This document shows, piece by piece, positions 1 through 64,000 of a stretch of 64,000 bases of DNA. How positions within the stretch are numbered: position 1 is the first letter of the stretch; each line of letters opens with the position of its first letter. Location of the stretch: assembly GCF_001677475.2 (NCBI RefSeq), contig NZ_CP015229.1, one strand, 5' to 3'. The stretch is from Escherichia coli (lineage in GTDB: Bacteria; Pseudomonadota; Gammaproteobacteria; Enterobacterales; Enterobacteriaceae). A program made the translations under genes and the position numbers. Below the pieces are notes generated by a model. The model was not told the origin of the DNA and did no database searches. It saw only the letters and a list, made by a program, of their open reading frames with translations.

Positions 1-114
1 GATTACCGGGAAGCCGTATATCGTGAAGATGCCCGGTAAGAGCGATGAAAATGCGCAACCTTTTTTACATACGTTAATTGCGCAGACGGATAAAACAGTG
101 CCTGCGCAATAATC

Positions 115-1026
115 TTAAATCCCTGCCCCCTGGCTAAAATGCTCTTCCCCAAACACCCCGGTAGAAAGGTAGCGATCGCCGCGATCGCAGATGATCGCGA
201 CCACCACCGCGCCGGGGTTAGCTTTTGCCACGCGCAGTGCTCCGGCAACCGCGCCGCCAGAGCTGACGCCACAGAATATTCCTTCCCGCACTGCCAGTTC
301 GCGCATGGTGTTTTCTGCATCGCGCTGATGAATATCCAGCACCTCATCCACCAGCGAAGCGTTGAAAATCCCCGGCAGATATTCCGCAGGCCAGCGGCGA
401 ATGCCGGGAATGCTACTGCCCTCTTCCGGCTGCAGGCCAACAATGGTCACCGGTTTGGATTGTTCGCGCATAAAGCGTGAAACGCCGGTGATAGTGCCGG
501 TTGTTCCCATGCTGGAGACAAAATGGGTAATGCGCCCGCCAGTTTGCTGCCAGATTTCCGGCCCGGTGGTAGTATAATGGGCGTAGGGATTATCAGGATT
601 ATTGAACTGATCGAGCAGCTTTCCTTCACCACGATTCGCCATTTCAAGCGCCAGATCGCGCGCACCTTCCATGCCCTGCTCTTTGGTGACAAGAATCAGT
701 TCCGCACCATAAGCACGCATCGCCGCACGGCGTTCCTGGCTCATGTTGTCGGGCATCAGCAATTTCATGCGATAGCCTTTAAGCGCGGCAATCATTGCCA
801 GCGCAATGCCGGTGTTACCACTGGTGGCTTCGATCAGCACGTCACCCGGTTTAATTTCCCCGCGCTTTTCCGCCTCGACGATCATCGAAAGTGCCGCACG
901 ATCTTTTACCGAACCTGCCGGGTTATTGCCTTCCAGTTTCAACCAGACTTCACTGCCGTTATTCGGCCCCATTCGCTGCAACTTCACCAGAGGCGTATTG
1001 CCAATTGTTTGTTCTAATGTACTCAC
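115..1026 (-). CDS. cysM: Cysteine synthase B (O-acetylserine sulfhydrylase B); GTG start inside the longer six-frame ORF
   Basis: Translation from VSTLEQTIGNTPLVKL matches CysM over the full 303 aa; last gene of the cysPUWAM cluster. Confidence 0.93.
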   Translation of the reverse strand: MSTLEQTIGNTPLVKLQRMGPNNGSEVWLKLEGNNPAGSVKDRAALSMIVEAEKRGEIKPGDVLIEATSGNTGIALAMIAALKGYRMKLLMPDNMSQERRAAMRAYGAELILVTKEQGMEGARDLALEMANRGEGKLLDQFNNPDNPYAHYTTTGPEIWQQTGGRITHFVSSMGTTGTITGVSRFMREQSKPVTIVGLQPEEGSSIPGIRRWPAEYLPGIFNASLVDEVLDIHQRDAENTMRELAVREGIFCGVSSGGAVAGALRVAKANPGAVVVAIICDRGDRYLSTGVFGEEHFSQGAGI

Positions 1027-1049
1027 GATCTCTATCCATACGTGGTGTT

Positions 1050-1088
1050 GCCTGATGCGACGCTTGCGCGTCTTATCAGGCCTACAGG
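1050..1088. repeat. REP (repetitive extragenic palindromic) element
   Basis: gcctgatgcgacg...cgtcttatcaggcctaca matches the enterobacterial REP consensus; lies between cysA and cysM. Confidence 0.65.
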
Positions 1089-1110
1089 TTACAAACCTTG
1101 CCATTAAAAA

Positions 1111-1138
1111 GCCCGGATCGCGGGAAGCGCCTCCGGGC
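1111..1138 (-). terminator. GC-rich hairpin with a U-run after it on the minus strand; possible partial terminator or attenuator between cysA and cysM
   Basis: gcccgga / tccgggc form a 7-bp stem; minus-strand transcript then reads cuuuuuaaugg. Confidence 0.35.
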
Positions 1139-1159
1139 GTTTAACATTCACTCAACCTA

Positions 1160-2257
1160 TCAGGCGCTTTGTGCGAGAGCAAGTTCCTCATCGCGGGTTT
1201 CAATACGCTCGTCGCCGTTATACAGCCGCGCATGTTGCAGACCAACGAATAAACGCTCGCCACGTTGCGGGGCGTCGTCGCCGTGCATCACGACCGTCAG
1301 CGCTTCGTTGTACCACCCCAGCGGCTGCACGACTAATTGGGTGTAGTGGCCTTTCGGGCTGGCTTCCAGTACCTGTACCGGCAGCGGCGAATCGAGGCTG
1401 GTACGGCGGCTGATATCCACTTCCCACGGACGCAGGAAGAGATCCACCGGCCCCTGATACGCAGGTGTATAGCCCAGCGGCCAGCGATGTGCGCCAACAT
1501 GGAACTGCCCGCCGCGAATGGTTCCCTGCAGGCGGTTCACTTCGCCCATAAATTCGAGTACAAAACGGGTCGCTGGTTCGCGCCATACCTGGTCCGGTGC
1601 ATCAGCCTGCTCGATATTGCCCTGGCTCATCACCACTACACGATCGGCTACTTCGGTCGCTTCTTCCTGGTCATGGGTCACAAACACGCTGGTGAATTTC
1701 AGCTCTTCATGTAACTGACGCAGCCAGCGACGCAGCTCTTTACGCACCTGCGCATCCAGCGCGCCAAACGGTTCATCAAGCAGCAGAATTTGCGGTTCTA
1801 CAGCCAGCGCGCGCGCCAGCGCTACACGCTGTTTCTGGCCGCCGGAAAGCTGCGCCGGATAACGATCCGCCAGATGGGCAAGCTGCACCATCTCCAGCAA
1901 TTTTGTCACTTTCGCTTTGATCGCCGCGGCATTCGGGCGCTCGCGACGCGGCAGCACCGTCAGGCCAAAAGCGATATTGTCGAACACCGTCATATGACGG
2001 AATAGCGCGTAATGCTGGAACACGAAACCGACTTTACGGTCCCTCGCGTGCAGACGGCTGACATCGGTACCGTGAAAGCGAATTTGTCCGCTGGTTTGAT
2101 GCTCCAGCCCGGCAATAATGCGCAGCAGCGTGGTTTTCCCGGAACCGGACGGCCCCAGCAACGCGACCATCTGACCAGAAGGAATATCCAGTGAGATATC
2201 GTTCAGCACCTGGGTGCGACCAAACGACTTCTTAATATTGGCAATCTCAATGCTCAT
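1160..2257 (-). CDS. cysA: Sulfate/thiosulfate ABC transporter ATP-binding protein
   Basis: 365 aa with Walker [10 protein letters not shown] and ABC signature LSGGQKQR; matches CysA and its operon position. Confidence 0.95.
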
Positions 2258-3122
2258 GATGCTCCTCCTGCTGCGCGCGTTTTTCCTGATTCTCCAGGCG
2301 CCACTGCAACATACTCTTTAAAAACAAGGTGATAATCGCCATCAGCGTCAACAGCGCGGCGGCGGTAAAGGAGCCGACGGTGTTGTAGTCCTGCTCCAGC
2401 AATTCAATCTGTAACGGCAGCGACAGGGTTTCACCGCGAATCGAGCCGGAAACCACCGATACCGCGCCAAACTCGCCAATCGCGCGGGCGTTGGTCAGCA
2501 CCACGCCGTAAAGCAGCGCCCAGCGAATATTCGGTAATGTGACGCGACGGAACATCTGCCAGCCGGACGCGCCAAGCAAAATCGCCGCTTCGTCCTCCTG
2601 GCTGCCCTGGCTTAACATCACCGGCACCAGCTCGCGCACCACAAATGGACACGTCACGAAGATGGTGACCAGCACCATTCCCGGCCACGAGAACATAATT
2701 TGCAGGTTATGCTCGTCGAGCCAACCGCCCAGCGGGCCATTAGAGCCGTAGAACAGCAGATACACCAGACCGGCAACCACCGGCGATACGGCAAACGGAA
2801 TGTCCAGTAGCGTCAGCAGTAACTGGCGTCCAGGGAAGTTAAAGCGCGTCACCAGCCAGGCCAGCAGAATGCCGAACACCAGGTTCACCGGCACGGCAAT
2901 CAGCGCAATCATCACCGTCAGCCAGATGGCGTGCAGCATGTCCGGGTCAGCCAGATTCTGTATAACTGGCATCAGCCCTTTGCTGAACGCCTGTATGAAG
3001 ATATAAATCATCGGCACCAGCAGGATGAACGCCGATACCAGCATCCCGATGCCAATCAGAAACCATTTGCCCCAGTTAATCGGGCGCGCGTCATAACGCT
3101 TCAATTGTGTCACTTCCGCCAT
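2247..3122 (-). CDS. cysW: Sulfate/thiosulfate ABC transporter permease
   Basis: 291-aa polytopic membrane protein; position and sequence match CysW; overlaps cysA start by 11 nt. Confidence 0.93.
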
Positions 3123-3955
3123 TAATGACCTACCACACGCCGACCAAAGCGACTTTGCAGAGTGTTAATTGAGAACAGCAGCATCAGGGATGCCGCGAGG
3201 ATCACCGAAGCAATCGCGCTCGCCGCCGGGTAATCAAACTCCTGCAAGCGCACAAAAATCATCAGCGACGTAACTTCCGTCTTCCAGGCGATGTTCCCGG
3301 CGATAAATATCACCGCGCCAAACTCACCAAGACTACGGGTAAACGACAGCGCAATACCGGCAATCAGCGCCGGAGAGAGTTCTGGCAGCACCACTTTGCA
3401 GAAGCTCTGCCAGCGCGTTGCACCGAGCGTTTCTGCCGCTTCTTCATATTCCGGCCCTAACTCTTCCAGCACCGGCTGCACGGTACGCACTACAAACGGA
3501 ATGCTGGTAAAGGCCATCGCCACCGCAATCCCCAGCCAGGTATAGGTGACTTTGATATCAAACTTCGCCAGCCATTCACCGTAAAAACCGTTCACGGAAA
3601 AGAGCGAGGCCAGCGTTAAACCGGCCACTGCCGTTGGCAGCGCAAAGGGTAAATCCATCAGCGCATCAAGCAGCGTGCGGCCAGGGAAGCGATAACGGGT
3701 TAAGATCCACGCCATCAGCAGGCCGAAAACACCGTTAAAAATCGACGCGACAAACGCCGACAGCAGCGTCACTTTATAGGCCGCGACCACCTGCGGATTG
3801 GTGATCACCTCCCAGTACTGCGCCCAGCTCATCTCAGAAAGCTGCATCACCAGCGCGGAGAGCGGCAGTAACAAAATCAGGCACACAAACAGCAGACTGG
3901 TGCCGAGGCTCAGGGTAAAGCCCGGCAACACGCGTCGTGAAGAAACTGCAAACAT
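3122..3955 (-). CDS. cysU: Sulfate/thiosulfate ABC transporter permease
   Basis: 277-aa membrane protein matching CysU (CysT); stop/start overlaps with cysW and cysP. Confidence 0.93.
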   Translation of the reverse strand: MFAVSSRRVLPGFTLSLGTSLLFVCLILLLPLSALVMQLSEMSWAQYWEVITNPQVVAAYKVTLLSAFVASIFNGVFGLLMAWILTRYRFPGRTLLDALMDLPFALPTAVAGLTLASLFSVNGFYGEWLAKFDIKVTYTWLGIAVAMAFTSIPFVVRTVQPVLEELGPEYEEAAETLGATRWQSFCKVVLPELSPALIAGIALSFTRSLGEFGAVIFIAGNIAWKTEVTSLMIFVRLQEFDYPAASAIASVILAASLMLLFSINTLQSRFGRRVVGH

Positions 3956-4971
3956 TACTTACGCCCCGCCGCTAACAGCTTGTCTAACTCGCCGCCGCTG
4001 GTGAAGTGGGTTTTCATCACTTCCGGCCAGGAGCCAAATTTGTCTTCCACGCGGAACAGATCGGTCTGCGGGAATTTGTCTTTCAGTTTGTCCATGACTT
4101 CCGGGTTATTTACGCGGTAGTAATAGTCGGTGATGATGGTTTGCGCCTGCGGGCTGTAGAGCCAGTTCAGGTAGGCTTTTGCTGCTTTTTCCGTACCGTT
4201 GGCCTGCACGTTTTTATCGACCCACGCCACCGGGAATTCCGCCAGAATGTTGGTTTTCGGAATCACCACTTCAAAGCCCTGCGCTTCATACTGTTTACGG
4301 ATGTTGTTCACTTCCGACTCGAAGCTGATCAGCACATCGCCCAGGCCGCGCTCGGCAAAAGTGGTGGTCGCGCCACGACCGCCGGTATCGAACACTTCAA
4401 CGTTTTTCAGGAACTGGGTCATAAACTGTTCGGTTTTGGCTTTATCGCCACCGTCAGCTTGATCCGCTACGCCCCATGCCGCCAGATAGGTATAACGCGC
4501 GTTACCCGACGTTTTCGGGTTCGGGAAAATCAGCTTCACGTCGGAGCGCACCAGGTCGTTCCAGTCGTGGATATTCTTCGGGTTGCCCTTACGCACCAGG
4601 AAGCCCATGGTGGAGTAGAACGGCGAGCTATTATTCGGCAGGCGCGACTGCCAGTCTGCCGGGATCAGCTTGCCTTTGTCATGCAGGATCTGTACGTCAG
4701 TCACCTGGTTATAAGTGACAACGTCGGCTTTTAAGCCCTGCAAAATTGCCAGCGCCTGTTTTGATGACCCGGCATGAGATTGTTTTATCGTCAGTTTGTC
4801 GCCGCCGTTATCTTTTGCCCACTGCTGTTCAAACGGGATATTCAGGGCGGCAAACAGCTCGCGGGAGACGTCATAAGAACTGTTCAGCAGTTCCGTTGCC
4901 TGTACATGGCCCGCCAGCAGCAGAGAAGCGACCAGCGCGAGTGAGTTCTTTTTCAGTAAGTTAACGGCCAT
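3955..4971 (-). CDS. cysP: Periplasmic thiosulfate-binding protein
   Basis: 338 aa with N-terminal signal peptide; matches CysP; first gene of the operon. Confidence 0.93.
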
Positions 4972-5120
4972 TGCGCACCCTTATAAATTTAATGACTTTC
5001 TAATAGTCATCATATTTATAACGGACGTGAAAGGAGTAACGGTTTTATATACCGTTTGGTGATTTGGAAGTTGAAAAGGGAATAAGAACTTGGTTCAACA
5101 GGCGTAATTGTTGCAGTCAG
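4972..5120 (-). promoter_or_regulatory. cysP promoter region (CysB-activated in E. coli)
   Basis: AT-rich region directly upstream of the first operon gene; assignment is from established cys-regulon knowledge, individual sites not mapped here. Confidence 0.4.
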
Positions 5121-5274
5121 TTTGGACACGGACAGCGCGGAGAAACCGGAGCGTACACATAGTACGTGAGGATTTCGAGCACTGCCCGGGGCAAAAATGA
5201 CAAATAAAATAGCCTGGTGAACTTAGTTCAAGACGAAATCCTCCCCACACATGCAGGGAGGAAACAGAGGTGAA

Positions 5275-6066
5275 TCAGATGCCGACGCTAACCGTCTCCG
5301 GCAGTGTGCTGCCGCCATCAATCACATTCTGTGTACCGGTTAAATAACTTGATTCATCCGATGCGAGGAAGGCTGCCAGTTCGCCGACTTCCAGCGGATC
5401 GGCGAGGCGACGCATCGGGATTGCTTTTGCCATTTCAGTCAGCACCGATTCTGGATCTTCCGGGTTCGACTGGCGGGCAATGCTTTCCGCCATTGGCGTG
5501 CGAACGTATCCCGGGCAGATGGCGTTAACGCGAATACCAGACTGCGCGTACTCCACCGCCAGCGATTTAGTCAGGCCAACAATCGCCGCTTTCGTTAAGG
5601 CGTACGCCGTTTCACCCGGATCGGCCACCATATCGCCAGTGACCGAAGACATCATCACAATGCGACCATCTTTGCGGGCAATCATCTCCGGCAGCACCGC
5701 CTTCGTGACGTTCCATACGCCTTTAATATTGATATCAATATGGAAATCGCGATCTTCATCGCTCATATCGAGGAAACTGCCCAGACGACAAACGCCTGCG
5801 TTATTCACCAGGATATCAATGCGCCCTTCTTTTTCCTTCGCGCGCTTGATAGCTGCGGCTACCGACGCCGGGTCACGCACATCGGCGACAACCGCCGTAC
5901 AGCGATGACCACGACCACACAGTTCGTCCGCCAGTTTTTCGATCTCAGGGGAGATATCCAGCAAGATTAGGTTTGCGCCATGACGCGCAAAAGTTCTGGC
6001 AATTCCTTCGCCAATTCCCTGCAATGCGCCCGTAATCAGTGCTGTCTTGCCCGTGAGTTTACCCAT
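5275..6066 (-). CDS. ucpA: Short-chain dehydrogenase/reductase family oxidoreductase
   Basis: Translation from MGKLTGKTALITGA has the SDR glycine-rich NAD(P)-binding motif; 263 aa matches UcpA. Confidence 0.9.
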   Translation of the reverse strand: MGKLTGKTALITGALQGIGEGIARTFARHGANLILLDISPEIEKLADELCGRGHRCTAVVADVRDPASVAAAIKRAKEKEGRIDILVNNAGVCRLGSFLDMSDEDRDFHIDINIKGVWNVTKAVLPEMIARKDGRIVMMSSVTGDMVADPGETAYALTKAAIVGLTKSLAVEYAQSGIRVNAICPGYVRTPMAESIARQSNPEDPESVLTEMAKAIPMRRLADPLEVGELAAFLASDESSYLTGTQNVIDGGSTLPETVSVGI

Positions 6067-6194
6067 TTTAATGCTCTCCTTGTTAATACAGAGCGTTACA
6101 CTCCATTCCCTCTGAAAATACAGGATAAACAAAATATTGCTGCGGATCAGCTCACTAATTCAGGAAAATCTCAATTCAGTCGCTGCTTTATGCA

Positions 6195-7052
6195 TCATTT
6201 CAGGCGTTGCGTTAGCTCACTGCTGCGCTCAATCATTTTCAATGACTCCACATCATTGAGTTGCACAAGGCCAACAAACAGTAAATCGGTAACAGAATTT
6301 TGCGCCGTGCGGGTGGACATCGACGAGCTGCGCCATTCGGTTTCGCCAGAAACGGTATCGAGGGTGAAATGCGCCAGCCGCCGCAGCGGGGAATCGGTTA
6401 ACGAGGTAATGGCAATCACCGTTGCCCCCTGCTTTCGCGCTGCCTCGGCGCACAGCACAATCTCTTTTTTACTGCCGCTGTAAGAGATAGCGATTTGTAC
6501 ATCGCCTTTTTTTAGCGCCTGGGAAACGGTGGCTTGTACATGTGTGTCGGCTTCGCAGGCCACGCGATAGCCAATTTTCATCAGTTTGAATGAAAGATCG
6601 CGCCCCACCAGCGCCGACCCGCCCAGGCCCGTTATCTGGATAAACGGTGCTTTACTGATGACCTCAATGATTTTTTGCAGCCGCGCGTAGTCGAACAACG
6701 CGCAGGTTTGCTCCAGCGCCAGTTCTTTTTCGCGATTCAGTTTGCGGGCAATCACTTCCAGCGAATCATCACTGGTAATCGAACTGTGCAGGTGCAGCGC
6801 CGTGGCATTCGTTTTCTCCCGGCTGGCACTGTATTCGCCAATTAACGCCATACGCAATTCAGTAAATCCTTGCGCGCCGAGCTTCTGGGCAAACTTCACA
6901 ATACTCGACTGACTGATGCCGAGCTGTTTCGCCATCTTGCGCGAAGAAACGGATTTCAGCTCACTCACGTTGTCCTGCAGAAAGTCAGCAATTTTTTGCT
7001 CGTTCTCGGTAAATTCACTTTCCGCATTGCGTATTTTCGTCAGGTACAACAT
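6195..7052 (-). CDS. murR: RpiR-family transcriptional regulator of MurNAc catabolism
   Basis: Translation from [14 protein letters not shown] (285 aa) matches MurR; divergent from murQP. Confidence 0.9.
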
Positions 7053-7215
7053 CTTCCACTCTCCTGGGCTGGCAGCAAAAATTCCGCTTAAGTTCTTATG
7101 ACGCTCTTCACACTCTGCGAGTGTAGACTCAATGATTCCTTTAAGTCTGTCAATTCGGGATATATGATTCCATACATCTGCAATTATTTGATCGTAAATA
7201 GTAAGGTCACCACCG
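7053..7215. promoter_or_regulatory. murR-murQ divergent promoter/operator region
   Basis: 163-bp region between divergent start codons; holds inverted repeat ACACTC-tgc-GAGTGT at 7110-7124. Confidence 0.45.
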
Positions 7216-8112
7216 ATGCAACTTGAAAAGATGATTACCGAAGGCTCGAACGCCGCCTCGGCTGAAATTGACCGCGTATCAACGCTGGAAATGTGCCGGA
7301 TTATCAACGATGAAGATAAAACCGTGCCGCTTGCCGTTGAGCGCGTACTGCCGGATATCGCCGCAGCGATCGATGTTATCCACGCCCAGGTAAGCGGCGG
7401 CGGGCGTCTGATTTATCTCGGTGCGGGAACATCAGGTCGTCTGGGGATTCTGGATGCCAGCGAATGTCCGCCGACCTACGGCGTGAAACCGGGCCTGGTA
7501 GTTGGTTTGATTGCTGGCGGCGAATATGCTATTCAGCACGCGGTGGAAGGCGCGGAAGATAGCCGGGAAGGTGGTATTAATGATCTGAAAAATATCGGCT
7601 TAACCGCGCAGGATGTGGTGGTTGGTATTGCGGCCAGCGGACGCACGCCGTATGTGATTGCCGGACTGGAATACGCACGCCAGCTTGGCTGCCGCACAGT
7701 GGGAATTTCCTGTAATCCCGGGAGCGCTGTTTCAACTACCGCAGAGTTTGCCATTACGCCGGTAGTTGGGGCCGAAGTGGTCACTGGTTCTTCTCGAATG
7801 AAAGCAGGTACGGCGCAGAAACTGGTGCTCAACATGCTCTCCACCGGGCTGATGATTAAATCCGGCAAAGTGTTCGGCAACCTGATGGTCGATGTGGTCG
7901 CCACCAACGAAAAACTGCATGTGCGCCAGGTCAATATCGTTAAAAACGCCACCGGATGTAATACCGAACAAGCAGAAGCGGCGTTAATTGCCTGCGAACG
8001 CAACTGTAAAACTGCCATTGTGATGGTGCTGAAAAATCTCGATGCCGCAGAAGCTAAAAAACGCCTGGATCAACACGGCGGCTTTATTCGTCAGGTTTTA
8101 GACAAGGAATAA
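7216..8112 (+). CDS. murQ: N-acetylmuramic acid 6-phosphate etherase
   Basis: 298 aa SIS-domain protein matching MurQ. Confidence 0.95.
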
Positions 8113-8115
8113 CCC

Positions 8116-9540
<1,425 letters not shown>

Positions 9541-9543
9541 TAT

Positions 9544-9633
9544 CATGAAACGGACAATGCTCTATCTTTCTCTGCTGGCTGTTAGCTGCAGCGTCAGCGC
9601 CGCAAAATACCCTGTTCTGACAGAAGGTAGTTG
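9544..9633 (+). pseudogene. 29-codon ORF with signal-peptide-like N-terminus; possible remnant of yfeW (PBP4B)
   Basis: MKRTMLYLSLLAVSCSVSAAKYPVLTEGS then stop, in the slot where K-12 (from memory) carries yfeW; only 179 bp separate murP and yfeX. Confidence 0.3.
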
Positions 9634-9663
9634 ATCAAGTATATGCGGCGTTAAAGCAGTAAT

Positions 9664-9700
9664 AAAAAGGCCAGTCAGTAATGTTACTGCCTGGCCTTTA
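9664..9700 (-). terminator. Rho-independent terminator downstream of yfeX (may also serve murP)
   Basis: aaaggccag...ctggccttt 9-bp stem with inner cagtaa/ttactg stem; U-run follows on the minus strand. Confidence 0.65.
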
Positions 9701-9719
9701 ATCAATGAATCAGAAACGC

Positions 9720-10703
<984 letters not shown>

Positions 10704-10714
10704 TCAGACGCAAA

Positions 10715-11290
10715 TTAACGCCGCCAGATAATTTTACTGACTTTCCAGTTTTTCAGGGTATCGTCAGAAGGCATTAACCCTTCAGGACCACTCCATTCCC
10801 CGCTGAACTGGTAGCTAATATGTTGACTGCCTTCGGCTTTACATTCGACGGCACGATTATCATCACTGTCGGCCTTTTGGCAATTGCCAAATGCTTTGCT
10901 GTAAAGGTCGCTAAACGGTGTACCGATTTTAACACCGGTGTCAGCAGCAATATCGCTATCCAGCACATCAATGCGGCTGATCGTGCCTTGATCGCCGTTA
11001 ATCACCATCGCCACGTTGTCGCCTTTCATCACTTCAAAAAAGCGCACCACGTTGCCGTTCGCGGTTTTCATTCCGCTGCGCAGGCGATAATCGCCATCAA
11101 GCGCATCGGCAATGGCTTGTTCTTGCAGTGGTGTGGACGCCGTTAATTCACCCACGCCCTGCTCGCTCACTTTGGTGGACGAACCAAACCAGTTCCACGG
11201 GTTAGCGGCAGACCAGTTAACTGACGACATCGTGGAACAGCCGGCCAGCATCAACGGCATAGCGCATAACATTAAACGCAGCGATTTCAT
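10715..11290 (-). CDS. yfeY: Lipoprotein of unknown function
   Basis: 191 aa with lipobox LAGC; matches YfeY. Confidence 0.9.
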   Translation of the reverse strand: MKSLRLMLCAMPLMLAGCSTMSSVNWSAANPWNWFGSSTKVSEQGVGELTASTPLQEQAIADALDGDYRLRSGMKTANGNVVRFFEVMKGDNVAMVINGDQGTISRIDVLDSDIAADTGVKIGTPFSDLYSKAFGNCQKADSDDNRAVECKAEGSQHISYQFSGEWSGPEGLMPSDDTLKNWKVSKIIWRR

Positions 11291-11350
11291 GTCACTTCCT
11301 TTGGTTATTCAATAACGTTGCTTGGAGTGCAAATTCACCAAAAAGTGCCG

Positions 11351-11800
11351 TTATTCTTTTTCTTCATTAAAACAAGCGCGTAAACGTCGATTGGTCAGCA
11401 GCCAGATTAACGCCACAATATCCGCCACTACCAGCGCCAGACCGATACCGCTAACGGATTCACCGTTCAGCCACAGCCACGGTTGCCAGCAAAGTAAAAC
11501 CACTTGCGCTAACAGCAACAGAAAATAGAGCCCATGCCAGGTGCGAGGAAACGTAGCCCGCCGACCGCTCAACAAAAACGCCAGCACCGCCGGAATGCCA
11601 GGAATCAGCCCCAGCCAGAAATTATCGTGATCGGGATAAAACAGATTTAGCAGCGCAGTACCCTGCTCGCGCGACGCACCGGCAATGACAAACAGCACCC
11701 AGGTTCGCGCCTGAAGCAATAGCACAAGCCAGAAGAGCAAGGGTAAACGCAGGCGACCGTGCGCATCATAATGGACAGGATGAAACTCAGTACTCTTCAT
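11351..11800 (-). CDS. yfeZ: Inner membrane protein of unknown function
   Basis: 149 aa from [15 protein letters not shown], hydrophobic segments; matches YfeZ. Confidence 0.88.
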
Positions 11801-12212
11801 CTTCAATCAAACGCTTACCCAGACTCAGCACGTCGGCGTGTTCATATCCCAGGCGTTCATACATTCCGAGCACCATGTCGTTATCTTCCGGCACATTGAT
11901 CTGAATTTTCGGGCAGCCGCGAGCAATCAGCTTTTTCTCCAGCCGGTTAAGCAACGCATTGGCAATCCCACGCCCACGAAACTCAGGATGCACGCCAAGA
12001 TAATAAGCAGACCCGCGATGCCCGTCATAACCGCCCATCACCGTTCCGACCACTTCACCGTTCACCTCAGCGACCAGAAACAAACTGACGTCATGGTTCA
12101 TCTTACGCTCGATGTCCATTTCCGGATCGTTCCACGGACGCAGCAAGTCGCAACGCTCCCAAAGGGTGATTACCTCTTCGAAATCTTCCTGGCGAAATAC
12201 GCGTATCTCCAT
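11787..12212 (-). CDS. ypeA: GNAT-family acetyltransferase
   Basis: 141 aa from [14 protein letters not shown] matches YpeA; overlaps yfeZ start by 14 nt. Confidence 0.9.
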
Positions 12213-12425
12213 GGTATTCGTTACCTTTTTGCGGGTTAAAAGGCTGATTATGGCGTGAACGGTCGAATTAGCCAATATCTGACGAAAATCGGTTGAAAAA
12301 GTGGCATAATGGGGAGTTGTCAACTATTGAAATGAAAAGTAAAACAATTCTCAACAGCAAACCGTCGTAACGGATTACGCGATACGATATAACATCTGGA
12401 ACTTTATTATTACAACTCAGGCCGT

Positions 12426-13295
12426 ATGAGCACTTTTAAACCACTAAAAACACTCACTTCGCGCCGCCAGGTGCTGAAAGCCGGTTTGGCTGCCCTGACG
12501 TTGTCAGGAATGTCGCAAGCCATCGCCAAAGACGAACCTTTAAAAACCAGCAACGGACACAGCAAGCCGAAAGCCAAAAAATCTGGCAGCAAACGTGTCG
12601 TTGTTCTCGATCCAGGCCACGGTGGGATCGATACCGGAGCGATCGGACGCAACGGTTCGAAAGAAAAACATGTGGTGCTGGCGATTGCTAAAAACGTCCG
12701 TTCCATTTTGCGTAATCATGGGATTGATGCGCGTTTAACGCGTTCTGGCGATACGTTTATCCCACTTTACGATCGCGTTGAAATCGCCCATAAACATGGC
12801 GCAGATCTGTTTATGTCAATTCATGCCGATGGCTTTACCAACCCGAAAGCTGCCGGTGCTTCGGTATTTGCCCTCTCTAACCGTGGGGCAAGTAGCGCAA
12901 TGGCGAAATACCTGTCTGAACGCGAAAACCGCGCCGATGAAGTTGCCGGTAAAAAGGCGACTGACAAGGATCACCTATTGCAGCAAGTGCTGTTTGATCT
13001 GGTGCAAACCGATACTATTAAAAACAGCCTGACGCTTGGCTCGCATATTCTGAAAAAGATTAAGCCGGTGCATAAACTGCACAGCCGCAACACCGAACAA
13101 GCCGCGTTTGTGGTGTTGAAATCGCCGTCGGTTCCTTCGGTGCTGGTGGAAACCTCGTTTATCACCAACCCGGAAGAAGAGCGACTGTTAGGCACGGCGG
13201 CGTTTCGTCAGAAAATCGCCACAGCGATTGCTGAAGGCGTGATCAGTTATTTCCACTGGTTCGACAACCAGAAAGCACATTCGAAAAAGCGATAA
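12426..13295 (+). CDS. amiA: N-acetylmuramoyl-L-alanine amidase A
   Basis: 289 aa with Tat-type signal (SRRQVLK) and amidase_3 domain; matches AmiA. Confidence 0.95.
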   Translation: MSTFKPLKTLTSRRQVLKAGLAALTLSGMSQAIAKDEPLKTSNGHSKPKAKKSGSKRVVVLDPGHGGIDTGAIGRNGSKEKHVVLAIAKNVRSILRNHGIDARLTRSGDTFIPLYDRVEIAHKHGADLFMSIHADGFTNPKAAGASVFALSNRGASSAMAKYLSERENRADEVAGKKATDKDHLLQQVLFDLVQTDTIKNSLTLGSHILKKIKPVHKLHSRNTEQAAFVVLKSPSVPSVLVETSFITNPEEERLLGTAAFRQKIATAIAEGVISYFHWFDNQKAHSKKR

Positions 13296-14198
<903 letters not shown>

Positions 14199-14203
14199 CT
14201 CCC

Positions 14204-15256
14204 TCACCCCCATTCCCGCATCCGCTGATGCAACGTCAACGACGGCTTCTCGGCAAACAGCTGCTGGTAATCCGTGGCAAATTGCCCCAGATGCCAGAAT
14301 CCCCACTGCATGGCGGCGTCTTTTACCGTTGTGCTTTGCGACCACGGGCTTATCAGTTCGCGGCGTACGGCATTCAGGCGAATGCGTTTCAGCCACGCGT
14401 TCGGGCCAATGCCTAAAATAGCGTGAAACGCGTTTTGTAGCGTGCGGCGACTGACATGCAGTTGATTACACAAATCCAGCACCGTCACCGGTTCGGACAT
14501 GTTTTCCAGCACATATTCACGGGCGCGGGAAAGTAATCTACGGTAACTCTGATGACTGATGCTTTCCGCCGTCACCATTGGTTGCGCTTCTTCCAGCATC
14601 GCCCCCATCGCCATTAGCAAATTATCCCCCAGCACTTTTCGCACTGCAGGCTGATGGAGATTTTCCGGGTTCTCGCAAAACGTCGCCAGCGCCTGTTGGA
14701 CAAAGCCCCACAGCGCGGCTTTATGCTGCTCTTTCACTTCCAGCGCCGACTGGCTACGCAGCATATGTAATACCCGATCCGGATTATGCAAAAAGTTAGC
14801 CTGACGGGTGATGACATCTTCAGAAAGCACTACGCCCAGGATCGTGTAATCGTCCGGCGTACTTAATTCAAACTCAGTGCCACCGGGGCGCGTCGCTATT
14901 TCTGCGCTTCCCAGACATTGCGAACCGATAAATCCCTGCTCACCGCGCGTCGCCGGAATGCCAAACCAGAACGAGTTCGGCCAGACCAGGCACGACTGAC
15001 GCAGTGCCAGACCGGTGTATTCACGAAAAACCTGAATATCATCGAGTAGAATTTCCGTAAATTCACCATGAAACTTGCCCGGATGCAGCTGATCGTAAAT
15101 CTGCTGCCAGGCGGTAATCGTTAAAGCATGTTCATAGACATCCGTTGTCTGTCGTTGATGAACATTATCCACTTCGACCTTCGGCGTGAGCTTCAGGTTT
15201 TCGGGTAAGGGTTCATGATAAAGATGGTGCAAATTGGCTGTACGGGTCTTTTTCAT
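14204..15256 (-). CDS. eutR: AraC-family activator of the eut operon
   Basis: 350 aa with C-terminal AraC HTH; matches EutR; last gene of the eut operon. Confidence 0.94.
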
Positions 15257-15301
15257 GATGTTAATGCCAGGTGTTGTAGGACACCCGGCACCTCCGACAG
15301 G

Positions 15302-15802
15302 TTAATGGGGCTTGAGACGATAACGACTACTGCGTTTACGTAACGTCCCGGCAGAAAAGAGCTGTTCGAGCGCATTTCTGGCTTTTTCCAGCGGCCAGCC
15401 AAAGTGGGCAGCCACTTCTCCTGCCGTCATTCCCTGACGTACTGATGTTAACAGCGCCAACAACTCGTCAGCAGATTCCGCGACGATAACTGGCGCGTCG
15501 GGTTCCTTTACGGGTTGCTTCGGCTGGCGGTTAAAGCCAGTAACCAGCCACTGGGTGTCATCGTCTGGCCGACCGATCTCCTTACGGCTGATGACACGCC
15601 CGGTACGCATCGCGGCAGCACAACCTGCGTCCAGCGCAGCACGACACGCCGCCAGATCGCCTTCCACCACCAGCGTTAAGCGACCAGGGTCAAGCACTTC
15701 GTGACTGAGCAGACGAACGTTAGCTGCTTTGAGCATGGCATCCGCTGCATCTATCGCGGCGACCATGCCGTCCACTTCCAGCAATCCCAGTGCATTGATC
15801 AT
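15302..15802 (-). CDS. eutK: Microcompartment shell protein EutK
   Basis: BMC domain (MINALGLLEVDG...) plus C-terminal extension; 166 aa from the second Met. Confidence 0.9.
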   Translation of the reverse strand: MINALGLLEVDGMVAAIDAADAMLKAANVRLLSHEVLDPGRLTLVVEGDLAACRAALDAGCAAAMRTGRVISRKEIGRPDDDTQWLVTGFNRQPKQPVKEPDAPVIVAESADELLALLTSVRQGMTAGEVAAHFGWPLEKARNALEQLFSAGTLRKRSSRYRLKPH

Positions 15803-15814
15803 CGGCAACCTCCA

Positions 15815-16474
15815 TTACGCACGCTGGATTGGATTACGCGCGATTTCCAGCACTGCATCGGTAAAGGCGTTACAGGCCGCTTTACACGCTGCCTGGCTAC
15901 CGGTTAAAAATGCTGCCGAGTAGTTAGTTTCAGACGGTGGCGGGACATAGGTCACCAGCTGTACGTCGGCAGATTTCAGGGCTGCATCAATGCCGTAGGT
16001 CGCTTCCAGCGGCGGTGCCACCAGATACGCCATCGGATCGCCAAGCGTGATCCCGGCGGTTGATGAGAGATAAGAACCGGTACGCGAAACTACATGTGCC
16101 AGGAAGGCTGTATTTTCTGCGTCATTAGCCCACTGGAAAGCAGCGCCATTTTCAATATGCGCAACCATCGCATCCAGACCTGCACGCACTTCCGCCGGGT
16201 TTGGCCCACCAAGCATAATCAGCACTTCACCGGCAGTCGGTGACGGTCCGTGTGCAGCGCCCGCATACAGCGAGCGACCATACACCACTTCGACCATCGC
16301 CTGTTTGGTCGCTTCGTCAGCCGCAATGTAGGTTACGTCATCGGAGTCGGCAGAAATCAGCCCGAGGCTACGAATATGCGGCGGCAATTTCAGTTCACGC
16401 GCAAATTCGGCGTTAACGGAGGCAATCACCCGCATGGCGGTGACAGACGGTCGAATCAAATCTAAAGCTGGCAT
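15815..16474 (-). CDS. eutL: Microcompartment shell protein EutL (tandem BMC domains)
   Basis: 219 aa matching EutL. Confidence 0.94.
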
Positions 16475-16483
16475 GATGCCTCC

Positions 16484-17371
16484 TTATCGGGTCATGTTGA
16501 TGCCGGATGCTTTCTGCTCCAGCATACGTTTCGCCAAATCCACAATGACGGCTGCGGCTTCAACCGGCGGTGTGCCGCCCTGGTGAATGTTAGAGATACA
16601 GGTGCGATCGGCCTCAACGGTGGTCGCCATACGCGGCGAGTAAACGGCGTAGCAGGAGAGGCTTTCTGACTGCCCTAATCCCGGGCGTTCGCCCACCAGC
16701 AGGATCACCACTTTCGCGCCGAGGATCTCACCGATCTGATCTTCAATCTTCACGCGACCATAACGAACAAAGAATGGCGTACCGACTTTCAGCCCGGCCT
16801 GTTTCAGGCCCGCCATCAGCGGCGGCAGGATCTCTTCGTAGTTCACGGTGATCGCATCAGTTGACAGGCCATCAGAAATAACGACCTGCACGTCCGGATT
16901 GGCAACACACTGCGCTTTCAGCGCTTCAACAGCTTCTGCACTCAGGCGGCGGCCCATATCCGGGCGAGTCAGGTAGAGATTTTTGTCGCTAATTTCAGAG
17001 CGTACTTCCAGCAAGCCCTGCGCTTTCACCCACTCTTCCGGCACTTCTTTAAGTACGGTATCTTTCGAACGAGAGTGATCGGCCAGGAAACGCAGCAACG
17101 CCTGGGTACGCGGACGCGGACCGGCACGACCGGTACAAACGCGGGCCACGGTGCTGCGACGCAGTTCTGTTAACACATCCGCACGATGTGGGTTTTCAAC
17201 ACCAATCCACGCTTTTGCTTCCGCAGAACCTAAATCCAGCGCGCAGCTTTCCGAGGTCACCGATGCCGCACAGGTGGTGGTGGCGCACTTTGCTTCTGAC
17301 GGCTCGGGGGCCGTTTGTCCCATTGACGCCATCACGCTGCGTACAATTTCTTCAATCTGTTTTTGATCCAT
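16484..17371 (-). CDS. eutC: Ethanolamine ammonia-lyase small subunit
   Basis: 295 aa matching EutC. Confidence 0.95.
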
Positions 17372-17391
17372 GATGTGTTATCTCCGCGTCA

Positions 17392-18753
17392 TCAGAAGAA
17401 CAGTGACGGATCGCCCGCCCGTTTGGTCAGGCGACCGTTTGCCATAATGCCCATGCTTTCCAGCCAGCGCTCAAACTCCGGTGACGGGCGCAGGTTGAGT
17501 AACTGACGCACAGTGGCAGTGTCGTGGAAGGCCGTGGTCTGGTAGTTGAGCATGATGTCATCGCCTAACGGCATCCCCATGATGTAGTTGCAGCCTGCGG
17601 TGGCGAGCAGGATCATCAGGTTTTCGTTGAGGTTCTGGTCAGCGTCAGCGTGGTTGGTGTAACAGCAGTCACAGCCCATAGAGATGCCGCTCAGCTTGCC
17701 CATAAAGTGATCTTCTAAGCCCGCACGGATAATCTGACGGTCATTGTAGAGATACTCCGGCCCAATAAAGCCGACCACGGTGTTGACGATAAACGGATCG
17801 TAATGACGCGCCAGCCCATAGTTACGTGCTTCCATCGTCACCTGGTCTGCGCCGAAGTTAGCGCCAGCGGATAGCGCTGAACCTTGTCCGGTTTCGAAGT
17901 AGAGGCAGTTTTCCCCGGCGATACGGTTGAACTCTGCACCCACTGCGCGCGCTTCGTCGAGCATCGCCAGTTCCACACCAAACTCTTTCAGCCCTTTTTC
18001 ACTGCCACAGATACTCTGGAAAATCAGCCCGCCTGGTGCGCCACGACGAATCGCTTCGATCTGGGTGGTGACGTGCGCCAGTACGCAGCCCTGAGTTGGG
18101 ATGTTGAATTTGTCGATCACGCTATAGATGGTGTCCAGCACGCGGCTTAAGTTTTCCACGTCGTCAGTTACCGGGTTGACGCCGATCACCGCATCGCCCA
18201 CCCCGAAGGAAAGCCCTTCGTAGATTTGCGCGGCGATACTTTGCACGTCGTCACGGGTGTCATTTGGCTGCAAACGGGCGCTGAAGGTGCCCGGAATACC
18301 GATGGTGGTATTGGCCTTTTTGATTACCGGCATTTTCTTCGCGCCGTAGATCAGGTCCGCGTTGGAGCAAATCTTCGCTACCGCCGCGACCACTTCCGAG
18401 GTCAGCCCTTTGCGGGTAAAGGCAATGTCGTCCACGCTGGTTTCATCGCTCAGCACATACTCACGCAGTTCGCTGATGCTCCAGTTTTTAATCTGGTTGT
18501 AGGCCGTTTCGTTAACGTCGTCCTGAATCAGCCGCGTCACGCAGTCATCTTCATAGGCAATCACCGGATTATTGCGGATGTCCGCTACGGTCATTTCCGA
18601 CAACACCTGCTTTGCCGCCACGCGCTCCTGTGAGCTTGCCGCTGCAACGCCTGCCAGCACATCCCCCGAACGCAGTTCGTTGGCTTTAGCCAGCACCTCT
18701 TTTACATCCTTAAACTGATATACATTGCCGAACAATGTGGTCTTTAGTTTCAT
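17392..18753 (-). CDS. eutB: Ethanolamine ammonia-lyase large subunit
   Basis: 453 aa matching EutB. Confidence 0.96.
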   Translation of the reverse strand: MKLKTTLFGNVYQFKDVKEVLAKANELRSGDVLAGVAAASSQERVAAKQVLSEMTVADIRNNPVIAYEDDCVTRLIQDDVNETAYNQIKNWSISELREYVLSDETSVDDIAFTRKGLTSEVVAAVAKICSNADLIYGAKKMPVIKKANTTIGIPGTFSARLQPNDTRDDVQSIAAQIYEGLSFGVGDAVIGVNPVTDDVENLSRVLDTIYSVIDKFNIPTQGCVLAHVTTQIEAIRRGAPGGLIFQSICGSEKGLKEFGVELAMLDEARAVGAEFNRIAGENCLYFETGQGSALSAGANFGADQVTMEARNYGLARHYDPFIVNTVVGFIGPEYLYNDRQIIRAGLEDHFMGKLSGISMGCDCCYTNHADADQNLNENLMILLATAGCNYIMGMPLGDDIMLNYQTTAFHDTATVRQLLNLRPSPEFERWLESMGIMANGRLTKRAGDPSLFF

Positions 18754-18764
18754 AAGTCGTTCCC

Positions 18765-20168
18765 TCAGGAAGGAAATGCGAGTGATTTCACCGTCACCGG
18801 CACAACCGATCCGCCAAAAAGAGGCGTACCAATGTCGATATAGTCCCCCGCGCGGACAATCACTTCGTCAATGACTGCCAACGGGAGTTGTTGTAGCTGT
18901 GGGCGCAATAACATGCCCAGAGCTTTACCAAAGTCCTGCCCGGCCACCACCAGCAGGGGATGCGGATTCGGAAAACGCGCGACGAAATCGACCAGCGCGT
19001 TGATGACCGTCAGTACCGCGGCGTAACGCACAGGCAGCGAGGCGGGAAGCGCCAGCACGTACGCGTCAGTTTTGGGATCAAGATCCAGCTGAATCAGCGC
19101 CTGTTGCCAGGCACTCACCAGATCCGTTTCATCAATCGGGATCGCCACCGGCAAATTGCGCAGCGGCAGTTGTACGCCCTCCAGCCAGATTGTGCTGCCA
19201 GAGAGCGAAAGGGTATGTGCACCCGCGCCAATCACCGTGGCGCGTACGGTTTGCGCCGGAAACTGCACATTCATCTCACGCAGGCGCGGATGGTCATGCA
19301 GCGCCGTTGCCAGAAGTGGGCCAATATCGGCAAAACAGAACGGGTCGGCGGGCTGGTGGCGATAACATTCGCCCACGCCGCCAGAAAGCGTAATGATTTC
19401 GGGCGTAACACCTGTGGGCAGCAAACCGGTTTGCATCAATGCCTGCGCGAGCGGCGAGAGCGTTCCGTCAATCACTTCGACAATCAGTTCTGCCATCCGC
19501 CGGGTAACCTGCACCAGCTGCGCGCCGGTCAGCGAACGGACGTCAGTGCCTGCACCGAAGCACTCATCCACAATCATCTGCCCCGGTTTATGAGCGTAAA
19601 CCACGCGCCCCTGGCTGTCGGTTTCCAGCAGGCGACCACCGACGTTGAGGCAGGCAGTGCCGCTGATTTTTCCGGCATCGAACAGGGCGTAGTTCGCGGT
19701 GCCACCGCCGATGTCGATATTCAGTACCCGACACAGCCGTTGTTCAGAAAGGGTTTGCGCCCCGGCACCGTGACCAGCGATTACGGATTCGAGGTGCGGC
19801 CCGGCGCTGGCGACGACAAAATCGCCCAGCGACTGAGAGAGCGCCATCACCGCCAGGCGAGCATTGCGGGTTTTCGCGCTTTCACCGGTGATGATGATGG
19901 CACCAGAATCAACGCTTTCCGGCGCAATTCCCGCTGCCTGATATTGCTCTAAAATCAGCGATTTCAGTTCCGCTTCTTTTAAACCACCCTGTTTATCGAC
20001 AGGGGTAAAGAACACCGGGCTTTGCCAGCTAATTTCGCGTTTGATGAATTCGTAGCGCGGCACCTGCGACACCGCCGCACGGTTAACCAGCTCCAGGTGG
20101 GAGAAAATCACCTGGGTGGTGGTGGTGCCGATATCGATACCGACGCTCAGTAGCTGGCGAGTGTTCAC
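18765..20168 (-). CDS. eutA: Ethanolamine ammonia-lyase reactivating factor
   Basis: 467 aa matching EutA; ends 11 bp upstream of the eutB start. Confidence 0.95.
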   Translation of the reverse strand: MNTRQLLSVGIDIGTTTTQVIFSHLELVNRAAVSQVPRYEFIKREISWQSPVFFTPVDKQGGLKEAELKSLILEQYQAAGIAPESVDSGAIIITGESAKTRNARLAVMALSQSLGDFVVASAGPHLESVIAGHGAGAQTLSEQRLCRVLNIDIGGGTANYALFDAGKISGTACLNVGGRLLETDSQGRVVYAHKPGQMIVDECFGAGTDVRSLTGAQLVQVTRRMAELIVEVIDGTLSPLAQALMQTGLLPTGVTPEIITLSGGVGECYRHQPADPFCFADIGPLLATALHDHPRLREMNVQFPAQTVRATVIGAGAHTLSLSGSTIWLEGVQLPLRNLPVAIPIDETDLVSAWQQALIQLDLDPKTDAYVLALPASLPVRYAAVLTVINALVDFVARFPNPHPLLVVAGQDFGKALGMLLRPQLQQLPLAVIDEVIVRAGDYIDIGTPLFGGSVVPVTVKSLAFPS

Positions 20169-21391
20169 GATTGTGCCTCCGCTTCGGTTTTAGCCGTTGC
20201 CGCGTCTTCTTTTGGCACCAGCATCATCGCCACGCCAATCGCCGTGACGCCGCCGATAAGCTTGCCGACAATCATCGGGAAGATCATGGCGTTCATGTTG
20301 GCAGCGGCGAAGCCTAAGTGGTCGCCCAGGGCGAAAGCAGCGGAAACGGCGAAGGCGCAGTTGATGACTTTGCCGCGGGTATCCATCTGCTTCATCATGC
20401 CAAACATCGGGATGTTGTTGGCAAGCGTTGCCACCATGCCGGCTGCCGCGATGTTGTTCATATTCAGCACTTTACCGACGCTCATCAGCGGTTTTTCAAA
20501 CCAGCGGGTCAGCAGCAGCACCATCGGATACGCCCCTAACAGAACGCAGGAGATAGAACCGATAACTTCAATGGCGCGCATCACCTCACCGGGTTTATCG
20601 CCAGGGGCCATAAAGATAGGATCCAGACCGGGGATCAGTTCCCAGCCAAGCAGGAATTTCACTACCGCAGCGGCAAGACCGAGGGTGATCAATGCAACGA
20701 GGAATTTGGCAAAGATCTGGAAGCCGTTGATCATTTTTTCCGGGATGAATTTCAGCCCCAGCGCCACCAGAATCGCGACAATGATCACCGGGATCATGTT
20801 CATCAGGATCAGGGCGAAAGTGAAATCCACCGGCTGACCGTTGATCTGTACACCGGAGTACATCGCTACCAGACCACCAGCGATACAACCAATCGGAATG
20901 GTCACAATGCCCGCCAGCACGCCGAGCGCCAGATAACGACGGTCAGAAGGTTCGATAATGCCGAGCGCCACCGGAATGGAAAACACAATCGTTGGCCCCA
21001 TCATCGACCCGAGAATTAACCCAGAGTATAGCCACGCGGCTACGTCGCCGCCCGCCAGCTCTTTGGCGAGGAAGAAGCCGCCCATATCGCACGCCAGCAG
21101 TGTTCCGGCGAACATCGATGGGTTAGCGCCGAGCATTTCGTAAACCGGAATAATTACCGGCCCGAGTACGTGGGCCAGTACCGGTGCCAGCGCGGTCATA
21201 CCGACCATCGCCAGGCCCAGTGCGCCCATTGCCATAAAGCCTTCTTCGAACTGACCGCCTGATCCTTCGATACTTTTACCGAACTTACCGAGGAAACGAG
21301 CAGAACCGCCGAACTGCGACAGGATCCTGTCTACGGCAGCTATCAGCATAAAGAACATCATGATGTACATGATGATTTCGTTAATTCCCAT
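20165..21391 (-). CDS. eutH: Ethanolamine permease
   Basis: 408-aa polytopic membrane protein matching EutH; 4-nt overlap with eutA. Confidence 0.94.
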   Translation of the reverse strand: MGINEIIMYIMMFFMLIAAVDRILSQFGGSARFLGKFGKSIEGSGGQFEEGFMAMGALGLAMVGMTALAPVLAHVLGPVIIPVYEMLGANPSMFAGTLLACDMGGFFLAKELAGGDVAAWLYSGLILGSMMGPTIVFSIPVALGIIEPSDRRYLALGVLAGIVTIPIGCIAGGLVAMYSGVQINGQPVDFTFALILMNMIPVIIVAILVALGLKFIPEKMINGFQIFAKFLVALITLGLAAAVVKFLLGWELIPGLDPIFMAPGDKPGEVMRAIEVIGSISCVLLGAYPMVLLLTRWFEKPLMSVGKVLNMNNIAAAGMVATLANNIPMFGMMKQMDTRGKVINCAFAVSAAFALGDHLGFAAANMNAMIFPMIVGKLIGGVTAIGVAMMLVPKEDAATAKTEAEAQS

Positions 21392-21421
21392 CGCCTTTAC
21401 TCCCTGTTAGTTGTTATTTAT

Positions 21422-21506
<85 letters not shown>

Positions 21507-21507
21507 T

Positions 21508-22695
21508 TTATTGCGCCGCTGCGTACAGACCGACAATCTGTTCCAGGCTGGCGGTACGCGGGTTGCTGCGCAGACAAATATCTTCCTGCGCGGCCTGCGC
21601 CCATGCGCCGTAATGTCCGGTGGTTGCACCCACGTCTGCCAGCCGCTTGTTGATCCCGACTTCCGCAATCAGCTCACTTACCGCGTTAATAGCGTCACGA
21701 TCGTCGGATTTTTTAGTTCGCAGCGCCCGACCAATCTGACTAAACCGATCACGACAAACCATCCGGTTAAATTCCATCACCGTTGGCAGCAACATGGCGT
21801 TCGCCAGACCGTGTGGAATATGCAGCGCCGCCCCTGGCTGATGCGCCATCGCGTGGCACAACCCAAGTCCGGCACTGGAAAACGCCATTCCCGCCATACA
21901 TGAAGCCAGCAACATGCTCTCGCGCGCGGCAAGGTCATGACCGTAGCCCACCGCTTTCGGCAGTGATTTGCCAATCATCGCAATGGCACCAATCGCCAGA
22001 CTGTCGGTAAACGGTGTGGCGTTCAGCGCGCTGTACGCTTCAATGGCATGGGTTAACGCATCAATGCCAGTCATCGCCGTGACATGCGACGGCACACCTT
22101 CGGTCAATGCGGCGTCGAGGATCGCCACATCCGGCATCAGCGAGGCATGGGCTAACACCTGCTTGCGCCCGCTCACCGCGTCAATAATCACCGTTACGTT
22201 GGTGGTTTCAGAGCCGGTTCCGGCGGTCGTTGGAATGGCAATCAGCGGCAAGCGCGGTTGCAGAACGCTGGTTTCTGACATCTCTGCCAGCGTGCTATCC
22301 GGGTTCGTCACCAGCAACGCCACGGCTTTTGCTGCATCCAGCACCGAGCCGCCGCCAAACGCGATCAACCCATCACAGCCTGATTCACGCAACTGCGCCA
22401 CGGCTGCACACACGTCGGTGATGCACGGTTCGCCCACCGGACATGGCCAGAGCGTCATGGCGATACCTTTAACGGCCAGGCTGCGCGTCAGCCCGGCGGT
22501 CATCCCTGCCTGATGCAAAAAGCTGTCTGCCATCACGAACAGATGTTTCAGCCCACGCGTTTGCGCTTGCTGCCCGCAACTGCTCACCGCGCCCGGACCG
22601 CAAAGCGTCACCGGTGGAACGCTAAATGTTTTTACCCGTTGCAGATTCAGGGTATCGAACGCCTGAAAGAGCGCGGTCTGCAATTCATTTTGCAT
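21508..22695 (-). CDS. eutG: Iron-containing alcohol dehydrogenase
   Basis: 395 aa matching EutG. Confidence 0.94.
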   Translation of the reverse strand: MQNELQTALFQAFDTLNLQRVKTFSVPPVTLCGPGAVSSCGQQAQTRGLKHLFVMADSFLHQAGMTAGLTRSLAVKGIAMTLWPCPVGEPCITDVCAAVAQLRESGCDGLIAFGGGSVLDAAKAVALLVTNPDSTLAEMSETSVLQPRLPLIAIPTTAGTGSETTNVTVIIDAVSGRKQVLAHASLMPDVAILDAALTEGVPSHVTAMTGIDALTHAIEAYSALNATPFTDSLAIGAIAMIGKSLPKAVGYGHDLAARESMLLASCMAGMAFSSAGLGLCHAMAHQPGAALHIPHGLANAMLLPTVMEFNRMVCRDRFSQIGRALRTKKSDDRDAINAVSELIAEVGINKRLADVGATTGHYGAWAQAAQEDICLRSNPRTASLEQIVGLYAAAQ

Positions 22696-23521
22696 ATAGC
22701 CCCTCCGCTTTTTCTCGCCCGCTACTGGCGATCGCCAGCGGGGTCATAAACAAACTGTGCTGCGGTAAATGCACCTGTAACGCCGGGAATTGTTTGCGAA
22801 ACAGTTCCGCCACGCCCGGTTGCATACAAGAGCCGCCCGCCAGCCATAAATCAGTAATGCCCTGCCCTTCAATATGCCGGGCAACAATGTCCGCCATTTT
22901 TTCGTACACCGGTTTCACCGCGGGCCAAATCTCTTCACCGTGACCGCGCTTGTACTGCTCTGCCTCTTCCAGCGAAATACGACGATTTCCGGCGAGAGTC
23001 AGAGAGATGTGATGTCCGCCAGTGGCTTCATCCGCCGAGTACGTCACCTTGCCCTTTTTCACGATGGCAATGCCGGTAGTGCCACCGCCGATATCCACTA
23101 CGCCTGCGTTATCCAGTTGCAGCAGATCCGCGACTGCGGTTGGCTCATCCAGCACATGGCTCACTTCCAGTCCGGCAGACTCCAGCACGTTGATGGAAAT
23201 ACGCGGGTCCGTACCTGGAGGAAAAGAGGTCGCCGCATGGCTAAAACGGCGACCGAATTGCTGCTCGAGGGTGTCGAGATGGCGACGAACAATGGTGACC
23301 GCACCGAAGAAATCCCAGACGATGCCGTCGCGGACCACATCAGCCCAGTCGAGGCATACCGCCACCGGCTGACCGTCGCGGTCAACAACCATCGACACCA
23401 CATCGCAGGTGCCCAGATCCACCCCCAGCCACAGCGGAGATTCCGTCGCGGCAGGCGTCTGGTTACACAGCGTTGCCGCTATGTGCAGACGTGGGGTGAG
23501 CCATTGTTCGTCGTGCGCCAT
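22685..23521 (-). CDS. eutJ: DnaK/actin-fold chaperone-like protein
   Basis: 278 aa matching EutJ; 11-nt overlap with eutG. Confidence 0.93.
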   Translation of the reverse strand: MAHDEQWLTPRLHIAATLCNQTPAATESPLWLGVDLGTCDVVSMVVDRDGQPVAVCLDWADVVRDGIVWDFFGAVTIVRRHLDTLEQQFGRRFSHAATSFPPGTDPRISINVLESAGLEVSHVLDEPTAVADLLQLDNAGVVDIGGGTTGIAIVKKGKVTYSADEATGGHHISLTLAGNRRISLEEAEQYKRGHGEEIWPAVKPVYEKMADIVARHIEGQGITDLWLAGGSCMQPGVAELFRKQFPALQVHLPQHSLFMTPLAIASSGREKAEGLYAK

Positions 23522-23531
23522 CTGTTACTCC

Positions 23532-24935
23532 TTAAACAATGCGAAACGCATCGACTAATACACAGCGACGCAGACGGACAAACGTCCGCGCGCTGGTTAC
23601 CCCTTCACCGGTTGGCGTGGTGATGGTCATGGTGGTCCAGCCTTCCCCGCCCAGCCCCAGCCCGGCAATACACGGTCCGTTCTTAACGAAAATGCTGGTA
23701 TCAATGGCATTCGCCATCTGGTTCATGTTCTCGATATTGCGCGAGTGCATTGCCGCCGTGTGGTGGCAACCGCCTTCCAGTTTCACCGCCAGCGCAATGG
23801 CATCCGCCACGTTGGCGACGCGCACGACGGGCAGCACCGGCATCATCAGTTCAGTCACAGCAAACGGATGTTCTGCGGTGGTTTCTACAAACAGCAGTCG
23901 CGTTTGTTCCGGAACTTTAAGGCCGATTGCCGCCGCGATTTTCGCCGCATCGCGACCAACCCAGTCACGGCTGACGGTGCCTTTTCCGCGCTCGTCGATA
24001 TTTTTCAGCAACACCGGTTGCAGCTGCTGCGCCTGCTCTGCGGTCAGTTTCACCGCGTGCTGGCCTTCCATCAGACGCATCAGTTCATCGGCTACGCTAT
24101 CCACAACAATCAGTACCTTTTCGTCGGCACAAATGATGTTGTTATCGAAAGACGCGCCTTTGACGATGGACTGAGCAGCACGGGCGAGGTCAGCGGTTTC
24201 ATCCACCACTACCGGCGGGTTGCCAGCGCCTGCGGCAATCAGACGTTTATTGGTGTGTTTACGCGCCGCTTCTACTACCGCTTCGCCGCCGGTCACCACC
24301 AGAAGGCCGATGCCCGGAAACTTGAACAAACGTTGCGCGGTTTCGATATCCGGATTGGCCACGGTCACCAGTAAGTTTTCCGGCCCGCCTGCAGCAACAA
24401 TTGCCCGGTTGAGCAGCGTAATCGCTCGCTGAGAGACTTTTTTCGCCGCCGGATGCGGGGCAAAAATGACGCTGTTGCCCGCAGCAATCAGGCTGATGGC
24501 GTTATTAATAACGGTCGCCGCCGGGTTAGTGGACGGCGTTACCGAAGCCACCACGCCCCAGGGCGCGTTTTCAATTAGGGTCAGGCCGTTGTCGCCGGTC
24601 AGCACCTGCGGAGAGAGGCACTCAACGCCTGGTGTGCCGCGCGCCTGAGCGACGTTTTTGGCAAATTTATCTTCGACGCGCCCCATGCCGGTTTCACTGA
24701 CGGCAAGTTCCGCTAAATCTCTGGCGTGTTTTTCGCCTGCTTCACGAATGGCAACAATGGCTAACTGGCGCATTGCCACGCTCTTTAACCCTTGCTGGGC
24801 AATTTTGGCTGCCGCAACGGCGTCATCCAGGGACGCGAAAACGCCCATCTCATGAACGGCGGCGGGCGGCGTATCACTGCTTTGCATTTTCAGCAGTACC
24901 GCTTTCACCACCTGTTCAATATCCTGTTGATTCAT
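23532..24935 (-). CDS. eutE: CoA-acylating acetaldehyde dehydrogenase
   Basis: 467 aa aldehyde dehydrogenase-family protein matching EutE. Confidence 0.95.
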   Translation of the reverse strand: MNQQDIEQVVKAVLLKMQSSDTPPAAVHEMGVFASLDDAVAAAKIAQQGLKSVAMRQLAIVAIREAGEKHARDLAELAVSETGMGRVEDKFAKNVAQARGTPGVECLSPQVLTGDNGLTLIENAPWGVVASVTPSTNPAATVINNAISLIAAGNSVIFAPHPAAKKVSQRAITLLNRAIVAAGGPENLLVTVANPDIETAQRLFKFPGIGLLVVTGGEAVVEAARKHTNKRLIAAGAGNPPVVVDETADLARAAQSIVKGASFDNNIICADEKVLIVVDSVADELMRLMEGQHAVKLTAEQAQQLQPVLLKNIDERGKGTVSRDWVGRDAAKIAAAIGLKVPEQTRLLFVETTAEHPFAVTELMMPVLPVVRVANVADAIALAVKLEGGCHHTAAMHSRNIENMNQMANAIDTSIFVKNGPCIAGLGLGGEGWTTMTITTPTGEGVTSARTFVRLRRCVLVDAFRIV

Positions 24936-24946
24936 GATGTTCTGCC

Positions 24947-25234
24947 TTATTTGTGGAAAATTACCTGACCGCCAGACACCACCTCATCGACGATGCCAAT
25001 CACGCACAGATCGACCGGTGACGTTTCGCTTTTATGCGCCTGGCGGGCGGAACTGCCACTCACCAGCAACACCCACTCCCCGGTTCCCGCGCCAATATTG
25101 TCGATGGCGACGGCACATTGCCCGTCAGGATTACCTTGTGGATCAATCATTTCCACCATCAGCAATTTGTCATGCGCCAGTCCGTGATGGCGTACGGTAC
25201 AAACAATTTGTCCAGTGACGACTGCCAGTTTCAT
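24947..25234 (-). CDS. eutN: Microcompartment vertex protein (EutN/CcmL family)
   Basis: 95 aa matching EutN. Confidence 0.93.
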   Translation of the reverse strand: MKLAVVTGQIVCTVRHHGLAHDKLLMVEMIDPQGNPDGQCAVAIDNIGAGTGEWVLLVSGSSARQAHKSETSPVDLCVIGIVDEVVSGGQVIFHK

Positions 25235-25340
25235 ACCCGCCTCCGTGGCGTATTTCAGGTAAAAGCTCCCCCTACCCTCCGCGGAAGGTAAAATGAAAAA
25301 TGAGAGAGCGTGACGCCCGAATCGACGTCACACAGGGTGA

Positions 25341-25634
25341 TTACAGGTTGCTGCTATCGCCTTTCAGGCCGATCGGGAAAACTTCTTCCAGGTCGCCGTG
25401 CGGGCGCGGGATAACATGTACAGATACCAGCTCGCCGATACGCTGTGCCGCTGCGGCACCGGCATCGGTCGCCGCTTTACAGGCTGCAACATCACCACGA
25501 ACCATAGCAGTACACAGGCCGCCGCCAATCTGCTTAACACCAACCAGTTTGACGCGCGCAGCTTTCACCATCGCGTCAGAAGCCTCAATCAGTGCAACCA
25601 GGCCCCGGGTTTCGATCATTCCTAATGCTTCCAT
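25341..25634 (-). CDS. eutM: Major microcompartment shell protein (BMC domain)
   Basis: 97 aa from [26 protein letters not shown]; canonical BMC hexamer sequence. Confidence 0.93.
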
Positions 25635-25672
25635 TGTGCTTTCCTCTTTATCAGGGTCCAGAACGGGACCGT

Positions 25673-26689
25673 TCATTCAACCAGTGTTTGTAAACTGCTT
25701 TCGCGGTTCACTTCTGTCTGACGCGGCACAGCTGCCACCAGCGCCAGCTCGATAATTTCCTGCACGCTACAACCACGAGAGAGATCGTGCATCGGCGCGG
25801 CAAGTCCTTGTATCAATGGCCCGACGGCACGATATCCGCCGAGTCGTTGTGCGATTTTGTAGCCAATATTTCCGGCTTCCAGCGACGGAAAAACCATCAC
25901 ATTGGCCTTGCCTTGTAGCGGGCTGGCAGGCGCTTTTTGCGCCGCCACTTCCGGCACGAAGGCGGCGTCAAACTGCAACTCGCCATCGACTACCAACTGC
26001 GGCGCGCGCTCACGGACGATTTCTGTCGCCTGCTGGACGTTGGCAACGCAGGGGTGACGGGCGCTGCCGTTACTGGAAAACGACAACATCGCCACGCGCG
26101 GCTCTTCTCCGGTGATGGCGCGCCAGGTTTCGGCGCTGGCAAGCGCGATATCCGCCAACTGCGCCGCCGTCGGCTGTGGCACTACGCTGCAATCGGCAAA
26201 GCCCAATGCGGGGCCACTGTACTGTGGCAGCATCAGGAAAATGGAGGAGAGCGTTTTACAGCCTGGCTGTAAGCCAATAATGCGTAATCCGGCACGCAGC
26301 ACATTCGCCGTGGAAGAGAGATTGCCCGCGATACAGACATCCGCTGTCCCGGCGCTGACCATTGCGGCAGCGAACATCAGCGGATCGGTGAGTTTTTCCA
26401 GCGCATCCGGCGGCGTTTTTTCGCCCGCGCGGGCCAGCCAGCGATGAGCAAATTCTTCCCGCATTGCGAGGTTGCCATGCGGATCAATCACCTGTAGCCC
26501 GTCCATCGCCACGCCATGACTGAGCGCAAACTGACGAAGTTCAAACGGATTGGCGACCAGAATGGGCGTTGCCAGACCTTGTTGATGTAAATATTGCGCA
26601 GCTTTCAGCACACGTTGATCTAACGCATCCGGAAAAACTACTCTGGCGGGCGCTCGCAACGCCAGTTCACGACAACGTTCAATAATCAT
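25673..26689 (-). CDS. eutD: Phosphotransacetylase
   Basis: 338 aa Pta-like protein matching EutD. Confidence 0.94.
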
Positions 26690-27489
26690 TGCGTTTCCCC
26701 CAGTCGTTGTTGGATCTGCTTCACCGTTAGCGGCTGCTTCGTTACGCTCAGGATCATCATCACGTAGACCGTGCTCGAAAGGCGGTTCAGTGCCTGCAAG
26801 ATGTCCGGGCGTAATACTTCAAAACTGCGGGTTATAAACACCTGCGCCGCTACGGTTTCGGTTTCCCGCACTTTGGTGCGTAGCAGATTGAGCAACGCAG
26901 CATCGCGCCCGTGGCTGGCTTCCGGCACCAGATGATCGTGGTCGAGATAGCGCAGCGGCTGGTGAGAAAGCCGATGCAGATCTTCGTCAGAAAGCCCGAC
27001 AATCGCTTGTTCGCCCAGCGGTTCCCCCAGCGCATCGGCGCGCATAATGTTGCCAAGACGCGAGCGGATGTCCGCCAGCCACGGCTGCCACGGTTCTGCC
27101 AGTTCAATTTGCAGCCACACTGCCAGCGCAATGGTGCTGTCGAGAACCGCGCGAAAACCCAGGCGCGGATCGCTTTTGGCGACCATTTTTTCCGCCGACA
27201 GGTGAGTCAGCGTATCCGGCTTTTTTGCCACCGGCTGGCGGCACAGTTCGCAGCACGCCTGCGGATGTTCATCGCTACTGGTCAGCCCGTGAACGGGCTG
27301 TGGCTGCTGCTGTTCATCGTCAACAAACAGGCGGCCCTGCTCGTCAATAAACTTGATGCGCAGATGGCGGCTTTCCAGTAACTCCCGGGCAGAGGGCGTC
27401 AGGCGACTGTGCGCAGGGAGATGGATCTCTGCGCCTTCGCTGAGCGTATGGTTCGCTCGTAGCCATGCTTCGGTGATGAAATCTTTCAT
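26686..27489 (-). CDS. eutT: Corrinoid adenosyltransferase
   Basis: 267 aa matching EutT; 4-nt overlap with eutD. Confidence 0.93.
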
Positions 27490-28187
27490 AGGGATTGCCA
27501 GTTAGCCGGCCAGGCGACATACAGGAATTTCACGCTGGATGTCGTGCCAAATTCGATGCTGGAGCCTTTCGGGATAAACATCACGTCGCCTGCTTTGGCG
27601 ATCATGGTTTCGCCTTCGTGGCGAACATGCAGTTCCCCTTCCAGCACCATGTCGATTTCGTCGTAGTTCAGGGTCCATGGGAAGAAGGCGTTCTCCCACT
27701 GCATAAAACCGGCGGCCATGCTACTGCCGTCATCTCCGGTGACCAGATCCGTTAATCCGACGCAGTGTGGCTGTGCGCCGTCGAAACGACCAAACTTGAC
27801 GCTGCTGCCATCAATCACTTTGATGCCGCCTTTGCCGGTCACCGATTTGAAGCTCGGCTGCATTGCCCCCTGCTCCAGCGACTGTTTTTCCTTCATCACT
27901 TTTTCCATCAGCTGCGCGACCAGGCTTTCGGTAAACTGGCCTTCCGGCAACTGGGCAATGATGGTTTCGCGGATGCGCTGGCTTTCGGTTTTATCGGCTG
28001 GCGCGCTGGCGGGAACAGACGCCGTTACCGGAGTCGATTCATCGCATTCGGTGATGGTAAAACCCAGTAGTTCCGCCACTTCACGGGCTTCCGGAGTAAT
28101 AATGCTGGCACGTAGAACCACGGACATTGCCTGTTCGCCGCGCGCGTGTGCTTCACGAATATCATTCGCTGTGATGAGTTTTTTCAC
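27486..28187 (-). CDS. eutQ: Cupin-fold protein EutQ
   Basis: 233 aa matching EutQ; 4-nt overlap with eutT. Confidence 0.93.
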   Translation of the reverse strand: MKKLITANDIREAHARGEQAMSVVLRASIITPEAREVAELLGFTITECDESTPVTASVPASAPADKTESQRIRETIIAQLPEGQFTESLVAQLMEKVMKEKQSLEQGAMQPSFKSVTGKGGIKVIDGSSVKFGRFDGAQPHCVGLTDLVTGDDGSSMAAGFMQWENAFFPWTLNYDEIDMVLEGELHVRHEGETMIAKAGDVMFIPKGSSIEFGTTSSVKFLYVAWPANWQSL

Positions 28188-28641
28188 CTGCTTCCTCCTG
28201 TTTGGTGAGAGATGCCAGATAATCCACCAGTTGCTGCACGCTTTGCGGGTCGTGGCTGTTTAGCTCGAAAATCGGCTCTTCGAAGCCAGTCTCAAGCAAT
28301 AACTTTCGCGTTGCGGCGACGTCAGCATCTGGCATGTCCGTTTTACTGATGACGGCGATTTGCCGTTTGCTGACGCCAATATCCAGCAACCCGGCAGGCA
28401 ACCGACTTTCCGGGTCATTCGCGTCGTGGACATAGATCAGCATGTCCACATCCTGTAGCGTGGTAATTAAGGCGTGATACCAGCGGGGATGGCTAAAATA
28501 TTCACCTGGCGTATCAATATCACCCTTATTATTAAATTCCACAGCCTGCGTTTTTCGCGCGAGGGTATAATCCCCTTGCAACGCATTAAATAACGTTGTC
28601 TTTCCTGCTCCGACAGCACCCACAAACGCAATTCGTTTCAT
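28162..28641 (-). CDS. eutP: P-loop NTPase EutP
   Basis: 159 aa with Walker A GAVGAGKTT; matches EutP; 26-nt overlap with eutQ. Confidence 0.93.
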   Translation of the reverse strand: MKRIAFVGAVGAGKTTLFNALQGDYTLARKTQAVEFNNKGDIDTPGEYFSHPRWYHALITTLQDVDMLIYVHDANDPESRLPAGLLDIGVSKRQIAVISKTDMPDADVAATRKLLLETGFEEPIFELNSHDPQSVQQLVDYLASLTKQEEAGEKTHHSE

Positions 28642-28653
28642 GAATGCCTCGCA

Positions 28654-28989
28654 TTAACTTTTGGTCATTTCACAAAGCGTATAATTTAATAAGCGACCTA
28701 AACCACTGACAGTTTGTGATAACGCTTCTTCTACTGCACCCACCGAGCCATAAATCACCAGCGCGCCGCTAAAACGGTCGAGAAATCCGATATGCACATC
28801 GGCGGCTTTCAGCGCTAAATCACCGGCGATCATCGCCGTTTCGCCGGGAGTTAGCGTCATAATGCCGATTGCACCCGCATCCGGAACGCCGATTTTCTTC
28901 GCCAGTTCCTCGCCGGGATGCGCGATGAGATGCGCCAGTGTGACCTGTTTGCCGGGCACAAATTCTTGAATGATGCGTTCTTTATCCAT
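28654..28989 (-). CDS. eutS: Microcompartment shell protein EutS (permuted BMC domain)
   Basis: 111 aa from [15 protein letters not shown]; matches EutS; first gene of the operon. Confidence 0.9.
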
Positions 28990-29150
28990 GAGTCGCCGCC
29001 TGTGAAAAACTTGCGTGTATCGTGACAATTTTTCGTCAGAGTAAATAACAAAATTCGGCAAGCGCGTTTAAAAGGTGAGGTAGATCACTAAGAATGGAGA
29101 GATATTTACTGTTATGAATAAACTTTCATATGCGACGCATGAATATAAAT
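28990..29150 (-). promoter_or_regulatory. Main eut operon promoter region upstream of eutS
   Basis: AT-rich region directly upstream of the first operon gene; assignment from known eut operon organisation, sites not mapped. Confidence 0.35.
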
Positions 29151-29238
29151 AAAATAATATCGAGATATTTTATATACTGATTTTTTTATTATTCGCAAAC
29201 TCAGTAATAAGCTTTACTAATATATTGCAGCTAAACTG

Positions 29239-29262
29239 CTTACCCTGAATATTCAGGGTAAG
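29239..29262. other. Perfect 24-bp palindrome between the maeB stop and the eut promoter region
   Basis: cttaccctgaa-ta-ttcagggtaag is exactly self-complementary; no U-run follows on either strand. Confidence 0.5.
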
Positions 29263-29280
29263 CGTGAGAGTTAAAAAAAA

Positions 29281-31560
29281 TTACAACGGTTGGGTTTGCG
29301 CTTCAACCACGGCCAGCGCCACCATGTTGACGATACGACGCACCGATGCGATCGGCGTTAACACGTGAACCGGTTTCGCCACGCCCATCAGCACCGGACC
29401 GACAGTCACACCTTCCGAGCTGGAAACGCGCAGTAAGTTGTAACTAATGCGGGCAGCTTCCATGTTTGGCATTACCAGAATATTGGCGGAACCTTTCAAA
29501 GGGCTGTCCGGCATACGGTCATTGCGAATCGCTTCCACCAGCGCTGCATCGCCGTGCATTTCACCATCAATCATCAGTTCTGGCGCTCGTTCCCTGACCA
29601 GTTCCAGCGCCTGACGCATTTTGCTCGACGACGGGCAGTCAGAAGAACCAAAGTTGGAGTGCGACAACAAAGCAACACGCGGCTCAATACCAAAACGACG
29701 GACAGTTTCTGCCGCCATCAAGGTGATCTCCGCCAGCTCTTCTGCGTCTGGTTCGTCATTGACGTATGTATCGGCAATAAAGGTGTTACCACTCGGCAGC
29801 AGCAGCGCGTTCATGGCACCTGCGGTGTGAACGCCATCGCGATAACCAAAGACATTTTTTACCACGCTAAAGTGTTCATGGTAATCACCCACCGTACCGC
29901 AAATCATTGCATCGGCTTCGCCACGCTGAACCATGATCGCGCCGATCACTGTCGGGTTACTGATCAGCGCACGCTGCGCCTGCTCCTGGGTGACACCACG
30001 ACGCTTCATGATCTGGAAGTATTCGGTCCAGTACTCTTTAAAGCGCGGATCGGATTCGTTATTGACGATCTCAAAATCAACACCCGCTTTGATCTGCAAG
30101 CCCAGTTTCTGAATGCGCATTTCGATCACGTTCGGACGACCGATAAGGATCGGTTTCGCCAGTCCCAGCGTTACCAGTTCCTGAGTGGCATGCAGAACGC
30201 GCGCCTCTTCCCCTTCCGGCAGAACAACGCGCTTCGGCGCTTTGCGAGCCTGGGAGAAAATCGGCTTCATAAACAGGTTGGTTTTGTAAACGAACTCAGT
30301 CAGCTTGTCGATGTAGACGTCGAAATCAGCAATCGGACGCGTCGCCACGCCCGACTCCATCGCCGCTTTCGCGACCGCAGGAGCGATCTTAACGATCAAG
30401 CGCGGATCAAACGGTTTTGGAATGATGTATTCCGGACCAAAGCTCAGATCCTGATCGCCATAAGCTGAAGCCACCACTTCACTCTGTTCCGCATGGGCCA
30501 GTTCTGCAATCGCGCGTACTGCCGCCAGTTTCATCTCTTCGTTGATGGCGGTTGCGCCAACGTCCAGCGCGCCACGGAAGATGAACGGGAAGCAAAGAAC
30601 GTTGTTCACCTGGTTCGGGTAGTCGGAACGGCCGGTACAGATGATGGCATCCGGACGCACTTCTTTCGCCAGCGGCGGCAGAATTTCCGGTTCCGGGTTC
30701 GCCAGCGCCAGGATCATTGGCGCACGGGCCATTTTCTTCACCATTTCCTGGGTCAGCACTTTCGGGCCGGAACAGCCGAGGAAAATATCCGCGCCTTCAA
30801 TCACATCATCGAGGGTACGTTTGCCGTCATCCACTACCGCATATGCGGCTTTGGTTTCCGCCATGTTTGGCTCACGGCCCTGATAGATAACACCTTTTGA
30901 ATCGCAAACCACGATGTTATGTTTTTGCAGCCCCAGCGCCACCAGCAGGTTCATACAAGCGATTGCTGCGGCACCCGCGCCGGAAACCACCATCCGCACG
31001 TCGGAGATGTTTTTCTCCACCACGCGCAAGCCGTTGAGGATGGCGGCAGTGCTGATGATTGCCGTGCCGTGCTGATCGTCGTGGAATACCGGAATATTCA
31101 TCCGCTCGCGCAGTTTCTGTTCAATATAGAAACATTCTGGCGCTTTAATGTCTTCGAGGTTGATTCCGCCGAAGGTCGGTTCGAGCGCAGCGACAACTTC
31201 AATAAATTTGTCCGGGTCGAGTTCATCAACTTCAATGTCAAATACATCAATCCCGGCGAATTTCTTAAACAGAACGCCCTTGCCTTCCATCACCGGTTTG
31301 CCTGCCAGCGCTCCAATGTTGCCTAACCCCAGCACCGCCGTACCGTTAGAGATCACCGCCACCAGGTTACCGCGCGCGGTATATTTGTAGGCTTTTAGCG
31401 GGTCTTTTTCGATTTCAAGACAAGGTGCGGCAACGCCTGGTGAGTAGGCCAGCGCCAGATCGCGCTGCGTTGCCAGAGGCTTGGTTGGAGAAACCTGGAT
31501 TTTCCCTGGAACTGGAAATTCATGGAAATCAAGTGCACTTTGTTTTAACTGGTCATCCAT
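29281..31560 (-). CDS. maeB: NADP-dependent malic enzyme (malic enzyme domain plus PTA-like C-terminal domain)
   Basis: 759 aa matching MaeB. Confidence 0.96.
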
Positions 31561-31848
31561 TTGGTTGTTCCTTTCACGTAACGTTCACAAATAAAGTGTG
31601 TGGGCAACAGCCCCTGCCCACAACGTGGCGCACATTATTACCCTGCCGGAGTCTACAGACTTTGAGCAAGTCCAAACTCTCACCATTAATATAATGTTTT
31701 GGTAATAATCCTATAACACTGATGTTACCTGCTTAATCCAGCAATACCATGCCTGTCTGCTATGCTTTTTTGATGCGTTTAGCGAAATTTCTCAGAAGTG
31801 TGAATTAACGCACTCATCTAACACTTTACTTTTCAAGGAGTATTTCCT

Positions 31849-32799
31849 ATGAACGAGTTAGACGGCATCAAACAGTTCACCACTGTCGTGGCAGACAGCG
31901 GCGATATTGAGTCCATTCGCCATTATCATCCCCAGGATGCCACCACCAATCCTTCGCTGTTACTCAAGGCTGCCGGATTATCACAATATGAGCATTTAAT
32001 AGACGATGCTATCGCCTGGGGTAAAAAAAATGGCAAGACCCAGGAACAACAGGTGGTCGCAGCGTGTGACAAACTGGCGGTCAATTTCGGTGCTGAAATT
32101 CTCAAAATCGTACCCGGTCGCGTGTCAACAGAAGTTGATGCACGCCTCTCTTTTGATAAAGAAAAGAGTATTGAGAAGGCGCGCCATCTGGTGGACTTGT
32201 ATCAGCAACAAGGCGTTGAGAAATCACGCATTCTGATCAAACTGGCTTCGACCTGGGAAGGAATTCGCGCGGCAGAAGAGCTGGAAAAAGAAGGTATTAA
32301 CTGCAACCTGACGCTGCTGTTTTCTTTTGCCCAGGCGCGGGCCTGTGCAGAAGCGGGCGTTTTTCTGATTTCGCCGTTTGTCGGGCGTATTTATGACTGG
32401 TATCAGGCACGCAAGCCGATGGACCCGTATGTGGTGGAAGAAGATCCGGGTGTTAAATCGGTGCGCAATATCTACGACTACTATAAGCAACACCACTATG
32501 AAACCATTGTGATGGGCGCGAGCTTCCGTCGCACCGAACAAATCCTCGCCTTAACCGGCTGCGATCGACTGACTATCGCACCGAATTTGCTGAAGGAGCT
32601 GCAGGAAAAAGTTTCGCCAGTGGTACGTAAATTAATCCCACCTTCTCAGACGTTCCCACGCCCAGCTCCCATGAGCGAAGCGGAGTTCCGTTGGGAGCAC
32701 AATCAGGATGCGATGGCGGTAGAAAAACTGTCTGAAGGCATTCGTCTGTTCGCCGTTGATCAACGCAAACTGGAAGATCTTCTTGCCGCCAAACTATAA
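31849..32799 (+). CDS. talA: Transaldolase A
   Basis: 316 aa matching TalA; followed by tktB. Confidence 0.95.
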
Positions 32800-32818
32800 A
32801 CCAGCCACGGAGTGTTAT

Positions 32819-34822
32819 ATGTCCCGAAAAGACCTTGCCAATGCGATTCGCGCACTCAGTATGGATGCGGTACAAAAAGCCAATTCTGGTCATCCCGGCG
32901 CGCCGATGGGCATGGCTGATATTGCCGAAGTGCTGTGGAACGATTTTCTTAAACATAACCCTACCGACCCAACCTGGTATGATCGCGACCGCTTTATTCT
33001 TTCCAACGGTCACGCGTCGATGCTGCTCTACAGTTTGCTACATCTGACCGGTTACGACCTGCCGCTGGAAGAACTGAAGAACTTCCGTCAGTTGCATTCG
33101 AAAACCCCAGGCCACCCGGAAATCGGCTATACGCCAGGTGTTGAAACCACCACCGGTCCACTTGGACAAGGTTTGGCGAACGCCGTCGGGCTGGCGATAG
33201 CAGAGCGTACGCTGGCGGCGCAGTTTAACCAGCCAGATCATGAAATTGTCGATCACTTCACCTATGTGTTTATGGGCGACGGCTGCCTGATGGAAGGTAT
33301 TTCCCACGAAGTCTGTTCGCTGGCGGGCACGCTGGGACTGGGCAAGCTGATTGGTTTTTACGATCACAACGGTATTTCGATTGATGGAGAAACTGAAGGC
33401 TGGTTTACCGACGATACAGCAAAACGTTTTGAAGCCTATCACTGGCATGTGATCCACGAGATCGACGGCCACGATCCGCAGGCGGTGAAGGAAGCGATCC
33501 TTGAAGCGCAAAGCGTGAAAGATAAGCCGTCGCTGATTATCTGCCGTACGGTGATTGGCTTTGGTTCGCCGAATAAAGCAGGTAAGGAAGAGGCGCACGG
33601 CGCACCGCTGGGTGAAGAAGAAGTGGCATTGGCACGGCAAAAACTGGGCTGGCACCATCCGCCATTTGAGATCCCTAAAGAGATTTATCACGCCTGGGAT
33701 GCCCGCGAAAAAGGCGAAAAAGCGCAGCAGAGCTGGAATGAGAAGTTTGCCGCGTATAAAAAGGCCCATCCGCAACTGGCAGAGGAGTTTACCCGTCGGA
33801 TGAGCGGCGGTTTGCCGAAGGACTGGGAGAAAACGACTCAGAAATATATCAATGAGTTACAGGCGAATCCGGCGAAAATCGCTACCCGTAAGGCTTCGCA
33901 AAATACGCTTAACGCTTACGGGCCAATGCTTCCTGAGTTGCTCGGCGGTTCGGCGGATCTGGCTCCCAGCAACCTCACCATCTGGAAAGGTTCTGTGTCG
34001 CTGAAGGAGGATCCGGCGGGCAACTACATTCACTACGGGGTGCGGGAATTTGGCATGACCGCTATCGCCAACGGCATCGCGCACCACGGCGGCTTTGTGC
34101 CGTATACCGCGACGTTCCTGATGTTTGTTGAATACGCCCGTAACGCCGCGCGGATGGCGGCACTGATGAAAGCGCGGCAGATTATGGTTTATACCCACGA
34201 CTCAATTGGTCTGGGCGAAGATGGTCCGACACACCAGGCTGTTGAGCAACTGGCCAGTCTGCGCTTAACGCCAAATTTCAGCACCTGGCGACCGTGCGAT
34301 CAGGTGGAAGCAGCGGTGGGCTGGAAGCTGGCGGTTGAGCGCCACAACGGACCGACGGCACTGATCCTCTCAAGGCAGAATCTGGCCCAGGTGGAACGTA
34401 CGCCGGATCAGGTTAAAGAGATTGCTCGTGGCGGTTATGTGCTGAAAGACAGCGGCGGTAAGCCAGATATTATTTTGATTGCTACCGGTTCAGAGATGGA
34501 AATCACCCTGCAAGCGGCAGAGAAATTAGCAGGAGAAGGTCGCAATGTTCGCGTGGTTTCCCTGCCCTCGACCGATATTTTCGACGCCCAGGATGAGGAA
34601 TATCGGGAGTCGGTGTTGCCTTCTAACGTTGCGGCTCGCGTGGCGGTGGAAGCAGGCATCGCCGATTACTGGTACAAGTATGTTGGTCTGAAAGGGGCAA
34701 TTGTCGGGATGACAGGTTATGGGGAATCTGCTCCGGCGGATAAGCTGTTCCCGTTCTTTGGCTTTACCGCCGAGAATATTGTGGCAAAAGCGCATAAGGT
34801 GCTGGGAGTGAAAGGTGCCTGA
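32819..34822 (+). CDS. tktB: Transketolase 2
   Basis: 667 aa from [27 protein letters not shown]; the six-frame ORF begins 21 codons earlier inside talA. Confidence 0.94.
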
Positions 34823-34844
34823 TGGTGATCGCCTGATGCTGATT

Positions 34845-34900
34845 GCCGGATGCGACGCTGACGCGTCTTATCCGGCCTACAGCGTCTTATCCGGTCTACA
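34845..34900. repeat. REP element(s) between tktB and ypfG
   Basis: gccggatgcgacgctgacgcgtcttatccggcctaca followed by a partial second copy gcgtcttatccggtctaca. Confidence 0.7.
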
Positions 34901-34917
34901 TGTCCCCGCCATTTTGT

Positions 34918-35961
34918 TTAACGGGTGATCCACAACGTGGGCCAGGCGTCTGGCCCATGCCAGTTATCGCAGGTGGGTTCTGCGGCGTAACGCACCAGGC
35001 GAAAACGCTGACCGTCAAAGCGCCAGCGCGCCTGAATGCCACAATCGCTTAATCCGCGCCCTTTCGCTAAGGTCACCAGTTCACGCGATTTCTCATCAAA
35101 TGTTGCGTTCATCAGTTCCAGTTCATTCGTCTCCTGACCGTTGTTGAACGGCAAACGCAACCGAACCGGGCGCGAGGCCAGCGGCTTTTTACGCGACACA
35201 ATCCATGCCAAATCAATGGTGTTATAGGCCCCTGCCTCACAGCTAATCATCATCAGCGCTTTATCATCAGTCAGCGCAGTGACATTCACCTCACGACGCA
35301 ATGGATCAAGCGAGCAGCGCAGACCATTCATCCGCCAGTTTCCATAATCCAGCAAATCGTTGCGTTCTTCGAGTGAGAGTGGCGTCGGCGTTGGGTTAAC
35401 CACCACAACCTCTTTCAGCGCAGGCGCGGGCGGTACGCTGAGCGGCGGTTCGTCCCCTTTCTTGATCCAGGCGGTTTCACTGCCAACGCGCTTTTGCTGA
35501 GCATCAATAAACAACAACGCCGCTTTTAAGCCGCTCAGAGAAATGGTCTGATTGCCGTCGCGTAAGGTGATCGCCTTCCCTTCCTGAATTATCTGCAAAA
35601 ACGCGGTGATGGTTGCCGTATCATCGGTTACTAATAACCATGGTGAAATCCGCCACTTGTCACCACTTAACGCCAACGGCTCACCATCTAACAGCAGCCG
35701 TGGCGCTATCTCCCCTTCAGACGCATCCGGCGACTTCAACCCGCCGCGCTCAATACGTAAAACGGCATCAGTATGCGCCCCGGCGCTGCGGCTCAGGGTC
35801 ATCACCAGTCCATTATGATCGCCCGTATTGCGCGCCACACAAAAATTTTGATTATTACAGGTGACCTGCCAGTCGGAAAACGCCTGTTGCGCTGGTGCCG
35901 CCCACACCAAAGACGTCGGCAACAAAGCGAAAAAAAAGAGAAGGAAAATGCGATAGCGCAT
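34918..35961 (-). CDS. ypfG: DUF1176 family protein with signal peptide, function unknown
   Basis: 347 aa with N-terminal signal sequence (LLFFFALLPTSLVWA); matches YpfG. Confidence 0.88.
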   Translation of the reverse strand: MRYRIFLLFFFALLPTSLVWAAPAQQAFSDWQVTCNNQNFCVARNTGDHNGLVMTLSRSAGAHTDAVLRIERGGLKSPDASEGEIAPRLLLDGEPLALSGDKWRISPWLLVTDDTATITAFLQIIQEGKAITLRDGNQTISLSGLKAALLFIDAQQKRVGSETAWIKKGDEPPLSVPPAPALKEVVVVNPTPTPLSLEERNDLLDYGNWRMNGLRCSLDPLRREVNVTALTDDKALMMISCEAGAYNTIDLAWIVSRKKPLASRPVRLRLPFNNGQETNELELMNATFDEKSRELVTLAKGRGLSDCGIQARWRFDGQRFRLVRYAAEPTCDNWHGPDAWPTLWITR

Positions 35962-36086
35962 GGACGGTACGACCCCAGAAGTTCAAACAAACAGCACAAG
36001 TCGTATCTTCGTTGCGCAGGTAACGTGGCTCAATCGGATTTGTCGGATTGAGCCAATAATAAACAACGAAATATTATTGTTATTTT

Positions 36087-36662
36087 TCAGTCCATTAAAT
36101 GTGACATTTGCAAATAGTTAAGCAATAACACCGTCTTACCGTCACGTATCTCGCCGGTTTTGATCATCTCCAGCGCCTGGCTGAACGGCAGCTCGAGCAC
36201 TTCAATATCTTCATCTTCGACACCGCCACCGGCGTTAGCGCGCTGATTGTCACTGTATTCGGCGATAAAAAAGTGGATTAGCTCAGTCACACCGCCTGGC
36301 GACATATACAGTTCAAATAATTTGCGCACTTCGCCCACTTCATAGCCCGTCTCTTCAATCGCTTCTTTGCGAATGCACACTTCCGGTTCGTCGTTATCCA
36401 GCAGCCCGGCGCAGGTTTCAATCAGCAGCCCGGTTTCATTGCCATTAACCCAGGTAGCGACACGGAACTGGCGAATCAGAACCACCGTCTTTTTCTTCGC
36501 GTTGTACAGGAGGATCGTCGCACCATTACCGCGATCGTAAACTTCACGTTTATGGCGGATAACTTCGCCATCTTTGCGCGTGAGATCGTAAGTAATGTTG
36601 TGCAGGGTGAAATAGTTATCGGAGAGAATTTTGTCTTTAATGAGGGTGATTTGTTGCGTCAT
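36087..36662 (-). CDS. nudK: GDP-mannose pyrophosphatase (Nudix hydrolase)
   Basis: 191 aa from [15 protein letters not shown] with a Nudix box; matches NudK. Confidence 0.9.
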
Positions 36663-36729
36663 ACCGACTCCACAGCGCGAAATGAACAATTATCTTACGC
36701 TGTGAAGTCGGGTTTGTCTGCGCAGGCTA

Positions 36730-38709
36730 TCAGTGAGATTTGACTGATTTTACCCCCAGCCAGTCAATAATCCCCTGTGCCGCATGACGCCCTTCTGCCA
36801 TTGCGGTAACCACCAGATCAGCACCACGCACGGCGTCGCCACCGGCGAAGATTTTCGGATTGGTGGTCTGGTAACGGTACTGGCTTTCCACATCCGCGAT
36901 GATGCGGCCCCATTTGTCTACCGTTACACCGTGCGACTCCAGCCACGGCATCCCGTGTGGATTGAAGCCAAACGCCATAATCACCGCATCGGCTGGCATG
37001 ACAAATTCACTGCCCTCAATCGGTACAGGTCGCCGACGCCCCTGGGCATCCGGCTCGCCAAGACGCGTGCGCAGGAAACGAATCCCGCAAACGTGACCTT
37101 GTTCATTCAGCTCAAGCGCCACCGGCTGGACGTTAAATTCGAAGTTGGCCCCCTCTTCGCGGGCGTTCTTCACCTCTTTCTTCGAGCCTGGCATGTTAGC
37201 TTCATCACGACGATAAGCGCAGGTGACGTTACTCGCGCCGTGGCGCAGCGCAGTACGCACACAGTCCATCGCGGTGTCGCCGCCGCCCAGTACCACGACG
37301 TTAAGTCCGGCGGTATTGATAAACGGCTCTTCCGGTAGCTCTTCGAGCCCCATCACCTGTTTAGTGTTGGCGATGAGGAACGGCAGCGCGTCATAAACGC
37401 CCGGCGCATCTTCATTGGGTAAACCCGCTTTCATGGAACGGTAAGTGCCTACGCCAACGAAGACCGCGTCGTATTGTTCCAAAAGCGAATCCAAAGAGAC
37501 ATCTTTACCCACTTCACAATTGAGTTCGAAGTGAATCCCCATCGCGCTGAAGATTTCCCGACGGCGTGCCAGCAGGGATTTATCCAGTTTGAAAGAAGGA
37601 ATGCCGAAAGTGAGCAAGCCACCGATTTCTGGATGGCGATCGTACACCGTCACCGCCACGCCATTGCGGGTCAGAACATCCGCACAGGCCAGCCCCGCCG
37701 GACCTGCACCGATAATCGCCACCCGCTTGTCCACTTTGGTGACATGGCTTAAGTCAGGACGCCAACCTTTCGCCAACGCCTGATCTGAAATGTAGCGTTC
37801 AATGTTGCCGATAGTTACTGCACCGTGCTCATCGCGAATAGTACAGGCACCTTCACACAAACGGTCTTGCGGACAAACGCGTCCGGTAATTTCCGGCAGG
37901 GTGTTGGTCTGGTGAGAAAGCTCGACGGCGGCGTCGATGTTTCCGGCTTTCACCAGTTCAATCCACTGCGGTATATGATTATGCAGCGGGCAGGTCCATT
38001 CACAAACGCTGTGCTCGCCGCATTTAAGGCAGCGCGAGGCTTCCCGTTGTGCCTGATCGGCACGGAATGGCAGATAAATTTCATCAAAACCGGTTTTGCG
38101 CGCTTCAATCGCCAGTTTATCCGGCTCGCCACGCGCGGGCGTTGCCTGCATTTGTTCGACTTTACTCATTACCGGCATTTCTTGTGCCGCGGTACTGGCA
38201 TGCCACGGTTGATGTTCCTGACGTGCGGTGCGCAAGCGGCGGGATTTCGCCATGCCGGAGAGTGCGGCGTCAGTGACCAGTTGCAGCGCGTCTGCCGGGC
38301 AATTCTCGACACAGGCAGGACCGTTTTCGCGCCCTGCACAAAGATCGCATTTATGCGCCGTGGCTTTTACTTTTCCTGCCGCGACGGGTGTTAGGACGAT
38401 TTGCATCGTACCAAACGGACAGGCCACCACGCAGGATTTACAGCCAATACACTTTTGCTGATTGACCTGAATGCTGTCATCAACGTGGCTGATTGCGCCA
38501 TTAGGGCAGCTACGGGCGCAGGGCGCATCTTCACAATGGTGACAGGTCACTGCACTACGTTGCTGCTGATGTTTGATAACCGTAATTCGGGGATGAAAAT
38601 GGTGTTGGCTCAGGACATGTTGCTCATCATTGTGAGCCATGACACAGGCGATTTCACAAGCATGACAACCCAGACATTGCTGACTGTTGGCCATAATAAA
38701 ACGATTCAT
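36730..38709 (-). CDS. aegA: Fe-S cluster-containing oxidoreductase (ferredoxin-like N-terminus plus GltD-like FAD/NAD(P) domain)
   Basis: 659 aa with multiple CxxCxxCxxxCP motifs; matches AegA. Confidence 0.93.
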   Translation of the reverse strand: MNRFIMANSQQCLGCHACEIACVMAHNDEQHVLSQHHFHPRITVIKHQQQRSAVTCHHCEDAPCARSCPNGAISHVDDSIQVNQQKCIGCKSCVVACPFGTMQIVLTPVAAGKVKATAHKCDLCAGRENGPACVENCPADALQLVTDAALSGMAKSRRLRTARQEHQPWHASTAAQEMPVMSKVEQMQATPARGEPDKLAIEARKTGFDEIYLPFRADQAQREASRCLKCGEHSVCEWTCPLHNHIPQWIELVKAGNIDAAVELSHQTNTLPEITGRVCPQDRLCEGACTIRDEHGAVTIGNIERYISDQALAKGWRPDLSHVTKVDKRVAIIGAGPAGLACADVLTRNGVAVTVYDRHPEIGGLLTFGIPSFKLDKSLLARRREIFSAMGIHFELNCEVGKDVSLDSLLEQYDAVFVGVGTYRSMKAGLPNEDAPGVYDALPFLIANTKQVMGLEELPEEPFINTAGLNVVVLGGGDTAMDCVRTALRHGASNVTCAYRRDEANMPGSKKEVKNAREEGANFEFNVQPVALELNEQGHVCGIRFLRTRLGEPDAQGRRRPVPIEGSEFVMPADAVIMAFGFNPHGMPWLESHGVTVDKWGRIIADVESQYRYQTTNPKIFAGGDAVRGADLVVTAMAEGRHAAQGIIDWLGVKSVKSH

Positions 38710-38914
38710 AACGACCTTCTTTTTTGGTTGTAAAAACCTTATTCTTTATATGAGTGTTGTTATTACCCGACTTACAGGGGAATCGGCAATGTTCATGTGC
38801 CCAGAATAAGTAACTATTTCGCTATAAACTGTGGCAGATCAAATAATCCCATCACTGACTAAATTGTGTTTCAGCGAACTGGAACATTAATGATTTTTTG
38901 TGGAGAAGACGCGT

Positions 38915-40615
38915 GTGATTGTTAAACGACCCGTCTCGGCCAGTCTGGCCCGGGCCTTTTTTTACATTGTGCTGCTGTCGATTCTTTCCACGGGTATCGC
39001 TCTGCTAACTCTGGCGAGCAGTTTGCGCGATGCTGAGGCTATCAATATTGCCGGATCGCTGCGTATGCAGAGTTACCGCCTGGGCTACGACTTGCAAAGT
39101 GGCAGTCCACAACTCAATGCACATCGCCAGTTATTTCAGCAGGCACTGCATTCACCGGTATTAACCAACCTCAACGTCTGGTATGTGCCAGAAGCAGTAA
39201 AAACTCGCTATGCGCATCTGAATGCCAACTGGCTGGAGATGAATAATCGGCTCAGCAAGGGCGATTTGCCGTGGTATCAGGCCAATATTAATAATTATGT
39301 TAATCAGATAGACCTGTTCGTGCTGGCTTTACAGCACTACGCTGAACGCAAAATGCTGCTGGTGGTGGCGATTTCCCTGGCTGGCGGCATCGGTATTTTC
39401 ACGCTGGTCTTTTTTACTTTGCGCCGCATACGCCATCAGGTGGTTGCCCCGCTGAATCAGCTGGTTACCGCCAGTCAGCGTATTGAACACGGGCAGTTCG
39501 ACTCGCCGCCGCTGGATACCAGCCTGCCGAATGAGCTTGGCCTGCTTGCAAAAACCTTTAACCAGATGTCGAGCGAGCTGCATAAATTGTACCGTTCGCT
39601 GGAGGCGTCAGTAGAAGAAAAAACTCGCGATCTCCACGAGGCCAAGCGTCGTCTGGAGGTGTTGTATCAGTGTTCGCAGGCGCTGAACACCAGCCAGATT
39701 GATGTGCATTGTTTCCGCCATATTTTGCAGATTGTTCGCGACAATGAAGCGGCTGAATACCTGGAGTTAAATGTCGGTGAAAACTGGCGGATTAGCGAAG
39801 GGCAACCAAACCCGGAATTGCCGATGCAGATTTTACCGGTGACAATGCAAGAGACGGTTTACGGCGAACTGCACTGGCAAAATAGTCACGTTTCATCATC
39901 AGAACCGCTGCTTAACAGTGTTTCGTCGATGCTGGGACGCGGTTTGTACTTTAATCAGGCGCAGAAGCATTTTCAGCAGTTATTGTTGATGGAAGAACGT
40001 GCGACCATCGCCCGCGAATTGCACGACTCGCTGGCTCAGGTACTTTCTTACTTACGTATCCAGTTGACGTTACTGAAGCGTTCGATACCGGAAGATAATG
40101 CCACCGCACAAAGTATCATGGCCGATTTTTCCCAGGCGCTGAATGATGCTTATCGGCAGTTACGCGAGCTGTTAACTACTTTCCGCCTGACGCTGCAGCA
40201 GGCGGATCTCCCCTCCGCGTTGAGGGAAATGCTGGATACGTTACAAAATCAAACCAGCGCCAAACTGACCCTCGACTGCCGTCTGCCAACCCTGGCGCTG
40301 GATGCGCAAATGCAGGTGCATTTGTTGCAAATTATTCGCGAAGCGGTGCTGAATGCGATGAAGCACGCCAACGCCAGCGAAATCGCCGTTAGCTGCGTCA
40401 CCGCGCCGGATGGCAATCACACAGTCTATATTCGCGACAACGGGATTGGCATCGGTGAACCGAAAGAACCCGAAGGCCATTATGGTCTGAATATCATGCG
40501 CGAACGCGCGGAAAGATTGGGTGGGACGCTGACTTTTTCGCAACCTTCCGGCGGCGGCACGTTAGTGAGTATTAGCTTTCGCTCTGCGGAGGGTGAGGAA
40601 AGTCAGCTGATGTAA
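38915..40615 (+). CDS. narQ: Nitrate/nitrite sensor histidine kinase; GTG start
   Basis: 566 aa from (V)IVKRPVSASLARAFFYIVLL with HAMP and histidine-kinase domains; matches NarQ. Confidence 0.9.
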   Translation: MIVKRPVSASLARAFFYIVLLSILSTGIALLTLASSLRDAEAINIAGSLRMQSYRLGYDLQSGSPQLNAHRQLFQQALHSPVLTNLNVWYVPEAVKTRYAHLNANWLEMNNRLSKGDLPWYQANINNYVNQIDLFVLALQHYAERKMLLVVAISLAGGIGIFTLVFFTLRRIRHQVVAPLNQLVTASQRIEHGQFDSPPLDTSLPNELGLLAKTFNQMSSELHKLYRSLEASVEEKTRDLHEAKRRLEVLYQCSQALNTSQIDVHCFRHILQIVRDNEAAEYLELNVGENWRISEGQPNPELPMQILPVTMQETVYGELHWQNSHVSSSEPLLNSVSSMLGRGLYFNQAQKHFQQLLLMEERATIARELHDSLAQVLSYLRIQLTLLKRSIPEDNATAQSIMADFSQALNDAYRQLRELLTTFRLTLQQADLPSALREMLDTLQNQTSAKLTLDCRLPTLALDAQMQVHLLQIIREAVLNAMKHANASEIAVSCVTAPDGNHTVYIRDNGIGIGEPKEPEGHYGLNIMRERAERLGGTLTFSQPSGGGTLVSISFRSAEGEESQLM

Positions 40616-40690
40616 TGCCTCTTATTGACCAAAGAATAGTGGCACTTAAGGTTCAGTATAAAAGGGCATGATAATTTACATTAACTCCTT

Positions 40691-40708
40691 TTTTTCTCCA
40701 CGATTGGC
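40691..40708 (+). promoter_or_regulatory. BaeR response-regulator binding box in the acrD promoter
   Basis: tttttctccacgattggc matches the published BaeR consensus TTTTTCTCCATDATTGGC; 70 bp upstream of the acrD ATG. Confidence 0.6.
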
Positions 40709-40778
40709 TCGTACCTTGCCGCTACAGTGAAGCAAGTCAAGCCTACAACGATACGCAGAAACACGAGGTCCTCTTTTA

Positions 40779-43700
40779 ATGGCGAATTTCTTTATTGATC
40801 GCCCCATTTTTGCCTGGGTGCTGGCAATCCTGTTGTGTCTGACAGGTACCCTGGCGATTTTTTCATTGCCCGTTGAACAATACCCCGATCTCGCGCCACC
40901 GAATGTGCGAGTGACCGCTAACTATCCCGGCGCATCGGCCCAGACGCTGGAAAACACCGTGACCCAGGTTATCGAGCAAAATATGACCGGCCTCGATAAT
41001 CTGATGTATATGTCGTCTCAGAGCAGTGGTACCGGTCAGGCATCTGTCACTTTAAGTTTTAAAGCAGGCACCGATCCGGACGAAGCCGTGCAGCAAGTAC
41101 AAAACCAGCTGCAATCAGCCATGCGAAAGTTACCGCAGGCGGTGCAAAATCAGGGCGTGACGGTGCGTAAAACCGGCGATACCAACATTCTGACCATTGC
41201 CTTCGTCTCTACCGATGGTTCGATGGATAAACAGGATATTGCTGATTATGTTGCCAGTAATATTCAGGACCCGTTAAGCCGCGTGAATGGCGTCGGGGAT
41301 ATCGATGCCTATGGTTCGCAATATTCCATGCGTATCTGGCTGGACCCGGCGAAACTCAACAGTTTCCAGATGACGGCTAAAGATGTCACTGATGCCATTG
41401 AGTCACAGAACGCGCAGATTGCGGTTGGGCAACTTGGTGGTACACCTTCCGTCGATAAGCAGGCGCTCAACGCCACCATTAACGCCCAGTCACTGCTGCA
41501 AACACCAGAACAGTTCCGCGATATCACCTTGCGGGTGAATCAGGACGGCTCAGAGGTAAGGCTGGGCGATGTCGCCACCGTCGAAATGGGGGCGGAGAAA
41601 TACGATTATCTTAGCCGCTTCAATGGTAAACCAGCCTCCGGGCTGGGGGTAAAACTGGCCTCCGGCGCGAACGAAATGGCGACAGCGGAGCTGGTACTCA
41701 ATCGTCTCGACGAGCTGGCGCAGTATTTTCCACACGGACTGGAATACAAGGTGGCGTATGAAACCACCTCGTTTGTTAAAGCCTCCATTGAAGACGTGGT
41801 GAAAACGCTGCTGGAAGCTATCGCCCTGGTTTTCCTCGTTATGTATCTGTTCCTGCAAAACTTCCGCGCCACGCTGATACCCACTATCGCCGTGCCGGTG
41901 GTGTTGATGGGAACCTTCTCCGTACTATACGCCTTCGGTTACAGCGTCAACACATTAACCATGTTCGCGATGGTGCTGGCGATCGGTCTGCTGGTGGATG
42001 ATGCCATCGTGGTGGTGGAAAACGTCGAACGTATTATGAGTGAGGAAGGACTCACTCCTCGCGAAGCCACACGTAAATCGATGGGGCAGATCCAAGGGGC
42101 ACTAGTCGGGATTGCGATGGTTCTTTCGGCGGTATTTGTACCAATGGCCTTCTTCGGCGGCACCACCGGTGCCATCTATCGCCAGTTCTCTATTACCATT
42201 GTTGCGGCGATGGTGCTGTCTGTACTGGTAGCGATGATCCTCACTCCGGCTCTGTGTGCCACGCTACTTAAGCCACTGAAAAAAGGTGAGCATCACGGGC
42301 AAAAAGGCTTTTTTGCCTGGTTTAACCAGATGTTTAACCGCAACGCCGAACGCTACGAAAAAGGGGTGGCGAAAATTCTCCATCGTAGCCTGCGCTGGAT
42401 TGTGATTTATGTCCTGTTGCTTGGCGGCATGGTGTTCCTGTTCCTGCGTTTGCCGACGTCGTTCTTACCGCTGGAAGACCGGGGCATGTTTACTACCTCG
42501 GTACAATTGCCCAGCGGTTCAACCCAACAACAGACCCTGAAAGTCGTTGAGCAAATCGAGAAATATTACTTCACCCATGAAAAAGACAACATCATGTCGG
42601 TGTTTGCCACCGTTGGCTCTGGCCCTGGGGGCAACGGGCAAAACGTGGCGCGAATGTTTATCCGCCTGAAAGACTGGAGCGAACGCGACAGTAAGACCGG
42701 CACCTCATTTGCCATTATTGAACGTGCAACGAAGGCGTTTAACAAGATTAAAGAAGCTCGCGTTATCGCCAGCAGCCCGCCAGCAATTAGCGGTCTTGGC
42801 AGTTCTGCGGGTTTTGATATGGAGTTGCAGGACCACGCTGGAGCGGGTCACGATGCGCTGATGGCAGCACGTAACCAGTTGCTGGCGCTGGCGGCGGAAA
42901 ACCCGGAGCTAACCCGTGTGCGCCATAACGGCCTCGACGACAGTCCGCAGTTGCAGATTGATATCGACCAGCGTAAAGCTCAGGCGCTGGGCGTTGCTAT
43001 CGACGATATTAACGACACACTGCAAACCGCCTGGGGTTCGAGCTATGTGAATGACTTTATGGATCGCGGTCGCGTGAAGAAAGTCTATGTGCAGGCAGCT
43101 GCGCCGTATCGCATGCTGCCAGATGACATTAATCTCTGGTATGTCCGAAATAAAGATGGCGGCATGGTGCCCTTCTCTGCTTTCGCGACCTCACGCTGGG
43201 AGACAGGCTCACCGCGTCTGGAACGCTATAACGGTTATTCTGCGGTTGAGATTGTTGGGGAAGCCGCACCGGGGGTCAGTACCGGTACGGCGATGGATAT
43301 TATGGAATCGTTAGTGAAGCAGCTGCCAAACGGCTTTGGTCTGGAGTGGACGGCGATGTCGTATCAGGAGCGGCTTTCCGGCGCGCAGGCTCCGGCGCTG
43401 TACGCCATTTCCTTGCTGGTGGTATTCCTGTGTCTGGCGGCGCTGTATGAAAGCTGGTCGGTGCCGTTCTCGGTAATGCTGGTCGTGCCGCTGGGGGTTA
43501 TCGGCGCGCTGCTGGCAACCTGGATGCGCGGGCTGGAAAACGACGTTTACTTCCAGGTGGGCCTGTTAACGGTCATTGGTTTATCGGCGAAAAACGCCAT
43601 CCTGATCGTCGAGTTTGCTAACGAGATGAACCAAAAAGGCCACGACCTGTTTGAAGCGACGCTCCACGCCTGCCGTCAGCGTTTACGCCCGATTCTGATG

Positions 43701-43892
43701 ACCTCGCTGGCATTTATCTTCGGCGTATTGCCAATGGCAACCAGCACGGGTGCCGGTTCCGGTGGTCAGCATGCGGTGGGTACTGGCGTAATGGGCGGGA
43801 TGATTTCGGCCACTATTCTGGCTATTTACTTCGTGCCGCTGTTCTTTGTGCTGGTGCGCCGCCGCTTCCCGCTGAAGCCGCGCCCGGAATAA
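40779..43892 (+). CDS. acrD: RND-family aminoglycoside/multidrug efflux pump
   Basis: 1037 aa, 12-TMS RND transporter; matches AcrD. Confidence 0.96.
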
Positions 43893-43899
43893 GCAATAA

Positions 43900-43931
43900 A
43901 AAAGGCGACATGCCAATGTGTCGCCTTTTTC
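43900..43931. terminator. Bidirectional rho-independent terminator (acrD on plus, ypfM on minus)
   Basis: aaaaaggcgaca-tgccaatg-tgtcgccttttt: perfect stem flanked by an A-run and a T-run. Confidence 0.75.
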
Positions 43932-43990
43932 AACTTTCCGATTAAGAACCTGCTCAGCGGGTTCTTGCTGTTTGTACTTTGTCTCAGGAA

Positions 43991-44050
43991 TTACTTACGA
44001 AGCATAACTTCGATAAAGTCTTTCCAGTTCCCCAGTTCACGTTCAATCAT
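43991..44050 (-). CDS. ypfM: 19-aa small protein
   Basis: Reverse complement reads atgattgaacgtgaactggggaactggaaagactttatcgaagttatgcttcgtaagtaa = MIERELGNWKDFIEVMLRK; below the ORF-track size cut-off. Confidence 0.7.
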   Translation of the reverse strand: MIERELGNWKDFIEVMLRK

Positions 44051-44412
44051 AACAACCTCTCTTATAATTATGGGTATTCTACGGAAACAATATACCGTGG
44101 TGAAGCTAATTTACTCGATTGCTGCGATGACTACCTCCGGGGGACAAACCTTATGTAAATACTATGGTCCTGCGGTGATGATTTGTATGTGATACACAGC
44201 AACATTTCGAGATATTCATACGGCATCTAATACTTATTTAATTCTGGTTAAAATACAGACAGATAACAAGATGAATATTCTTAATGTTTACGTTAAAAAT
44301 GTTTAATATTATTTAATAGTTGTTAATTTGAATACTTCAATAATGTTATATTTCCTGATAATCATTTGCAGGCAAAATGTTTTCACTCTTAAATGAGTAT
44401 TTATTCTCATAA

Positions 44413-44787
<375 letters not shown>

Positions 44788-44790
44788 TCT

Positions 44791-45918
44791 ATGTCGTGCC
44801 CGGTTATTGAGCTGACACAACAGCTTATTCGCCGCCCTTCCCTGAGTCCTGATGACGCAGGATGCCAGGCTTTGTTGATTGAACGTTTGCAGGCGATCGG
44901 TTTTACCGTTGAACGCATGGATTTTGCCGATACGCAGAATTTTTGGGCATGGCGTGGGCAGGGTGAAACGTTAGCCTTTGCCGGGCATACCGATGTGGTG
45001 CCGCCTGGCGACGCCGATCGTTGGATCAATCCGCCGTTTGAACCGACCATTCGTGACGGCATGTTATTCGGGCGCGGTGCGGCAGATATGAAAGGCTCGC
45101 TGGCGGCGATGGTGGTAGCTGCAGAACGCTTTGTCGCACAACATCCCAACCATACGGGACGACTGGCATTTCTGATCACCTCTGATGAAGAAGCCAGTGC
45201 CCACAACGGTACGGTAAAAGTCGTCGAAGCGTTAATGGCGCGTAATGAGCGTCTCGATTACTGCCTGGTCGGCGAACCGTCGAGTATCGAAGTGGTAGGT
45301 GACGTGGTGAAAAATGGTCGTCGCGGATCGTTAACCTGCAACCTTACCATTCATGGCGTTCAGGGGCATGTTGCCTACCCGCATCTGGCTGACAATCCGG
45401 TACATCGCGCAGCACCTTTCCTTAATGAATTAGTGGCTATTGAGTGGGATCAGGGCAATGAATTCTTCCCGGCGACCAGTATGCAGATTGCCAATATTCA
45501 GGCGGGAACGGGCAGTAACAACGTTATTCCGGGTGAACTGTTTGTGCAGTTTAACTTCCGCTTCAGCACCGAACTGACTGATGAGATGATCAAAGCGCAG
45601 GTACTTGCCCTGCTTGAAAAACATCAACTGCGCTATACGGTGGATTGGTGGCTTTCCGGGCAGCCATTTTTGACCGCGCGCGGTAAACTGGTGGATGCGG
45701 TCGTTAACGCGGTTGAGCACTATAATGAAATTAAACCGCAGCTACTGACCACAGGCGGAACGTCCGACGGGCGCTTTATTGCCCGCATGGGGGCGCAGGT
45801 GGTGGAACTCGGGCCGGTCAATGCCACTATTCATAAAATTAATGAATGTGTGAACGCTGCCGACCTGCAGCTACTTGCCCGTATGTATCAACGTATCATG
45901 GAACAGCTCGTCGCCTGA
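44791..45918 (+). CDS. dapE: Succinyl-diaminopimelate desuccinylase
   Basis: 375 aa M20 peptidase matching DapE. Confidence 0.95.
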
Positions 45919-45945
45919 TGGGTGGTTCTGCAAGAGGAAATAAGC

Positions 45946-46146
45946 ATGGACTGGCTGGCTAAATATTGGTGGATTCTGGTGATTGTCTTTTTGGTAGGCG
46001 TCCTGCTGAACGTGATTAAAGATCTCAAGCGCGTCGACCATAAGAAATTTCTCGCCAACAAGCCGGAGCTTCCCCCGCATCGTGATTTCAACGATAAGTG
46101 GGACGATGACGACGACTGGCCGAAAAAGGATCAACCGAAGAAGTAA
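45946..46146 (+). CDS. ypfN: Small membrane protein (UPF0370)
   Basis: 66 aa from [21 protein letters not shown] with an acidic/basic C-terminal tail; matches YpfN. Confidence 0.85.
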
Positions 46147-46149
46147 GCT

Positions 46150-46215
46150 GAGCGGCCGGATAAGGCGTTAACGCCGCATCCGGCCATGATGCCTGATACG
46201 GTCTTATCAGGCCTA
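46150..46215. repeat. REP elements between convergent ypfN and ypfH
   Basis: gcggccggataaggcgttaacgccgcatccggcc and gcctgatacggtcttatcaggcctac match the REP consensus. Confidence 0.7.
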
Positions 46216-46226
46216 CCCGGCTATTA

Positions 46227-46925
46227 TTACATCATTTCAATCACATCATCATCGCCAGGCTTACCGCCACTTAGCGCTTCGTCGAAATAATGTTTCGGAA
46301 TGGTATAACGCAAGTGATCCAGGGCAAATTGCATACTGCGATTGTCGATCGCATGGCCTAAATCCTCCACGATATCCAGCGTCACGTCACCACCGGCACT
46401 GATTAACGCTTCCTGCGCCGCAACCGCATGCGCCAGATCGATAACCGGATCTTCACCACCATGAATCAAGTGAATTGTCGTGGCTGTAGACGCGGTTTCC
46501 GGCAGGCTCGCATAGCGTCCGTTAAAGGCAATGACGCGTGAGGCAAGGCCCGGTTCGGCTTTAATGCTCTCCAGCGCCATAATCGCGCCTTGAGAGAAAC
46601 CGATTAACGCCGTGGCGGTAGCCCCTACTCCGCTCTGTTTCTGCCAGTAGCGCACCGTCTCAATAAACGTCGGCATGATGGCATCCACACGCGCCTGGCG
46701 ATTATCTTCCGTAATACCCTGCACCGAAAACCACTGACGCCCCGCCGGATTACCGCTCGGCTCCGCGCCTCCGACACACACCACCAGCGCATCAGGAAAT
46801 AGCGGCGCAAACCAGCTACCTATTTCCCCCATTGCCACCGGGTTATCCCCGACACCGTGGAAAAGCAGTAACAACTGTTGCGCAGGTTTATCCGGGCTTT
46901 GAACAACAAAATGGTCATGTTTCAT
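46227..46925 (-). CDS. ypfH: Alpha/beta-hydrolase esterase
   Basis: 232 aa from MKHDHFVVQSPDKPAQQLLLLFHGVGD; matches YpfH. Confidence 0.88.
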   Translation of the reverse strand: MKHDHFVVQSPDKPAQQLLLLFHGVGDNPVAMGEIGSWFAPLFPDALVVCVGGAEPSGNPAGRQWFSVQGITEDNRQARVDAIMPTFIETVRYWQKQSGVGATATALIGFSQGAIMALESIKAEPGLASRVIAFNGRYASLPETASTATTIHLIHGGEDPVIDLAHAVAAQEALISAGGDVTLDIVEDLGHAIDNRSMQFALDHLRYTIPKHYFDEALSGGKPGDDDVIEMM

Positions 46926-46998
46926 GGCGAACTCCTTAACTGATGTCATTAATTTTACGCCGCTGACTCACAATGACCATGAGATAAAATTGAAGGAG

Positions 46999-49014
46999 TC
47001 AGTGAAAAAAATGCCATTGCGTTATGCGATCGCGCAGACGCTCAGTGCGAACATCATCAAGTGCGAACAGCGCCTGCGCGGCCTCTTCCCGCTGGCGAAC
47101 CAGTAACATCTTGCGGCCTGAAAGTTTAAGTGTGGTACATAACTGCGCGTCACTGGCGTTTTTCTGTAAACGCCCACGCAGCGCCGGTAATGCCAGTTCG
47201 CTGGTTTGTAACAGACGCATTAAGCAACCTAACGACGTTAATAGCGGACGATGAGCGAAAGCAAAACCGGCCAGTTCAAGCCAGTCGTCGTCAGAAAGGA
47301 CGGCATCGTTTAGTGGATCAACAGGGAGCGTTTCGCCATTCCACTGCGCGATAGTTTGCGCATCACGGCGTAAACGAAAATGCTCACGTTCTGCCAATTG
47401 TTTACCCGCTTCGCTAATCGGTAACAACGCCATCGCCGTATAGCAACCGCTGCTGGCTTCGCGATGATTACCCATTCGCACCAGCACAAAACCACAGCGT
47501 TGCCAGAAACGCCATAATTCCTCGGTGTAGCCAAAGCTTACCGAAAGGTAATCGAGGCCAAGCGTATATTGCAAAGCGCTGGCAATGAGCTGTTGCCCAA
47601 CGCCTTCGCCCTGACGCGCCGGATGGACTGCAATCCGGCTGACCCGCCGTCCGCGCAATGTCGCTGCCAGTGGATTGCTGCCGTGCGCCGCCAGCGACTG
47701 GGCCACCAGATTACCCCGAGGGCGACGAAAACCTGCCCATACCGCCTGACTGAGTTGTTGAGATAATCCCCCCTCATCCACCAGCCACAGCGCCCCGGCA
47801 ATCTCGTTTTCGCCAGCCGCCTGTAAAAAATGTTGCCCTGGTGCATCCATCATCCGGCGTAAATCCAGCGGCGAGGTCCGGTAGTGCGCGCCAGACAATA
47901 ATTGATAAACCTTTAACGGCGTTTCTGGCTCGCTTCGCCATAACGTCTGTTCAAATGCGGAAATGACGATATTGCCTTGTGGTGTGTGGGTGAAGTTTTC
48001 ATCGTCAAAAACCAGTGCCTCACTAACCATTTTTTCCAGCGGGCATCCCTGTGCCCAGCGGATCGGCTGTTGCAGTTCAAAACGGTGTAAATGCGGAAAG
48101 TGAGCGCAAAATTTCAGCAAAAAACCACGTCCTGTACCTTCGTAGCCCTGCACCGTAGTGGTTAACAACGTTCGAGGAAAACGCGATACCAGTTGATGCA
48201 ACAACGGCGCAGGTATGGCTGCGGCTTCATCGACCACCAGCCAGTCGGCTTGCTCATCGCTGGCTAACAAGGCATCCGGTGCAATAAAGCGAAACTTCTC
48301 GCCCGCAAATTGTGCCAGTACATCCGTTGCCGCTTTTGCGGGCGCGGTGACAATCGCACTGCCCGCAATACGAGAAATGAGTTGCCCTGCCAACGCCGAT
48401 TTACCGCGCCCACGCGCAGCCGTTACCGCTGCCACGCCCAATGGCATGGTCAGTAGCTGCTGTAAGAGTTGCTGTTGTTCTGGTTGTGGTGTGCCGGTCG
48501 CGGGGTGCCAGTCAGTACGGGGAGTAAAATGCGCCAACGAGAACGGCTGGTTTTGCCGCCAGAGAATAGCGTCGTTATCCGCCGTAAGTACGCGTTTGAG
48601 ATGCTGGACAAAATGCGGCGTCGCAATAGGGTCAGGGCAATCACTCCAGCGCAGCGAGTCGGCATCAGGTTGGTTTTCCCACTCTTCCCATACAGGGAGT
48701 AACAAAACCAGCCAACTTCCCGCTTTCAACGTTCCGCTAAGTGCCGCAAAGGCAGCGGCATCAAAGCCGTGGCGGGCGTCGAATACCGCATGCCGGAACT
48801 CGCGCCCAAGTAAAGTTTGTAGCGCCGAGGGTGAACTGTGGTTTTCAGCATCTGGCTGCGGCGAAATCCACAGCCAGTCGCCAGGTAAGGCATCACGCAA
48901 CTTAAGCGCATGAGCAAAACACCAACCCTCTTCCCCGCTCAACACCAGCAAGCGGCGGATCCCTTCACGTTTCATTTGCGCTGTTAATGTGTGAAGCGCA
49001 GTCAGTTCAGCCAT
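46999..49014 (-). CDS. tmcA: tRNA(Met) cytidine acetyltransferase (helicase-like domain plus GNAT domain)
   Basis: 671 aa matching TmcA (YpfI). Confidence 0.93.
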   Translation of the reverse strand: MAELTALHTLTAQMKREGIRRLLVLSGEEGWCFAHALKLRDALPGDWLWISPQPDAENHSSPSALQTLLGREFRHAVFDARHGFDAAAFAALSGTLKAGSWLVLLLPVWEEWENQPDADSLRWSDCPDPIATPHFVQHLKRVLTADNDAILWRQNQPFSLAHFTPRTDWHPATGTPQPEQQQLLQQLLTMPLGVAAVTAARGRGKSALAGQLISRIAGSAIVTAPAKAATDVLAQFAGEKFRFIAPDALLASDEQADWLVVDEAAAIPAPLLHQLVSRFPRTLLTTTVQGYEGTGRGFLLKFCAHFPHLHRFELQQPIRWAQGCPLEKMVSEALVFDDENFTHTPQGNIVISAFEQTLWRSEPETPLKVYQLLSGAHYRTSPLDLRRMMDAPGQHFLQAAGENEIAGALWLVDEGGLSQQLSQAVWAGFRRPRGNLVAQSLAAHGSNPLAATLRGRRVSRIAVHPARQGEGVGQQLIASALQYTLGLDYLSVSFGYTEELWRFWQRCGFVLVRMGNHREASSGCYTAMALLPISEAGKQLAEREHFRLRRDAQTIAQWNGETLPVDPLNDAVLSDDDWLELAGFAFAHRPLLTSLGCLMRLLQTSELALPALRGRLQKNASDAQLCTTLKLSGRKMLLVRQREEAAQALFALDDVRTERLRDRITQWHFFH

Positions 49015-49028
49015 CCCTGCCCCGGAAG

Positions 49029-49892
49029 TTAAATGCTTTTACCAAAAGTATTGCATTGTGCCGGATCGCCGCTGTCGAAACCACGTTTAAACCAGCTGTA
49101 GCGTTGCTGAGAAGTACCATGAGTGAAACTGTCTGGTACTACTCGCCCCTGACTTTGCTGTTGTAAACGGTCATCGCCGATGGCCTGCGCCGCGTTCAGC
49201 GCCTCTTCCAGATCGCCGGTTTCCAGAACACCTTGCTGCTGCATACTATGCCCCCAGACACCGGCAAAACAGTCGGCCTGGAGTTCCATACGCACAGATA
49301 AGCGGTTCACTTCCGCCTGCGTCGCGTTTTGTTGCAGTTGACGAACTTTCGGCTCGATGCCTAACAGTTTCTGCACATGATGACCGACTTCATGGGCGAT
49401 AACGTACCCCTGGGCAAAATCGCCATCCGCGCCAAGTTTGTCTTTCATGTCATCATAGAAAGAGAGATCGATATAAACCGTGCCATCCGCCGGGCAATAG
49501 AACGGTCCCATAATGGACTGGCCCGCCCCGCAGCCGGTGCGCGTCATTCCACGGTACATGACCAGCTTCGGTTGCTGATAGGTTTTACCCATCTTCTCGA
49601 ATTGCTGTCCCCAGGTGTCTTCCGTGGTTGCCAGAATCACCGAAGTGAATTTTGCGGCTTCGTCTTCATTAGGACTAATTGACCGTGTTGATTGCTGTTG
49701 GGAAACCGGCTGTCCGGTCATCAACCCGGTTAAATCAACGCCATAGTAGCCTGCAACCAGCACGACTATCAGTAAAATCAGCCCGCCTTTACCGCTTGGC
49801 AGGCGAAAACCGGGACCGCCCATAGACGGACCACCAGAGCTGTTGCGCCTGTCTTCAACATTATCACTTTCACGTCGCCCTTGCCAACGCAT
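49029..49892 (-). CDS. ypfJ: Predicted zinc metallopeptidase (HExxH) with N-terminal membrane anchor
   Basis: 287 aa with HEVGH motif at residues 167-171; matches YpfJ. Confidence 0.9.
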
Positions 49893-50006
49893 AGATACCT
49901 CAACAATATATTCATTATAGAAATGATCGTAGGTGGTTCAGAGGAAGATTACCACAGGAAAGCGGGATGAAATGGCGGAGGAATGAGCGTTCAATGCACA
50001 TCTTCC

Positions 50007-50033
50007 GAGAGCGGTTGTCTTGCCGTGCCAGCT
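50007..50033. other. Perfect 11-bp-stem hairpin just downstream of purC
   Basis: tcttgccgtgc-cagct-gcacggcaaga; no U-run follows on the minus strand, so not a canonical intrinsic terminator. Confidence 0.5.
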
Positions 50034-50059
50034 GCACGGCAAGATGATGAACAGAAAAA

Positions 50060-50773
50060 TCAGTCCAGCTGTACACCCAGGCGGCGGGCGACGGCTTCAT
50101 AGGCTTCGATCAGGCCACCGAGGCTCTGGCGGAAACGGTCTTTGTCCATTTTCTCCAGCGTTTCTTTGTCCCACAGGCGGCTGCCGTCCGGGGAGAACTC
50201 ATCGCCCAGTACCACTTCACCTTTGTACAGGCCAAACTCCAGTTTAAAGTCGACCAAAATCAGACCAGCATCATCGAACAGTTGTTTCAGCACGTCGTTC
50301 GCTTTGTAGGTCAGCTCTTTCATACGCGCCAGGTTCTCTTTGCTCACCCAGCCAAAGGTTTCGCAGTAAGATTCGTTGACCATCGGATCGTGCATGGCGT
50401 CGTTTTTCAGGAACAGATCGAACAGCGGCGGGTTCAGCTCAATACCTTCTTCGATTCCAAGACGTTTCACCAGAGAGCCAGCAGCACGGTTACGCACGAC
50501 ACACTCAACCGGCACCATATCCAGCTTTTTCACCAGACATTCGGTATCGGAGAGCAGACGCTCCATTTGAGTCGGGATACCCGCTTCAGCCAGTTTGCTC
50601 ATAATGAAGTAGTTGAACTTGTTGTTCACCATACCTTTGCGATCAAACTGCTCAATGCGCGCGCCATCCCCTGCTGACGTATCATTGCGGAATTCGAGCA
50701 CCAACAGGTCCGGGTTTTCCGTGCTGTATACGGTTTTCGCTTTACCACGATACAACTCAGCTTGCTTTTGCAT
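50060..50773 (-). CDS. purC: Phosphoribosylaminoimidazole-succinocarboxamide (SAICAR) synthase
   Basis: 237 aa from [22 protein letters not shown]; matches PurC. Confidence 0.95.
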
Positions 50774-50828
50774 CTTTATCACTCCTGGGTGTGAATTAAC
50801 GTTTTAAAATCTTTTGCTGTCTGGTGTG

Positions 50829-50875
50829 CCGGATGTTTTGTCAGATGCGGCAAGAACGCCTTATCCGACCTACGT
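50829..50875. repeat. REP element upstream of purC
   Basis: gccggatgttttgtcagatgcggcaagaacgccttatccgacctacg matches the REP consensus. Confidence 0.6.
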
Positions 50876-50926
50876 CCGACAAACAAATTTCGTGCGAATT
50901 ACCGCTAAAATCGCGTTTTCCTGCCG

Positions 50927-50942
50927 ACGCACACGTTTGCGT
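50927..50942. promoter_or_regulatory. PurR operator (PUR box) in the purC control region
   Basis: acgcacacgtttgcgt; reverse complement ACGCAAACGTGTGCGT fits the PurR consensus ACGCAAACGTTTTCNT. Confidence 0.55.
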
Positions 50943-50952
50943 ATCATATCAG

Positions 50953-50978
50953 AAAAAAGGGCCGGATGACTCCAGCCC
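50953..50978 (-). terminator. Rho-independent terminator downstream of bamC
   Basis: gggccgga-tgac-tccagccc hairpin, followed on the minus strand by a U-run (complement of aaaaaa at 50953-50958). Confidence 0.5.
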
Positions 50979-50985
50979 TATATTT

Positions 50986-52020
50986 TTACTTGCTAAACGC
51001 AGCCTGGAAGACAGCTACCAGCGCGTCGTTCTGACTCTGAGTCAGAGTATGACCTTTCGGATCGATGAACTGTAGGCTGCTGCGGTTATCTAAATCGCCA
51101 ACCTGCAGTTTATAGTCACCGGATGCCAGGCCTGGATCGCTCGCGCCCAGTTCCTGCCAGTCGCTGTCAGACAGCGGCTTATAAGTTACGGCCATGTTGC
51201 CCTGCGAACGGGTGCTGTCGGTCACTTTCATGCCCACTTTTTCCAGCGCCGCTGGCAGACGTCGCCAAACCACATTGAACGGCCCGCGTACGACCAGCAT
51301 TGGTAAACCGGTGTCATCAGCTGCACTTTGTACGTCCATAGTGGTGGAGGCACGATTTTGCGCAGCGTTCGCGGCGTCAGTGGCAGATTTATCCAGACCG
51401 GCGGAAATAACGTTCATCATCTCCGTGCTGTAACGCTGCATGGAAGCCGCGTCTGCAACCGGTTTGCCCGCCTGTTCCAGGTTCAGCAGTTTAACCGTAA
51501 CCGCCTGCTGATAACCCTGCGGCTTAACAGAGATTTGATAACGACCACGATACTGCTCGTCTTCGTCCAGACGGTTCCATTGTACCCAATCGGTGGTCAG
51601 TGTCTGACCAGCATCATCACGTTGGGTGATGGTGTAGCTTTTCGCCTGCAGCACGCTAACCACCTGCGGCCACAGAGTATTGCCACGACCATTTTCCACC
51701 AGCAATGAAGCGGTATCGCCCGTGAACTGGGTACGCGCGCCAGAAACCAGTGCCAGCGGCTGGGCTGGTGGACGAATGTCCAGCGCCTTACCGACAGCAC
51801 CACTACCGTTGGTCACCGGGATTGCATAATCACCGGAGGTCACCGGCAAAATCATTCCAGCCGGGGCATGAAGCTCCGCAAGCGGTGCCGCTTCCAGGTA
51901 GGCTTCATCACCACTGACCTGACGCTTATAGCGTGAGTCAGAACTACAGGCAGCGAGTAATAAAACAAGCGAAACACCCGCAACCTTTGCCAGGCGCGAC
52001 TTTTGAACAGAGTAAGCCAT
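50986..52020 (-). CDS. bamC: Outer membrane protein assembly factor BamC (lipoprotein)
   Basis: 344 aa from [25 protein letters not shown] (lipobox); matches BamC/NlpB. Confidence 0.93.
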
Positions 52021-52036
52021 CAAATCTCCCTAAACT

Positions 52037-52915
52037 TTACAGCAAACCGGCATGCTTAAGCGCCGCTCTGACCGTCTCACGACCACTGTCGGTGATTGGT
52101 GTCATTGGCAGGCGCAGCGTATCGGTCGCCACAAGACCCAGTTCCTTACATGCCCATTTCACCGGGATTGGATTGGGTTCGACAAATAGTTTGTTGTGTA
52201 ATGGCATCAGACGCTGATTAATAACGCGTGCCTCGGCAAAATGCCCTTCTGCTGCCAGTTTGCACATCTGGGCCATATCACGCGCTGCGACGTTAGCCGT
52301 AACGGAAATAACCCCATGACCGCCTAATTGCATGAAGTCCAGCGCGCTCGCATCATCGCCGCTCAGCAGAACAAAATCATCTGAAACCAGCTCTTTGATC
52401 TGGTTTACACGCGTTAAGTTCCCTGTTGCCTCTTTGATTCCGATAATATTTTTTACTTTCGCCAGACGGCCCACCGTTTCCGGGAGCAGATCGCAGCCAG
52501 TACGGGACGGCACATTATACAGAATTTGCGGCAGGTCAGTATGTTCAGCGATGGCTTTGAAATGCTGATACAAACCTTCTTGCGACGGACGATTGTAGTA
52601 AGGGGTTACCGTCAGGCAGCCGACGATACCACTGTCATTGAAGCGCTGCGTCAGGCTAATGGCTTCCGCAGTAGCGTTAGCGCCGGTCCCGGCAATCACC
52701 GGAATGCGCCCGTCAGCCAGCTCCAGCGTCATCATCACCACATCAGCATGTTCGTCATGATTTAAGGTAGCGGACTCGCCAGTGGTGCCAACAGAAACGA
52801 TCGCCGAAGTACCGCTGGCGACATGATAATCAATCAGTTTTTTCAAGCTAGCCCGACAGACATTACCTTTTTCATCCATCGGAGTAACAATCGCGACAAT
52901 ACTTCCCGTGAACAT
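52037..52915 (-). CDS. dapA: 4-hydroxy-tetrahydrodipicolinate synthase
   Basis: 292 aa from [19 protein letters not shown]; matches DapA. Confidence 0.95.
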
Positions 52916-53060
52916 GGGCCATCCTCTGTGCAAACAAGTGTCTCAATGGTACGTTTGGTATGGCATTAAAAGCAAGCAGACAGAACCGTTCTGATTGTTG
53001 TATGCATGTTTTTTTTATGCTTTCCTTAAGAACAACTCACCCATTAAAGGAATAACCAGT

Positions 53061-53633
53061 TTGACACTGTCATCGCAACATTATCTGGTGATCACTGCGT
53101 TGGGTGCCGATCGCCCTGGAATTGTGAACACCATCACCCGTCATGTCAGTAGTTGCGGCTGTAATATTGAAGACAGTCGCCTGGCGATGCTGGGAGAAGA
53201 GTTCACGTTTATTATGCTGCTTTCCGGTTCATGGAATGCCATTACTCTGATTGAATCAACGTTACCGTTGAAAGGTGCCGAGCTGGATCTTTTAATCGTG
53301 ATGAAGCGCACGACGGCGCGTCCGCGTCCGCCAATGCCAGCATCTGTCTGGGTTCAGGTCGATGTGGCAGACTCCCCGCATTTAATTGAACGCTTCACAG
53401 CACTTTTCGACGCGCATCATATGAACATTGCGGAGCTGGTGTCGCGCACGCAACCTGCTGAAAATGAACGGGCTGCGCAGTTGCATATTCAGATAACCGC
53501 CCACAGCCCCGCATCTGCGGACGCAGCAAATATTGAGCAAGCATTCAAAGCCCTATGTACAGAACTCAATGCACAAGGCAGTATTAACGTCGTCAATTAT
53601 TCCCAACATGATGAACAGGATGGAGTTAAGTAA
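53061..53633 (+). CDS. gcvR: Glycine cleavage system transcriptional repressor (tandem ACT domains); TTG start
   Basis: 190 aa from (TTG)TLSSQHYLVITALGADRPGIVN; aagga lies 7 nt upstream of the TTG. Confidence 0.8.
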   Translation: MTLSSQHYLVITALGADRPGIVNTITRHVSSCGCNIEDSRLAMLGEEFTFIMLLSGSWNAITLIESTLPLKGAELDLLIVMKRTTARPRPPMPASVWVQVDVADSPHLIERFTALFDAHHMNIAELVSRTQPAENERAAQLHIQITAHSPASADAANIEQAFKALCTELNAQGSINVVNYSQHDEQDGVK

Positions 53634-54103
53634 TGAATCCACTGAAAGCCGGTGATATCGCACCGAAATTTAGCTTGCCGGATCAAGACGGAGAACAAGT
53701 TAATTTGACCGACTTCCAGGGACAGCGTGTTCTGGTTTATTTCTACCCGAAAGCCATGACCCCCGGCTGTACCGTACAGGCCTGCGGCTTACGCGATAAC
53801 ATGGATGAGTTGAAAAAAGCGGGCGTTGATGTGCTGGGTATCAGCACCGATAAACCCGAAAAACTCTCCCGTTTTGCGGAAAAAGAGCTGCTTAACTTTA
53901 CGCTCCTGTCTGATGAGGACCACCAGGTGTGCGAACAATTCGGCGTCTGGGGTGAAAAGTCCTTCATGGGCAAAACCTACGATGGTATTCATCGCATCAG
54001 CTTCCTGATTGACGCTGATGGCAAAATCGAACATGTCTTTGACGATTTCAAAACCAGCAATCACCACGACGTTGTGCTGAACTGGCTGAAAGAACACGCC
54101 TGA
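53633..54103 (+). CDS. bcp: Thiol peroxidase / bacterioferritin comigratory protein (peroxiredoxin)
   Basis: 156 aa with peroxiredoxin active site (PGCT); matches Bcp; start overlaps the gcvR stop. Confidence 0.95.
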   Translation: MNPLKAGDIAPKFSLPDQDGEQVNLTDFQGQRVLVYFYPKAMTPGCTVQACGLRDNMDELKKAGVDVLGISTDKPEKLSRFAEKELLNFTLLSDEDHQVCEQFGVWGEKSFMGKTYDGIHRISFLIDADGKIEHVFDDFKTSNHHDVVLNWLKEHA

Positions 54104-54298
54104 TTACTTTGCTCCATTCCGTGCTGGCTGCGCTTGCGGTCAGCACACCTCACTTCTCGTGATCAAGATCACATTCTTGCTTTCCCCTGCGACACGGGTG
54201 TCGAATTCATTTTTTGCTGAACGTTAATGACCATCATTTTTGTACCGTTCAGAATACAGTTAATTCATAACTTATTGAATATATTAAATTAATAAGAC

Positions 54299-54314
54299 TG
54301 GCATCCTTTATGCA
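54299..54314 (+). promoter_or_regulatory. Sigma-54 (-24/-12) promoter of the hyf operon
   Basis: TGGCAT-ccttt-ATGCA places GG and GC at the canonical spacing (consensus TGGCAC-N5-TTGCA); about 40 bp upstream of the hyfA ATG. Confidence 0.6.
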
Positions 54315-54355
54315 ATATGAAATGCAATGTTTCATATCATTTTCAAGGAGCCGAC

Positions 54356-54973
54356 ATGAACCGCTTTGTGGTGGCCGAACCACTGTGGTGTACAGGATGT
54401 AATACCTGTCTCGCTGCCTGTTCGGACGTGCATAAAACGCAAGGTTTACAGCAACACCCGCGCCTGGCCCTGGCGAAGACGTCAACACTCACTGCCCCTG
54501 TCGTGTGTCATCACTGTGAGGAAGCCCCTTGCCTGCAGGTCTGCCCGGTCAATGCCATCTCCCAGAGGGATGATGCGATCCAACTCAACGAAAGCCTCTG
54601 TATTGGCTGCAAGCTTTGCGCCGTGGTCTGCCCATTTGGCGCAATCAGCGCTTCAGGAAGCCGTCCGGTGAATGCCCCTGCGCAATATGTTTTTCAGGCT
54701 GACGGCTCACTCAAAGACGGCGAAGAAAACGCGCCGACCCAACATGCTTTGCTGCGCTGGGAACCGGGTGTCCAGACCGTCGCGGTGAAATGCGACCTGT
54801 GTGATTTCTTGCCAGAAGGTCCGGCCTGCGTTCGCGCTTGCCCGAATCATGCGTTACGGCTGATCACCGACGATAGCCTGCAACGTCAGATGAAAGAAAA
54901 ACAGCGCCTTGCCGCAAGCTGGTTTGCCAATGGCGGGGAGGATCCCCTTTCCCTCACTCAGGAGCAACGCTAA
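54356..54973 (+). CDS. hyfA: Hydrogenase 4 ferredoxin-type subunit (4Fe-4S)
   Basis: 205 aa from MNRFVVAEPLWCTGCNTCLAAC with several Cys clusters; matches HyfA. Confidence 0.92.
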   Translation: MNRFVVAEPLWCTGCNTCLAACSDVHKTQGLQQHPRLALAKTSTLTAPVVCHHCEEAPCLQVCPVNAISQRDDAIQLNESLCIGCKLCAVVCPFGAISASGSRPVNAPAQYVFQADGSLKDGEENAPTQHALLRWEPGVQTVAVKCDLCDFLPEGPACVRACPNHALRLITDDSLQRQMKEKQRLAASWFANGGEDPLSLTQEQR

Positions 54974-56991
54974 TGGATGCCCTGCAATTATTAACCTGGT
55001 CGCTGATCCTCTATCTGTTTGCCAGTCTGGCTTCGCTGTTTTTACTCGGTCTGGACAGACTGGCTATTAAGCTTTCCGGCATCACATCGCTGGTGGGTGG
55101 CGTGATTGGCATCATCAGCGGAATTACGCAATTACATGCAGGCGTAACTTTAGTCGCCCGTTTTGCCACGCCTTTTGACTTTGCCGATTTAACCCTGCGA
55201 ATGGATAGCCTCTCGGCATTTATGGTGCTGGTTATCTCCTTGCTGGTGGTGGTTTGTTCGCTCTATTCATTGACTTATATGCGCGAATACGAGGGTAAAG
55301 GCGCGGCGGCGATGGGCTTCTTTATGAATCTTTTCATCGCATCGATGGTTGCCCTGCTGGTGATGGACAACGCTTTTTGGTTCATCGTGCTGTTTGAAAT
55401 GATGTCGCTGTCTTCCTGGTTTTTGGTCATTGCCAGGCAGGATAAAACGTCGATCAACGCTGGCATGCTCTACTTTTTTATCGCCCACGCCGGATCGGTG
55501 CTGATTATGATCGCTTTCTTGCTGATGGGGCGCGAAAGCGGCAGCCTCGATTTTGCCAGTTTCCGCACGCTTTCACTTTCTCCGGGGCTGGCGTCGGCGG
55601 TGTTCCTGCTGGCCTTTTTCGGTTTTGGCGCGAAAGCCGGGATGATGCCGTTGCACAGCTGGTTGCCACGCGCTCACCCTGCCGCACCATCGCACGCTTC
55701 GGCGTTGATGTCTGGCGTAATGGTCAAAATCGGTATTTTCGGCATCCTGAAAGTAGCGATGGATCTGCTGGCGCAAACGGGTTTGCCGCTGTGGTGGGGC
55801 ATTCTGGTGATGGCGATCGGCGCAATCTCCGCGCTCCTGGGCGTGCTGTATGCGCTGGCGGAACAGGATATCAAACGGCTGCTGGCCTGGAGTACCGTCG
55901 AAAACGTCGGCATTATTTTGCTGGCGGTCGGTGTGGCGATGGTCGGTCTGTCACTGCACGACCCGCTGCTCACCGTTGTTGGACTGCTCGGCGCGCTGTT
56001 TCATCTGCTCAACCATGCGCTGTTCAAAGGGCTGCTGTTTCTCGGCGCGGGTGCGATTATTTCGCGTTTGCATACCCACGACATGGAAAAAATGGGGGCA
56101 CTGGCGAAACGGATGCCGTGGACAGCCGCAGCATGCCTGATTGGTTGCCTCGCGATATCAGCCATTCCTCCGCTGAATGGTTTTATCAGCGAATGGTACA
56201 CCTGGCAGTCGCTGTTCTCACTAAGTCGTGTGGAAGCCGTAGCGCTACAACTTGCGGGTCCTATTGCTATGGTGATGCTGGCAGTCACTGGTGGGCTGGC
56301 AGTAATGTGCTTCGTCAAAATGTACGGTATTACTTTCTGTGGAGCGCCGCGCAGTACACACGCTGAAGAGGCACAGGAAGTGCCAAATACGATGATCGTC
56401 GCCATGCTACTGCTCGCGGCACTCTGCGTATTCATTGCGCTTAGTGCCAGTTGGCTGGCACCGAAGATAATGCACATTGCCCATGCGTTTACCAATACCC
56501 CTCCCGTCACTGTCGCCAGCGGAATAGCACTTGTACCCGGCACGTTTCATACACGGGTCACTCCCTCATTACTGTTGCTGTTACTACTGGCGATGCCTTT
56601 GCTGCCTGGCCTTTACTGGCTGTGGTGTCGTTCGCGCCGCGCAGCGTTTCGTCGCACAGGAGATGCCTGGGCATGCGGCTACGGCTGGGATAATGCGATG
56701 GCCCCGTCAGGCAATGGCGTGATGCAGCCGCTGCGTGTGGTCTTTTATGCGCTATTTCGTCTACGACAACAGCTCGACCCTACGCTGAGGCTGAACAAAG
56801 GTCTTGCGCACGTCACCGCCAGGGCTCAGAGCACAGAACCCTTCTGGGATGAGCGGGTGATCCGCCCCATCGTGAGCGCCACCCAACGGCTGGCCAAAGA
56901 AATACAGCATCTGCAAAGCGGCGACTTTCGTCTCTATTGCCTGTATGTGGTCGCCGCACTGGTTGTGCTGCTAATCGCTATTGCCGTCTAA
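54973..56991 (+). CDS. hyfB: Hydrogenase 4 membrane subunit (NuoL/antiporter-like)
   Basis: 672 aa polytopic membrane protein; matches HyfB; ATG overlaps the hyfA stop (taATG). Confidence 0.94.
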   Translation: MDALQLLTWSLILYLFASLASLFLLGLDRLAIKLSGITSLVGGVIGIISGITQLHAGVTLVARFATPFDFADLTLRMDSLSAFMVLVISLLVVVCSLYSLTYMREYEGKGAAAMGFFMNLFIASMVALLVMDNAFWFIVLFEMMSLSSWFLVIARQDKTSINAGMLYFFIAHAGSVLIMIAFLLMGRESGSLDFASFRTLSLSPGLASAVFLLAFFGFGAKAGMMPLHSWLPRAHPAAPSHASALMSGVMVKIGIFGILKVAMDLLAQTGLPLWWGILVMAIGAISALLGVLYALAEQDIKRLLAWSTVENVGIILLAVGVAMVGLSLHDPLLTVVGLLGALFHLLNHALFKGLLFLGAGAIISRLHTHDMEKMGALAKRMPWTAAACLIGCLAISAIPPLNGFISEWYTWQSLFSLSRVEAVALQLAGPIAMVMLAVTGGLAVMCFVKMYGITFCGAPRSTHAEEAQEVPNTMIVAMLLLAALCVFIALSASWLAPKIMHIAHAFTNTPPVTVASGIALVPGTFHTRVTPSLLLLLLLAMPLLPGLYWLWCRSRRAAFRRTGDAWACGYGWDNAMAPSGNGVMQPLRVVFYALFRLRQQLDPTLRLNKGLAHVTARAQSTEPFWDERVIRPIVSATQRLAKEIQHLQSGDFRLYCLYVVAALVVLLIAIAV

Positions 56992-57001
56992 GGAAATCAC
57001 C

Positions 57002-57949
57002 ATGAGACAAACTCTTTGCGACGGATATCTGGTCATTTTTGCGTTAGCACAGGCCGTGATTCTGCTGGTGCTAACCCCGCTTTTTACGGGTATTTCCCGG
57101 CAGATACGCGCGCGAATGCACTCCCGTCGCGGACCGGGGATCTGGCAGGATTATCGCGATATCCACAAACTGTTTAAACGCCAGGAAGTTGCGCCAACAT
57201 CTTCAGGTCTGATGTTCCGCCTGATGCCGTGGGTATTAATCAGCAGCATGCTGGTGCTGGCGATGGCCCTACCACTATTTATTACTGTTTCCCCTTTTGC
57301 GGGCGGCGGCGATCTGATCACCCTTATCTATCTTCTTGCCCTGTTTCGTTTTTTCTTTGCTCTTTCCGGGCTGGATACCGGAAGCCCGTTTGCGGGAGTC
57401 GGTGCCAGTCGCGAGTTGACGCTCGGCATTCTGGTCGAACCCATGCTCATTCTCTCACTGCTGGTATTGGCGCTGATAGCGGATTCCACGCATATCGAGA
57501 TGATCAGCAAGACGCTGGCGACGGGCTGGAACTCGCCGCTAACCACCGTACTGGCGTTACTGGCCTGTGGTTTTGCCTGCTTCATTGAGATGGGAAAAAT
57601 TCCCTTTGATGTTGCTGAAGCAGAACAGGAATTACAGGAAGGCCCGCTGACCGAATATTCCGGTGCCGGGCTGGCGTTGGCGAAATGGGGGCTGGGGCTG
57701 AAACAGGTCGTGATGGCAGCACTGTTTGTGGCCCTGTTTCTGCCCTTTGGGCGCGCGCAAGAACTTTCTCTCGCCTGCCTGCTGACTTCTCTTGTCGTTA
57801 CGCTGCTCAAGGTTTTGCTGATTTTTGTTCTGGCCTCTATCGCAGAAAACACGCTGGCACGCGGGCGTTTTTTACTCATTCACCATGTGACCTGGCTTGG
57901 CTTCAGCCTTGCTGCGCTTGCCTGGGTCTTCTGGTTAACCGGTCTGTAA
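57002..57949 (+). CDS. hyfC: Hydrogenase 4 membrane subunit (NuoH-like)
   Basis: 315 aa from MRQTLCDGYLVIFALAQ; matches HyfC. Confidence 0.92.
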   Translation: MRQTLCDGYLVIFALAQAVILLVLTPLFTGISRQIRARMHSRRGPGIWQDYRDIHKLFKRQEVAPTSSGLMFRLMPWVLISSMLVLAMALPLFITVSPFAGGGDLITLIYLLALFRFFFALSGLDTGSPFAGVGASRELTLGILVEPMLILSLLVLALIADSTHIEMISKTLATGWNSPLTTVLALLACGFACFIEMGKIPFDVAEAEQELQEGPLTEYSGAGLALAKWGLGLKQVVMAALFVALFLPFGRAQELSLACLLTSLVVTLLKVLLIFVLASIAENTLARGRFLLIHHVTWLGFSLAALAWVFWLTGL

Positions 57950-57965
57950 GGAGCACTGACGGAAT

Positions 57966-59405
57966 ATGGAAAATCTTGCTCTGACGACGTTATTGCTGCC
58001 TTTTATCGGCGCACTGGTCGTTTCGTTTTCGCCACAACGTCGGGCCGCCGAATGGGGGATTTTGTTCGCCGCGCTGACCACGCTGTGCATGTTGTCGCTG
58101 ATCTCCGCGTTTTATCAGGCCGATAAAGTTGCCGTCACGTTGACGTTGGTCAACGTGGGGGATGTGGCGTTGTTTGGCCTGGTCATTGATCGCGTGAGTA
58201 CGCTGATTCTGTTTGTGGTGGTGTTCCTCGGTTTGCTGGTCACGATCTACTCCACGGGTTATCTGACGGATAAAAATCGCGAACACCCGCATAACGGCAC
58301 GAATCGTTATTACGCATTTTTGCTGGTGTTTATCGGCGCGATGGCGGGACTGGTACTCTCCTCGACGCTGCTCGGTCAGTTGTTGTTTTTTGAAATTACG
58401 GGCGGCTGCTCCTGGGCGTTGATCAGTTATTACCAGAGCGATAAAGCGCAGCGTTCAGCACTAAAAGCGTTGCTTATCACTCATATCGGTTCGTTGGGGT
58501 TGTATCTTGCCGCCGCCACGCTGTTTTTGCAGACCGGAACGTTTGCGCTCAGCGCGATGAGCGAGTTACACGGCGACGCACGCTATCTGGTTTATGGTGG
58601 CATCCTGTTTGCCGCGTGGGGGAAATCGGCCCAGCTACCGATGCAAGCGTGGCTACCGGATGCAATGGAAGCGCCAACACCGATCAGCGCCTATCTCCAC
58701 GCCGCATCGATGGTGAAAGTGGGCGTTTACATTTTTGCCCGTGCCATTATCGACGGCGGCAATATCCCGCATGTGATTGGCGGCGTTGGCATGGTTATGG
58801 CACTGGTCACCATTCTTTATGGCTTCCTGATGTATTTGCCACAGCAGGATATGAAGCGGTTGCTGGCCTGGTCGACCATCACTCAACTTGGCTGGATGTT
58901 CTTCGGCTTGTCGCTCTCCATCTTCGGCTCGCGGCTGGCGCTGGAGGGTAGCATCGCCTACATCGTCAACCACGCATTCGCTAAAAGCCTGTTTTTCCTT
59001 GTAGCAGGTGCACTGAGTTACAGCTGCGGCACGCGCTTGTTGCCGCGTCTGCGTGGCGTATTGCACACCCTGCCATTGCCTGGCGTGGGTTTCTGCGTGG
59101 CAGCGCTGGCAATTACCGGCGTGCCGCCGTTCAACGGCTTCTTCAGTAAATTCCCGCTGTTTGCTGCCGGTTTTGCGTTGTCAGTGGAGTACTGGATCCT
59201 GCTGCCCGCCATGATTCTGCTGATGACTGAATCGGTCGCTAGTTTCGCCTGGTTTATTCGCTGGTTTGGTCGCGTCGTGCCTGGCAAACCTAGCGAGGCC
59301 GTCGCCGATGCCACACCGCTACCAGGGTCAATGCGCCTGGTGTTGATTGTACTGATTGTGATGTCGCTGATTTCCAGCGTAATCGCCGCGACCTGGTTGC
59401 AGTAA
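57966..59405 (+). CDS. hyfD: Hydrogenase 4 membrane subunit (NuoM/antiporter-like)
   Basis: 479 aa matching HyfD. Confidence 0.93.
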   Translation: MENLALTTLLLPFIGALVVSFSPQRRAAEWGILFAALTTLCMLSLISAFYQADKVAVTLTLVNVGDVALFGLVIDRVSTLILFVVVFLGLLVTIYSTGYLTDKNREHPHNGTNRYYAFLLVFIGAMAGLVLSSTLLGQLLFFEITGGCSWALISYYQSDKAQRSALKALLITHIGSLGLYLAAATLFLQTGTFALSAMSELHGDARYLVYGGILFAAWGKSAQLPMQAWLPDAMEAPTPISAYLHAASMVKVGVYIFARAIIDGGNIPHVIGGVGMVMALVTILYGFLMYLPQQDMKRLLAWSTITQLGWMFFGLSLSIFGSRLALEGSIAYIVNHAFAKSLFFLVAGALSYSCGTRLLPRLRGVLHTLPLPGVGFCVAALAITGVPPFNGFFSKFPLFAAGFALSVEYWILLPAMILLMTESVASFAWFIRWFGRVVPGKPSEAVADATPLPGSMRLVLIVLIVMSLISSVIAATWLQ

Positions 59406-59416
59406 GGAGATGATGA

Positions 59417-60067
59417 ATGACCGGTTCTATGATCGTAAATAATCTGGCGGGACTGATGATGCTGACATCACTGTTTGTGATTAGCGTCAAAAGCTATCGC
59501 CTGTCATGCGGATTTTACGCCTGCCAGTCACTGGTGCTGGTGTCTATTTTCGCCACCCTCTCGTGCCTGTTCGCCGCAGAGCAACTGCTGATCTGGTCCG
59601 CCAGCGCCTTTATCACCAAAGTGCTGCTGGTACCGTTAATCATGACTTACGCTGCACGAAATATTCCCCAGAACATCCCGGAAAAAGCGTTATTCGGTCC
59701 GGCAATGATGGCACTGCTCGCGGCGTTAATTGTCCTGCTTTGCGCATTTGTCGTTCAGCCCGTGAAGCTACCGATGGCTACCGGGCTGAAACCGGCGCTG
59801 GCGGTGGCGTTAGGTCATTTTCTGCTTGGCCTGCTGTGCATTGTCAGCCAGCGCAATATCCTGCGGCAAATTTTTGGTTACTGCCTGATGGAAAACGGCT
59901 CCCATCTGGTGCTGGCGCTTCTAGCCTGGCGTGCACCGGAACTGGTGGAAATTGGTATCGCTACCGACGCCATCTTCGCCGTCATTGTAATGGTGTTACT
60001 GGCAAGAAAAATATGGCGTACCCACGGCACGCTGGACGTGAACAACTTGACCGCGCTGAAGGGATAA
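59417..60067 (+). CDS. hyfE: Hydrogenase 4 membrane subunit
   Basis: 216 aa matching HyfE. Confidence 0.92.
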
Positions 60068-60071
60068 TGAG

Positions 60072-61652
60072 ATGAGTTATTCTGTGATGTTCGCTTTACT
60101 CCTGCTCACGCCGCTACTTTTTTCGCTGCTCTGTTTTGCCTGCCGGAAACGGGGACACTCTGCGACTCGCACGGTGACAGTACTACATGGCTTAGGGATC
60201 ACACTGCTGCTGATTCTGGCACTGTGGGTGGTCCAAACCGCCGCTGATGCGGGAGAAATATTCGCTGCGGGACTGTGGCTTCACATTGATGGCCTGGGCG
60301 GTTTGTTCCTCGCCATTCTTGGTGTGATTGGCTTTCTCACCGGTGTTTACTCGATTGGCTACATGCGTCATGAAGTGGCACACGGCGAGCTTTCACCCGT
60401 TACGCTGTGCGATTACTACGGTTTCTTCCATCTGTTTTTGTTCACCATGCTGCTGGTTGTTACCAGCAATAACCTGATTGTGATGTGGGCGGCAATCGAA
60501 GCCACCACCTTAAGCTCGGCGTTTCTGGTAGGCATTTACGGTCAGCGTTCATCGCTGGAAGCTGCATGGAAGTACATCATTATTTGTACTGTTGGTGTCG
60601 CTTTTGGTCTGTTCGGTACCGTGCTGGTATACGCCAACGCCGCCAGCGTTATGCCGCAGGCAGAAATGGCGATATTCTGGAGCGAGGTTCTTAAGCAATC
60701 GTCCTTGCTTGACCCAACATTAATGCTGTTGGCCTTTGTGTTTGTGCTAATTGGCTTTGGCACCAAAACCGGGCTTTTTCCCATGCACGCCTGGCTGCCG
60801 GATGCTCACAGTGAAGCGCCGAGTCCGGTCAGCGCCCTGCTCTCCGCCGTATTGCTGAACTGCGCGCTGTTGGTGCTTATTCGCTATTACATCATTATTT
60901 GCCAGGCCATCGGCAGCGATTTCCCCAACCGGTTGTTGCTCATCTTCGGCATGTTGTCGGTTGCCGTGGCGGCATTTTTCATTCTGGTACAGCGGGACAT
61001 TAAGCGTCTGCTGGCGTACTCCAGCGTGGAGAACATGGGACTGGTCGCGGTGGCGATAGGCATTGGCGGGCCGCTGGGAATTTTTGCCGCGCTGCTGCAC
61101 ACCTTAAACCACAGTCTGGCAAAAACGCTGTTGTTCTGCGGTTCCGGCAATGTACTGCTCAAGTACGGCACGCGCGATCTCAACGTCGTCTGTGGGATGC
61201 TCAAAATCATGCCATTTACCGCCGTGTTGTTTGGCGGCGGTGCGCTGGCGCTGGCCGGGATGCCGCCCTTCAACATTTTTCTTAGCGAATTTATGACCGT
61301 TACCGCCGGACTGGCGCGTAATCATCTGCTGCTTATCGTCCTGCTGTTATTGCTGTTAACGCTGGTGCTGGCGGGCCTGGTACGGATGGCTGCGCGGGTG
61401 TTAATGGCGAAACCGCCGCAGGCCGTTAACCGGGGTGAACTTGGCTGGTTGACCACCTCGCCAATGGTGATTCTGCTGGTCATGATGCTGGCGATGGGAA
61501 CGCATATTCCACAACCTGTCATCAGGATCCTGGCTGGCGCTTCCACTATAGTCCTCTCAGGGACGCACGACCTGCCTGCACAACGTAGCACCTGGCATGA
61601 TTTTTTGCCTTCAGGCACCGCATCTGTTTCGGAGAAACACAGTGAACGTTAA
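60072..61652 (+). CDS. hyfF: Hydrogenase 4 membrane subunit (NuoN/antiporter-like)
   Basis: 526 aa matching HyfF. Confidence 0.93.
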
Positions 61653-63357
61653 TTCATCGTCAAATCGTGGCGAAGCGATTCTCGCCGCCCTGAAAACGCA
61701 GTTCCCCGGCGCGGTGCTGGATGAAGAGCGACAAACGCCTGAACAGGTCACCATTACGGTGAAAATCAATCTGCTGCCTGACGTTGTGCATTATCTTTAT
61801 TATCAACATGATGGCTGGCTTCCAGTCCTGTTTGGCAACGACGAGCGGACACTTAACGGTCATTACGCAGTTTATTATGCCCTTTCTATGGAAGGGGCCG
61901 AAAAATGCTGGATCGTGGTGAAGGCACTGGTCGATGCCGACAGTCGGGAGTTTCCGTCAGTCACACCGCGCGTCCCTGCCGCGGTCTGGGGCGAGCGAGA
62001 AATTCGCGATATGTACGGGCTGATTCCGGTTGGCCTGCCGGATCAGCGTCGGCTGGTGTTGCCCGATGACTGGCCGGAAGATATGCATCCGCTGCGCAAA
62101 GACGCGATGGATTATCGACTGCGCCCTGAACCGACGACTGATACCGAAACGTATCCGTTTATCAACGAGGGCAACAGCGATGCGCGGGTGATCCCTGTCG
62201 GCCCGCTGCATATCACCTCCGATGAACCAGGTCACTTCCGCTTGTTTGTGGATGGCGAGCAAATTGTCGATGCTGATTACCGCCTGTTTTATGTCCATCG
62301 CGGCATGGAGAAACTGGCAGAAACGCGGATGGGCTACAACGAAGTGACCTTCTTGTCGGACCGCGTGTGTGGGATTTGCGGTTTTGCCCACAGTGTGGCC
62401 TATACCAACTCGGTTGAAAATGCACTGGGGATTGAGGTGCCGCAACGAGCGCATACTATTCGCTCGATTCTGCTGGAAGTCGAACGGCTGCATAGTCATT
62501 TGCTCAACCTTGGCCTCTCCTGCCATTTTGTTGGTTTTGATACCGGCTTTATGCAATTTTTCCGCGTGCGGGAAAAGTCGATGACGATGGCGGAATTGCT
62601 GACCGGGTCGCGTAAAACCTACGGTCTGAATCTGATTGGTGGTGTTCGCCGCGATATTCTCAAAGAGCAACGTCTGCAAACGCTGAAACTGGTGCACGAG
62701 ATGCGCGCCGACGTGTCGGAGCTGGTAGAGATGCTGCTTGCCACGCCGAATATGGAACAACGCACTCAGGGCATTGGCATTCTCGACCGACAAATCGCCC
62801 GTGATTATAGCCCCGTAGGGCCGCTGATCCGCGGCAGTGGCTTTGCCCGTGATTTGCGCTTTGATCACCCCTACGCCGACTACGGCAATATTCCAAAAAC
62901 GCTGTTTACCTTTACCGGCGGCGATGTCTTCTCCCGCGTGATGGTCCGTGTCAAAGAGACGTTTGATTCGCTGGCAATGCTGGAATTTGCCCTCGACAAC
63001 ATGCCAGATACCCCACTGCTGACCGAAGGCTTTAGCTATAAACCTCACGCATTCGCGCTGGGCTTTGTTGAAGCGCCACGTGGTGAAGACGTGCACTGGA
63101 GCATGCTCGGTGATAACCAAAAATTGTTCCGCTGGCGCTGTCGTGCCGCCACCTACGCCAACTGGCCAGTGCTACGTTACATGCTGCGCGGCAATACCGT
63201 TTCTGACGCACCGCTGATTATCGGTAGCCTTGATCCCTGCTACTCCTGTACCGACCGTGTGACGCTGGTTGATGTGCGCAAGCGCCAGTCAAAAACCGTG
63301 CCGTATAAAGAGATCGAACGCTACGGCATTGATCGTAACCGTTCGCCGCTGAAGTAA
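61642..63357 (+). CDS. hyfG: Hydrogenase 4 large catalytic subunit (NuoC-NuoD fusion, NiFe); GTG start
   Basis: HycE-like sequence with C-terminal DPCxSCTDR Ni-binding motif; ggag lies 8 nt upstream of the GTG at 61642; exact start uncertain. Confidence 0.85.
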
Positions 63358-63366
63358 GGACAGAAG

Positions 63367-63912
63367 ATGCTGAAGTTACTGAAAACTATTATGCGCGCCG
63401 GAACCGCGACGGTGAAATATCCCTTCGCGCCACTGGAAGTCAGCCCAGGCTTTCGCGGGAAACCGGACCTGATGCCCAGCCAATGTATTGCCTGCGGTGC
63501 CTGCGCCTGTGCTTGTCCGGCAAATGCGCTGACTATCCAGGCCGACGACCAGCAAAATACGCGCACCTGGCAGCTCTATCTGGGGCGTTGTATTTACTGC
63601 GGACGTTGTGAAGAAGTGTGCCCGACCAGAGCCATTCAGCTTACCAATAACTTTGAACTGACCGTCACCAATAAAGCCGATCTCTATACCCGCGCGACGT
63701 TCCATCTACAACGTTGCAGCCGTTGCGAACGCCCGTTTGCCCCGCAAAAAACCGTCGCACTGGCTGCAGAACTGTTGGCACAGCAACAAAATGCACCACA
63801 AAACCGCGAAATGTTACGGGCGCAAGCGAGCGTCTGCCCGGAATGCAAACAACGCGCGACGCTGATCAACGACGACACAGATGAACCGCTGGTGGCTAAG
63901 GAGCAGCTATGA
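63367..63912 (+). CDS. hyfH: Hydrogenase 4 Fe-S subunit (NuoI-like, 2x 4Fe-4S)
   Basis: 181 aa with [12 protein letters not shown] and [12 protein letters not shown] motifs; matches HyfH. Confidence 0.93.
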
Positions 63913-64000
63913 GTCCAGTGCTTACACAACATGTCAGCCAGCCCATCACGCTGGACGAGCAAACGCAAAAGATGAAGCAGCATTTGTTACAGGATATACG
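63909..64000 (+). CDS. hyfI: Hydrogenase 4 small subunit (NuoB-like), 5' end only; truncated by the window edge
   Basis: ATG at 63909 overlaps the hyfH stop; [30 protein letters not shown] fits the HyfI N-terminus and gene order. Confidence 0.75.

What the first reader, a model, noticed from the sequence alone, without database searches (positions are those of the whole stretch)
40691..40708. Intact BaeR box upstream of acrD
tttttctccacgattggc fits the BaeR binding consensus, consistent with envelope-stress (BaeSR/CpxAR) control of this aminoglycoside efflux pump. It is a known type of site but worth recording as a confident regulatory assignment made from sequence alone.
Basis: established knowledge. 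Interest (0 to 1): 0.25.

Follow-up and report, generated by a model that had tools for sequence, protein, structure and literature searches.

The report
Known BaeR box in acrD promoter
The 18-base sequence is really there and is the already published binding box for the envelope-stress regulator BaeR in front of the E. coli drug-efflux gene acrD, so it is a correct but ordinary annotation.

Summary
TTTTTCTCCACGATTGGC lies at 40691-40708 (+), 88-71 nt upstream of the acrD ATG, in the narQ-acrD intergenic region of an E. coli chromosome. It matches the published BaeR consensus (Nishino 2005) at 17 of 18 positions; about 2e-4 such matches are expected by chance per window. It is identical in K-12, so it is the published acrD site itself, one of the few sites the consensus summarises.

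Independent support comes from 57 acrD orthologue loci in about 25 genera. The box core is the most conserved upstream element there (TTTCTCC in 53/57 loci; 0/23 paralogue controls).

The conserved unit is larger than reported, about 34 bp (40672-40705). It holds a TTTAC element and two 11-bp direct repeats (TCTCCnnnwTT). A conserved -10 (TACAGT, 40723-40728) follows at a fixed distance, and there is no -35 match. This is the layout of a PhoB-like activator site that replaces the -35. The 3' GGC is not conserved.

Caveats: a K-12 ChIP-exo study found no BaeR peak at acrD, although acrD fell about 7.5-fold in a baeR knockout. No TSS has been mapped. No canonical CpxR box is present.

Verdict: observation confirmed, interpretation supported, already known, low interest.

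The parts
40691..40708 (+). The reported 18-mer TTTTTCTCCACGATTGGC, a BaeR box in the sense of Nishino 2005
   Evidence: Sequence read. It has 1 mismatch to the consensus and is the only hit in the window. It is identical in K-12 and shares TTTTTCTCC-N3-ATTGGC with the K-12 mdtA and spy boxes.
40695..40705 (+). Promoter-proximal 11-bp repeat TCTCCACGATT, the best-conserved BaeR half-site. Its last six bases occupy the -35 position.
   Evidence: It is TCTCCACGwTT in 46 of 48 anchored orthologue loci, at about 2 bits per column. It matches 6 of the 7 specified bases of the Yamamoto 2008 half-site TCTNCANAA. The most widely shared upstream 7-mers map here.
40684..40694 (+). Upstream 11-bp repeat ACTCCTTTTTT, exactly 11 bp from the proximal repeat. 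Inferred to be the second BaeR half-site; degenerate in E. coli.
   Evidence: It is TCTyC-T-rich in 48/48 anchored loci at a constant 11-bp offset. The window and K-12 have A at 40684, where all 48 anchored loci have T. It matches 3 of the 7 specified bases of TCTNCANAA, against 4-7 in other species.
40673..40683 (+). Conserved AATTTACATTA element (TTTAC at 40675-40679). It may be a third phased unit or a single CpxR-type half-site (GTAAA on the - strand). What binds it is not determined.
   Evidence: TTTAC is invariant in the anchored loci (partly by construction), and the flanking columns are 0.8-1.9 bits. ATTTACA is found in 45/57 orthologue loci versus 1/23 paralogue loci. No full CpxR box is present.
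40723..40728 (+). Predicted -10 hexamer TACAGT of the BaeR-dependent acrD promoter
   Evidence: TAnAGT-type hexamers (TAAAGT 19, TACAGT 17, TAGAGT 8, TACATT 2, TAAGGT 2) sit at a constant +27 from the C of CTCCACG in 48/48 anchored loci, while the distance to the ATG ranges from about 80 to 300 nt. The bases at the -35 position (ACGATT, 40700-40705) match TTGACA at 2/6. The generic promoter scan found nothing because there is no -35.
40734..40736 (+). Predicted transcription start, inferred from the -10 position. Not experimentally mapped.
   Evidence: Inference from the usual spacing between -10 and TSS. No TSS is recorded here in Kim 2012.
40765..40768 (+). Shine-Dalgarno GAGG of acrD
   Evidence: Sequence read.
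40779..43892 (+). acrD coding sequence (RND multidrug/aminoglycoside efflux permease, 1037 aa), the regulated gene
   Evidence: ORF. RefSeq annotates the 100%-identical matches as AcrD. The K-12 annotation agrees.

Best explanation
The 18-mer is the promoter-proximal part of the BaeR operator of the acrD promoter. Shown here: the box core belongs to a module of about 34 bp (40672-40705), conserved across Enterobacterales, made of a TTTAC element and two 11-bp direct repeats (TCTCCnnnwTT; ACTCCTTTTTT and TCTCCACGATT in this window). A conserved TAnAGT -10 hexamer (40723-40728) follows after a fixed 17-nt gap, and there is no -35 match. Inferred: phosphorylated BaeR, an OmpR/PhoB-family winged-helix regulator, binds the two repeats as a head-to-tail dimer centred near -41. 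It takes the place of the missing -35 element and recruits sigma-70 RNA polymerase, as PhoB does at pho boxes. Envelope stress (indole, copper, zinc, ethanol) then switches on acrD. The upstream TTTAC element probably binds an auxiliary factor, with CpxR the leading candidate. That would fit reports that CpxR only enhances BaeR-dependent acrD expression.
For: The sequence matches the published consensus at 17/18, with 2e-4 such matches expected by chance. It is identical to K-12, and TTTTTCTCC-N3-ATTGGC is shared, in the same orientation relative to the gene, with the K-12 mdtA and spy boxes. The mdtA box lies inside a BaeR ChIP-exo peak (2153931-2153967 versus box 2153945-2153962). The literature lists acrD among the four reported BaeR sites and describes BaeR as an OmpR/PhoB-family dimer. 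In K-12 RNA-seq, acrD has log2FC -2.9 (p 2e-39) in a baeR knockout under ethanol and no change when unstimulated. For phylogenetic footprinting, 51/57 acrD orthologue loci carry CTCCA[CT]G upstream, versus 0/23 paralogue loci. The other six carry near variants, and 56/57 match a relaxed module pattern. Information content is about 2 bits over 40672-40705 and at the -10, against 0-0.4 bits in the flanks. In an unbiased test, the most widely shared 7-mers map to 40693-40696. The module stays with acrD in 32 loci that have no narQ upstream. The 11-bp phasing and fixed -10 spacing hold in 48/48 anchored loci. E. amylovora BaeR shifts the acrD upstream fragment, and BaeR overexpression induces acrD 3.8-fold. 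Related regulators (DzrR/AdeR type) footprint on CTCCAT direct repeats 11 bp apart.
Against: BaeR ChIP-exo in K-12 under 5% ethanol gave no peak upstream of acrD, and the authors classified acrD as indirectly regulated. At spy, the ChIP-exo peaks do not cover the 18-mer box; they cover a distal TCTNCANAA tandem, so the 18-mer alone may not be the real determinant. The upstream repeat is a poor half-site in E. coli, matching 3 of 7 specified bases. No TSS has been mapped at the predicted position, so the -41 geometry is an inference. I could not read the primary binding papers. Part of the conservation (CTCCA[CT]G and TTAC) was imposed by my anchoring, although the k-mer test did not depend on it.
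Confidence: 0.82

Rival explanations
1. The box resembles a BaeR site but BaeR does not occupy it in E. coli cells. BaeR would control acrD indirectly, through another regulator or through envelope physiology.
For: K-12 ChIP-exo showed no BaeR peak at acrD, while mdtA and spy gave peaks, and the authors drew this conclusion. The upstream half-site in E. coli carries a lineage-specific A at an otherwise invariant T.
Against: A 34-bp module with BaeR-type direct repeats is conserved at a fixed distance from a -10 in about 25 genera, which is hard to explain without a bound activator. acrD falls about 7.5-fold in the baeR knockout, only under induction, in parallel with mdtA and spy. BaeR binds the orthologous E. 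amylovora fragment in vitro. Other papers describe the regulation as direct. A ChIP-exo negative under one condition with a signal-to-noise cutoff is weak evidence of absence.
Confidence: 0.1
2. The conserved module is mainly the operator of a different OmpR-family regulator (CpxR, or an OmpR/RstA-like protein that recognises TTTACA), and its resemblance to BaeR boxes is secondary.
For: TTTAC (GTAAA on the - strand) is invariant and adjoins the repeats. acrD also drops in a cpxR knockout (log2FC -1.9). A CpxR site was predicted just upstream in Salmonella.
Against: No GTAAA-N5-GTAAA match better than shuffled controls was found; the best has 3 mismatches, which is the median of the shuffles. 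The most conserved bases are the TCTCC repeats shared with mdtA and spy, not GTAAA. CpxR's effect on acrD is reported to depend strictly on BaeR.
Confidence: 0.06
3. The box is a chance match with no function.
For: None beyond the fact that a consensus match is not evidence of function.
Against: Only 2e-4 such matches are expected per window. The box is identical in at least 98% of the E. coli genome records that match. It is the most conserved upstream element across orthologues and is absent from paralogues.
Confidence: 0.01

Closest known systems
BaeR boxes of the E. coli mdtABCD-baeSR and spy promoters (Nishino 2005 consensus TTTTTCTCCATDATTGGC)
   Same: All three share TTTTTCTCC-N3-ATTGGC in the same orientation toward the gene. 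All three genes are BaeR-dependent under ethanol stress. A TTTCA/TTTAC element and a second CTCC unit lie one helical turn upstream at mdtA as well.
   Different: The central triplet differs: ACG at acrD, CTT at mdtA, ATA at spy. The repeat spacing is 11 bp at acrD and 10 bp at mdtA. The distance to the ATG is 88, 71 and 156 nt respectively. mdtA and spy gave ChIP-exo peaks and acrD did not.
Yamamoto 2008 BaeR half-site TCTNCANAA (from the spy promoter)
   Same: The proximal acrD repeat TCTCCACGA matches 6 of the 7 specified bases. spy carries such units phased at 11 bp, and the distal pair lies under a ChIP-exo peak.
   Different: The upstream acrD unit in E. coli (ACTCCTTTT) matches only 3 of 7. 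In Erwinia, Pantoea and Brenneria the same unit (TCTCCTCAA) matches 6 of 7.
PhoB pho box / OmpR-family class II promoters (established knowledge)
   Same: Both have two 11-bp direct repeats bound by a head-to-tail response-regulator dimer. The operator sits in place of a missing -35, at a fixed distance upstream of a recognisable -10 (for the acrD anatomy).
   Different: The half-site sequence differs (TCTCC versus CTGTCAT), as does the regulator. For acrD, the TSS and the contacts with RNA polymerase are inferred, not shown.
DzrR/AdeR-type operators (CTCCAT direct repeats, PMC10052836)
   Same: Both have a CTCCA-type half-site repeated at 11 bp in front of an RND efflux operon, footprinted for DzrR.
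   Different: The regulator is a different paralogue (DzrR is closest to AdeR, not BaeR). A baeR deletion did not affect desAB induction in Dickeya.

Membership tests
BaeR-binding site (Nishino 2005 18-mer box) | Sequence match to TTTTTCTCCATDATTGGC | tested here: met
   17/18, the only hit in the window. All 15 positions invariant among the K-12 mdtA, spy and acrD boxes are present. The test is partly circular, because acrD is one of the founding sites.
BaeR-binding site (Nishino 2005 18-mer box) | Located upstream of, and oriented toward, a gene whose expression depends on BaeR | tested here: met
   The box is at -88 to -71 from the acrD ATG on the coding strand, as at mdtA and spy. acrD has log2FC -2.9 in a baeR knockout under ethanol (published data).
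BaeR-binding site (Nishino 2005 18-mer box) | Physical binding of BaeR to this DNA | not testable with these tools
   The literature is mixed. acrD is listed as a reported BaeR site and described as directly regulated. EMSA was positive for the E. amylovora orthologue. K-12 ChIP-exo was negative. The primary E. coli binding papers are not held.
BaeR-binding site (Nishino 2005 18-mer box) | Conservation in orthologous promoters | tested here: met
   The core TTTCTCCACGwTT is conserved in 51-57 of 57 orthologue loci and 0/23 paralogue loci. The 3' GGC is not conserved.
OmpR/PhoB-family operator (tandem direct repeats) | Two half-sites in direct orientation about 10-11 bp apart | tested here: met
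   TCTyC at -12 to -8 and TCTCC at -1 to +3 relative to the anchor, an 11-bp offset, in 48/48 anchored loci. In this window the upstream unit is degenerate (ACTCC).
Activator-dependent sigma-70 promoter with the operator overlapping -35 (class II) | Recognisable -10, no -35 match, operator at a fixed distance from the -10 | tested here: met
   TACAGT lies at 40723-40728, 17 nt after the proximal repeat. The spacing is invariant in 48/48 loci. The -35 position reads ACGATT, 2/6. The generic scan finds no complete promoter.
Activator-dependent sigma-70 promoter with the operator overlapping -35 (class II) | Experimentally mapped TSS about 7 nt downstream of the -10 | tested here: inconclusive
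   Kim 2012 lists only a 3-read TSS 624 nt upstream, inside narQ, under non-inducing growth. The Cappable-seq supplement is truncated. Thomason 2015 is not held.
CpxR box (GTAAA-N5-GTAAA) | Tandem GTAAA pentamers 5 bp apart in the acrD upstream region | tested here: not met
   The best match in 40616-40778 has 3 of 10 mismatches, equal to the median of 2000 shuffles. Only a single conserved GTAAA is present, on the - strand (TTTAC, 40675-40679).

The most novel reading that the evidence does not exclude
E. coli proper carries a derived T-to-A change at 40684, the first base of the upstream BaeR half-site. That position is T in all 48 anchored orthologue loci, including E. albertii and a cryptic Escherichia clade. 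If this weakens cooperative BaeR binding, it would explain why K-12 shows no ChIP-exo peak at acrD despite strong BaeR-dependent expression. It would also explain why acrD induction in E. coli relies on help from CpxR. That would be a lineage-specific retuning of an ancient operator.
Probability: 0.15. Interest if true: 0.3.

Novelty: already known. Interest (0 to 1): 0.1.

Why it matters
acrD encodes the RND pump that exports aminoglycosides and some beta-lactams, so its induction by envelope stress through BaeSR contributes to adaptive drug tolerance. The site itself was published in 2005, so recording it adds nothing new. The follow-up does sharpen the annotation in four ways. The functional unit is a module of about 34 bp with two 11-bp repeats placed over the -35 position. 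It is conserved across the Enterobacterales. The 3' GGC of the textbook consensus is not conserved among acrD orthologues outside Escherichia and a few Citrobacter and Enterobacter. One published in vivo dataset disagrees with direct binding, which a simple footprint or ChIP-qPCR could settle.

Tried and rejected
1. Primary papers. Nishino 2005, Nishino 2007, Hirakawa 2005 and Leblanc 2011 are not held, so I could not compare the site with the published footprint. The consensus and site list come from papers that cite them.
2. Experimental TSS. Kim 2012 has no TSS at the predicted promoter. The Cappable-seq GTF was truncated when stored. Thomason 2015 is not held.
3. The generic sigma-70 promoter and terminator scan of 40500-40900 found nothing. 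This is expected for a promoter without a -35, so it does not count against the model.
4. A 32-nt megablast query across the box returned no match, presumably because the low-complexity filter masks the T-run. The 60-mer query was used instead.
5. An Rfam scan of 40500-40900 at E<=1 gave no hit, so I rejected an RNA-element reading.
6. No canonical CpxR box is present beyond chance, so I rejected assigning CpxR control from the sequence.
7. I considered that the T allele at 40684 might segregate within E. coli. No complete genome has it in an otherwise identical 60-mer. The 'E. coli' locus that carries it (L005) is only 91% identical over 6.2 kb and is a cryptic clade.
8. A literature search for DAP-seq or SELEX data on BaeR at acrD found nothing relevant.

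Full report
Observation. Window 40691-40708 (+) reads TTTTTCTCCACGATTGGC, exactly as reported. The flanking ORFs are a sensor-kinase gene ending at 40615 and a 1037-aa ORF at 40779-43892. A 601-nt query across the junction is 100% identical to many E. coli chromosomes, where RefSeq annotates narQ and acrD. K-12 MG1655 has the same arrangement. The box therefore lies 88 to 71 nt upstream of the acrD ATG. It is the only match in the 64-kb window to the published consensus TTTTTCTCCATDATTGGC at up to 3 mismatches, and it has one mismatch, C for T at position 11. Under an iid model, 2e-4 matches at <=1 mismatch are expected in the window.

What the consensus is. The consensus is attributed to Nishino et al. 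2005 by three papers I could read. Bury-Moné et al. [quoted passage not shown] I fetched the K-12 promoters. mdtA has TTTTTCTCCCTTATTGGC, spy has TTTTTCTCCATAATTGGC and acrD has TTTTTCTCCACGATTGGC, each oriented toward its gene. The K-12 acrD box is identical to the window's. The four differences between the two intergenic regions all lie within 26 nt of the narQ stop. 'Fits the consensus' is partly circular, because acrD is one of the few sites the consensus summarises. Within E. coli the site is almost invariant: the exact 60-mer 40655-40714 is present in 5317 of 5401 matching complete-genome records.

Independent evidence from related genomes. A scan of one genome per species with AcrD residues 1-400 returned 57 loci at 75-100% identity (acrD orthologues from about 25 genera, Escherichia to Yersinia, Serratia, Erwinia, Hafnia and Rahnella). 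It also returned 23 loci at 62-65% identity, paralogous RND pumps that I used as controls. CTCCA[CT]G occurs within 320 nt upstream in 51/57 orthologue loci and in 0/23 paralogue loci. The six remaining loci carry near variants such as CTTCACG or ATCCACG in the same context, and 56/57 match a relaxed module pattern. In a test that does not depend on my anchor, the 7-mers shared by most orthologue upstream regions are TTTCTCC (53/57), TTCTCCA (51), CTCCACG (50) and TCTCCAC (48). All map to 40693-40696, and none occurs in the paralogue loci. The module stays with acrD in 32 loci that have no narQ in the upstream flank.

Anatomy. With 48 loci anchored on CTCCA[CT]G, information content is close to 2 bits from 40672 to 40705 and at TA.AGT (40723-40728). 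It is 0-0.4 bits in the flanks. The columns of the anchor itself and of TTAC are conserved by construction; about 20 other columns are not. The conserved block reads AATTTACAyTw / TCTCCTyWWTT / TCTCCACGwTT, three 11-nt units, the last two being a clear direct repeat. In the window these are AATTTACATTA (40673-40683), ACTCCTTTTTT (40684-40694) and TCTCCACGATT (40695-40705). The reported 18-mer therefore consists of the T-rich tail of the upstream repeat, the whole proximal repeat, and GGC. The GGC is not conserved outside Escherichia and a few Citrobacter and Enterobacter. The triplet ACG, which the consensus treats as variable, is essentially invariant among acrD orthologues. The proximal repeat matches 6 of the 7 specified bases of the other published BaeR half-site, TCTNCANAA (Yamamoto 2008, quoted). 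The E. coli upstream repeat matches only 3 of 7. A TAnAGT hexamer follows the proximal repeat after exactly 17 nt in 48/48 loci, although the distance to the ATG ranges from about 80 to 300 nt. The bases at the -35 position (ACGATT) match TTGACA at 2/6, which explains why the generic promoter scan found nothing. No Rfam family matches the region.

Mechanism. The shown facts are a tandem 11-bp repeat operator, fixed in phase with a -10 and replacing the -35, in front of a gene that is BaeR-dependent. The rest is inferred from established knowledge of OmpR/PhoB-family regulators; BaeR is described as such a dimer. BaeR-P would bind head to tail on 40684-40705, centred near -41 relative to a predicted start at about 40735. 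It would then recruit RNA polymerase, as PhoB does at pho boxes. Published K-12 RNA-seq shows acrD at log2FC -2.9 (p 2e-39) in a baeR knockout under 5% ethanol and unchanged without stress. mdtA (-4.0) and spy (-5.8) behave in parallel. In E. amylovora, purified BaeR shifts a 246-bp acrD upstream fragment, and BaeR overexpression induces acrD 3.8-fold. Regulators of the DzrR/AdeR group footprint on CTCCAT repeats 11 bp apart in front of RND operons, which supports the half-site assignment. The factor that binds the invariant TTTAC is unresolved. It is GTAAA on the other strand, a CpxR-type pentamer, but the intergenic region holds no GTAAA-N5-GTAAA better than shuffled sequence. The CpxR site predicted for Salmonella (GTAAA-agcgc-ATGAT) reads ATAAA-agggc-ATGAT in E. 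coli. CpxR's effect on acrD is reported to depend strictly on BaeR, and acrD falls by log2 1.9 in a cpxR knockout.

Evidence against. The one in vivo binding dataset I could read (ChIP-exo, K-12, 5% ethanol) reports no BaeR peak upstream of acrD and calls the regulation indirect. In the same dataset the mdtA box lies inside a peak (2153931-2153967 versus box 2153945-2153962). At spy, however, neither peak covers the 18-mer box (1825764-1825781). One peak covers the distal TCTTCATAATC-TCTGCAAAATC tandem. So the 18-mer alone is not a reliable predictor of occupancy in that dataset, and the negative result at acrD may be a sensitivity issue. It still has to be recorded. No TSS has been mapped at the predicted promoter.

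A small unexpected point. Position 40684 is A in the window, in K-12 and in essentially all complete E. coli genomes; one search gives the A-allele 60-mer in 5317 records. No record has the T-allele 60-mer. The same position is T in all 48 anchored orthologue loci. These include E. albertii and a locus labelled E. coli that is only 91% identical over 6.2 kb and so belongs to a cryptic clade. E. coli proper has therefore changed the first base of the upstream half-site. I have not tested whether this matters.

Comparison and verdict. The element is a member of the known family of BaeR boxes and is in fact one of its founding members. It works like a PhoB-type operator that replaces the -35. It is already known, and interest is low. 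The follow-up adds the true extent of the conserved operator, its repeat structure and promoter geometry, the non-conservation of GGC, and the disagreement with one ChIP-exo study.

Noticed in passing
window 40684: A in the window, in K-12 and in at least 98% of matching E. coli genome records. It is T in all 48 anchored acrD orthologue loci, including E. albertii and a cryptic Escherichia clade. This is a derived change at the first base of the upstream BaeR half-site.
   Followed up: partly
window 40706-40708: The 3' GGC of the textbook BaeR 18-mer is not conserved among acrD orthologues (0.07-0.46 bits). The 'variable' central ACG is nearly invariant.
   Followed up: yes
L002 2265-2348 (K-12 spy promoter, 1825764-1825847): The published BaeR ChIP-exo peaks at spy (1825677-1825711 and 1825823-1825843) do not cover the 18-mer box (1825764-1825781). 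The distal peak coincides with a TCTTCATAATC-TCTGCAAAATC tandem 11 bp apart.
   Followed up: partly
L084 about 2500 (equivalent to window 40674/40675): In E. coli strain DETEC-E480, an ISEcp1 transposition unit carrying plasmid-type genes (FinO, an ANR-family regulator, a truncated thermonuclease) is inserted immediately 5' of the TTTAC element. The two repeats and the -10 remain next to acrD.
   Followed up: partly
window about 40155 (inside narQ): Kim 2012 assigns acrD a weak 3-read TSS 624 nt upstream of its ATG, inside narQ. No intrinsic terminator was found between narQ and acrD, so some read-through into acrD is possible.
   Followed up: no
L001 532-563 (K-12 mdtA promoter): mdtA has the same layout (TTTCA, then CTCCA, then CTCCC), but the two CTCC units are 10 bp apart rather than 11. 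Candidate -10 hexamers (TACACT, TAGTAT) lie 5-10 bp closer to the box than at acrD, so the register of the box relative to the -10 may differ between the two promoters.
   Followed up: no
L013-L060, 32 loci: narQ is not the upstream neighbour of acrD in 32 of 57 orthologue loci, and the Kim 2012 orthologue table lists no Klebsiella counterpart of narQ (b2469) between the neighbours of acrD. The narQ-acrD adjacency is therefore lineage-specific, while the promoter module is not.
   Followed up: partly

Follow-up and report, generated by a model that had tools for sequence, protein, structure and literature searches.

Introduction

What does YpfJ do, on which side of the inner membrane does it do it, and does it act together with the products of neighboring genes? 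These questions are raised by a gene whose product carries an HExxH zinc-peptidase motif behind a hydrophobic anchor, and which an earlier inspection of the DNA letters (hereafter the sequence-only reading) placed in a cluster of poorly characterized genes of the window, i.e., the whole 64-kb stretch of Escherichia coli DNA analyzed here. Very probably, YpfJ is a zinc metalloendopeptidase of the PF04228/NF050010 family, fixed in the inner membrane by one anchor, with a periplasmic domain and a housekeeping role. It ranks among the most widely conserved bacterial envelope metalloproteases, with about 50% identity across phyla. The gene, its motif, its family and the in vitro activity of its orthologue are all already on record, and the HExxH motif as originally reported adds nothing new. 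As far as we are aware, the new element is the co-evolution of a conserved N-terminal peptide with the catalytic domain, a concrete and cheaply testable anomaly in an otherwise ordinary finding.

The ypfJ Gene and Its Family

The coding sequence of ypfJ lies on the minus strand at positions 49029-49892, stop codon included, and encodes 287 amino acids. Its ATG is preceded, 5 nt upstream, by a GAGG ribosome-binding site (49898-49901, minus strand), and the gene shares 99.4% DNA identity with its RefSeq counterpart in E. coli, whose annotation reads "KPN_02809 family neutral zinc metallopeptidase". The Pfam profile PF04228 (Zn_peptidase) matches residues 1-283 over profile positions 1-290 (E = 8e-150; 498.6 bits against a cut-off of 23.2), and the equivalog model NF050010 (Zn_HExGHH_YpfJ) scores 380.2 bits against a cut-off of 250. 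The sequence-only reading had itself regarded the protein as not novel in sequence, and these full-length matches bear it out. At E ≤ 1e-3, matches number 10,385 clusters (50% identity), spread over many phyla. A search of the whole window against Rfam returned zero matches.

Catalytic Motif and Probable Zinc Site

The motif HEVGH was correctly located at residues 167-171, exactly positions 49380-49394 of the window on the minus strand. With the histidine that follows, it forms HEVGHH (residues 167-172; 49377-49394, minus strand) on helix 158-176 of the structural model, H172 being the family-specific additional histidine of the HExGHH signature. All 86 homologues examined, which share 38-93% identity with YpfJ, have H171; H167 is present in 85 of them, E168 and G170 in 84 each, and H172 in 82. 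H167 and H171 would serve as zinc ligands and E168 as the catalytic base.

A second signature, ExxxD, is provided by E203-L-Q-A-D207 (49272-49286, minus strand) on helix 192-219, with E203 conserved in 84 and D207 in 85 of the 86 homologues. In the model, E203 sits on this later helix, 32 residues past H171. Conservation and modelling together point to E203 as the probable third zinc ligand and to D207 as its partner, in an arrangement of the thermolysin/neprilysin type. According to the mechanism that we propose, H167, H171 and E203 would hold one zinc ion and E168 would act as general base. Y163 and R264 are invariant and H258 nearly so, which makes them candidates for substrate binding or transition-state stabilization. 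G129, F131 and Y132 are also invariant in YpfJ homologues.

Predicted Fold and Distant Relatives

Structure prediction and fold comparison, which the sequence-only reading had put forward as a check, suggest a gluzincin-type fold. The AlphaFold2 model of YpfJ (mean pLDDT 87, pTM 0.85) contains the elements of a zincin catalytic fold, namely a backing helix, a mixed sheet, an active-site helix and a glutamate-bearing helix. Its best fold matches are neprilysin, PepO, thermolysin, LasB and BepA; a Foldseek search with the model gave no significant match, and sequence and profile searches of the PDB found no solved structure in the YpfJ family. The catalytic domain (residues ~74-287) is predicted to adopt a thermolysin/neprilysin-like gluzincin fold, and YpfJ would be a relative of these enzymes in fold while standing outside their families. 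Indeed, its sequence identity to thermolysin (M4) and to neprilysin, PepO, ECE-1 and Zmp1 (M13) is just 10-12%, and the Pfam models of M4 and M13 do not match it. YpfJ is also far smaller, with a domain of ~215 residues, and, unlike M4 and M13 enzymes, possesses the additional histidine of HExGHH, two family-specific cysteine pairs and a module made of an N-terminal peptide and an anchor.

Among M48 peptidases, the catalytic domain of HtpX is cytoplasmic and flanked by transmembrane helices, and BepA is a soluble protein with a signal peptide; the membrane architecture of YpfJ resembles neither. The M48 family, which includes HtpX, BepA/YfgC, Ste24 and Geobacter 3C37, served as modelling template in a 2012 paper, and with the minigluzincins it is among the known systems nearest to YpfJ. 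Membership of YpfJ in M48 was rejected, as the PF01435 profile does not match YpfJ at E ≤ 0.1.

A remote relative, detectable at the profile level, is FP0506 of Flavobacterium psychrophilum, a cell-surface lipoprotein with an HExxH motif that degrades elastin (PMC6414381). Its best Pfam match by HHpred is PF04228 (1.8e-19), followed by M48 (PMC6414381). In this virulence-associated protein of a single lineage, a lipoprotein signal replaces the N-terminal peptide and anchor of YpfJ. FP0506 shows that real extracytoplasmic proteases exist among the remote relatives of PF04228. A "putative neutral zinc metallopeptidase" detected at the surface of Streptococcus suis by shaving was set aside, because PF04298 bears the identical description and family membership of this protein is uncertain.

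Anchor, Cysteines and Topology

The N-terminal hydrophobic anchor announced by the sequence-only reading was confirmed ahead of the HExxH motif at residues ~36-58 (49719-49787, minus strand), the most hydrophobic 19-residue stretch of the protein being residues 36-54 (Kyte-Doolittle 2.05). Across 303 homologues, lysine and arginine number 2.8 in the 15 residues before the anchor and 0.49 after it, and the bias toward the N-terminal side holds in 272 of them. A lone hydrophobic segment preceded by positive charges, as found in YpfJ, is what a type II (N-in, C-out) membrane protein should have. The uncharged stretch holding the hydrophobic core has a median length of 17 residues and is longer in many homologues. 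In most homologues, no second segment has the length needed to cross the membrane. Glycine-rich anchors occur in some homologues; that of E. coli is strongly hydrophobic.

Two pairs of cysteines probably form disulfides. The first would link C121 and C133 (49494-49532, minus strand), which flank the invariant G129-P-F-Y-C-P hairpin and are replaced together: alignment A1 contains 85 sequences with both cysteines, one with two serines and none with a single cysteine. The second would join C208 (49269-49271) to C280 (49053-49055; overall 49053-49271, minus strand); no other two positions of YpfJ covary as strongly. Both cysteines are present in 67 sequences, neither in 19, and a single one in none. 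Phe/Gly takes the place of the pair in all nine loci without it; such loci are found in Bacteroidota (L057, L061, L062, L065, L078 and L080), Planctomycetota (L060) and Calditrichia (L081). A second zinc site made of the four cysteines was considered and discarded, as the two pairs are lost independently and the measured zinc content is close to one per molecule (PMC3269727).

Some homologues have something else in the position of the N-terminal peptide and anchor: P0217 a Sec signal peptide, P0254 a lipobox, and P0247 a signal peptide accompanied by a caspase-like domain. Taken together, the covariation of paired cysteines, the charge bias around the anchor and the existence of signal-peptide homologues argue for a periplasmic location of the catalytic domain. 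The N-terminus of YpfJ would then be cytoplasmic, and a flexible linker would connect the membrane anchor to the catalytic domain, which the C121-C133 and C208-C280 disulfides would stabilize in the periplasm.

Co-evolution of the N-Terminal Peptide with the Catalytic Domain

One set of observations conflicts with this simple type II topology. The first 17 residues of YpfJ (49842-49892, minus strand) form a conserved peptide with the consensus MRWxxxRxSxNVEDRRG, in which S9, N11, D14 and R16 are kept in 75, 67, 78 and 75 of 86 homologues, respectively. The motif is found in Proteobacteria, Cyanobacteria, Bacteroidota, Planctomycetota, Nitrospira and Calditrichia, and is always accompanied by a hydrophobic segment flanked by flexible linkers. 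AlphaFold2 docks the peptide onto helix 74-100 of the catalytic domain, gives it a pLDDT of 97 (residues 1-10) and 90 (residues 11-20) and predicts a β-strand at residues 12-15, whereas pLDDT falls below 50 for the hydrophobic segment (residues 34-49).

Covariation, an analysis independent of AlphaFold2, points to the same helix. The N-terminal peptide covaries with residues 78-92, 138 and 169, and in particular with the 78/81/85/88/92 face of helix 74-100 (49593-49673, minus strand), the backing helix that opens the catalytic domain in the model. Coupling of T90 and E91 with V169 indicates that this helix packs against the active-site helix. By APC-corrected mutual information, the pairs 7-88, 7-92, 11-91, 6-85, 3-85 and 8-81 are found at ranks 2-16, next after C208-C280 and thus among the strongest couplings of the protein. 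Of 89 pairs above 4 SD, 24 join residues 2-16 to the domain, where 8% would be expected, and equally variable positions elsewhere in the domain lack such coupling.

The covariation includes exchanges of charge. Residues 8 and 81 bear opposite charges in 75 sequences and the same charge in 2 (34 and 32 expected), and mapping onto a tree of residues 100-287 shows that the pair reversed independently at least 15 times. For residues 7 and 92, opposite charges outnumber same charges 133 to 5, with 6 reversals. Neither statistic was reached in any of 5000 permutations. A direct illustration is provided by Providencia, which has R8 and D81 where E. coli and Yersinia have E8 and K81.

Two other causes were examined. 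The signal survived three tests for a phylogenetic artefact: it persists in the subset with the canonical motif, is specific relative to equally variable positions and involves repeated independent reversals. Topogenic charge balance was ruled out as the origin of the 8-81 covariation because the change from E8/K81 to R8/D81 alters the charge difference across the segment. Comparing homologues without the N-terminal peptide for relaxed contact residues yielded nothing informative. A peptide predicted to be cytoplasmic is coupled, in sequence and in the model, to a domain predicted to be periplasmic.

One way out is that YpfJ is not a simple type II protein and that its N-terminal peptide lies docked along helix 74-100, contributing an additional β-strand, where it would be part of the structure or act as a regulatory plug on a tether. 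Such docking would require an anchor that does not span the membrane in the functional state (re-entrant or released), an obligatory contact made before export and broken by translocation, or a tail that crosses the bilayer by an unknown route. We regard this reading as rather unlikely, albeit one supported by the high pLDDT of residues 1-20 against that of the poorly predicted anchor, by the couplings and charge swaps described above, and by the strict association of the peptide with a linker-flanked hydrophobic segment.

Several lines of evidence oppose it. An N-in, C-out span is favored by the distribution of K/R around the anchor, by the pairing of the cysteines and by homologues with signal peptides, and an uncharged stretch with a median of 17 residues suits a span better than a half-depth re-entrant helix. 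Homologues without the peptide retain every catalytic residue. The tail would be hard to move across the bilayer, because its 35 residues include 7 K/R and 4 D/E. In addition, the full-length Klebsiella orthologue is active on casein, hence the N-terminal peptide cannot be a tight inhibitor.

Known membrane layouts offer little help. Tat export depends on a motif, S/T-R-R-x-F-L-K, placed directly before the hydrophobic region; in YpfJ, N-S-S-G-G comes directly after R15-R16, the distance from the arginine pair to the hydrophobic core is 21 residues, and the family consensus around the twin arginines is E-D-R-R-G-x-x-G. The consensus context is absent and a Tat route was rejected. In signal-anchor-release (SAR) endolysins, a Gly/Ala-rich N-terminal signal anchor tethers the periplasmic enzyme, then exits the bilayer and packs onto the enzyme, whereas in the leader peptidase of E. 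coli a two-helix hairpin leaves the N-terminus on the periplasmic side, together with the large catalytic domain. With either layout, the N-terminal segment could touch the periplasmic domain. A SAR domain was nevertheless rejected, as SAR endolysin tails are a few residues long while that of YpfJ has 35 residues and 11 charges, and its anchor is strongly hydrophobic. A hairpin like that of leader peptidase was also rejected: the additional amphipathic stretch of one subgroup is 10-16 residues long, contains Arg/Lys and is absent from E. coli.

A native, salt-bridged contact of the N-terminal peptide with the backing helix and sheet, despite the hydrophobic membrane segment between them, is put forward as a tentative proposal, which covariation and modelling suggest and which we consider more doubtful than probable. 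If it existed, either the anchor would not span the membrane or could be released from it, or export would operate a switch, with translocation stripping the tethered peptide from the enzyme. Each would be a previously undescribed control of a bacterial envelope protease. Were the contact real in vivo, either the textbook topology prediction for the family would be wrong, or periplasmic proteases would be subject to a new, tether-based control.

Proteolytic Activity and Probable Physiological Role

Returning to the reading of YpfJ as a periplasmic zinc endopeptidase with a single membrane-spanning anchor, direct evidence of activity comes from KPN_02809, its orthologue in Klebsiella pneumoniae MGH 78578 (82% identity over the full length; P0119). 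Both proteins have HExGHH, four cysteines, the N-terminal peptide and the anchor. KPN_02809 is also the protein after which NF050010 is named.

Purified KPN_02809 hydrolyses casein, binds 1.2 Zn per molecule, is inhibited by EDTA, 1,10-phenanthroline and DTT, and loses its activity upon the HExxH substitutions H171S and E172D (PMC3269727). These assays used a cytoplasmic GST fusion extracted with 1% Triton X-100 and casein as sole substrate, on which activity was ~20% of that of trypsin and ~40% of that of another Klebsiella zinc protease (PMC3269727). In Yersinia pestis, an insertion in ypfJ had no effect in the single targeted test (PMC8407435), and ypfJ came up as a hit when the ASKA collection was screened for HOCl resistance (PMC8228696). 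Literature on ypfJ, KPN_02809, PF04228 and Rv2575 consists of biochemistry, this one null genetic test and screen lists, with no physiological substrate or clear phenotype; the identifiers b2475, P64429, STM2487 and YPO3058 retrieved no relevant literature. The view of ypfJ as a gene with little functional characterization is partly countered by the zinc-dependent caseinolysis of KPN_02809. Most likely, YpfJ would be a housekeeping protease of broad specificity whose targets are polypeptides in the periplasm or close to the membrane.

Alternatively, the HExxH domain could hydrolyse something other than protein, such as peptidoglycan peptides, lipoprotein or lipid amides, or RNA (cf. YbeY), casein cleavage being a side activity. 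The modest rate on casein, the only demonstrated substrate, and the lack of an in vivo protease phenotype would fit this idea, which we hold to be quite improbable given that the best fold matches are endopeptidases, that HExxH combined with ExxxD is typical of peptide-bond hydrolases, and that HExxH mutants lose the casein activity.

Gene Neighborhood

The run of genes in which ypfJ was said to lie dissolved on inspection. All eight are present, although scattered over 39 kb (10715-49892) and interspersed with over 25 unrelated genes, including ypeA, amiA, hemF, the whole eut operon, maeB, tal, tkt, nudK, aegA, narQ, acrD and dapE; the "cluster" amounts to y-genes picked from different places. 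Besides ypfJ, it comprises yfeY (10715-11290; DUF1131 in Pfam), yfeZ (11351-11800; DUF2919), ypfG (34918-35961; DUF1176), yffB (44431-44787; ArsC family), ypfN (45946-46146; UPF0370), ypfH (46227-46925) and tmcA (46999-49014), which adjoins ypfJ. The view that these genes have little functional characterization stands for ypfG, yfeY, yfeZ, ypfN and yffB, which belong to Pfam families of unknown function, but fails for two others: tmcA, whose Pfam domains were found, encodes the well-characterized tRNA(Met) C34 acetyltransferase, and ypfH matches Abhydrolase_2 (1.8e-58; Phospholipase/Carboxylesterase family) and is annotated as "esterase" in RefSeq. A β-lactam-resistance phenotype has been reported for ypfN (PMC12024506).

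Only ypfJ, tmcA and ypfH are direct neighbors that share a strand. A 14-nt spacer (49015-49028, minus strand) runs from the ypfJ stop to the start of tmcA, no terminator-like site was found in this interval, and co-transcription of ypfJ and tmcA is likely. A "dapA-ypfJ operon" has also been described from long-read transcripts (bioRxiv 10.1101/262964).

Conservation of this neighborhood was surveyed at 80 ypfJ loci drawn from a scan of ~100,000 species genomes. The purC-ypfJ-tmcA arrangement occurs at 15 loci, all in Enterobacterales, and at 0 of the 65 others, which belong to Aeromonas, Pasteurellaceae, β- and α-proteobacteria, Cyanobacteria, Bacteroidota and other groups. Within 6 kb of ypfJ, these 65 loci contain no homologue of TmcA, YpfH, PurC, BamC or DapA, and outside Enterobacterales no neighbor family is common beyond single lineages. 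The largest apparent neighbor cluster turned out to be an antisense open reading frame of ypfJ itself in GC-rich genomes. Even in Yersinia, Providencia, Acerihabitans and Rahnella, ypfJ and tmcA are ~0.5-1.4 kb apart.

The proposal that the eight genes act together as a functional cluster would find its best argument in the same-strand adjacency of ypfJ, tmcA and ypfH, with its short ypfJ-tmcA gap, and in the retention of this adjacency at the 15 Enterobacterales loci. The survey refutes a conserved functional unit around ypfJ; moreover, the set is interrupted by the eut operon and other genes, the short gap is lost in four genera, and TmcA has its tRNA substrate in the cytoplasm, across the membrane from the predicted location of the YpfJ domain in the periplasm. 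A functional cluster is accordingly very improbable.

Finally, HEVGH could have arisen by chance in a membrane protein that is not an enzyme, and the HEVAH of hyfF elsewhere in the window offers a precedent. This reading is refuted beyond reasonable doubt by near-invariance of the motif in homologues down to 38% identity, the full-length match to a curated peptidase family, the gluzincin fold of the model and the inactive orthologue mutants. Among the 32 mapped annotated genes of the window, only ypfJ and hyfF, which encodes a membrane subunit, contain HExxH, and the number expected in YpfJ from its own composition is 0.004.

YpfJ as a probable zinc metallopeptidase

The pentapeptide HEVGH occupies residues 167-171 of YpfJ (49380-49394, minus strand), exactly where the sequence-only reading had placed an HExxH zinc-peptidase motif, in an ORF of 287 aa (49029-49892, minus strand) annotated in RefSeq as "KPN_02809 family neutral zinc metallopeptidase". 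By itself such a pentapeptide is weak evidence, because HyfF, a hydrogenase-4 membrane subunit, carries HEVAH at residues 100-104 (60369-60383, plus strand), the only other HExxH among the annotated genes of the window and probably a chance occurrence. The motif of YpfJ, expected 0.004 times by chance from its composition, is more than that, given the family match, its conservation, an accompanying ExxxD and the mutants of an orthologue. YpfJ is a full-length match to Pfam PF04228 (E=8e-150) and, at 380 bits (cut-off 250), to the NCBIfam equivalog NF050010 ("Zn_HExGHH_YpfJ"). Across an alignment of 86 homologues with identity down to 38%, H167 is kept in 85, E168 and G170 in 84 each, H171 in all and H172 in 82; E203 (84/86) and D207 (85/86) form the ExxxD, 32 residues past H171 and in the long helix that follows in the structural model. 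H167, H171 and E203 would bind zinc, E168 would be the base that activates water, and Y163, H258 and R264, invariant or nearly so, may help substrate binding or catalysis.

Fold matches place YpfJ near neprilysin (M13, 10.3), PepO (M13, 10.2 and 9.9), thermolysin (M4, 9.6), Zmp1 of Mycobacterium tuberculosis (M13, 9.6), BepA of E. coli (M48, 9.3), LasB (M4, 8.8) and 3C37 (M48, 8.4), at sequence identities of about 10-16%. As modelled, YpfJ is a gluzincin sharing with thermolysin and neprilysin the HExxH plus ExxxD type of zinc site in its predicted ligands. It is a separate family, outside M4, M13 and M48, and the M48 profile PF01435 gives no match to it.

This family is already catalogued, with a biochemically characterised orthologue. 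The ypfJ of Klebsiella pneumoniae MGH 78578 (KPN_02809), whose homologue cluster, represented by P0119, is 82% identical to the YpfJ studied here, was cloned and purified as a GST fusion (Wong et al., 2012; PMC3269727). Its cleavage of succinylated casein is optimal at 30 °C and pH 8. It holds 1.2 Zn per molecule and is inhibited by EDTA, 1,10-phenanthroline and DTT; the H171S mutant is almost inactive and E172D loses a significant part of the activity, so that zinc-dependent proteolysis relying on the HExxH residues is established for this orthologue (PMC3269727). Elsewhere, a ypfJ insertion in Yersinia pestis, one of a set of candidate membrane proteases tested there, left psaA expression unchanged (PMC8407435), ypfJ scored for HOCl resistance when overexpressed from the ASKA collection (PMC8228696), and the gene otherwise figures in a co-expression list, as a flanking marker and as a qPCR target. 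A remote relative is FP0506, the elastinase of Flavobacterium psychrophilum, whose best profile match is PF04228 (PMC6414381). The sequence-only reading of ypfJ as a little-characterised peptidase is thus partly supported: the activity is on record for an orthologue, and the literature searched assigns YpfJ no physiological substrate.

Membrane topology and cysteine pairs

The membrane anchor proposed for YpfJ is confirmed by a hydrophobicity maximum at residues 36-54 (Kyte-Doolittle 2.05, 19-residue windows). Among 303 homologues, Lys and Arg average 2.8 in the 15 residues before the hydrophobic segment and 0.49 in the 15 after it, and the N-side count exceeds the C-side count in 272. Four cysteines of the catalytic domain behave as two pairs in the 86-sequence alignment: C121/C133 is Cys-Cys in 85 and Ser-Ser in one, while C208/C280, the top covarying pair of the protein, is Cys-Cys in 67, absent in 19 and never single. 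C208-C280 is missing from nine of 80 genome loci, all from Bacteroidota, Planctomycetota or Calditrichia, with Phe/Gly instead (among them loci L057, L060, L061, L062, L065, L078, L080 and L081, with ypfJ at about 6001-6860 in most). Every locus from these three groups shows the replacement, and C121-C133 is retained there. The loss of this one putative disulfide is specific to those lineages. A Cys4 metal site was considered and rejected: each pair can be lost without the other, and the zinc content found for KPN_02809 is about one per molecule (PMC3269727), which argues for two disulfides, a reading that the DTT inhibition of KPN_02809 fits. Additional cysteines in other family members are mostly paired.

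Some close homologues dispense with the N-terminal peptide (residues 1-17) and anchor, P0217 carrying a Sec signal peptide in their place and P0254 (473 aa) the lipobox LGGC. P0254, the representative of a metagenome or genome cluster, has Arg and Leu at the positions of H167 and E168 in a domain that is otherwise conserved, its four cysteines included, and is probably a pseudo-protease with no catalytic activity. P0247 (597 aa) has instead a signal peptide, then a caspase-like region (ALVIGNGAY..., called by sequence reading and not by profile), then a C-terminal YpfJ catalytic domain at residues 369-594, and seems to be secreted and to combine two protease domains.

Three independent signals, the charge bias, the cysteine pairs and the signal-peptide homologues, agree in pointing to an N-in, C-out orientation. 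The best-supported reading of these sequence features is a periplasmic protease domain, stabilised by two putative disulfides and anchored in the inner membrane, to which a flexible Gln/Ser/Pro linker would tether it; there YpfJ may trim or degrade envelope polypeptides. The N-terminal peptide would then be cytoplasmic.

Covariation of the N-terminal peptide with the catalytic domain

Residues 1-17 (49842-49892, minus strand) rank with the best-conserved stretches of the family, their consensus MRWxxxRxSxNVEDRRG spanning Proteobacteria, Cyanobacteria, Bacteroidota, Planctomycetota and Calditrichia. AlphaFold2 gives pLDDT 97 for residues 1-10 and 90 for 11-20, with a beta-strand at 12-15, and below 50 for the hydrophobic segment; the confidence and the strand mean that the model docks the peptide on the domain.

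As a test of this contact independent of the model, mutual information with APC correction was computed from 181 non-redundant full-length homologues (effective number 111). Behind C208-C280, the top pairs are R7-A88, R7-D92, N11-E91, R6-V85, W3-V85, N11-T90, E13-T138 and E8-K81, and N11 also pairs with V169, within HEVGH. Of 89 pairs above 4 SD, 24 join residues 2-16 to the domain, against 8% expected. The targets 78, 81, 85, 88 and 92 lie on one face of the first helix of the catalytic domain (residues 74-100; 49593-49673, minus strand), and equally variable domain positions elsewhere show no coupling. The signal holds in the subset of 111 sequences with a canonical N[VI]EDxR motif. Residues 8 and 81 bear opposite charges in 75 sequences and like charges in 2 (34 and 32 expected), with at least 15 independent reversals on a neighbour-joining tree built from residues 100-287 alone; residues 7 and 92 do so in 133 and 5, with 6 reversals. 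None of 5000 permutations reached either value. The E8/K81 of E. coli and Yersinia corresponds to R8/D81 in Providencia, also of the Enterobacterales. At the other pair, Haemophilus carries E7/K92 in place of the R7/D92 of the others. Topogenic charge balance was rejected as a source of the 8-81 covariation, because the swap alters the charge difference across the segment rather than preserving it.

This is the pattern that a direct, salt-bridged contact between the peptide and helix 74-100 would give, and it contradicts a simple single-span topology: because a contact across the membrane is impossible, that topology must be incomplete somewhere. Full-length KPN_02809 is active (PMC3269727) and homologues without the peptide retain every catalytic residue, so the peptide is not a tight inhibitor, and folding does not require it.

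Among five ways out of this conflict that were considered, docking of the peptide on the domain in an obligatory pre-export state meets no contradicting sequence evidence, and we know of no precedent for it. A re-entrant or peripheral anchor sits poorly with an uncharged stretch that has a median of 17 residues around the hydrophobic core and is longer in many homologues, with a C-terminal flank free of Lys and Arg, and with the disulfide evidence. Release of the anchor in the manner of SAR sequences was rejected on a tail of 35 residues with 11 charges, and Tat export of a folded, plugged enzyme on an Arg-Arg lying 21 residues from the hydrophobic core in the wrong context. A Lep-like hairpin was rejected because the second hydrophobic stretch is found only in a subgroup and is short and charged. 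No description of co-evolution between peptide and domain was found in the literature searched.

Genomic context of ypfJ

The eight genes that the sequence-only reading had grouped as a poorly characterised cluster all lie in the window, scattered among others: yfeY (10715-11290, DUF1131), yfeZ (11351-11800, DUF2919), ypfG (34918-35961, DUF1176), yffB (44431-44787, ArsC family), ypfN (45946-46146, UPF0370), ypfH (46227-46925, Phospholipase/Carboxylesterase family; esterase in RefSeq), tmcA (46999-49014) and ypfJ. Between them stand ypeA, amiA, hemF, the 17-gene eut operon, maeB, tal, tkt, nudK, aegA, narQ, acrD and dapE, and as a unit the cluster does not exist. Poor characterisation holds for YpfG, YfeY, YfeZ, YpfN and YffB, members of function-unknown families (a beta-lactam-resistance phenotype is reported for YpfN; PMC12024506), but not for TmcA, which is known to install N4-acetylcytidine on elongator tRNA(Met) at position 34.

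Neighbourhoods were surveyed at 80 ypfJ loci from a one-genome-per-species collection of about 100,000 species. The order purC-ypfJ-tmcA(-ypfH) is present at 15 Enterobacterales loci; at the 65 others, from Aeromonas, Pasteurellaceae, other Proteobacteria, Cyanobacteria, Bacteroidota, Planctomycetota, Nitrospirota and Calditrichia, no homologue of TmcA, YpfH, PurC, BamC or DapA occurs within 6 kb. Beyond single lineages, the loci have no other neighbour family in common. The gene behaves as a stand-alone one, and its neighbours are uninformative on function. An ORF antisense to ypfJ, up to 523 aa long in GC-rich genomes (as at 5767-7338, minus strand, of locus L015), clustered as a "conserved neighbour" in 22 loci and was rejected as an artefact of stop-codon-poor antisense frames; a small version of 101 aa lies in the window (49377-49682, plus strand).

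Within E. coli, a GAGG ribosome-binding site lies 5 nt ahead of ypfJ, and the gap between the ypfJ stop codon and the tmcA start is only 14 nt. Condition-dependent read-through of a terminator at the dapA-bamC junction (52021-52036), with a riboswitch-like structure in control, has been reported to yield transcripts reaching ypfJ, named the "dapA-ypfJ operon" (preprint, bioRxiv 10.1101/262964). Rfam at gathering thresholds gave no match within the whole window. The 170-nt purC-ypfJ intergenic region (folding z-score -2.8) contains, 16 nt past the purC stop codon, a perfect 11-bp GC-rich hairpin, UCUUGCCGUGC-AGCUG-GCACGGCAAGA (50018-50044, minus strand), which has no U-tract and was not called in the terminator scan; it might stabilise the 3' end of purC or act ahead of ypfJ as a partial terminator. 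The longest ypfH ORF starts at 46949 (240 aa), against 46925 in RefSeq (232 aa, MKHDHFVV...).

The window is E. coli chromosomal DNA: of 5,426 complete genomes of the species, 5,425 match a 5-kb query around ypfJ at 95-99% identity, and gene by gene the window is 95.6-100% identical to one RefSeq strain. Identity to the reference E. coli is 95.9% for tmcA, 96.0% for amiA and 95.6% for hemF, and 99.4-100% for ypfJ, purC, bamC, dapA and bcp, an unevenness that points to mosaic recombination or to a tmcA that evolves faster. Across Enterobacterales, TmcA protein identity drops much faster than that of YpfJ.

What the first reader, a model, noticed from the sequence alone, without database searches (positions are those of the whole stretch)
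50007..50033. Strong hairpin downstream of purC without a U-tract
tcttgccgtgc-cagct-gcacggcaaga forms a perfect 11-bp GC-rich stem about 27 bp after the purC stop. On the minus strand the U-run comes before the hairpin rather than after it. It may act as a 3' stabilising structure or Rho-assisted stop rather than a canonical intrinsic terminator, and lies in the ypfJ upstream region where it could also serve as an operator.
Basis: seen in the sequence. Interest (0 to 1): 0.3.

Follow-up and report, generated by a model that had tools for sequence, protein, structure and literature searches.

The report
Hairpin marking the purC mRNA end
This is a real, strongly conserved RNA hairpin just after the E. 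coli purC gene that marks where purC messages end in living cells; it is an ordinary example of a known class of U-tract-less 3'-end hairpins, not a new kind of element.

Summary
The hairpin is real, but it lies at window 50018..50044 (not 50007..50033), 15 nt after the purC stop. It has a perfect 11-bp stem and a 5-nt loop, and folds at -20.1 kcal/mol (0 of 200 shuffles fold as well). The window is E. coli: tmcA-ypfJ-purC-bamC-dapA, all on the minus strand.

Published full-length transcript data (SMRT-Cappable-seq, M9 medium) place a purC transcript end at K-12 2596861 (window 50016), 2 nt past the stem. Of 88 reads from the purC promoter, 58 end there and 19 read through into ypfJ.

There is no U-tract after the stem. 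A very C-rich, G-poor 78-nt stretch follows (C/G 27/8, above 99.9% of windows here). This matches the known class of protective stem-loops at the 3' ends of Rho-terminated E. coli mRNAs, but Rho dependence itself was not tested here.

No stem variant was seen among 3,805 E. coli genomes. E. albertii has one G-C to G.U change. Other genera have unrelated hairpins at the same position.

The operator idea is not supported.

Side finding: about 30% of E. coli genomes replace the 67-bp hairpin segment with a vapBC toxin-antitoxin cassette that carries its own hairpin.

Interest is low.

The parts
50018..50044 (-). The hairpin. The gene-strand RNA is UCUUGCCGUGC-AGCUG-GCACGGCAAGA: an 11-bp perfect stem with a 5-nt loop, -20.1 kcal/mol.
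   Evidence: It is single copy per genome. No stem variant was seen in 3,805 E. coli genomes.
50016..50016 (-). Mapped in-vivo 3' end of the purC transcript (K-12 NC_000913.3 position 2596861), 2 nt after the last paired base.
   Evidence: Yan et al. 2018 (PMC6131387), Supplementary Data 1, sheet M9_TTS, row '2596861 2597781 reverse 88 58 19 8 1077 novelTTS b2476'. The coordinate conversion (window = K-12 minus 2546845) comes.
50045..50059 (-). 15-nt linker between the purC stop and the stem (UUUUUCUGUUCAUCA). The U-run at 50055..50059 lies 5' of the hairpin.
50060..50773 (-). purC coding sequence (SAICAR synthetase, 237 aa). The stop codon is 50060..50062.
   Evidence: RefSeq annotation of identical loci.
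49914..49991 (-). C-rich, G-poor 78-nt tract (27 C, 8 G, 20 YC dimers) starting 26 nt after the hairpin. It is a candidate Rho-utilisation (rut) region and overlaps the ypfJ promoter region.
   Evidence: its C/G ratio exceeds 99.98% of all 78-nt windows on both strands of the 64-kb window. The rut function is inferred, not shown.
49918..49939 (-). Interval bounded by the two mapped ypfJ transcription start sites (K-12 2596784 = window 49939; 2596763 = window 49918), both downstream of the hairpin.
   Evidence: Yan et al. 2018, Supplementary Data 2.
49029..49892 (-). ypfJ coding sequence (zinc metallopeptidase family). This is the gene downstream, reached by about 22% read-through transcripts.
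49985..50051 (.). 67-bp segment containing the hairpin. It is the alternative allele to a ~0.8-kb vapBC cassette found in about 30% of E. coli genomes.

Best explanation
The hairpin is the structure that defines the 3' end of the purC mRNA. Transcripts that start at the purine-regulated purC promoter mostly end at the base of this stem-loop, and a minority continue into ypfJ. The stem is followed by CAACCGCU rather than a U-tract, and the mapped end is only 0-2 nt past the stem, so the end is most likely not made by classical intrinsic termination. The most likely route has three steps. RNA polymerase passes the hairpin. Rho loads on the untranslated C-rich, G-poor RNA just downstream and terminates diffusely in the spacer or early ypfJ. 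The 3'-to-5' exonucleases (PNPase, RNase II) then trim back until the stable stem stops them. The result is a precise, protected purC 3' end, and it insulates ypfJ-tmcA, which have their own promoters, from purC regulation. What is shown: the hairpin, its position, the in-vivo 3' end, partial read-through, the composition of the downstream tract, and purifying selection on the stem. What is inferred: Rho loading, the true release sites, and exonuclease trimming.
For: (1) The in-vivo end. With SMRT-Cappable-seq in M9, 58 of 88 reads from the purC start site 2597781 end at 2596861 (window 50016), 8 end within 50 bp downstream, and 19 read through with a median of 1077 nt. The same table places the canonical bamC terminator end within 1-2 nt of the Term-seq position, so the coordinates are reliable.
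(2) There is no U-tract: 1 U in the 8 nt after the stem, and the terminator scan does not call it.
(3) The downstream 78 nt have C/G = 27/8, the 99.98th percentile of the window.
(4) Dar & Sorek 2018 report that steady-state 3' ends of Rho-dependent E. coli transcripts sit immediately after stable stem-loops. Those stem-loops lack U-rich tails and upstream A-tracts and are followed by C>G sequence, and the ends are generated by PNPase/RNase II trimming.
(5) Selection on the stem. Among 3,805 E. coli genomes, variation falls in loop positions 1-2 and the flanks, and no stem variant was seen. E. albertii has one C-to-U change that converts G-C to G.U.
(6) Position is conserved but sequence is not. 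41 Enterobacterales spacers each have a strong hairpin, starting 2-40 nt after the purC stop (most within 8-25 nt), with unrelated sequences. In the alignable Enterobacter-type group, 7 of 11 pairs show double-sided changes (0 of 500 shuffles reach this), and the G.U cells pair only on the gene strand.
(7) The alternative vapBC allele supplies a different 11-bp hairpin (-19.3 kcal/mol) at the same position.
Against: Rho dependence has not been shown for this site. Adams et al. 2021 list no Rho termination region and no curated Term-seq 3' end at 2596xxx in LB or M63, while neighbouring controls are present. That bicyclomycin experiment used LB; from general knowledge, PurR represses purC in rich medium, so its power here is low. 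The absence of an M63 Term-seq end is still unexplained. The C-rich tract overlaps the ypfJ promoters, so its composition may have another cause. SMRT-Cappable-seq cannot tell termination from 3' processing. The cross-genus hairpins were picked by folding energy, which biases the pairing statistics.
Confidence: 0.55

Rival explanations
1. The hairpin is itself the termination signal. It would be a non-canonical, U-tract-less terminator (possibly assisted by NusA or NusG) at which RNA polymerase releases the transcript at or just after the stem.
For: 66% of purC-promoter reads end there, a larger fraction than at the canonical bamC terminator in the same table (255 of 909). Only 8 reads end in the next 50 bp. 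In several other genera the post-purC hairpin does carry a U-rich tail (for example L028, L029, L037, L043), so an intrinsic terminator is the ancestral or common solution at this position.
Against: Only 1 U occurs in the 8 nt after the stem, and the tail CAACCGCU would form a strong G/C-containing hybrid. The mapped end lies 0-2 nt from the stem, whereas intrinsic release normally occurs several nt into the U-tract; the neighbouring bamC end is 4-6 nt past its stem. By established knowledge, E. coli RNAP needs the U-tract for efficient intrinsic termination.
Confidence: 0.2
2. Transcription does not stop here. purC-ypfJ read-through transcripts are cut by an endonuclease (for example RNase E) in the single-stranded spacer, and the upstream fragment is trimmed back to the hairpin, which acts only as an exonuclease barrier.
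For: Read-through purC-ypfJ and dapA-ypfJ transcripts exist. The method captures primary 5' ends but any 3' end, so it cannot exclude processing. The A/U-containing single-stranded sequence after the stem (GGAAGAUGUGCAUUGAAC) could be cut.
Against: No cleavage data were found. The unusually C-rich, G-poor composition right after the hairpin is the signature tied to Rho loading in the published class, not to RNase E sites. ypfJ has its own start sites, so a processing route is not needed to express it.
Confidence: 0.15
3. The palindrome is a DNA operator for a dimeric regulator of ypfJ (or purC).
For: It is a perfect 11-bp inverted repeat with a 5-bp spacer located upstream of ypfJ. The arms are invariant in E. 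coli.
Against: Its centre is about 92 and 113 nt upstream of the mapped ypfJ start sites. The sequence is replaced by unrelated hairpins in other genera and by a different hairpin in 30% of E. coli, while ypfJ and its promoter region are retained. The substitutions keep RNA pairing through G.U, which would be A-C mismatches in terms of half-site symmetry. The 56-nt segment holding the palindrome occurs once per genome.
Confidence: 0.03

Closest known systems
Protective 3' stem-loops of Rho-dependent E. coli transcripts (Dar & Sorek 2018, Nucleic Acids Res 46:6797, PMC6061677)
   Same: A stable stem-loop sits immediately before a precise steady-state 3' end. There is no U-rich tail and no upstream A-tract. 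C>G sequence follows directly downstream. The element is not a REP element. The stem size and folding energy are like those of intrinsic terminators.
   Different: For purC, bicyclomycin-dependent read-through and PNPase/RNase II-dependent trimming have not been shown. I could not check whether purC is in their supplementary tables, because those files are not held.
Canonical intrinsic (Rho-independent) terminator, for example the bamC terminator in the same window (50958..50979, minus strand)
   Same: A G+C-rich hairpin lies shortly after a stop codon and marks a transcript end. Read-through is partial.
   Different: There is no U-tract (1 U in 8, against UUUUUUCU at bamC). The 3' end is 0-2 nt from the stem rather than 4-6 nt. 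A U-run lies 5' of the hairpin where canonical terminators often have an A-tract.
REP/BIME elements acting as mRNA 3' stabilisers
   Same: An extragenic palindrome forms an RNA hairpin that blocks 3' exonucleases downstream of a gene.
   Different: This hairpin is single copy per genome, with no other locus matching. REP elements are a dispersed repeat family.

Membership tests
Canonical intrinsic terminator | G+C-rich stem-loop shortly downstream of a gene | tested here: met
   11-bp stem with 7 G-C pairs, -20.1 kcal/mol, 15 nt after the purC stop.
Canonical intrinsic terminator | U-rich tract immediately 3' of the stem | tested here: not met
   The tail is CAACCGCU, with 1 U in 8. The consensus scan, which needs at least 5 T in 8, does not call it.
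Canonical intrinsic terminator | Factor-independent release by RNAP in vitro | not testable with these tools
   This needs in vitro transcription.
Protective stem-loop at the 3' end of Rho-dependent transcripts (Dar & Sorek class) | Dominant in-vivo 3' end immediately downstream of a stable stem-loop | tested here: met
   The published transcript end 2596861 equals window 50016, 2 nt past the stem, and 58 of 88 reads end there. It is not listed in the Adams 2021 curated Term-seq tables.
Protective stem-loop at the 3' end of Rho-dependent transcripts (Dar & Sorek class) | No U-rich tail and no upstream A-tract | tested here: met
   The upstream sequence is U-rich, not A-rich.
Protective stem-loop at the 3' end of Rho-dependent transcripts (Dar & Sorek class) | C-over-G enrichment (rut-like) directly downstream | tested here: met
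   27 C against 8 G in the 78 nt starting 26 nt after the stem, the 99.98th percentile of the window.
Protective stem-loop at the 3' end of Rho-dependent transcripts (Dar & Sorek class) | Bicyclomycin- or Rho-dependent read-through past the 3' end | tested here: inconclusive
   No Rho termination region is listed at 2593-2598 kb on the minus strand in Adams 2021 Supplementary file 2. That experiment used LB; from general knowledge, PurR represses purC in rich medium. The Peters 2012 and Dar & Sorek tables are not held.
Protective stem-loop at the 3' end of Rho-dependent transcripts (Dar & Sorek class) | 3' extension in pnp or rnb exonuclease mutants | not testable with these tools
   This needs RNA-seq of the mutants at this locus.
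REP / BIME repeat | Dispersed multicopy family sharing a consensus | tested here: not met
   One place per genome in 3,805 genomes. I read the second 'place' as the palindrome matching itself on the other strand; this was inferred, not verified.
Any curated RNA family (Rfam 15) | Match to a covariance model | tested here: not met
   The only hit is a chance-level snoRNA match inside purC (E = 4.9).
Transcription-factor operator | Sequence-specific conservation of half-sites at a position suited to promoter control | tested here: not met
   The sequence is not conserved across genera. It is replaced in 30% of E. coli. It lies about 92-113 nt upstream of the ypfJ start sites. Protein binding itself was not tested.

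The most novel reading that the evidence does not exclude
The U-tract-less hairpin is a true release site. E. coli RNA polymerase would terminate at or within about 2 nt of the stem with roughly 66-75% efficiency, with no U-tract and without Rho. That would be a hairpin-only (or NusA/NusG-assisted) terminator in the organism where the U-tract requirement was established. E. coli would then keep two interchangeable terminator alleles at this locus, one of them delivered by a vapBC cassette.
Probability: 0.1. Interest if true: 0.55.

Novelty: new member of a known kind. Interest (0 to 1): 0.15.

Why it matters
The finding gives purC, a heavily used purine-pathway gene, a defined 3' boundary. It also explains how PurR-regulated purC transcription is largely, though not fully, insulated from ypfJ-tmcA. 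It is a clean, single-copy, non-REP example for testing the 'Rho terminates downstream, exonucleases trim back to a hairpin' model. E. coli offers two natural alleles (hairpin A against vapBC plus hairpin B) that could be compared directly. None of this changes current concepts.

Tried and rejected
- **Rfam scan of 49500..50500 at E <= 10:** nothing relevant.
- **Consensus promoter/terminator scan:** it does not call the hairpin, and it also misses the mapped ypfJ promoters.
- **Sigma-54 promoter idea:** the gene strand contains TGGCACGGCAAGACA, but the -12 element (TTGC) is absent at the right spacing. I rejected it by eye.
- **REP or other repeat family:** rejected, because the hairpin is single copy.
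- **Term-seq confirmation:**
  - The Adams 2021 tables contain no purC 3' end, with positive controls present.
  - The TERMITe supplements do not mention purC.
  - The Dar & Sorek 2018 and Grünberger 2022 supplements are not held.
  - Peters 2012 is not held.
- **'purC terminator' literature search:** it returned only false hits, with 'purc' matching 'purchased'.
- **Literature on vapBC at purC-ypfJ:** none found.
- **Homology between hairpins:** I considered whether the K-12 hairpin, the vapBC-allele hairpin and the Citrobacter hairpin are homologous, since they share a GCCG/CGGC core with flanking pairs swapped. The core is too short to establish homology, so I did not count these as compensatory changes.
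- **Protein and structure tools:** not used, because the feature is non-coding.

Full report
**What is there**

The window is Escherichia coli. The genes tmcA, ypfJ, purC, bamC and dapA all lie on the minus strand.

It lies at 50018..50044, which is 11 bases to the right of the stated coordinates.

The purC stop codon is at 50060..50062, so the stem starts 15 nt after the stop, not about 27. The ypfJ ATG is at 49892. On the gene strand the RNA reads UGA UUUUUCUGUUCAUCA [UCUUGCCGUGC AGCUG GCACGGCAAGA] CAACCGCUCUCGG. The U-run therefore precedes the hairpin, and only 1 of the 8 nt after it is U.

The hairpin folds at -20.1 kcal/mol, against -7.8 +/- 2.4 for dinucleotide shuffles (z = -5.2; 0 of 200 fold as well). 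It persists in the minimum-energy fold of the 81-nt context. Only three perfect hairpins of this size exist in the 64 kb, against 0.03 expected. It is not a chance feature.

No Rfam family matches. The consensus terminator scan ignores the hairpin, while it does find the canonical bamC terminator 900 bp away.

**Experimental evidence in the literature**

Window coordinates equal K-12 NC_000913.3 coordinates minus 2546845, so the hairpin is at 2596863..2596889.

Yan et al. 2018 (SMRT-Cappable-seq, PMC6131387) list in Supplementary Data 1, M9 sheet, the row '2596861 2597781 reverse 88 58 19 8 1077 novelTTS b2476'. This describes full-length primary transcripts from the purC promoter:
- 88 reads start at the purC promoter.
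- 58 of them end at 2596861 (window 50016), 2 nt past the last paired base.
- 8 end within the next 50 bp.
- 19 continue, with a median extension of 1077 nt, which carries them across ypfJ.

The same table puts the canonical bamC terminator end at 2597797. Term-seq by Adams et al. 2021 puts it at 2597798/9. The coordinates are therefore good to 1-2 nt.

Supplementary Data 2 of Yan et al. lists both a purC-only unit and a purC-ypfJ unit from that promoter. It also lists separate ypfJ start sites at 2596784 and 2596763 (window 49939 and 49918). The paper speaks of a 'dapA-ypfJ operon' variant. The hairpin therefore marks the main, but leaky, 3' boundary of purC mRNA, upstream of ypfJ's own promoters.

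Against this, the curated Term-seq tables of Adams et al. 2021 (LB at OD 0.4, LB at OD 2.0, and M63) contain no 3' end at purC, although neighbouring ends are present. Their bicyclomycin table lists no Rho region here. From general knowledge, PurR represses purC in rich medium, so the LB data have little power. The absence in M63 remains a caveat.

**Mechanism**

A 3' end 0-2 nt from a stem that is followed by CAACCGCU does not fit classical intrinsic termination.

The 78 nt that begin 26 nt after the stem (window 49991..49914) contain 27 C and 8 G. That ratio is higher than in 99.98% of all 78-nt windows on either strand of the 64 kb.

Dar & Sorek 2018 (PMC6061677) describe this architecture for Rho-dependent E. 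coli transcripts:
- The steady-state 3' ends are precise and sit immediately after stable stem-loops.
- The stem-loops lack U-rich tails and upstream A-tracts.
- C>G sequence, assigned as rut, follows downstream.
- The ends are produced by PNPase/RNase II trimming after diffuse termination further downstream.

I therefore favour that model for purC, with about 0.55 confidence for the specific Rho-plus-trimming route. My confidence is higher, about 0.85, that the hairpin defines and protects the purC 3' end by whichever route.

Two alternatives remain open. One is direct termination at the hairpin assisted by some factor. The other is endonucleolytic cleavage of read-through RNA followed by trimming. 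Both need experiments to exclude.

**Evolutionary evidence that the RNA stem is selected**

The 56-nt segment containing the hairpin occurs once per genome in 3,805 of 5,426 complete E. coli genomes. For the hairpin plus 4 nt on each side, the census is as follows:

| Allele class | Genomes | What differs |
|---|---|---|
| Identical to the window | 2,067 | nothing |
| Loop variant UGCUG | 1,652 | loop position 1 |
| One further change | 82 | in 3 of 3 sampled, loop position 2 (UACUG) |
| Other | 4 | in 1 of 1 sampled, G to C 4 nt outside the stem |

No stem variant was seen. By contrast, the 22 nt just 3' of the stem carry about 9 variable columns among nine Escherichia alleles. E. albertii has a single stem change, C to U, which turns G-C into G.U and still folds at -18.1 kcal/mol.

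Across Enterobacterales the purC-ypfJ order is conserved, with a spacer of about 120-170 nt. All 41 spacers analysed have a strong hairpin (-12.6 to -35.5 kcal/mol), most starting 8-25 nt after the purC stop (range 2-40 nt). The hairpin sequences are unrelated between genera. Their tails range from UUUUUUUU to none: 11 of 41 have at least 5 U in 8, and 21 of 41 have at most 3. Escherichia is the most U-poor and has the most C>G-skewed downstream tract.

In the one alignable group (Enterobacter, Leclercia, Pluralibacter, Pseudocitrobacter), 7 of 11 stem pairs show changes on both sides. Of the cells, 89.5% are paired, against 38-55% when the partners are slid. None of 500 shuffles reaches the observed value. 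The G.U cells pair only in gene-strand RNA. These hairpins were chosen by folding, so the statistic is supportive rather than independent proof.

This pattern, with position and structure conserved while sequence turns over, is what a transcript-end hairpin predicts. It argues against a sequence-specific operator. The hairpin centre also lies about 92 and 113 nt upstream of the ypfJ start sites.

**An unexpected polymorphism**

In 1,619 of the 5,426 E. coli genomes, the 67-bp segment at window 49985..50051, which includes the hairpin, is absent. A cassette of about 0.8 kb encoding VapB and VapC (RefSeq annotation) takes its place between purC and ypfJ. The GTDB E. coli representative carries it too (L004).

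The two alleles together account for 5,424 of the 5,426 genomes.

The cassette brings a different 11-bp hairpin 20 nt after the purC stop: UUUAGCCGGAG GGUA CUCCGGCUAAA, at -19.3 kcal/mol. Its tail, UGUCUUUG, is more U-rich. A hairpin directly after purC is therefore kept in both alleles.

Other genera carry unrelated insertions in the same spacer. I found no paper describing vapBC at this site.

**Verdict**

The element is an ordinary member of a known class, and its transcript end already sits in a published supplementary table. I therefore rate it as a new member of a known kind, with low interest (0.15).

The only reading with some surprise value is that this U-tract-less hairpin is itself an efficient release site for E. 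coli RNAP. I give that about 0.1 probability.

Noticed in passing
window 49985..50051; L001 1636..2460; L004: About 30% of complete E. coli genomes (1,619 of 5,426) replace this 67-bp segment with a ~0.8-kb vapBC toxin-antitoxin cassette between purC and ypfJ. The cassette carries its own 11-bp post-purC hairpin. The two alleles partition the species (5,424 of 5,426). No paper linking vapBC to this site was found.
   Followed up: partly
L031 (Siccibacter), L047 and L050 (Budvicia), L060 (Proteus), L022, L035, L044: spacer after purC: The purC-ypfJ spacer is enlarged by unrelated insertions in several genera. Examples are 1.6 kb with 311-aa and 144-aa ORFs, a 160-aa ORF, and 1.8 kb with 203-aa and 232-aa ORFs. 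This suggests a recurrent insertion point. The ORFs were not identified.
   Followed up: no
window 29238..29263: Another perfect 11-bp hairpin (GCTTACCCTGA atat TCAGGGTAAGC) lies 18 nt after the stop of the 759-aa minus-strand ORF (b2463). It has the same odd layout: a U-run (UUUUUUUU) 5' of the hairpin on the gene strand and none 3'. The published SMRT-Cappable-seq end for that gene (2576050 = window 29205) lies 33 nt beyond the hairpin.
   Followed up: partly
window 43899..43930: A perfect 12-bp hairpin flanked by an A-run and a T-run (AAAAAGGCGACA...TGTCGCCTTTTT) looks like a canonical bidirectional terminator. Adams 2021 Term-seq lists a strong 3' end at 2590726 (window 43881), annotated as antisense to acrD.
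   Followed up: partly
window 49914..49919 (minus strand): A perfect TATAAT lies 21 nt upstream of the ypfJ ATG, yet the mapped ypfJ start sites (window 49939 and 49918) do not fit it as their -10 element. Weaker -10-like hexamers (GGTAAT with an upstream TG; TACGAT) fit better.
   Followed up: no
window 49995..50010 (alignment A1, columns 64-75): The E. coli alleles fall into two haplotypes just 3' of the hairpin. In the ATCC 25922/IAI39 type the sequence CUCAU-AAG-AUGAG can form a small second hairpin, which the K-12/window type cannot.
   Followed up: no
K-12 2595784 (about window 48939), inside tmcA: The median read-through of 1077 nt from the purC end implies that many read-through transcripts stop about 90 nt past the ypfJ stop, inside the 5' part of tmcA. 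This was not examined.
   Followed up: no

What the first reader, a model, noticed from the sequence alone, without database searches (positions are those of the whole stretch)
50927..50942. PurR operator in the purC leader, flanked by a REP element
A 16-bp near-palindrome matching the PUR box lies about 155 bp upstream of the purC ATG, with a REP element (50829-50875) between the box and the start codon. Having a REP inside a 5' leader is unusual and could affect leader structure or stability.
Basis: partly seen in the sequence, partly recalled or inferred. Interest (0 to 1): 0.3.

Follow-up and report, generated by a model that had tools for sequence, protein, structure and literature searches.

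The report
Known purC PurR operator plus leader REP
This is the well-known binding site where the purine repressor PurR shuts off the E. coli purC gene, and the repeat element just downstream of it is an old, slowly decaying insertion that is transcribed as part of the gene's long leader; it is ordinary and already known.

Summary
Both observations are real and correctly placed. The 16-mer at 50927-50942 (ACGCAAACGTGTGCGT on the purC strand) is one mismatch from the perfect PUR-box palindrome. It is identical to the K-12 purC PurR site, which is occupied in vivo in ChIP-chip and IPOD-HR experiments. A published K-12 start-site map puts +1 at the seventh base of the box (window 50936). The operator therefore spans -6 to +10, directly after an extended -10 (TGATATGAT), and the 5'UTR is 163 nt.

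The new information is evolutionary. 84 of 120 enterobacterial species carry the identical box, usually 49-53 bp from the ATG with no REP. Escherichia has about 103 extra bp: a 60-nt REP-bearing insert between two copies of the ancestral post-box segment. Salmonella and Intestinirhabdus share this duplication. The insert is fixed in E. coli (5,425 of 5,426 genomes). Across Escherichia lineages its stem changes break pairs rather than compensate, and it varies far more than the flanking regulatory DNA.

Best reading: a known TSS-overlapping operator plus a passenger REP relic. Low interest.

The parts
50952..50979 (-). bamC intrinsic terminator (9-bp G+C stem, T6 run). It occupies the position where a purC -35 element would be.
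   Evidence: Terminator scan; sequence; bamC stop codon at 50986-50988.
50943..50951 (-). purC promoter extended -10: TG (50951-50950), then TATGAT (50948-50943) at -12..-7. There is no recognisable -35.
   Evidence: Position relative to the mapped TSS. The consensus scan found no -35/-10 pair. The element is invariant in E. coli and near-invariant across Escherichia. It is retained when IS200C replaces all upstream DNA in strain ETEC4071.
50927..50942 (.). PUR box, the PurR operator of purC, spanning -6..+10 relative to the TSS.
   Evidence: match and ranking; ChIP-chip site with the identical sequence; IPOD-HR signal lost in delta-purR; exact 16-mer in 84 of 120 species.
50936..50936 (-). 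purC transcription start (+1, an A), transferred from K-12 position 2,595,803 (NC_000913.2).
   Evidence: Kim et al. 2012 PLoS Genet supplementary TSS table: 24 reads, 5'UTR 163 nt, upstream sequence ends ...TGATATGATACGCAAA. K-12 and the window are identical here.
50774..50936 (-). 163-nt purC 5'UTR.
50892..50926 (-). Copy 1 of the ancestral post-box leader segment (CGGCAGGAAAACGCGATTTTAGCGGTAATTCGCAC, +11..+45). The direct-repeat core DR1 is 50892-50912.
   Evidence: Aligns 30/36 to the single Citrobacter segment; direct repeat with 103-bp spacing; copy-1 orthologues group across genera.
50832..50891 (-). 60-nt insert between the two copies, carrying the REP.
   Evidence: Absent from 71 of the 84 species that have the exact box. 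28-35% of its columns vary across Escherichia lineages.
50840..50873 (-). Y-type REP core (GTAGGTCGGATAAGGCGTTCTTGCCGCATCTGAC), +64..+97, with GTAG 5' on the purC sense strand.
   Evidence: 27/32 identical to the crystallised E. coli REP quoted in Messing 2012 (counted by hand).
50827..50881 (-). Compound hairpin: the REP stem extended by an outer 7-bp stem (UGUCGGA/UCCGGCA). -26.5 kcal/mol, z = -4.8.
50789..50831 (-). Copy 2 of the post-box segment (CGGCACACCAGACAGCAAAAGATTTTAAAACGTTAATTCACAC, +106..+148). The direct-repeat core DR2 is 50789-50811.
   Evidence: Nearly invariant across Escherichia.
50771..50786 (-). Shine-Dalgarno AGGAG (50782-50786) and purC ATG (50771-50773).
   Evidence: Invariant across Escherichia.

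Best explanation
The 16-bp box is the PurR operator of purC. With its corepressor (hypoxanthine or guanine), PurR binds DNA spanning -6 to +10 of an extended -10 promoter (TGATATGAT; the -35 position is taken by the bamC terminator). Bound there, it blocks RNA polymerase from binding or opening the promoter. This is simple steric repression at the start site. The REP at +64..+97 is transcribed as part of a 163-nt 5'UTR, but it is a passenger. It belongs to an old insertion of about 103 bp: a 60-nt REP-bearing segment plus a duplicated copy of the roughly 35-nt post-box leader segment. The insertion arose in the lineage leading to Escherichia (and probably Salmonella), is fixed in E. coli, and is decaying without selection for its hairpin. 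Shown: box identity, in vivo PurR occupancy, TSS position, REP identity, and the phylogenetic distribution and substitution pattern. Inferred: the occlusion mechanism, from geometry and established PurR biology; and the lack of REP function, from evolutionary pattern only.
For: Operator: 1 mismatch to the palindrome, 0.01 expected per window; top PurR-matrix hit on both strands; identical to the K-12 site, which is listed as a ChIP-chip PurR site with adenine-enhanced occupancy and shown by IPOD-HR to be lost in delta-purR; the exact 16-mer is conserved in 84 of 120 species. Geometry: TSS at the seventh base of the box, 5'UTR 163 nt; a canonical TGnTATGAT at -15..-7. A natural IS200C insertion replaces everything upstream of the extended -10 and leaves the rest intact. 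REP as passenger: absent in 71 of 84 species, which have the same box 49-53 bp from the ATG. Variable columns across 6 Escherichia lineages are 25/77 in the insert, against 1/57 in the ATG-proximal leader (Fisher p = 3e-6) and 1/25 in the promoter plus box (p = 0.003). Within the compound hairpin, 13 cells are broken and 1 pair has a compensatory change; the covariation term is +1.34. Hairpin stability falls from -26 kcal/mol in E. coli to between -15 and -22 in sister species. One E. coli strain has a 12-bp deletion in the stem. The homologous Salmonella and Intestinirhabdus inserts fold no better than shuffles. No Rfam riboswitch or leader family matches. No 3' end for purC appears in the held part of the Adams 2021 supplement.
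Against: The insert is fixed in 5,425 of 5,426 E. coli genomes, mostly at >=95% identity, and the hairpin is very stable in E. coli proper (z about -4.7), so a lineage-specific role is not excluded. DR1 and the 3' end of the insert (CACACCAGACAGCAAAA) are more conserved than the REP (DR1 p = 0.05), which hints at some constraint inside the added DNA. REPs can attenuate transcription and block decay in other contexts. The TSS rests on one genome-wide dataset from K-12; the 1990 primer-extension paper could not be read. Three other TSS or transcript-map supplements held no purC entry in the text available.
Confidence: 0.72

Rival explanations
1. The REP hairpin is a functional transcription attenuator in the purC leader. 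It terminates or pauses a fraction of transcripts (by Rho or hairpin-assisted), which sets a ceiling on purC expression in Escherichia.
For: REP325 attenuates readthrough into the downstream gene, and REP-containing tandem gene pairs show upstream-biased expression (bioRxiv 2026.03.23.713779). The hairpin is strong in E. coli and fixed in the species.
Against: No U-run follows the hairpin; the sequence after it is AAAACAUCC / CACACCAG. No purC 5'UTR 3' end appears in the held Adams 2021 tables. Stem changes across Escherichia are disruptive, not compensatory. Most relatives manage with a 60-nt leader.
Confidence: 0.1
2. The REP hairpin modulates purC mRNA stability or translation. It could act as a barrier or entry site for RNases, or reshape the leader so that the SD region is more or less accessible.
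For: REPs stabilise upstream RNA against 3'-5' decay in other contexts. The minimum-free-energy fold of the whole leader includes long-range pairs between +6..+11 and +116..+122, which are invariant in Escherichia.
Against: The whole-leader fold is no better than shuffles (z = -0.5). A 3'-5' exonuclease barrier in a 5'UTR would not protect the coding region. The long-range pairs never vary, so they give no evidence either way. The hairpin erodes in sister species.
Confidence: 0.08
3. The main purC promoter lies downstream of the box, or of the REP, so that the REP or the box is not transcribed.
For: There is only one TSS dataset. Enterobacter-type loci appear to carry a -10 (GGCATAAT) downstream of the same box.
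Against: The TSS table gives a single purC start at the box, with 24 reads. No sigma-70-like site lies between the box and the ATG in the window. An extended -10 sits at exactly the right distance.
Confidence: 0.04
4. The REP acts at the DNA level, for example as a RAYT (TnpA-REP) substrate, a protein-binding site or a supercoiling buffer next to the promoter.
For: GTAG and the bulged hairpin, the features needed for RAYT binding, are present in the window and in K-12.
Against: It is a single REP, not a BIME pair. GTAG is mutated to ACAG in one Escherichia lineage, and the bulge and stem are mutated in others. There is no copy-number or position polymorphism in 5,425 genomes.
Confidence: 0.03

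Closest known systems
PurR (LacI/GalR family) operators of the E. coli pur regulon (purF, purL, purMN, purEK, purHD, purT)
   Same: 16-bp imperfect palindrome with a central CG, overlapping the promoter of a purine biosynthesis gene. PurR occupies it in vivo and occupancy rises with exogenous purine.
   Different: Nothing essential: this is the catalogued purC member. The details are a centre at about +2.5, directly abutting an extended -10 in a promoter with no -35, and a conserved non-consensus G at box position 11.
Downstream PurR operators of purB and purR (roadblock type; from my own knowledge of He/Zalkin-era work, not re-read here)
   Same: Part of the operator is transcribed.
   Different: Those sites lie far downstream of +1 and act on elongating polymerase. 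Here the site covers -6..+10 and should act at initiation.
Y-type REP (repetitive extragenic palindrome), substrate of the RAYT TnpA-REP
   Same: 5' GTAG, a G+C-rich imperfect hairpin with an A-A/C-G bulge, and 29/34 identity to the consensus.
   Different: It is a solitary, partly degenerate copy rather than part of a BIME. It lies in a 5'UTR downstream of a TSS rather than in a 3'UTR or intercistronic spacer. It sits between two copies of a roughly 35-nt host segment.
REP325 / naRNA4 (Rfam RF02564)
   Same: It shares the REP hairpin unit (28.2-bit hit).
   Different: The hit is below the gathering score of 59.5. It is one hairpin, not the two-hairpin Z2-Y unit or the 12-hairpin array.

Membership tests
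PurR operator (PUR box) | 16-bp imperfect palindrome matching ACGNAAACGTTTGCNT with a central CG | tested here: met
   1 mismatch to the perfect palindrome, 0.01 expected per window; best matrix score in the window on both strands.
PurR operator (PUR box) | PurR occupies the site in vivo, dependent on purR | tested here: met
   From the literature, for the identical K-12 sequence (identity shown): ChIP-chip log2 ratio 2.08 with adenine and 1.52 without; IPOD-HR signal lost in delta-purR. Not measured in the strain of the window.
PurR operator (PUR box) | Placed so as to interfere with the promoter of a purine or nucleotide metabolism gene | tested here: met
   The box spans -6..+10 of the mapped purC TSS; the downstream gene is purC.
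PurR operator (PUR box) | Corepressor-dependent repression of the downstream gene | not testable with these tools
   Only indirect evidence: occupancy rises with adenine. The purC-lacZ data of He et al. 1990 could not be read.
REP (Y type) | Conserved 5' GTAG tetranucleotide at the foot of the hairpin | tested here: met
   GTAG at 50873-50870 on the minus strand. The requirement is described in Messing 2012.
REP (Y type) | Imperfect G+C-rich hairpin with an internal mismatch bulge | tested here: met
   The fold shows a 7-bp plus 4-bp stem with a 2x2 internal loop; -26.5 kcal/mol for the compound hairpin, z = -4.8.
REP (Y type) | Sequence similarity to the family consensus, with multiple copies in the genome | tested here: met
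   29/34 to the consensus, against 0 hits in shuffles at <=7 mismatches. Two further copies lie in the window, at 21423 and 46151.
BIME (bacterial interspersed mosaic element) | Two or more REPs in alternating orientation | tested here: not met
   Only one REP lies within the spacer. The neighbouring CATCCGGCA is a 9-nt fragment.
naRNA4 (RF02564) | Score at or above the Rfam gathering threshold | tested here: not met
   28.2 bits against 59.5.
Known cis-regulatory leader RNAs (riboswitch or attenuator families) | Match to any Rfam family in the 5'UTR | tested here: not met
   No hit other than naRNA4 at E <= 1.

The most novel reading that the evidence does not exclude
The purC leader preserves the footprint of how a REP entered a transcribed region. 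The REP-bearing 60 nt sit between two diverged copies of the roughly 35-nt host segment that follows the operator, and this architecture is shared by Escherichia, Salmonella and Intestinirhabdus. If the duplication was made by the insertion event itself, it would be a rare clue to the still-unknown mechanism of REP insertion, because IS200/IS605-type transposition makes no target duplication. In addition, or alternatively, the conserved parts of the added DNA (DR1 and CACACCAGACAGCAAAA) may have been co-opted for post-transcriptional control of purC in Escherichia.
Probability: 0.12. Interest if true: 0.4.

Novelty: already known. Interest (0 to 1): 0.13.

Why it matters
It matters little beyond annotation. 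The site is a textbook PurR operator, so confirming it adds no new biology. The case does show how a long enterobacterial 5'UTR can arise: 60% of the purC leader is a lineage-specific REP insertion plus a duplicated host segment, and most relatives lack it. Anyone interpreting the 163-nt leader as regulatory should therefore first test whether the extra 103 nt do anything. The locus would also suit a clean experiment on what a solitary REP does inside a 5'UTR, because natural REP-less versions of the same promoter, operator and SD exist in Citrobacter.

Tried and rejected
- **1990 primary papers.** I could not read Tiedeman et al. or He et al. by PubMed or PMC id. Thomason 2015 was also not held.
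- **A second TSS dataset.** Ettwiller 2016, Mendoza-Vargas 2009 and Romero 2014 had no purC entry in the supplement text held, and Conway 2014 had no supplements held. This is absence of data, not contradiction.
- **K-12 REP annotation.** The NC_000913.3 copy available shows only CDS features over 30 kb, so it says nothing about whether this REP is annotated.
- **Literature searches.** One search was swamped by 'dapagliflozin' hits. 'purc' matched 'purchased' in Messing 2012.
- **Consensus promoter scan.** It found nothing, because the promoter has no -35. I rejected this as evidence against a promoter, since an extended -10 sits at the mapped TSS.
- **Coverage figure.** The >=80%-coverage result could not exclude loss of the REP, so I re-queried with the insert alone.
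- **Conserved leader structure.** The alignment fold gave a positive covariation term, and the leader as a whole folds no better than shuffles.
- **Small ORFs.** The plus-strand ORFs across the spacer (50814-50969, 50824-51075) are antisense, overlap the terminator and REP, and have no support, so I rejected them.

Full report
**What the window is.** The region matches E. coli: 100% identity to NZ_LR778147.1, and a match in 5,425 of 5,426 complete genomes. On the minus strand it carries dapA, bamC, purC, ypfJ and tmcA. bamC ends at 50986 and purC starts at the ATG at 50773-50771, not at the upstream GTG that the ORF list gives.

**Checking the observation.**
- On the purC strand, 50942 to 50927 reads ACGCAAACGTGTGCGT. 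This is one mismatch from the perfect PUR palindrome and the only such site in the window; 0.01 are expected at <=1 mismatch.
- I built a matrix from 27 other PurR ChIP-chip sites, leaving out purC. The box ranks first on both strands (18.5 and 17.1 bits; next best 13.7). The matrix score alone is within reach of shuffled windows (mean maximum 14.6, highest 22.3), so the case rests on the combination of evidence rather than on this score.
- 153 nt separate the box from the ATG.
- The REP is real. The core at 50840-50873 has 5 mismatches to the 34-nt Y-type consensus, and nothing appears in shuffles even at 7 mismatches. It has the 5' GTAG and the bulged hairpin that define E. coli REPs (Messing 2012; fold). 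It also gives a sub-threshold Rfam hit to the REP-derived naRNA4 family.
- An outer 7-bp stem extends the hairpin to 50827-50881 (-26.5 kcal/mol, z = -4.8).

**What it is.**
- K-12 has the identical box, and its spacer is 98% identical to the window.
- Cho et al. 2011 list exactly this 16-mer as the PurR site of purC. Its ChIP-chip occupancy is among the highest in their table and rises with adenine.
- Freddolino et al. 2021 use the purC promoter as their showcase for a PurR footprint that disappears in delta-purR or in minimal medium.
- The supplementary TSS table of Kim et al. 2012 gives one purC start, at 2,595,803 (minus strand, NC_000913.2). It has 24 reads, a 163-nt 5'UTR, and upstream sequence ending ...TGATATGATACGCAAA.
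- Transferred to the window, +1 is 50936, the seventh base of the box. The box therefore covers -6..+10. TATGAT sits at -12..-7 with a TG at -15/-14, forming an extended -10.
- The position where a -35 would be is occupied by the bamC terminator hairpin. This explains why the consensus promoter scan found nothing.
- One E. coli strain, ETEC4071, has an IS200C inserted exactly between the terminator T-run and CTGATATGAT. All upstream DNA is replaced and the -10, box and leader are untouched. This fits a promoter that needs little beyond its extended -10.

**The REP is in the leader.** With +1 at 50936, the REP core is at +64..+97 of the transcript.

**Where the REP came from.**
- I scanned species-representative genomes with a pattern anchored on the purC N-terminus, which returned 120 loci.
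- 84 loci carry the exact 16-mer. In 71 of these it lies 49-53 bp from the ATG with no REP; this group includes Citrobacter, Klebsiella, Enterobacter, Kosakonia, Leclercia and Buttiauxella.
- Only the Escherichia loci (E. albertii and three other non-K-12 lineages) have the 152-153 bp spacing and the REP.
- Citrobacter's single post-box segment, CGGCAGAAAAACGCAATATTTATCGTTAATTCACAC, aligns to both halves of the E. coli leader: copy 1 at +11..+45 (50926-50892) and copy 2 at +106..+148 (50831-50789).
- The repeat finder independently reports the direct-repeat core, with 103-bp spacing. The 60 nt between the copies carry the REP.
- Salmonella enterica subsp. arizonae and Intestinirhabdus alba have the same two-copy architecture around different, degenerate G+C-rich palindromes.
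- Orthologous copies resemble each other across genera (0.64-0.78 identity) more than the two copies within one genome resemble each other (about 0.61). Copy 1 shares the derived TTCGC in all three genera.
- This favours one old event, but the sequences are short. I cannot decide between later loss in Citrobacter and a different branching order.
- Enterobacter sp. JUb54 has an unrelated 100-nt palindromic insert at the same place.

**Does the REP do anything?**
- Within E. coli the insert is fixed. 5,425 of 5,426 genomes cover at least 80% of a 116-nt insert-only query, and 5,352 do so at >=95% identity.
- Across six Escherichia lineages, variable columns are unevenly spread.

| Leader segment | Variable columns | Fisher test vs insert |
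|---|---|---|
| Insert, including REP | 25/77 | n/a |
| REP core alone | 12/34 | n/a |
| ATG-proximal leader | 1/57 | p = 3e-6 |
| Extended -10 plus box | 1/25 | p = 0.003 |

- Within the hairpin, 13 cells are broken pairs and only one pair shows a compensatory change. The covariation term is unfavourable.
- Hairpin stability falls from about -26 kcal/mol in E. coli to between -15 and -22 in the other lineages.
- One E. coli strain has lost 12 bp of the 3' arm.
- The Salmonella and Intestinirhabdus remnants fold no better than shuffles.
- The leader as a whole is not unusually structured (z = -0.5). It matches no Rfam leader family, and no purC 5'UTR 3' end is listed in the held Adams 2021 tables.
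- I therefore read the REP as a transcribed passenger.
- Three points keep the functional rivals alive at a combined 0.2 or so. The hairpin is strong in E. coli proper. DR1 and the last 17 nt of the insert are conserved. And a recent preprint shows that REPs can both attenuate readthrough and block decay.

**Comparison with what is known.** The operator is the catalogued purC member of the PurR regulon. It differs from the purB and purR downstream operators in that it overlaps +1. The REP meets the tested features that define a Y-type REP, but it is not a BIME and not naRNA4. I could not verify whether earlier work noted the REP in the leader, because the 1990 papers were unavailable and the K-12 record here shows only CDS features.

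**Verdict.** The finding is already known, so interest is low (0.13). The only mildly new item is the evolutionary anatomy of the leader: an old REP insertion between two copies of a host segment.

Noticed in passing
L123 (NZ_CP122673.1, E. coli ETEC4071) 395-1120; equivalent to window 50952/50951: An IS200C copy (tnpA) is inserted exactly between the bamC terminator T-run and the purC extended -10 (CTGATATGAT). It displaces all native upstream DNA and leaves the -10, PUR box, REP and leader intact.
   Followed up: partly
L124 (NZ_CP058355.1, E. coli AMSCJX03); equivalent to window about 50833-50844: A 12-bp deletion removes part of the REP 3' arm. It lies between the two CATCCG(A/G)C repeats and looks like slippage.
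   Followed up: partly
Loci L005, L035, L059, L096 and other Enterobacter-type loci, just around the PUR box: The identical 16-bp box is kept, but the promoter around it seems to have moved. Escherichia and Citrobacter have TGATATGAT immediately upstream of the box. Enterobacter-type loci lack that and instead have GGCATAAT immediately downstream, which suggests a -10 on the other side of the operator and a much shorter leader. No TSS data were checked.
   Followed up: no
L066 (Enterobacter sp. JUb54), purC leader: An unrelated insert of about 100 nt, with ATACAC...GTGTAT ends, lies at the same position after the PUR box. It folds into a long hairpin (-30 kcal/mol, z = -2.7), so it looks like a different small palindromic or MITE-like element at the same spot.
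   Followed up: partly
window 50932 (box position 11): The one non-consensus base of the box (G in ACGCAAACGTgTGCGT, at +5 of the transcript) is conserved in 84 of 120 species. It seems to be selected rather than a tolerated defect; the reason is unknown.
   Followed up: no
window 50913-50926 (+11..+24): The 14 nt right after the box are the most variable part of the leader across Escherichia (6 of 14 columns). A small predicted stem there (columns 13-14 with 23-24) keeps pairing through one double change and one single change.
   Followed up: no
window 21423-21456 (+) and 46151-46184 (-): Two further Y-type REP copies, with 3 and 4 mismatches to the consensus. By K-12 coordinates, one is in the eutG-eutH spacer and one is between the convergent genes ypfN and ypfH.
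   Followed up: no
window 58533-58548 (+): The second-best PurR-matrix hit in the window is ACCGGAACGTTTGCGC at 13.7 bits. This is within the range of shuffled sequence and is probably chance.
   Followed up: no
window 50818-50835 (+): A terminator-like hairpin with a T-run is called on the strand antisense to the purC leader. It is formed by the outer-stem sequence next to the REP, and no gene reads into it from that side.
   Followed up: no

What the first reader, a model, noticed from the sequence alone, without database searches (positions are those of the whole stretch)
53061..53063. gcvR appears to start at a TTG codon
The only in-frame start that gives the conserved GcvR N-terminus (TLSSQHYLV...) with a plausible ribosome-binding site (aagga, 7 nt upstream) is TTG. 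The upstream ATG of the six-frame ORF would add 22 non-conserved residues and has no Shine-Dalgarno. A TTG start implies low translational efficiency for this repressor.
Basis: partly seen in the sequence, partly recalled or inferred. Interest (0 to 1): 0.2.

Follow-up and report, generated by a model that had tools for sequence, protein, structure and literature searches.

The report
gcvR starts at conserved TTG codon
The E. coli glycine-cleavage repressor gene gcvR does begin at the weak start codon TTG, as reference annotations already record, so this is a correct but ordinary finding.

Summary
The window is E. coli (bamC, dapA, gcvR, bcp, hyf). The TTG at 53061-53063 is in frame with GcvR. 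RefSeq places the gcvR start on it in all four E. coli records I checked, including K-12 MG1655 (b2479, 190 aa).

Evidence for this start:
- The curated GcvR family model aligns end to end from residue 1 of the TTG protein.
- The same TTG is present in 85 of 85 sampled species from five Enterobacterales families, while only 1 of 38 fourfold-degenerate sites in the gene is invariant.
- An AGGA Shine-Dalgarno core sits 9 nt upstream in 77 of 79 loci.
- In 25 of 79 species an in-frame stop leaves TTG as the only possible start.
- The upstream segment carries indels that are not multiples of three.
- A published E. coli map puts the main transcription start 27 nt upstream (53034), which is downstream of the alternative upstream start.

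The codon at 52995 is TTG, not ATG, and no in-frame ATG or GTG lies upstream. The Shine-Dalgarno spacer is 9 nt, not 7.

The TTG start is clade-specific: Budvicia has GTG, and Photobacterium and Pseudaeromonas have ATG. Limiting the amount of repressor made is a plausible purpose but was not tested here.

Verdict: already known, low interest.

The parts
53061..53063 (+). TTG initiation codon of gcvR
   Evidence: Read directly. It is the RefSeq CDS start in MG1655 and three other E. coli records. It is invariant in 85 of 85 sampled Enterobacterales species.
53061..53633 (+). gcvR coding sequence: 190 codons plus TAA, encoding a tandem ACT-domain protein
   Evidence: NCBIfam NF008612 scores 398 bits against a cutoff of 267 and aligns 1-189/189. 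Pfam finds ACT_6 and ACT. PDB 1u8s aligns from residue 6.
53047..53051 (+). Shine-Dalgarno sequence AAGGA, 9 nt before the TTG
   Evidence: Read directly. An AGGA core at a 9-nt spacer occurs in 77 of 79 aligned species: 75 directly, plus 2 where a second, closer AGGA was counted instead.
53034..53034 (+). Main transcription start site of gcvR, giving a 27-nt 5' UTR
   Evidence: Kim et al. 2012, PMC3415461, supplementary file 2: TSS 2597901 for a CDS starting at 2597928. The printed upstream sequence ends ...CCTTAAGAACA, which places it at window 53034.
52962..52962 (+). Second gcvR transcription start site, with fewer reads, giving a 99-nt 5' UTR
   Evidence: Same table: TSS 2597829. The printed upstream sequence ends ...GTTTGGTATG.
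52997..53026 (+). Nearly invariant block GTTGTATGnnnGTTTTTTTTATGCTTTCCT at -37 to -8 of the main TSS; presumed core promoter
   Evidence: Alignment of 79 species. Which hexamers act as -35 and -10 was not resolved, and the consensus scan found no strong sigma-70 match on the + strand.
52992..53000 (+). In-frame stop TGA followed by TTG TTG: the unused upstream 'start' of the six-frame ORF
   Evidence: Read directly. It lies upstream of the main TSS. Its frame relative to gcvR is not conserved: the distance from the conserved block to the start is 37, 38, 39, 40, 42 or 50 nt.
53631..53635 (+). TAATG: the gcvR stop overlaps the bcp start by one base
   Evidence: RefSeq coordinates show gcvR ending and bcp starting on the same base.

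Best explanation
The TTG at 53061-53063 is the real and only significant initiation codon of gcvR.

The main mRNA starts at 53034. A 30S ribosomal subunit pairs with AAGGA (53047-53051) and places initiator tRNA on the UUG 9 nt downstream. The product is the 190-residue tandem ACT-domain protein GcvR.

The 22 codons of open frame upstream are the gcvR promoter and 5' UTR, and they stay open by chance.

Inferred, not shown: the weak UUG, together with a weak constitutive promoter, keeps GcvR scarce. GcvR acts by binding GcvA directly, so its dose matters. That would explain why TTG has not drifted to ATG or GTG within the core Enterobacterales.
For: Annotation and domain fit:
- RefSeq starts gcvR at this codon in MG1655 (b2479, 2599906..2600478) and in three other E. 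coli records, including the most divergent match found.
- NCBIfam NF008612 aligns 1-189/189 from residue 1. The 212-aa version matches only from residue 23.
- Pfam ACT_6 begins at residue 7 of the 190-aa protein, and PDB 1u8s aligns from residue 6.

Comparative data:
- TTG is invariant in 80 of 80 Enterobacteriaceae species loci.
- It is also present in Yersiniaceae, Dickeya, Erwinia, Edwardsiella and Leclercia.
- Only 1 of 38 fourfold-degenerate sites is invariant over the same 84 loci.
- In 25 of 79 species an in-frame stop leaves TTG as the sole ATG/GTG/TTG before the conserved HYLVITALG.
- The distance from the conserved promoter block to the TTG differs by amounts that are not multiples of three in 24 of 79 loci.
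- Purely synonymous variation begins right after the TTG: codon 7 is CAC in 41 loci and CAT in 39.
- An AGGA core sits at a 9-nt spacer in 77 of 79 loci.

Transcript and expression level:
- The published main TSS is 27 nt upstream of the TTG, downstream of the upstream TTGs.
- PgcvR is described as a low-level constitutive promoter, citing Ghrist & Stauffer 1998.
- UUG starts about 3% of E. coli genes. The three canonical start codons initiated at 10-100% of AUG in reporters.
Against: - I could read no direct N-terminal sequence or initiating-ribosome footprint for GcvR. The held supplements of the TetRP and TRAINSPOTTER papers do not mention gcvR, and no supplements are held for the Ribo-RET preprint.
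- The primary paper, Ghrist & Stauffer 1998 (PMC107093), is not held.
- A second TSS at 52962 gives a transcript that does contain the upstream TTGs, so a trace of a longer isoform is not formally excluded.
- The dosage argument rests on conservation statistics from a single nucleotide (about 1 in 38 by chance) and on general knowledge of UUG strength.
- Distant homologues use ATG or GTG, so a weak start is not intrinsic to GcvR function.
Confidence: 0.95

Rival explanations
1. Translation starts at the upstream TTG (52995 or 52998), giving a 212- or 211-residue GcvR, as some public Salmonella and Klebsiella records annotate.
For: The frame is open from 52995 in E. coli. NCBI-sourced proteins of 211-212 aa beginning MLYAGFFYAFL... 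exist for Salmonella and Klebsiella oxytoca. The transcript from the second TSS at 52962 would contain these codons.
Against: - The main TSS (53034) lies downstream of them.
- No Shine-Dalgarno sequence precedes them.
- Their frame relative to gcvR is not conserved. Within Escherichia alone, indels of 1 and 4 nt occur.
- In 25 species an in-frame stop intervenes.
- The extension lies outside the GcvR family model and the ACT domain.
- The conservation of this DNA is explained by its promoter position.
Confidence: 0.02
2. Translation starts downstream at GTG 53088 (Val10), and the TTG is merely an internal leucine codon position in a 5' UTR.
For: GTG at 53088 is an in-frame potential start. One gene call in the database begins at LVITALG (P0097).
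Against: - His7 and Leu9 are invariant in a 14-sequence protein alignment, while codon 7 varies only synonymously, CAC 41 / CAT 39. These codons are therefore translated.
- No Shine-Dalgarno sequence precedes 53088.
- The ACT_6 domain and PDB 1u8s align from residues 6-7.
- The conserved AGGA is positioned for the TTG, not for the GTG.
Confidence: 0.01
3. TTG is the start, but its invariance is not selection for weak translation. Position 53061 would instead be constrained by something else, such as local mRNA context, or simply not have mutated.
For: - Only one nucleotide (T1) is informative, and about 1 in 38 neutral sites is also invariant.
- The bases just upstream (GGTTTG) are also well conserved.
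- Distant GcvR homologues work with ATG or GTG.
Against: - No significant local RNA structure (z = -1.15) and no Rfam family match.
- A weak promoter and a weak start codon occur together, which fits low dosage.
- From memory, not verified here: overproduction of GcvR super-represses gcvT-lacZ.
Confidence: 0.3

Closest known systems
E. coli K-12 gcvR (b2479, NP_416974.4; WP_000176187.1 in other strains), glycine cleavage system transcriptional repressor
   Same: Same gene, same neighbours (dapA divergent, bcp overlapping) and same annotated TTG start. The 851-nt region is 99.9% identical.
   Different: One base differs in the 5' UTR: 53043 is A where the other E. coli genomes have C. No coding difference from WP_000176187-type proteins was examined beyond that.
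E. coli genes with documented UUG starts, such as ftsH and the new UUG sites confirmed by lacZ fusions in the TetRP study (PMC4909307)
   Same: A UUG initiation codon with a Shine-Dalgarno sequence. It belongs to a small class: 81 UUG starts were annotated in K-12 before that study, about 3% of E. coli genes.
   Different: gcvR does not appear in that paper's held supplements. It was already annotated at TTG in the table of Kim et al. 2012 (CDS 2597928-2598500).
Weak start codons used to limit regulator dosage: cya UUG, lacI GUG, infC AUU (recalled from the literature, not checked here, apart from infC AUU, which mentions)
   Same: A non-AUG start on a regulatory protein needed in small amounts. 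Changing the start to AUG raises expression in those systems.
   Different: For gcvR I could not read any measurement of a TTG-to-ATG change. No autoregulatory loop like that of infC is known or suggested here.
Vibrio cholerae putative GcvR (PDB 1u8s), and the Photobacterium and Pseudaeromonas GcvR homologues
   Same: The same tandem ACT architecture and the same dapA / gcvR-bcp neighbourhood.
   Different: About 43% identity, with an N-terminus 2-4 residues shorter. The Photobacterium and Pseudaeromonas loci read here have an ATG start. The V. cholerae DNA was not examined.

Membership tests
GcvR (NCBIfam NF008612 / PRK11589 equivalog) | Full-length match above the curated cutoff | tested here: met
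   398.4 bits against a cutoff of 267. Protein residues 1-189 align to profile positions 1-189 of 189.
GcvR (NCBIfam NF008612 / PRK11589 equivalog) | Two tandem ACT domains | tested here: met
   Pfam ACT_6 (E = 2.7e-26) and ACT (E = 1e-7). PDB 1u8s, a putative GcvR, matches at E = 3.7e-39.
GcvR (NCBIfam NF008612 / PRK11589 equivalog) | Conserved neighbourhood: divergent from dapA, followed by bcp | tested here: met
   Seen in the window, in RefSeq, and in relatives out to Photobacterium and Pseudaeromonas.
GcvR (NCBIfam NF008612 / PRK11589 equivalog) | Binds GcvA and responds to glycine to repress gcvTHP and gcvB | not testable with these tools
   Known from the literature for the identical K-12 protein: Ghrist et al. 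2001 and Heil et al. 2002, as cited in PMC9299463.
Genes initiating at UUG | An in-frame TTG at the 5' edge of the conserved coding signal | tested here: met
   Synonymous-only variation begins downstream of the TTG. The region upstream shows indels that are not multiples of three, and in-frame stops.
Genes initiating at UUG | A Shine-Dalgarno sequence at functional spacing | tested here: met
   AAGGA lies 9 nt upstream, and an AGGA core at that spacing is conserved in 77 of 79 loci.
Genes initiating at UUG | The start codon lies on the mRNA and competing upstream starts do not | tested here: met
   The published main TSS is at 53034, 27 nt upstream. The upstream TTGs at 52995 and 52998 are absent from that transcript.
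Genes initiating at UUG | Direct evidence of initiation: N-terminal sequence, initiating-ribosome footprint or start-codon mutagenesis | not testable with these tools
   Nothing was found in the held supplements, and the 1998 primary paper is not held.

The most novel reading that the evidence does not exclude
The TTG start may be an actively maintained dosage limiter. It would have been fixed in the ancestor of the core Enterobacterales (Enterobacteriaceae, Erwiniaceae, Pectobacteriaceae, Yersiniaceae, Hafniaceae) after an ATG or GTG ancestral state, and held by purifying selection ever since. Together with a weak constitutive promoter, it would set the GcvR:GcvA ratio. A TTG-to-ATG change would then lock gcvTHP and gcvB in the repressed state.
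Probability: 0.5. Interest if true: 0.25.

Novelty: already known. Interest (0 to 1): 0.08.

Why it matters
It matters little beyond annotation quality. The start is already correct in RefSeq E. coli records.

The practical value is as a clean comparative proof. It shows that the 195-212-residue GcvR entries in public records for Salmonella, Klebsiella oxytoca, Kluyvera, Serratia, Yersiniaceae and Edwardsiella are over-extended into the promoter and 5' UTR.

The deep conservation of a weak start codon on a repressor that acts by binding its partner is a small, tidy example of translational dosage control. One point mutation would test it.

Tried and rejected
- **Primary paper.** I tried to read Ghrist & Stauffer 1998 (J Bacteriol 180:1803) by DOI and by PMC107093. 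It is not held. What I recall of it (a UUG start and a main TSS 27 bp upstream) is memory only, although the TSS figure matches.
- **Literature searches.** 'gcvR' with UUG, TTG or 'start codon' returned nothing relevant.
- **Direct initiation evidence.** The held supplements of the TetRP paper (PMC4909307) and TRAINSPOTTER (PMC13245402) have no gcvR entries. No supplements are held for the Ribo-RET preprint. Thomason 2015 is not held.
- **Promoter scan.** The sigma-70 consensus scan of 52850-53150 found no + strand promoter. I therefore did not assign -35 and -10 hexamers. TTGTAT at -36..-31 and TATGCT at -18..-13 are conserved, but they are only 12 nt apart.
- **Regulatory RNA.** Rfam gave no match in 52800-53800 at E <= 1. 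The fold of 53034-53110 is not unusual, z = -1.15. A riboswitch or leader explanation was dropped.
- **Upstream start at 52995/52998 and downstream GTG at 53088.** Both were considered and rejected; see the rival explanations.
- **Terminator reading.** I considered whether the hairpin and T8 run upstream form a terminator. The stem next to the T-run exists in some genera (Phytobacter, Pseudescherichia) but not in E. coli, and no + strand gene lies upstream. I did not pursue it.

Full report
**What is there.** The window is Escherichia coli chromosome carrying bamC, dapA, gcvR, bcp and hyfA-B. An 851-nt slice around the finding matches 5,425 of 5,426 complete E. coli genomes at 95-99.9% identity, over gcvR, dapA and bcp.

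Reading 52800-53800 directly:
- TTG is at 53061-53063, followed by ACA CTG TCA TCG CAA CAT TAT CTG GTG, which is (M)TLSSQHYLV.
- The frame runs to TAA at 53631-53633.
- The six-frame ORF begins 22 codons upstream at 52995. That codon is TTG, followed by a second TTG at 52998 and preceded by the in-frame stop TGA at 52992-52994.
- The two nearby ATGs (53002 and 53006) are out of frame. No in-frame ATG or GTG lies upstream of 53061.

**Annotation.** RefSeq places the gcvR CDS start on this TTG in every E. coli record I checked:
- K-12 MG1655: b2479, 2599906..2600478, 573 nt, NP_416974.4.
- Strain elppa4.
- Strain CU39ES-1.
- Strain Nord8, the most divergent E. coli match found.

The curated NCBIfam equivalog for GcvR (NF008612, 189 positions) aligns positions 1-189 to residues 1-189 of the TTG-initiated protein. 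It aligns to residues 23-211 of the 212-aa extended version. Pfam ACT_6 begins at residue 7 of the 190-aa protein, and a second ACT domain follows. The solved putative GcvR of Vibrio cholerae (PDB 1u8s) aligns from query residue 6. The 22 extra codons lie outside every model.

**Comparative test.** A scan of one genome per species returned 80 loci, nearly all Enterobacteriaceae at 83-99% protein identity.
- *Invariance of TTG.* The codon six positions before the conserved HYLVITALG is TTG in every locus; in Pluralibacter gergoviae it is seven positions before, because of a one-codon insertion. Leclercia NCTC13032 also has the TTG but carries a downstream frameshift.
- *Neutral background.* Among sites that are fourfold degenerate in the same genes, 34 of 42 show all four bases and only 2 of 42 are invariant. 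With four more families added the count is 1 of 38. The first base of TTG could change to A or G and still give a start codon, so its invariance is unlikely under neutrality (roughly 3%).
- *Coding signal.* It begins immediately downstream. Codon 7 is CAC in 41 loci and CAT in 39, always His. Codons 2-6 vary without changing the reading frame; the only indel is that one-codon insertion.
- *Upstream region.* It behaves as non-coding. The distance from a nearly invariant upstream block to the TTG is 37, 38, 39, 40, 42 or 50 nt, and 24 of 79 loci differ from the majority frame. Within Escherichia itself there are indels of 1 and 4 nt in a poly-C tract.
- *Sole possible start.* In 25 of 79 loci an in-frame stop leaves TTG as the only ATG/GTG/TTG available.
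- *Shine-Dalgarno.* An AGGA core sits 9 nt before the TTG in 77 of 79 loci.

**How far the TTG reaches.** The same AGGAAG, 9-nt spacer and TTG arrangement is present in:
- a Yersiniaceae genome, where the public annotation instead picks an ATG six codons upstream that overlaps the Shine-Dalgarno sequence;
- Dickeya zeae;
- Erwinia;
- Edwardsiella hoshinae, where the public annotation starts inside the promoter block.

Budvicia aquatica (68% identity) has GTG at the equivalent position. Photobacterium, Pseudaeromonas and an unnamed marine relative (about 43% identity) have ATG. TTG is thus a derived state that is stably kept in the core Enterobacterales. It is not a universal property of GcvR.

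**Transcript evidence.** Supplementary file 2 of Kim et al. 2012 (PLoS Genet, PMC3415461) lists two E. coli transcription start sites for gcvR.
- The first is at 2597901, 27 nt upstream of the CDS start 2597928. The printed upstream sequence ends ...CCTTAAGAACA, which is window 53034.
- The second is at 2597829, 99 nt upstream, which is window 52962.

The read-count column gives 27 for the first and 17 for the second. The transcript from 53034 does not contain the upstream TTGs at 52995 and 52998, which excludes them as its start.

The invariant block GTTGTATGnnnGTTTTTTTTATGCTTTCCT (52997-53026) lies at -37 to -8 of that start site. That position explains why the 'extension' looks conserved when translated (MLYAGFFYAFL... 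in Salmonella and Klebsiella records). A consensus sigma-70 scan finds nothing on this strand. This fits the description of PgcvR as a 'low-level constitutive promoter' in PMC2615304, which cites Ghrist & Stauffer 1998.

I could not read that 1998 paper. My recollection that it reports a UUG start and a main start site 27 bp upstream is memory only. The 27-nt figure is independently reproduced.

**Mechanism.**
- *Shown:* the position of the start codon, the Shine-Dalgarno sequence, the transcript 5' end and the family membership.
- *Inferred:* UUG pairs imperfectly with initiator tRNA, so GcvR is made at a lower rate than an AUG would give. In reporter assays AUG, GUG and UUG form the top group, initiating at 10-100% of AUG. 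UUG starts about 3% of E. coli genes (Hecht et al. preprint). Only 81 UUG starts were annotated in K-12 before 2016 (PMC4909307).
- *Dosage argument:* GcvR works by binding GcvA, and glycine disrupts the complex (titles of Ghrist 2001 and Heil 2002). Its amount relative to GcvA should therefore matter. A weak promoter plus a weak start codon, with the start codon held invariant across 85 species, fits selection for low dosage. No measurement of a TTG-to-ATG change for gcvR was available to me.
- *No leader RNA:* nothing suggests a regulatory RNA. There is no Rfam match and the fold of the initiation region is not unusual, z = -1.15.

**Rivals.**
- *Upstream TTG start.* Contradicted by the main TSS, the lack of a Shine-Dalgarno sequence, the frame-breaking indels and in-frame stops in relatives, and the domain boundaries.
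- *Downstream GTG (53088, Val10).* Contradicted by invariant His7 and Leu9 in a 14-sequence protein alignment, with synonymous codon variation at codon 7, and by the placement of the conserved AGGA.
- *Trace of a longer isoform from the 52962 transcript.* Cannot be formally excluded, but nothing supports it.
- *Whether TTG invariance reflects dosage selection or another constraint.* This remains open. It rests on one nucleotide.

**Comparison with what is known, and verdict.** This is the annotated start of a well-studied E. coli gene, and UUG starts are a familiar minority class. Its description of the upstream codon as ATG and of the spacer as 7 nt is not.

- Novelty: already known.
- Interest: low.
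- Modest by-products: (a) comparative proof that many public GcvR entries of 195-212 aa are over-extended, and (b) the observation that TTG is clade-specific and deeply conserved.

Noticed in passing
window 53043: The window has A where K-12 and strain elppa4 have C (CCCATTAAAGG versus CCCCTTAAAGG), 4 nt upstream of the Shine-Dalgarno sequence in the gcvR 5' UTR. No genome among 5,425 complete E. coli genomes matches the 141-nt query perfectly (best 140/141), so this base appears private to the source strain or is a sequencing error. The site lies in a poly-C tract that varies in length among Escherichia species.
   Followed up: partly
window 53631-53635: The gcvR stop and the bcp start overlap by one base (TAATG), which suggests translational coupling. 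The dapA / gcvR-bcp arrangement is kept out to Photobacterium and Pseudaeromonas, though the overlap itself varies. Kim et al. 2012 also list a weak TSS for bcp inside gcvR, at about window 53223.
   Followed up: partly
window 52981-52993: A small palindrome (CAGAAC-C-GTTCTG) lies between the divergent dapA and gcvR promoters. Its sequence differs among genera but stays palindromic, for example CCTGAGG..CCTCAGG in Enterobacter and CTGAAG..CTTCAG in Kluyvera. This looks like compensatory change. It lies in the 5' UTR of the 52962 gcvR transcript. Its function is unknown.
   Followed up: partly
window 52997-53026, and proteins P0002, P0009, P0061, P0105, P0115: Many public GcvR records are extended 5-22 residues upstream into the promoter or 5' UTR, for example Salmonella and Klebsiella oxytoca at 211-212 aa, Yersiniaceae at 195 aa and Edwardsiella at 200 aa. 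The likely cause is that gene callers prefer an ATG or the longest ORF over the TTG. These look like start-site misannotations.
   Followed up: yes
window 52913-52939 (- strand): The six-frame dapA ORF starts at TTG 52933, but RefSeq starts dapA at ATG 52915. Kim et al. 2012 put the dapA TSS 24 nt upstream of that ATG, at about window 52939. A conserved TTGCTT, 18 nt, TACCAT promoter-like pair precedes it on the minus strand.
   Followed up: partly
window 54317-54358: The hyfA six-frame ORF begins at ATG 54317, but RefSeq annotates the start 13 codons downstream at ATG 54356 (MNRFVVAEPLW...).
   Followed up: no
protein P0030: A 331-aa 'hypothetical protein' attributed to the fungus Astraeus odoratus is 89% identical to E. 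coli GcvR and carries AhpC-TSA/Redoxin domains. It looks like a GcvR-Bcp fusion call, most likely enterobacterial contamination in a fungal assembly.
   Followed up: no
L075 (Leclercia adecarboxylata NCTC13032) about 1470-1560: gcvR keeps the AGGAAG, 9 nt, TTG arrangement but has a frameshift just after codon 11 (GTTATTCACTGCGCTGGG). This is either an assembly indel or a pseudogene.
   Followed up: no
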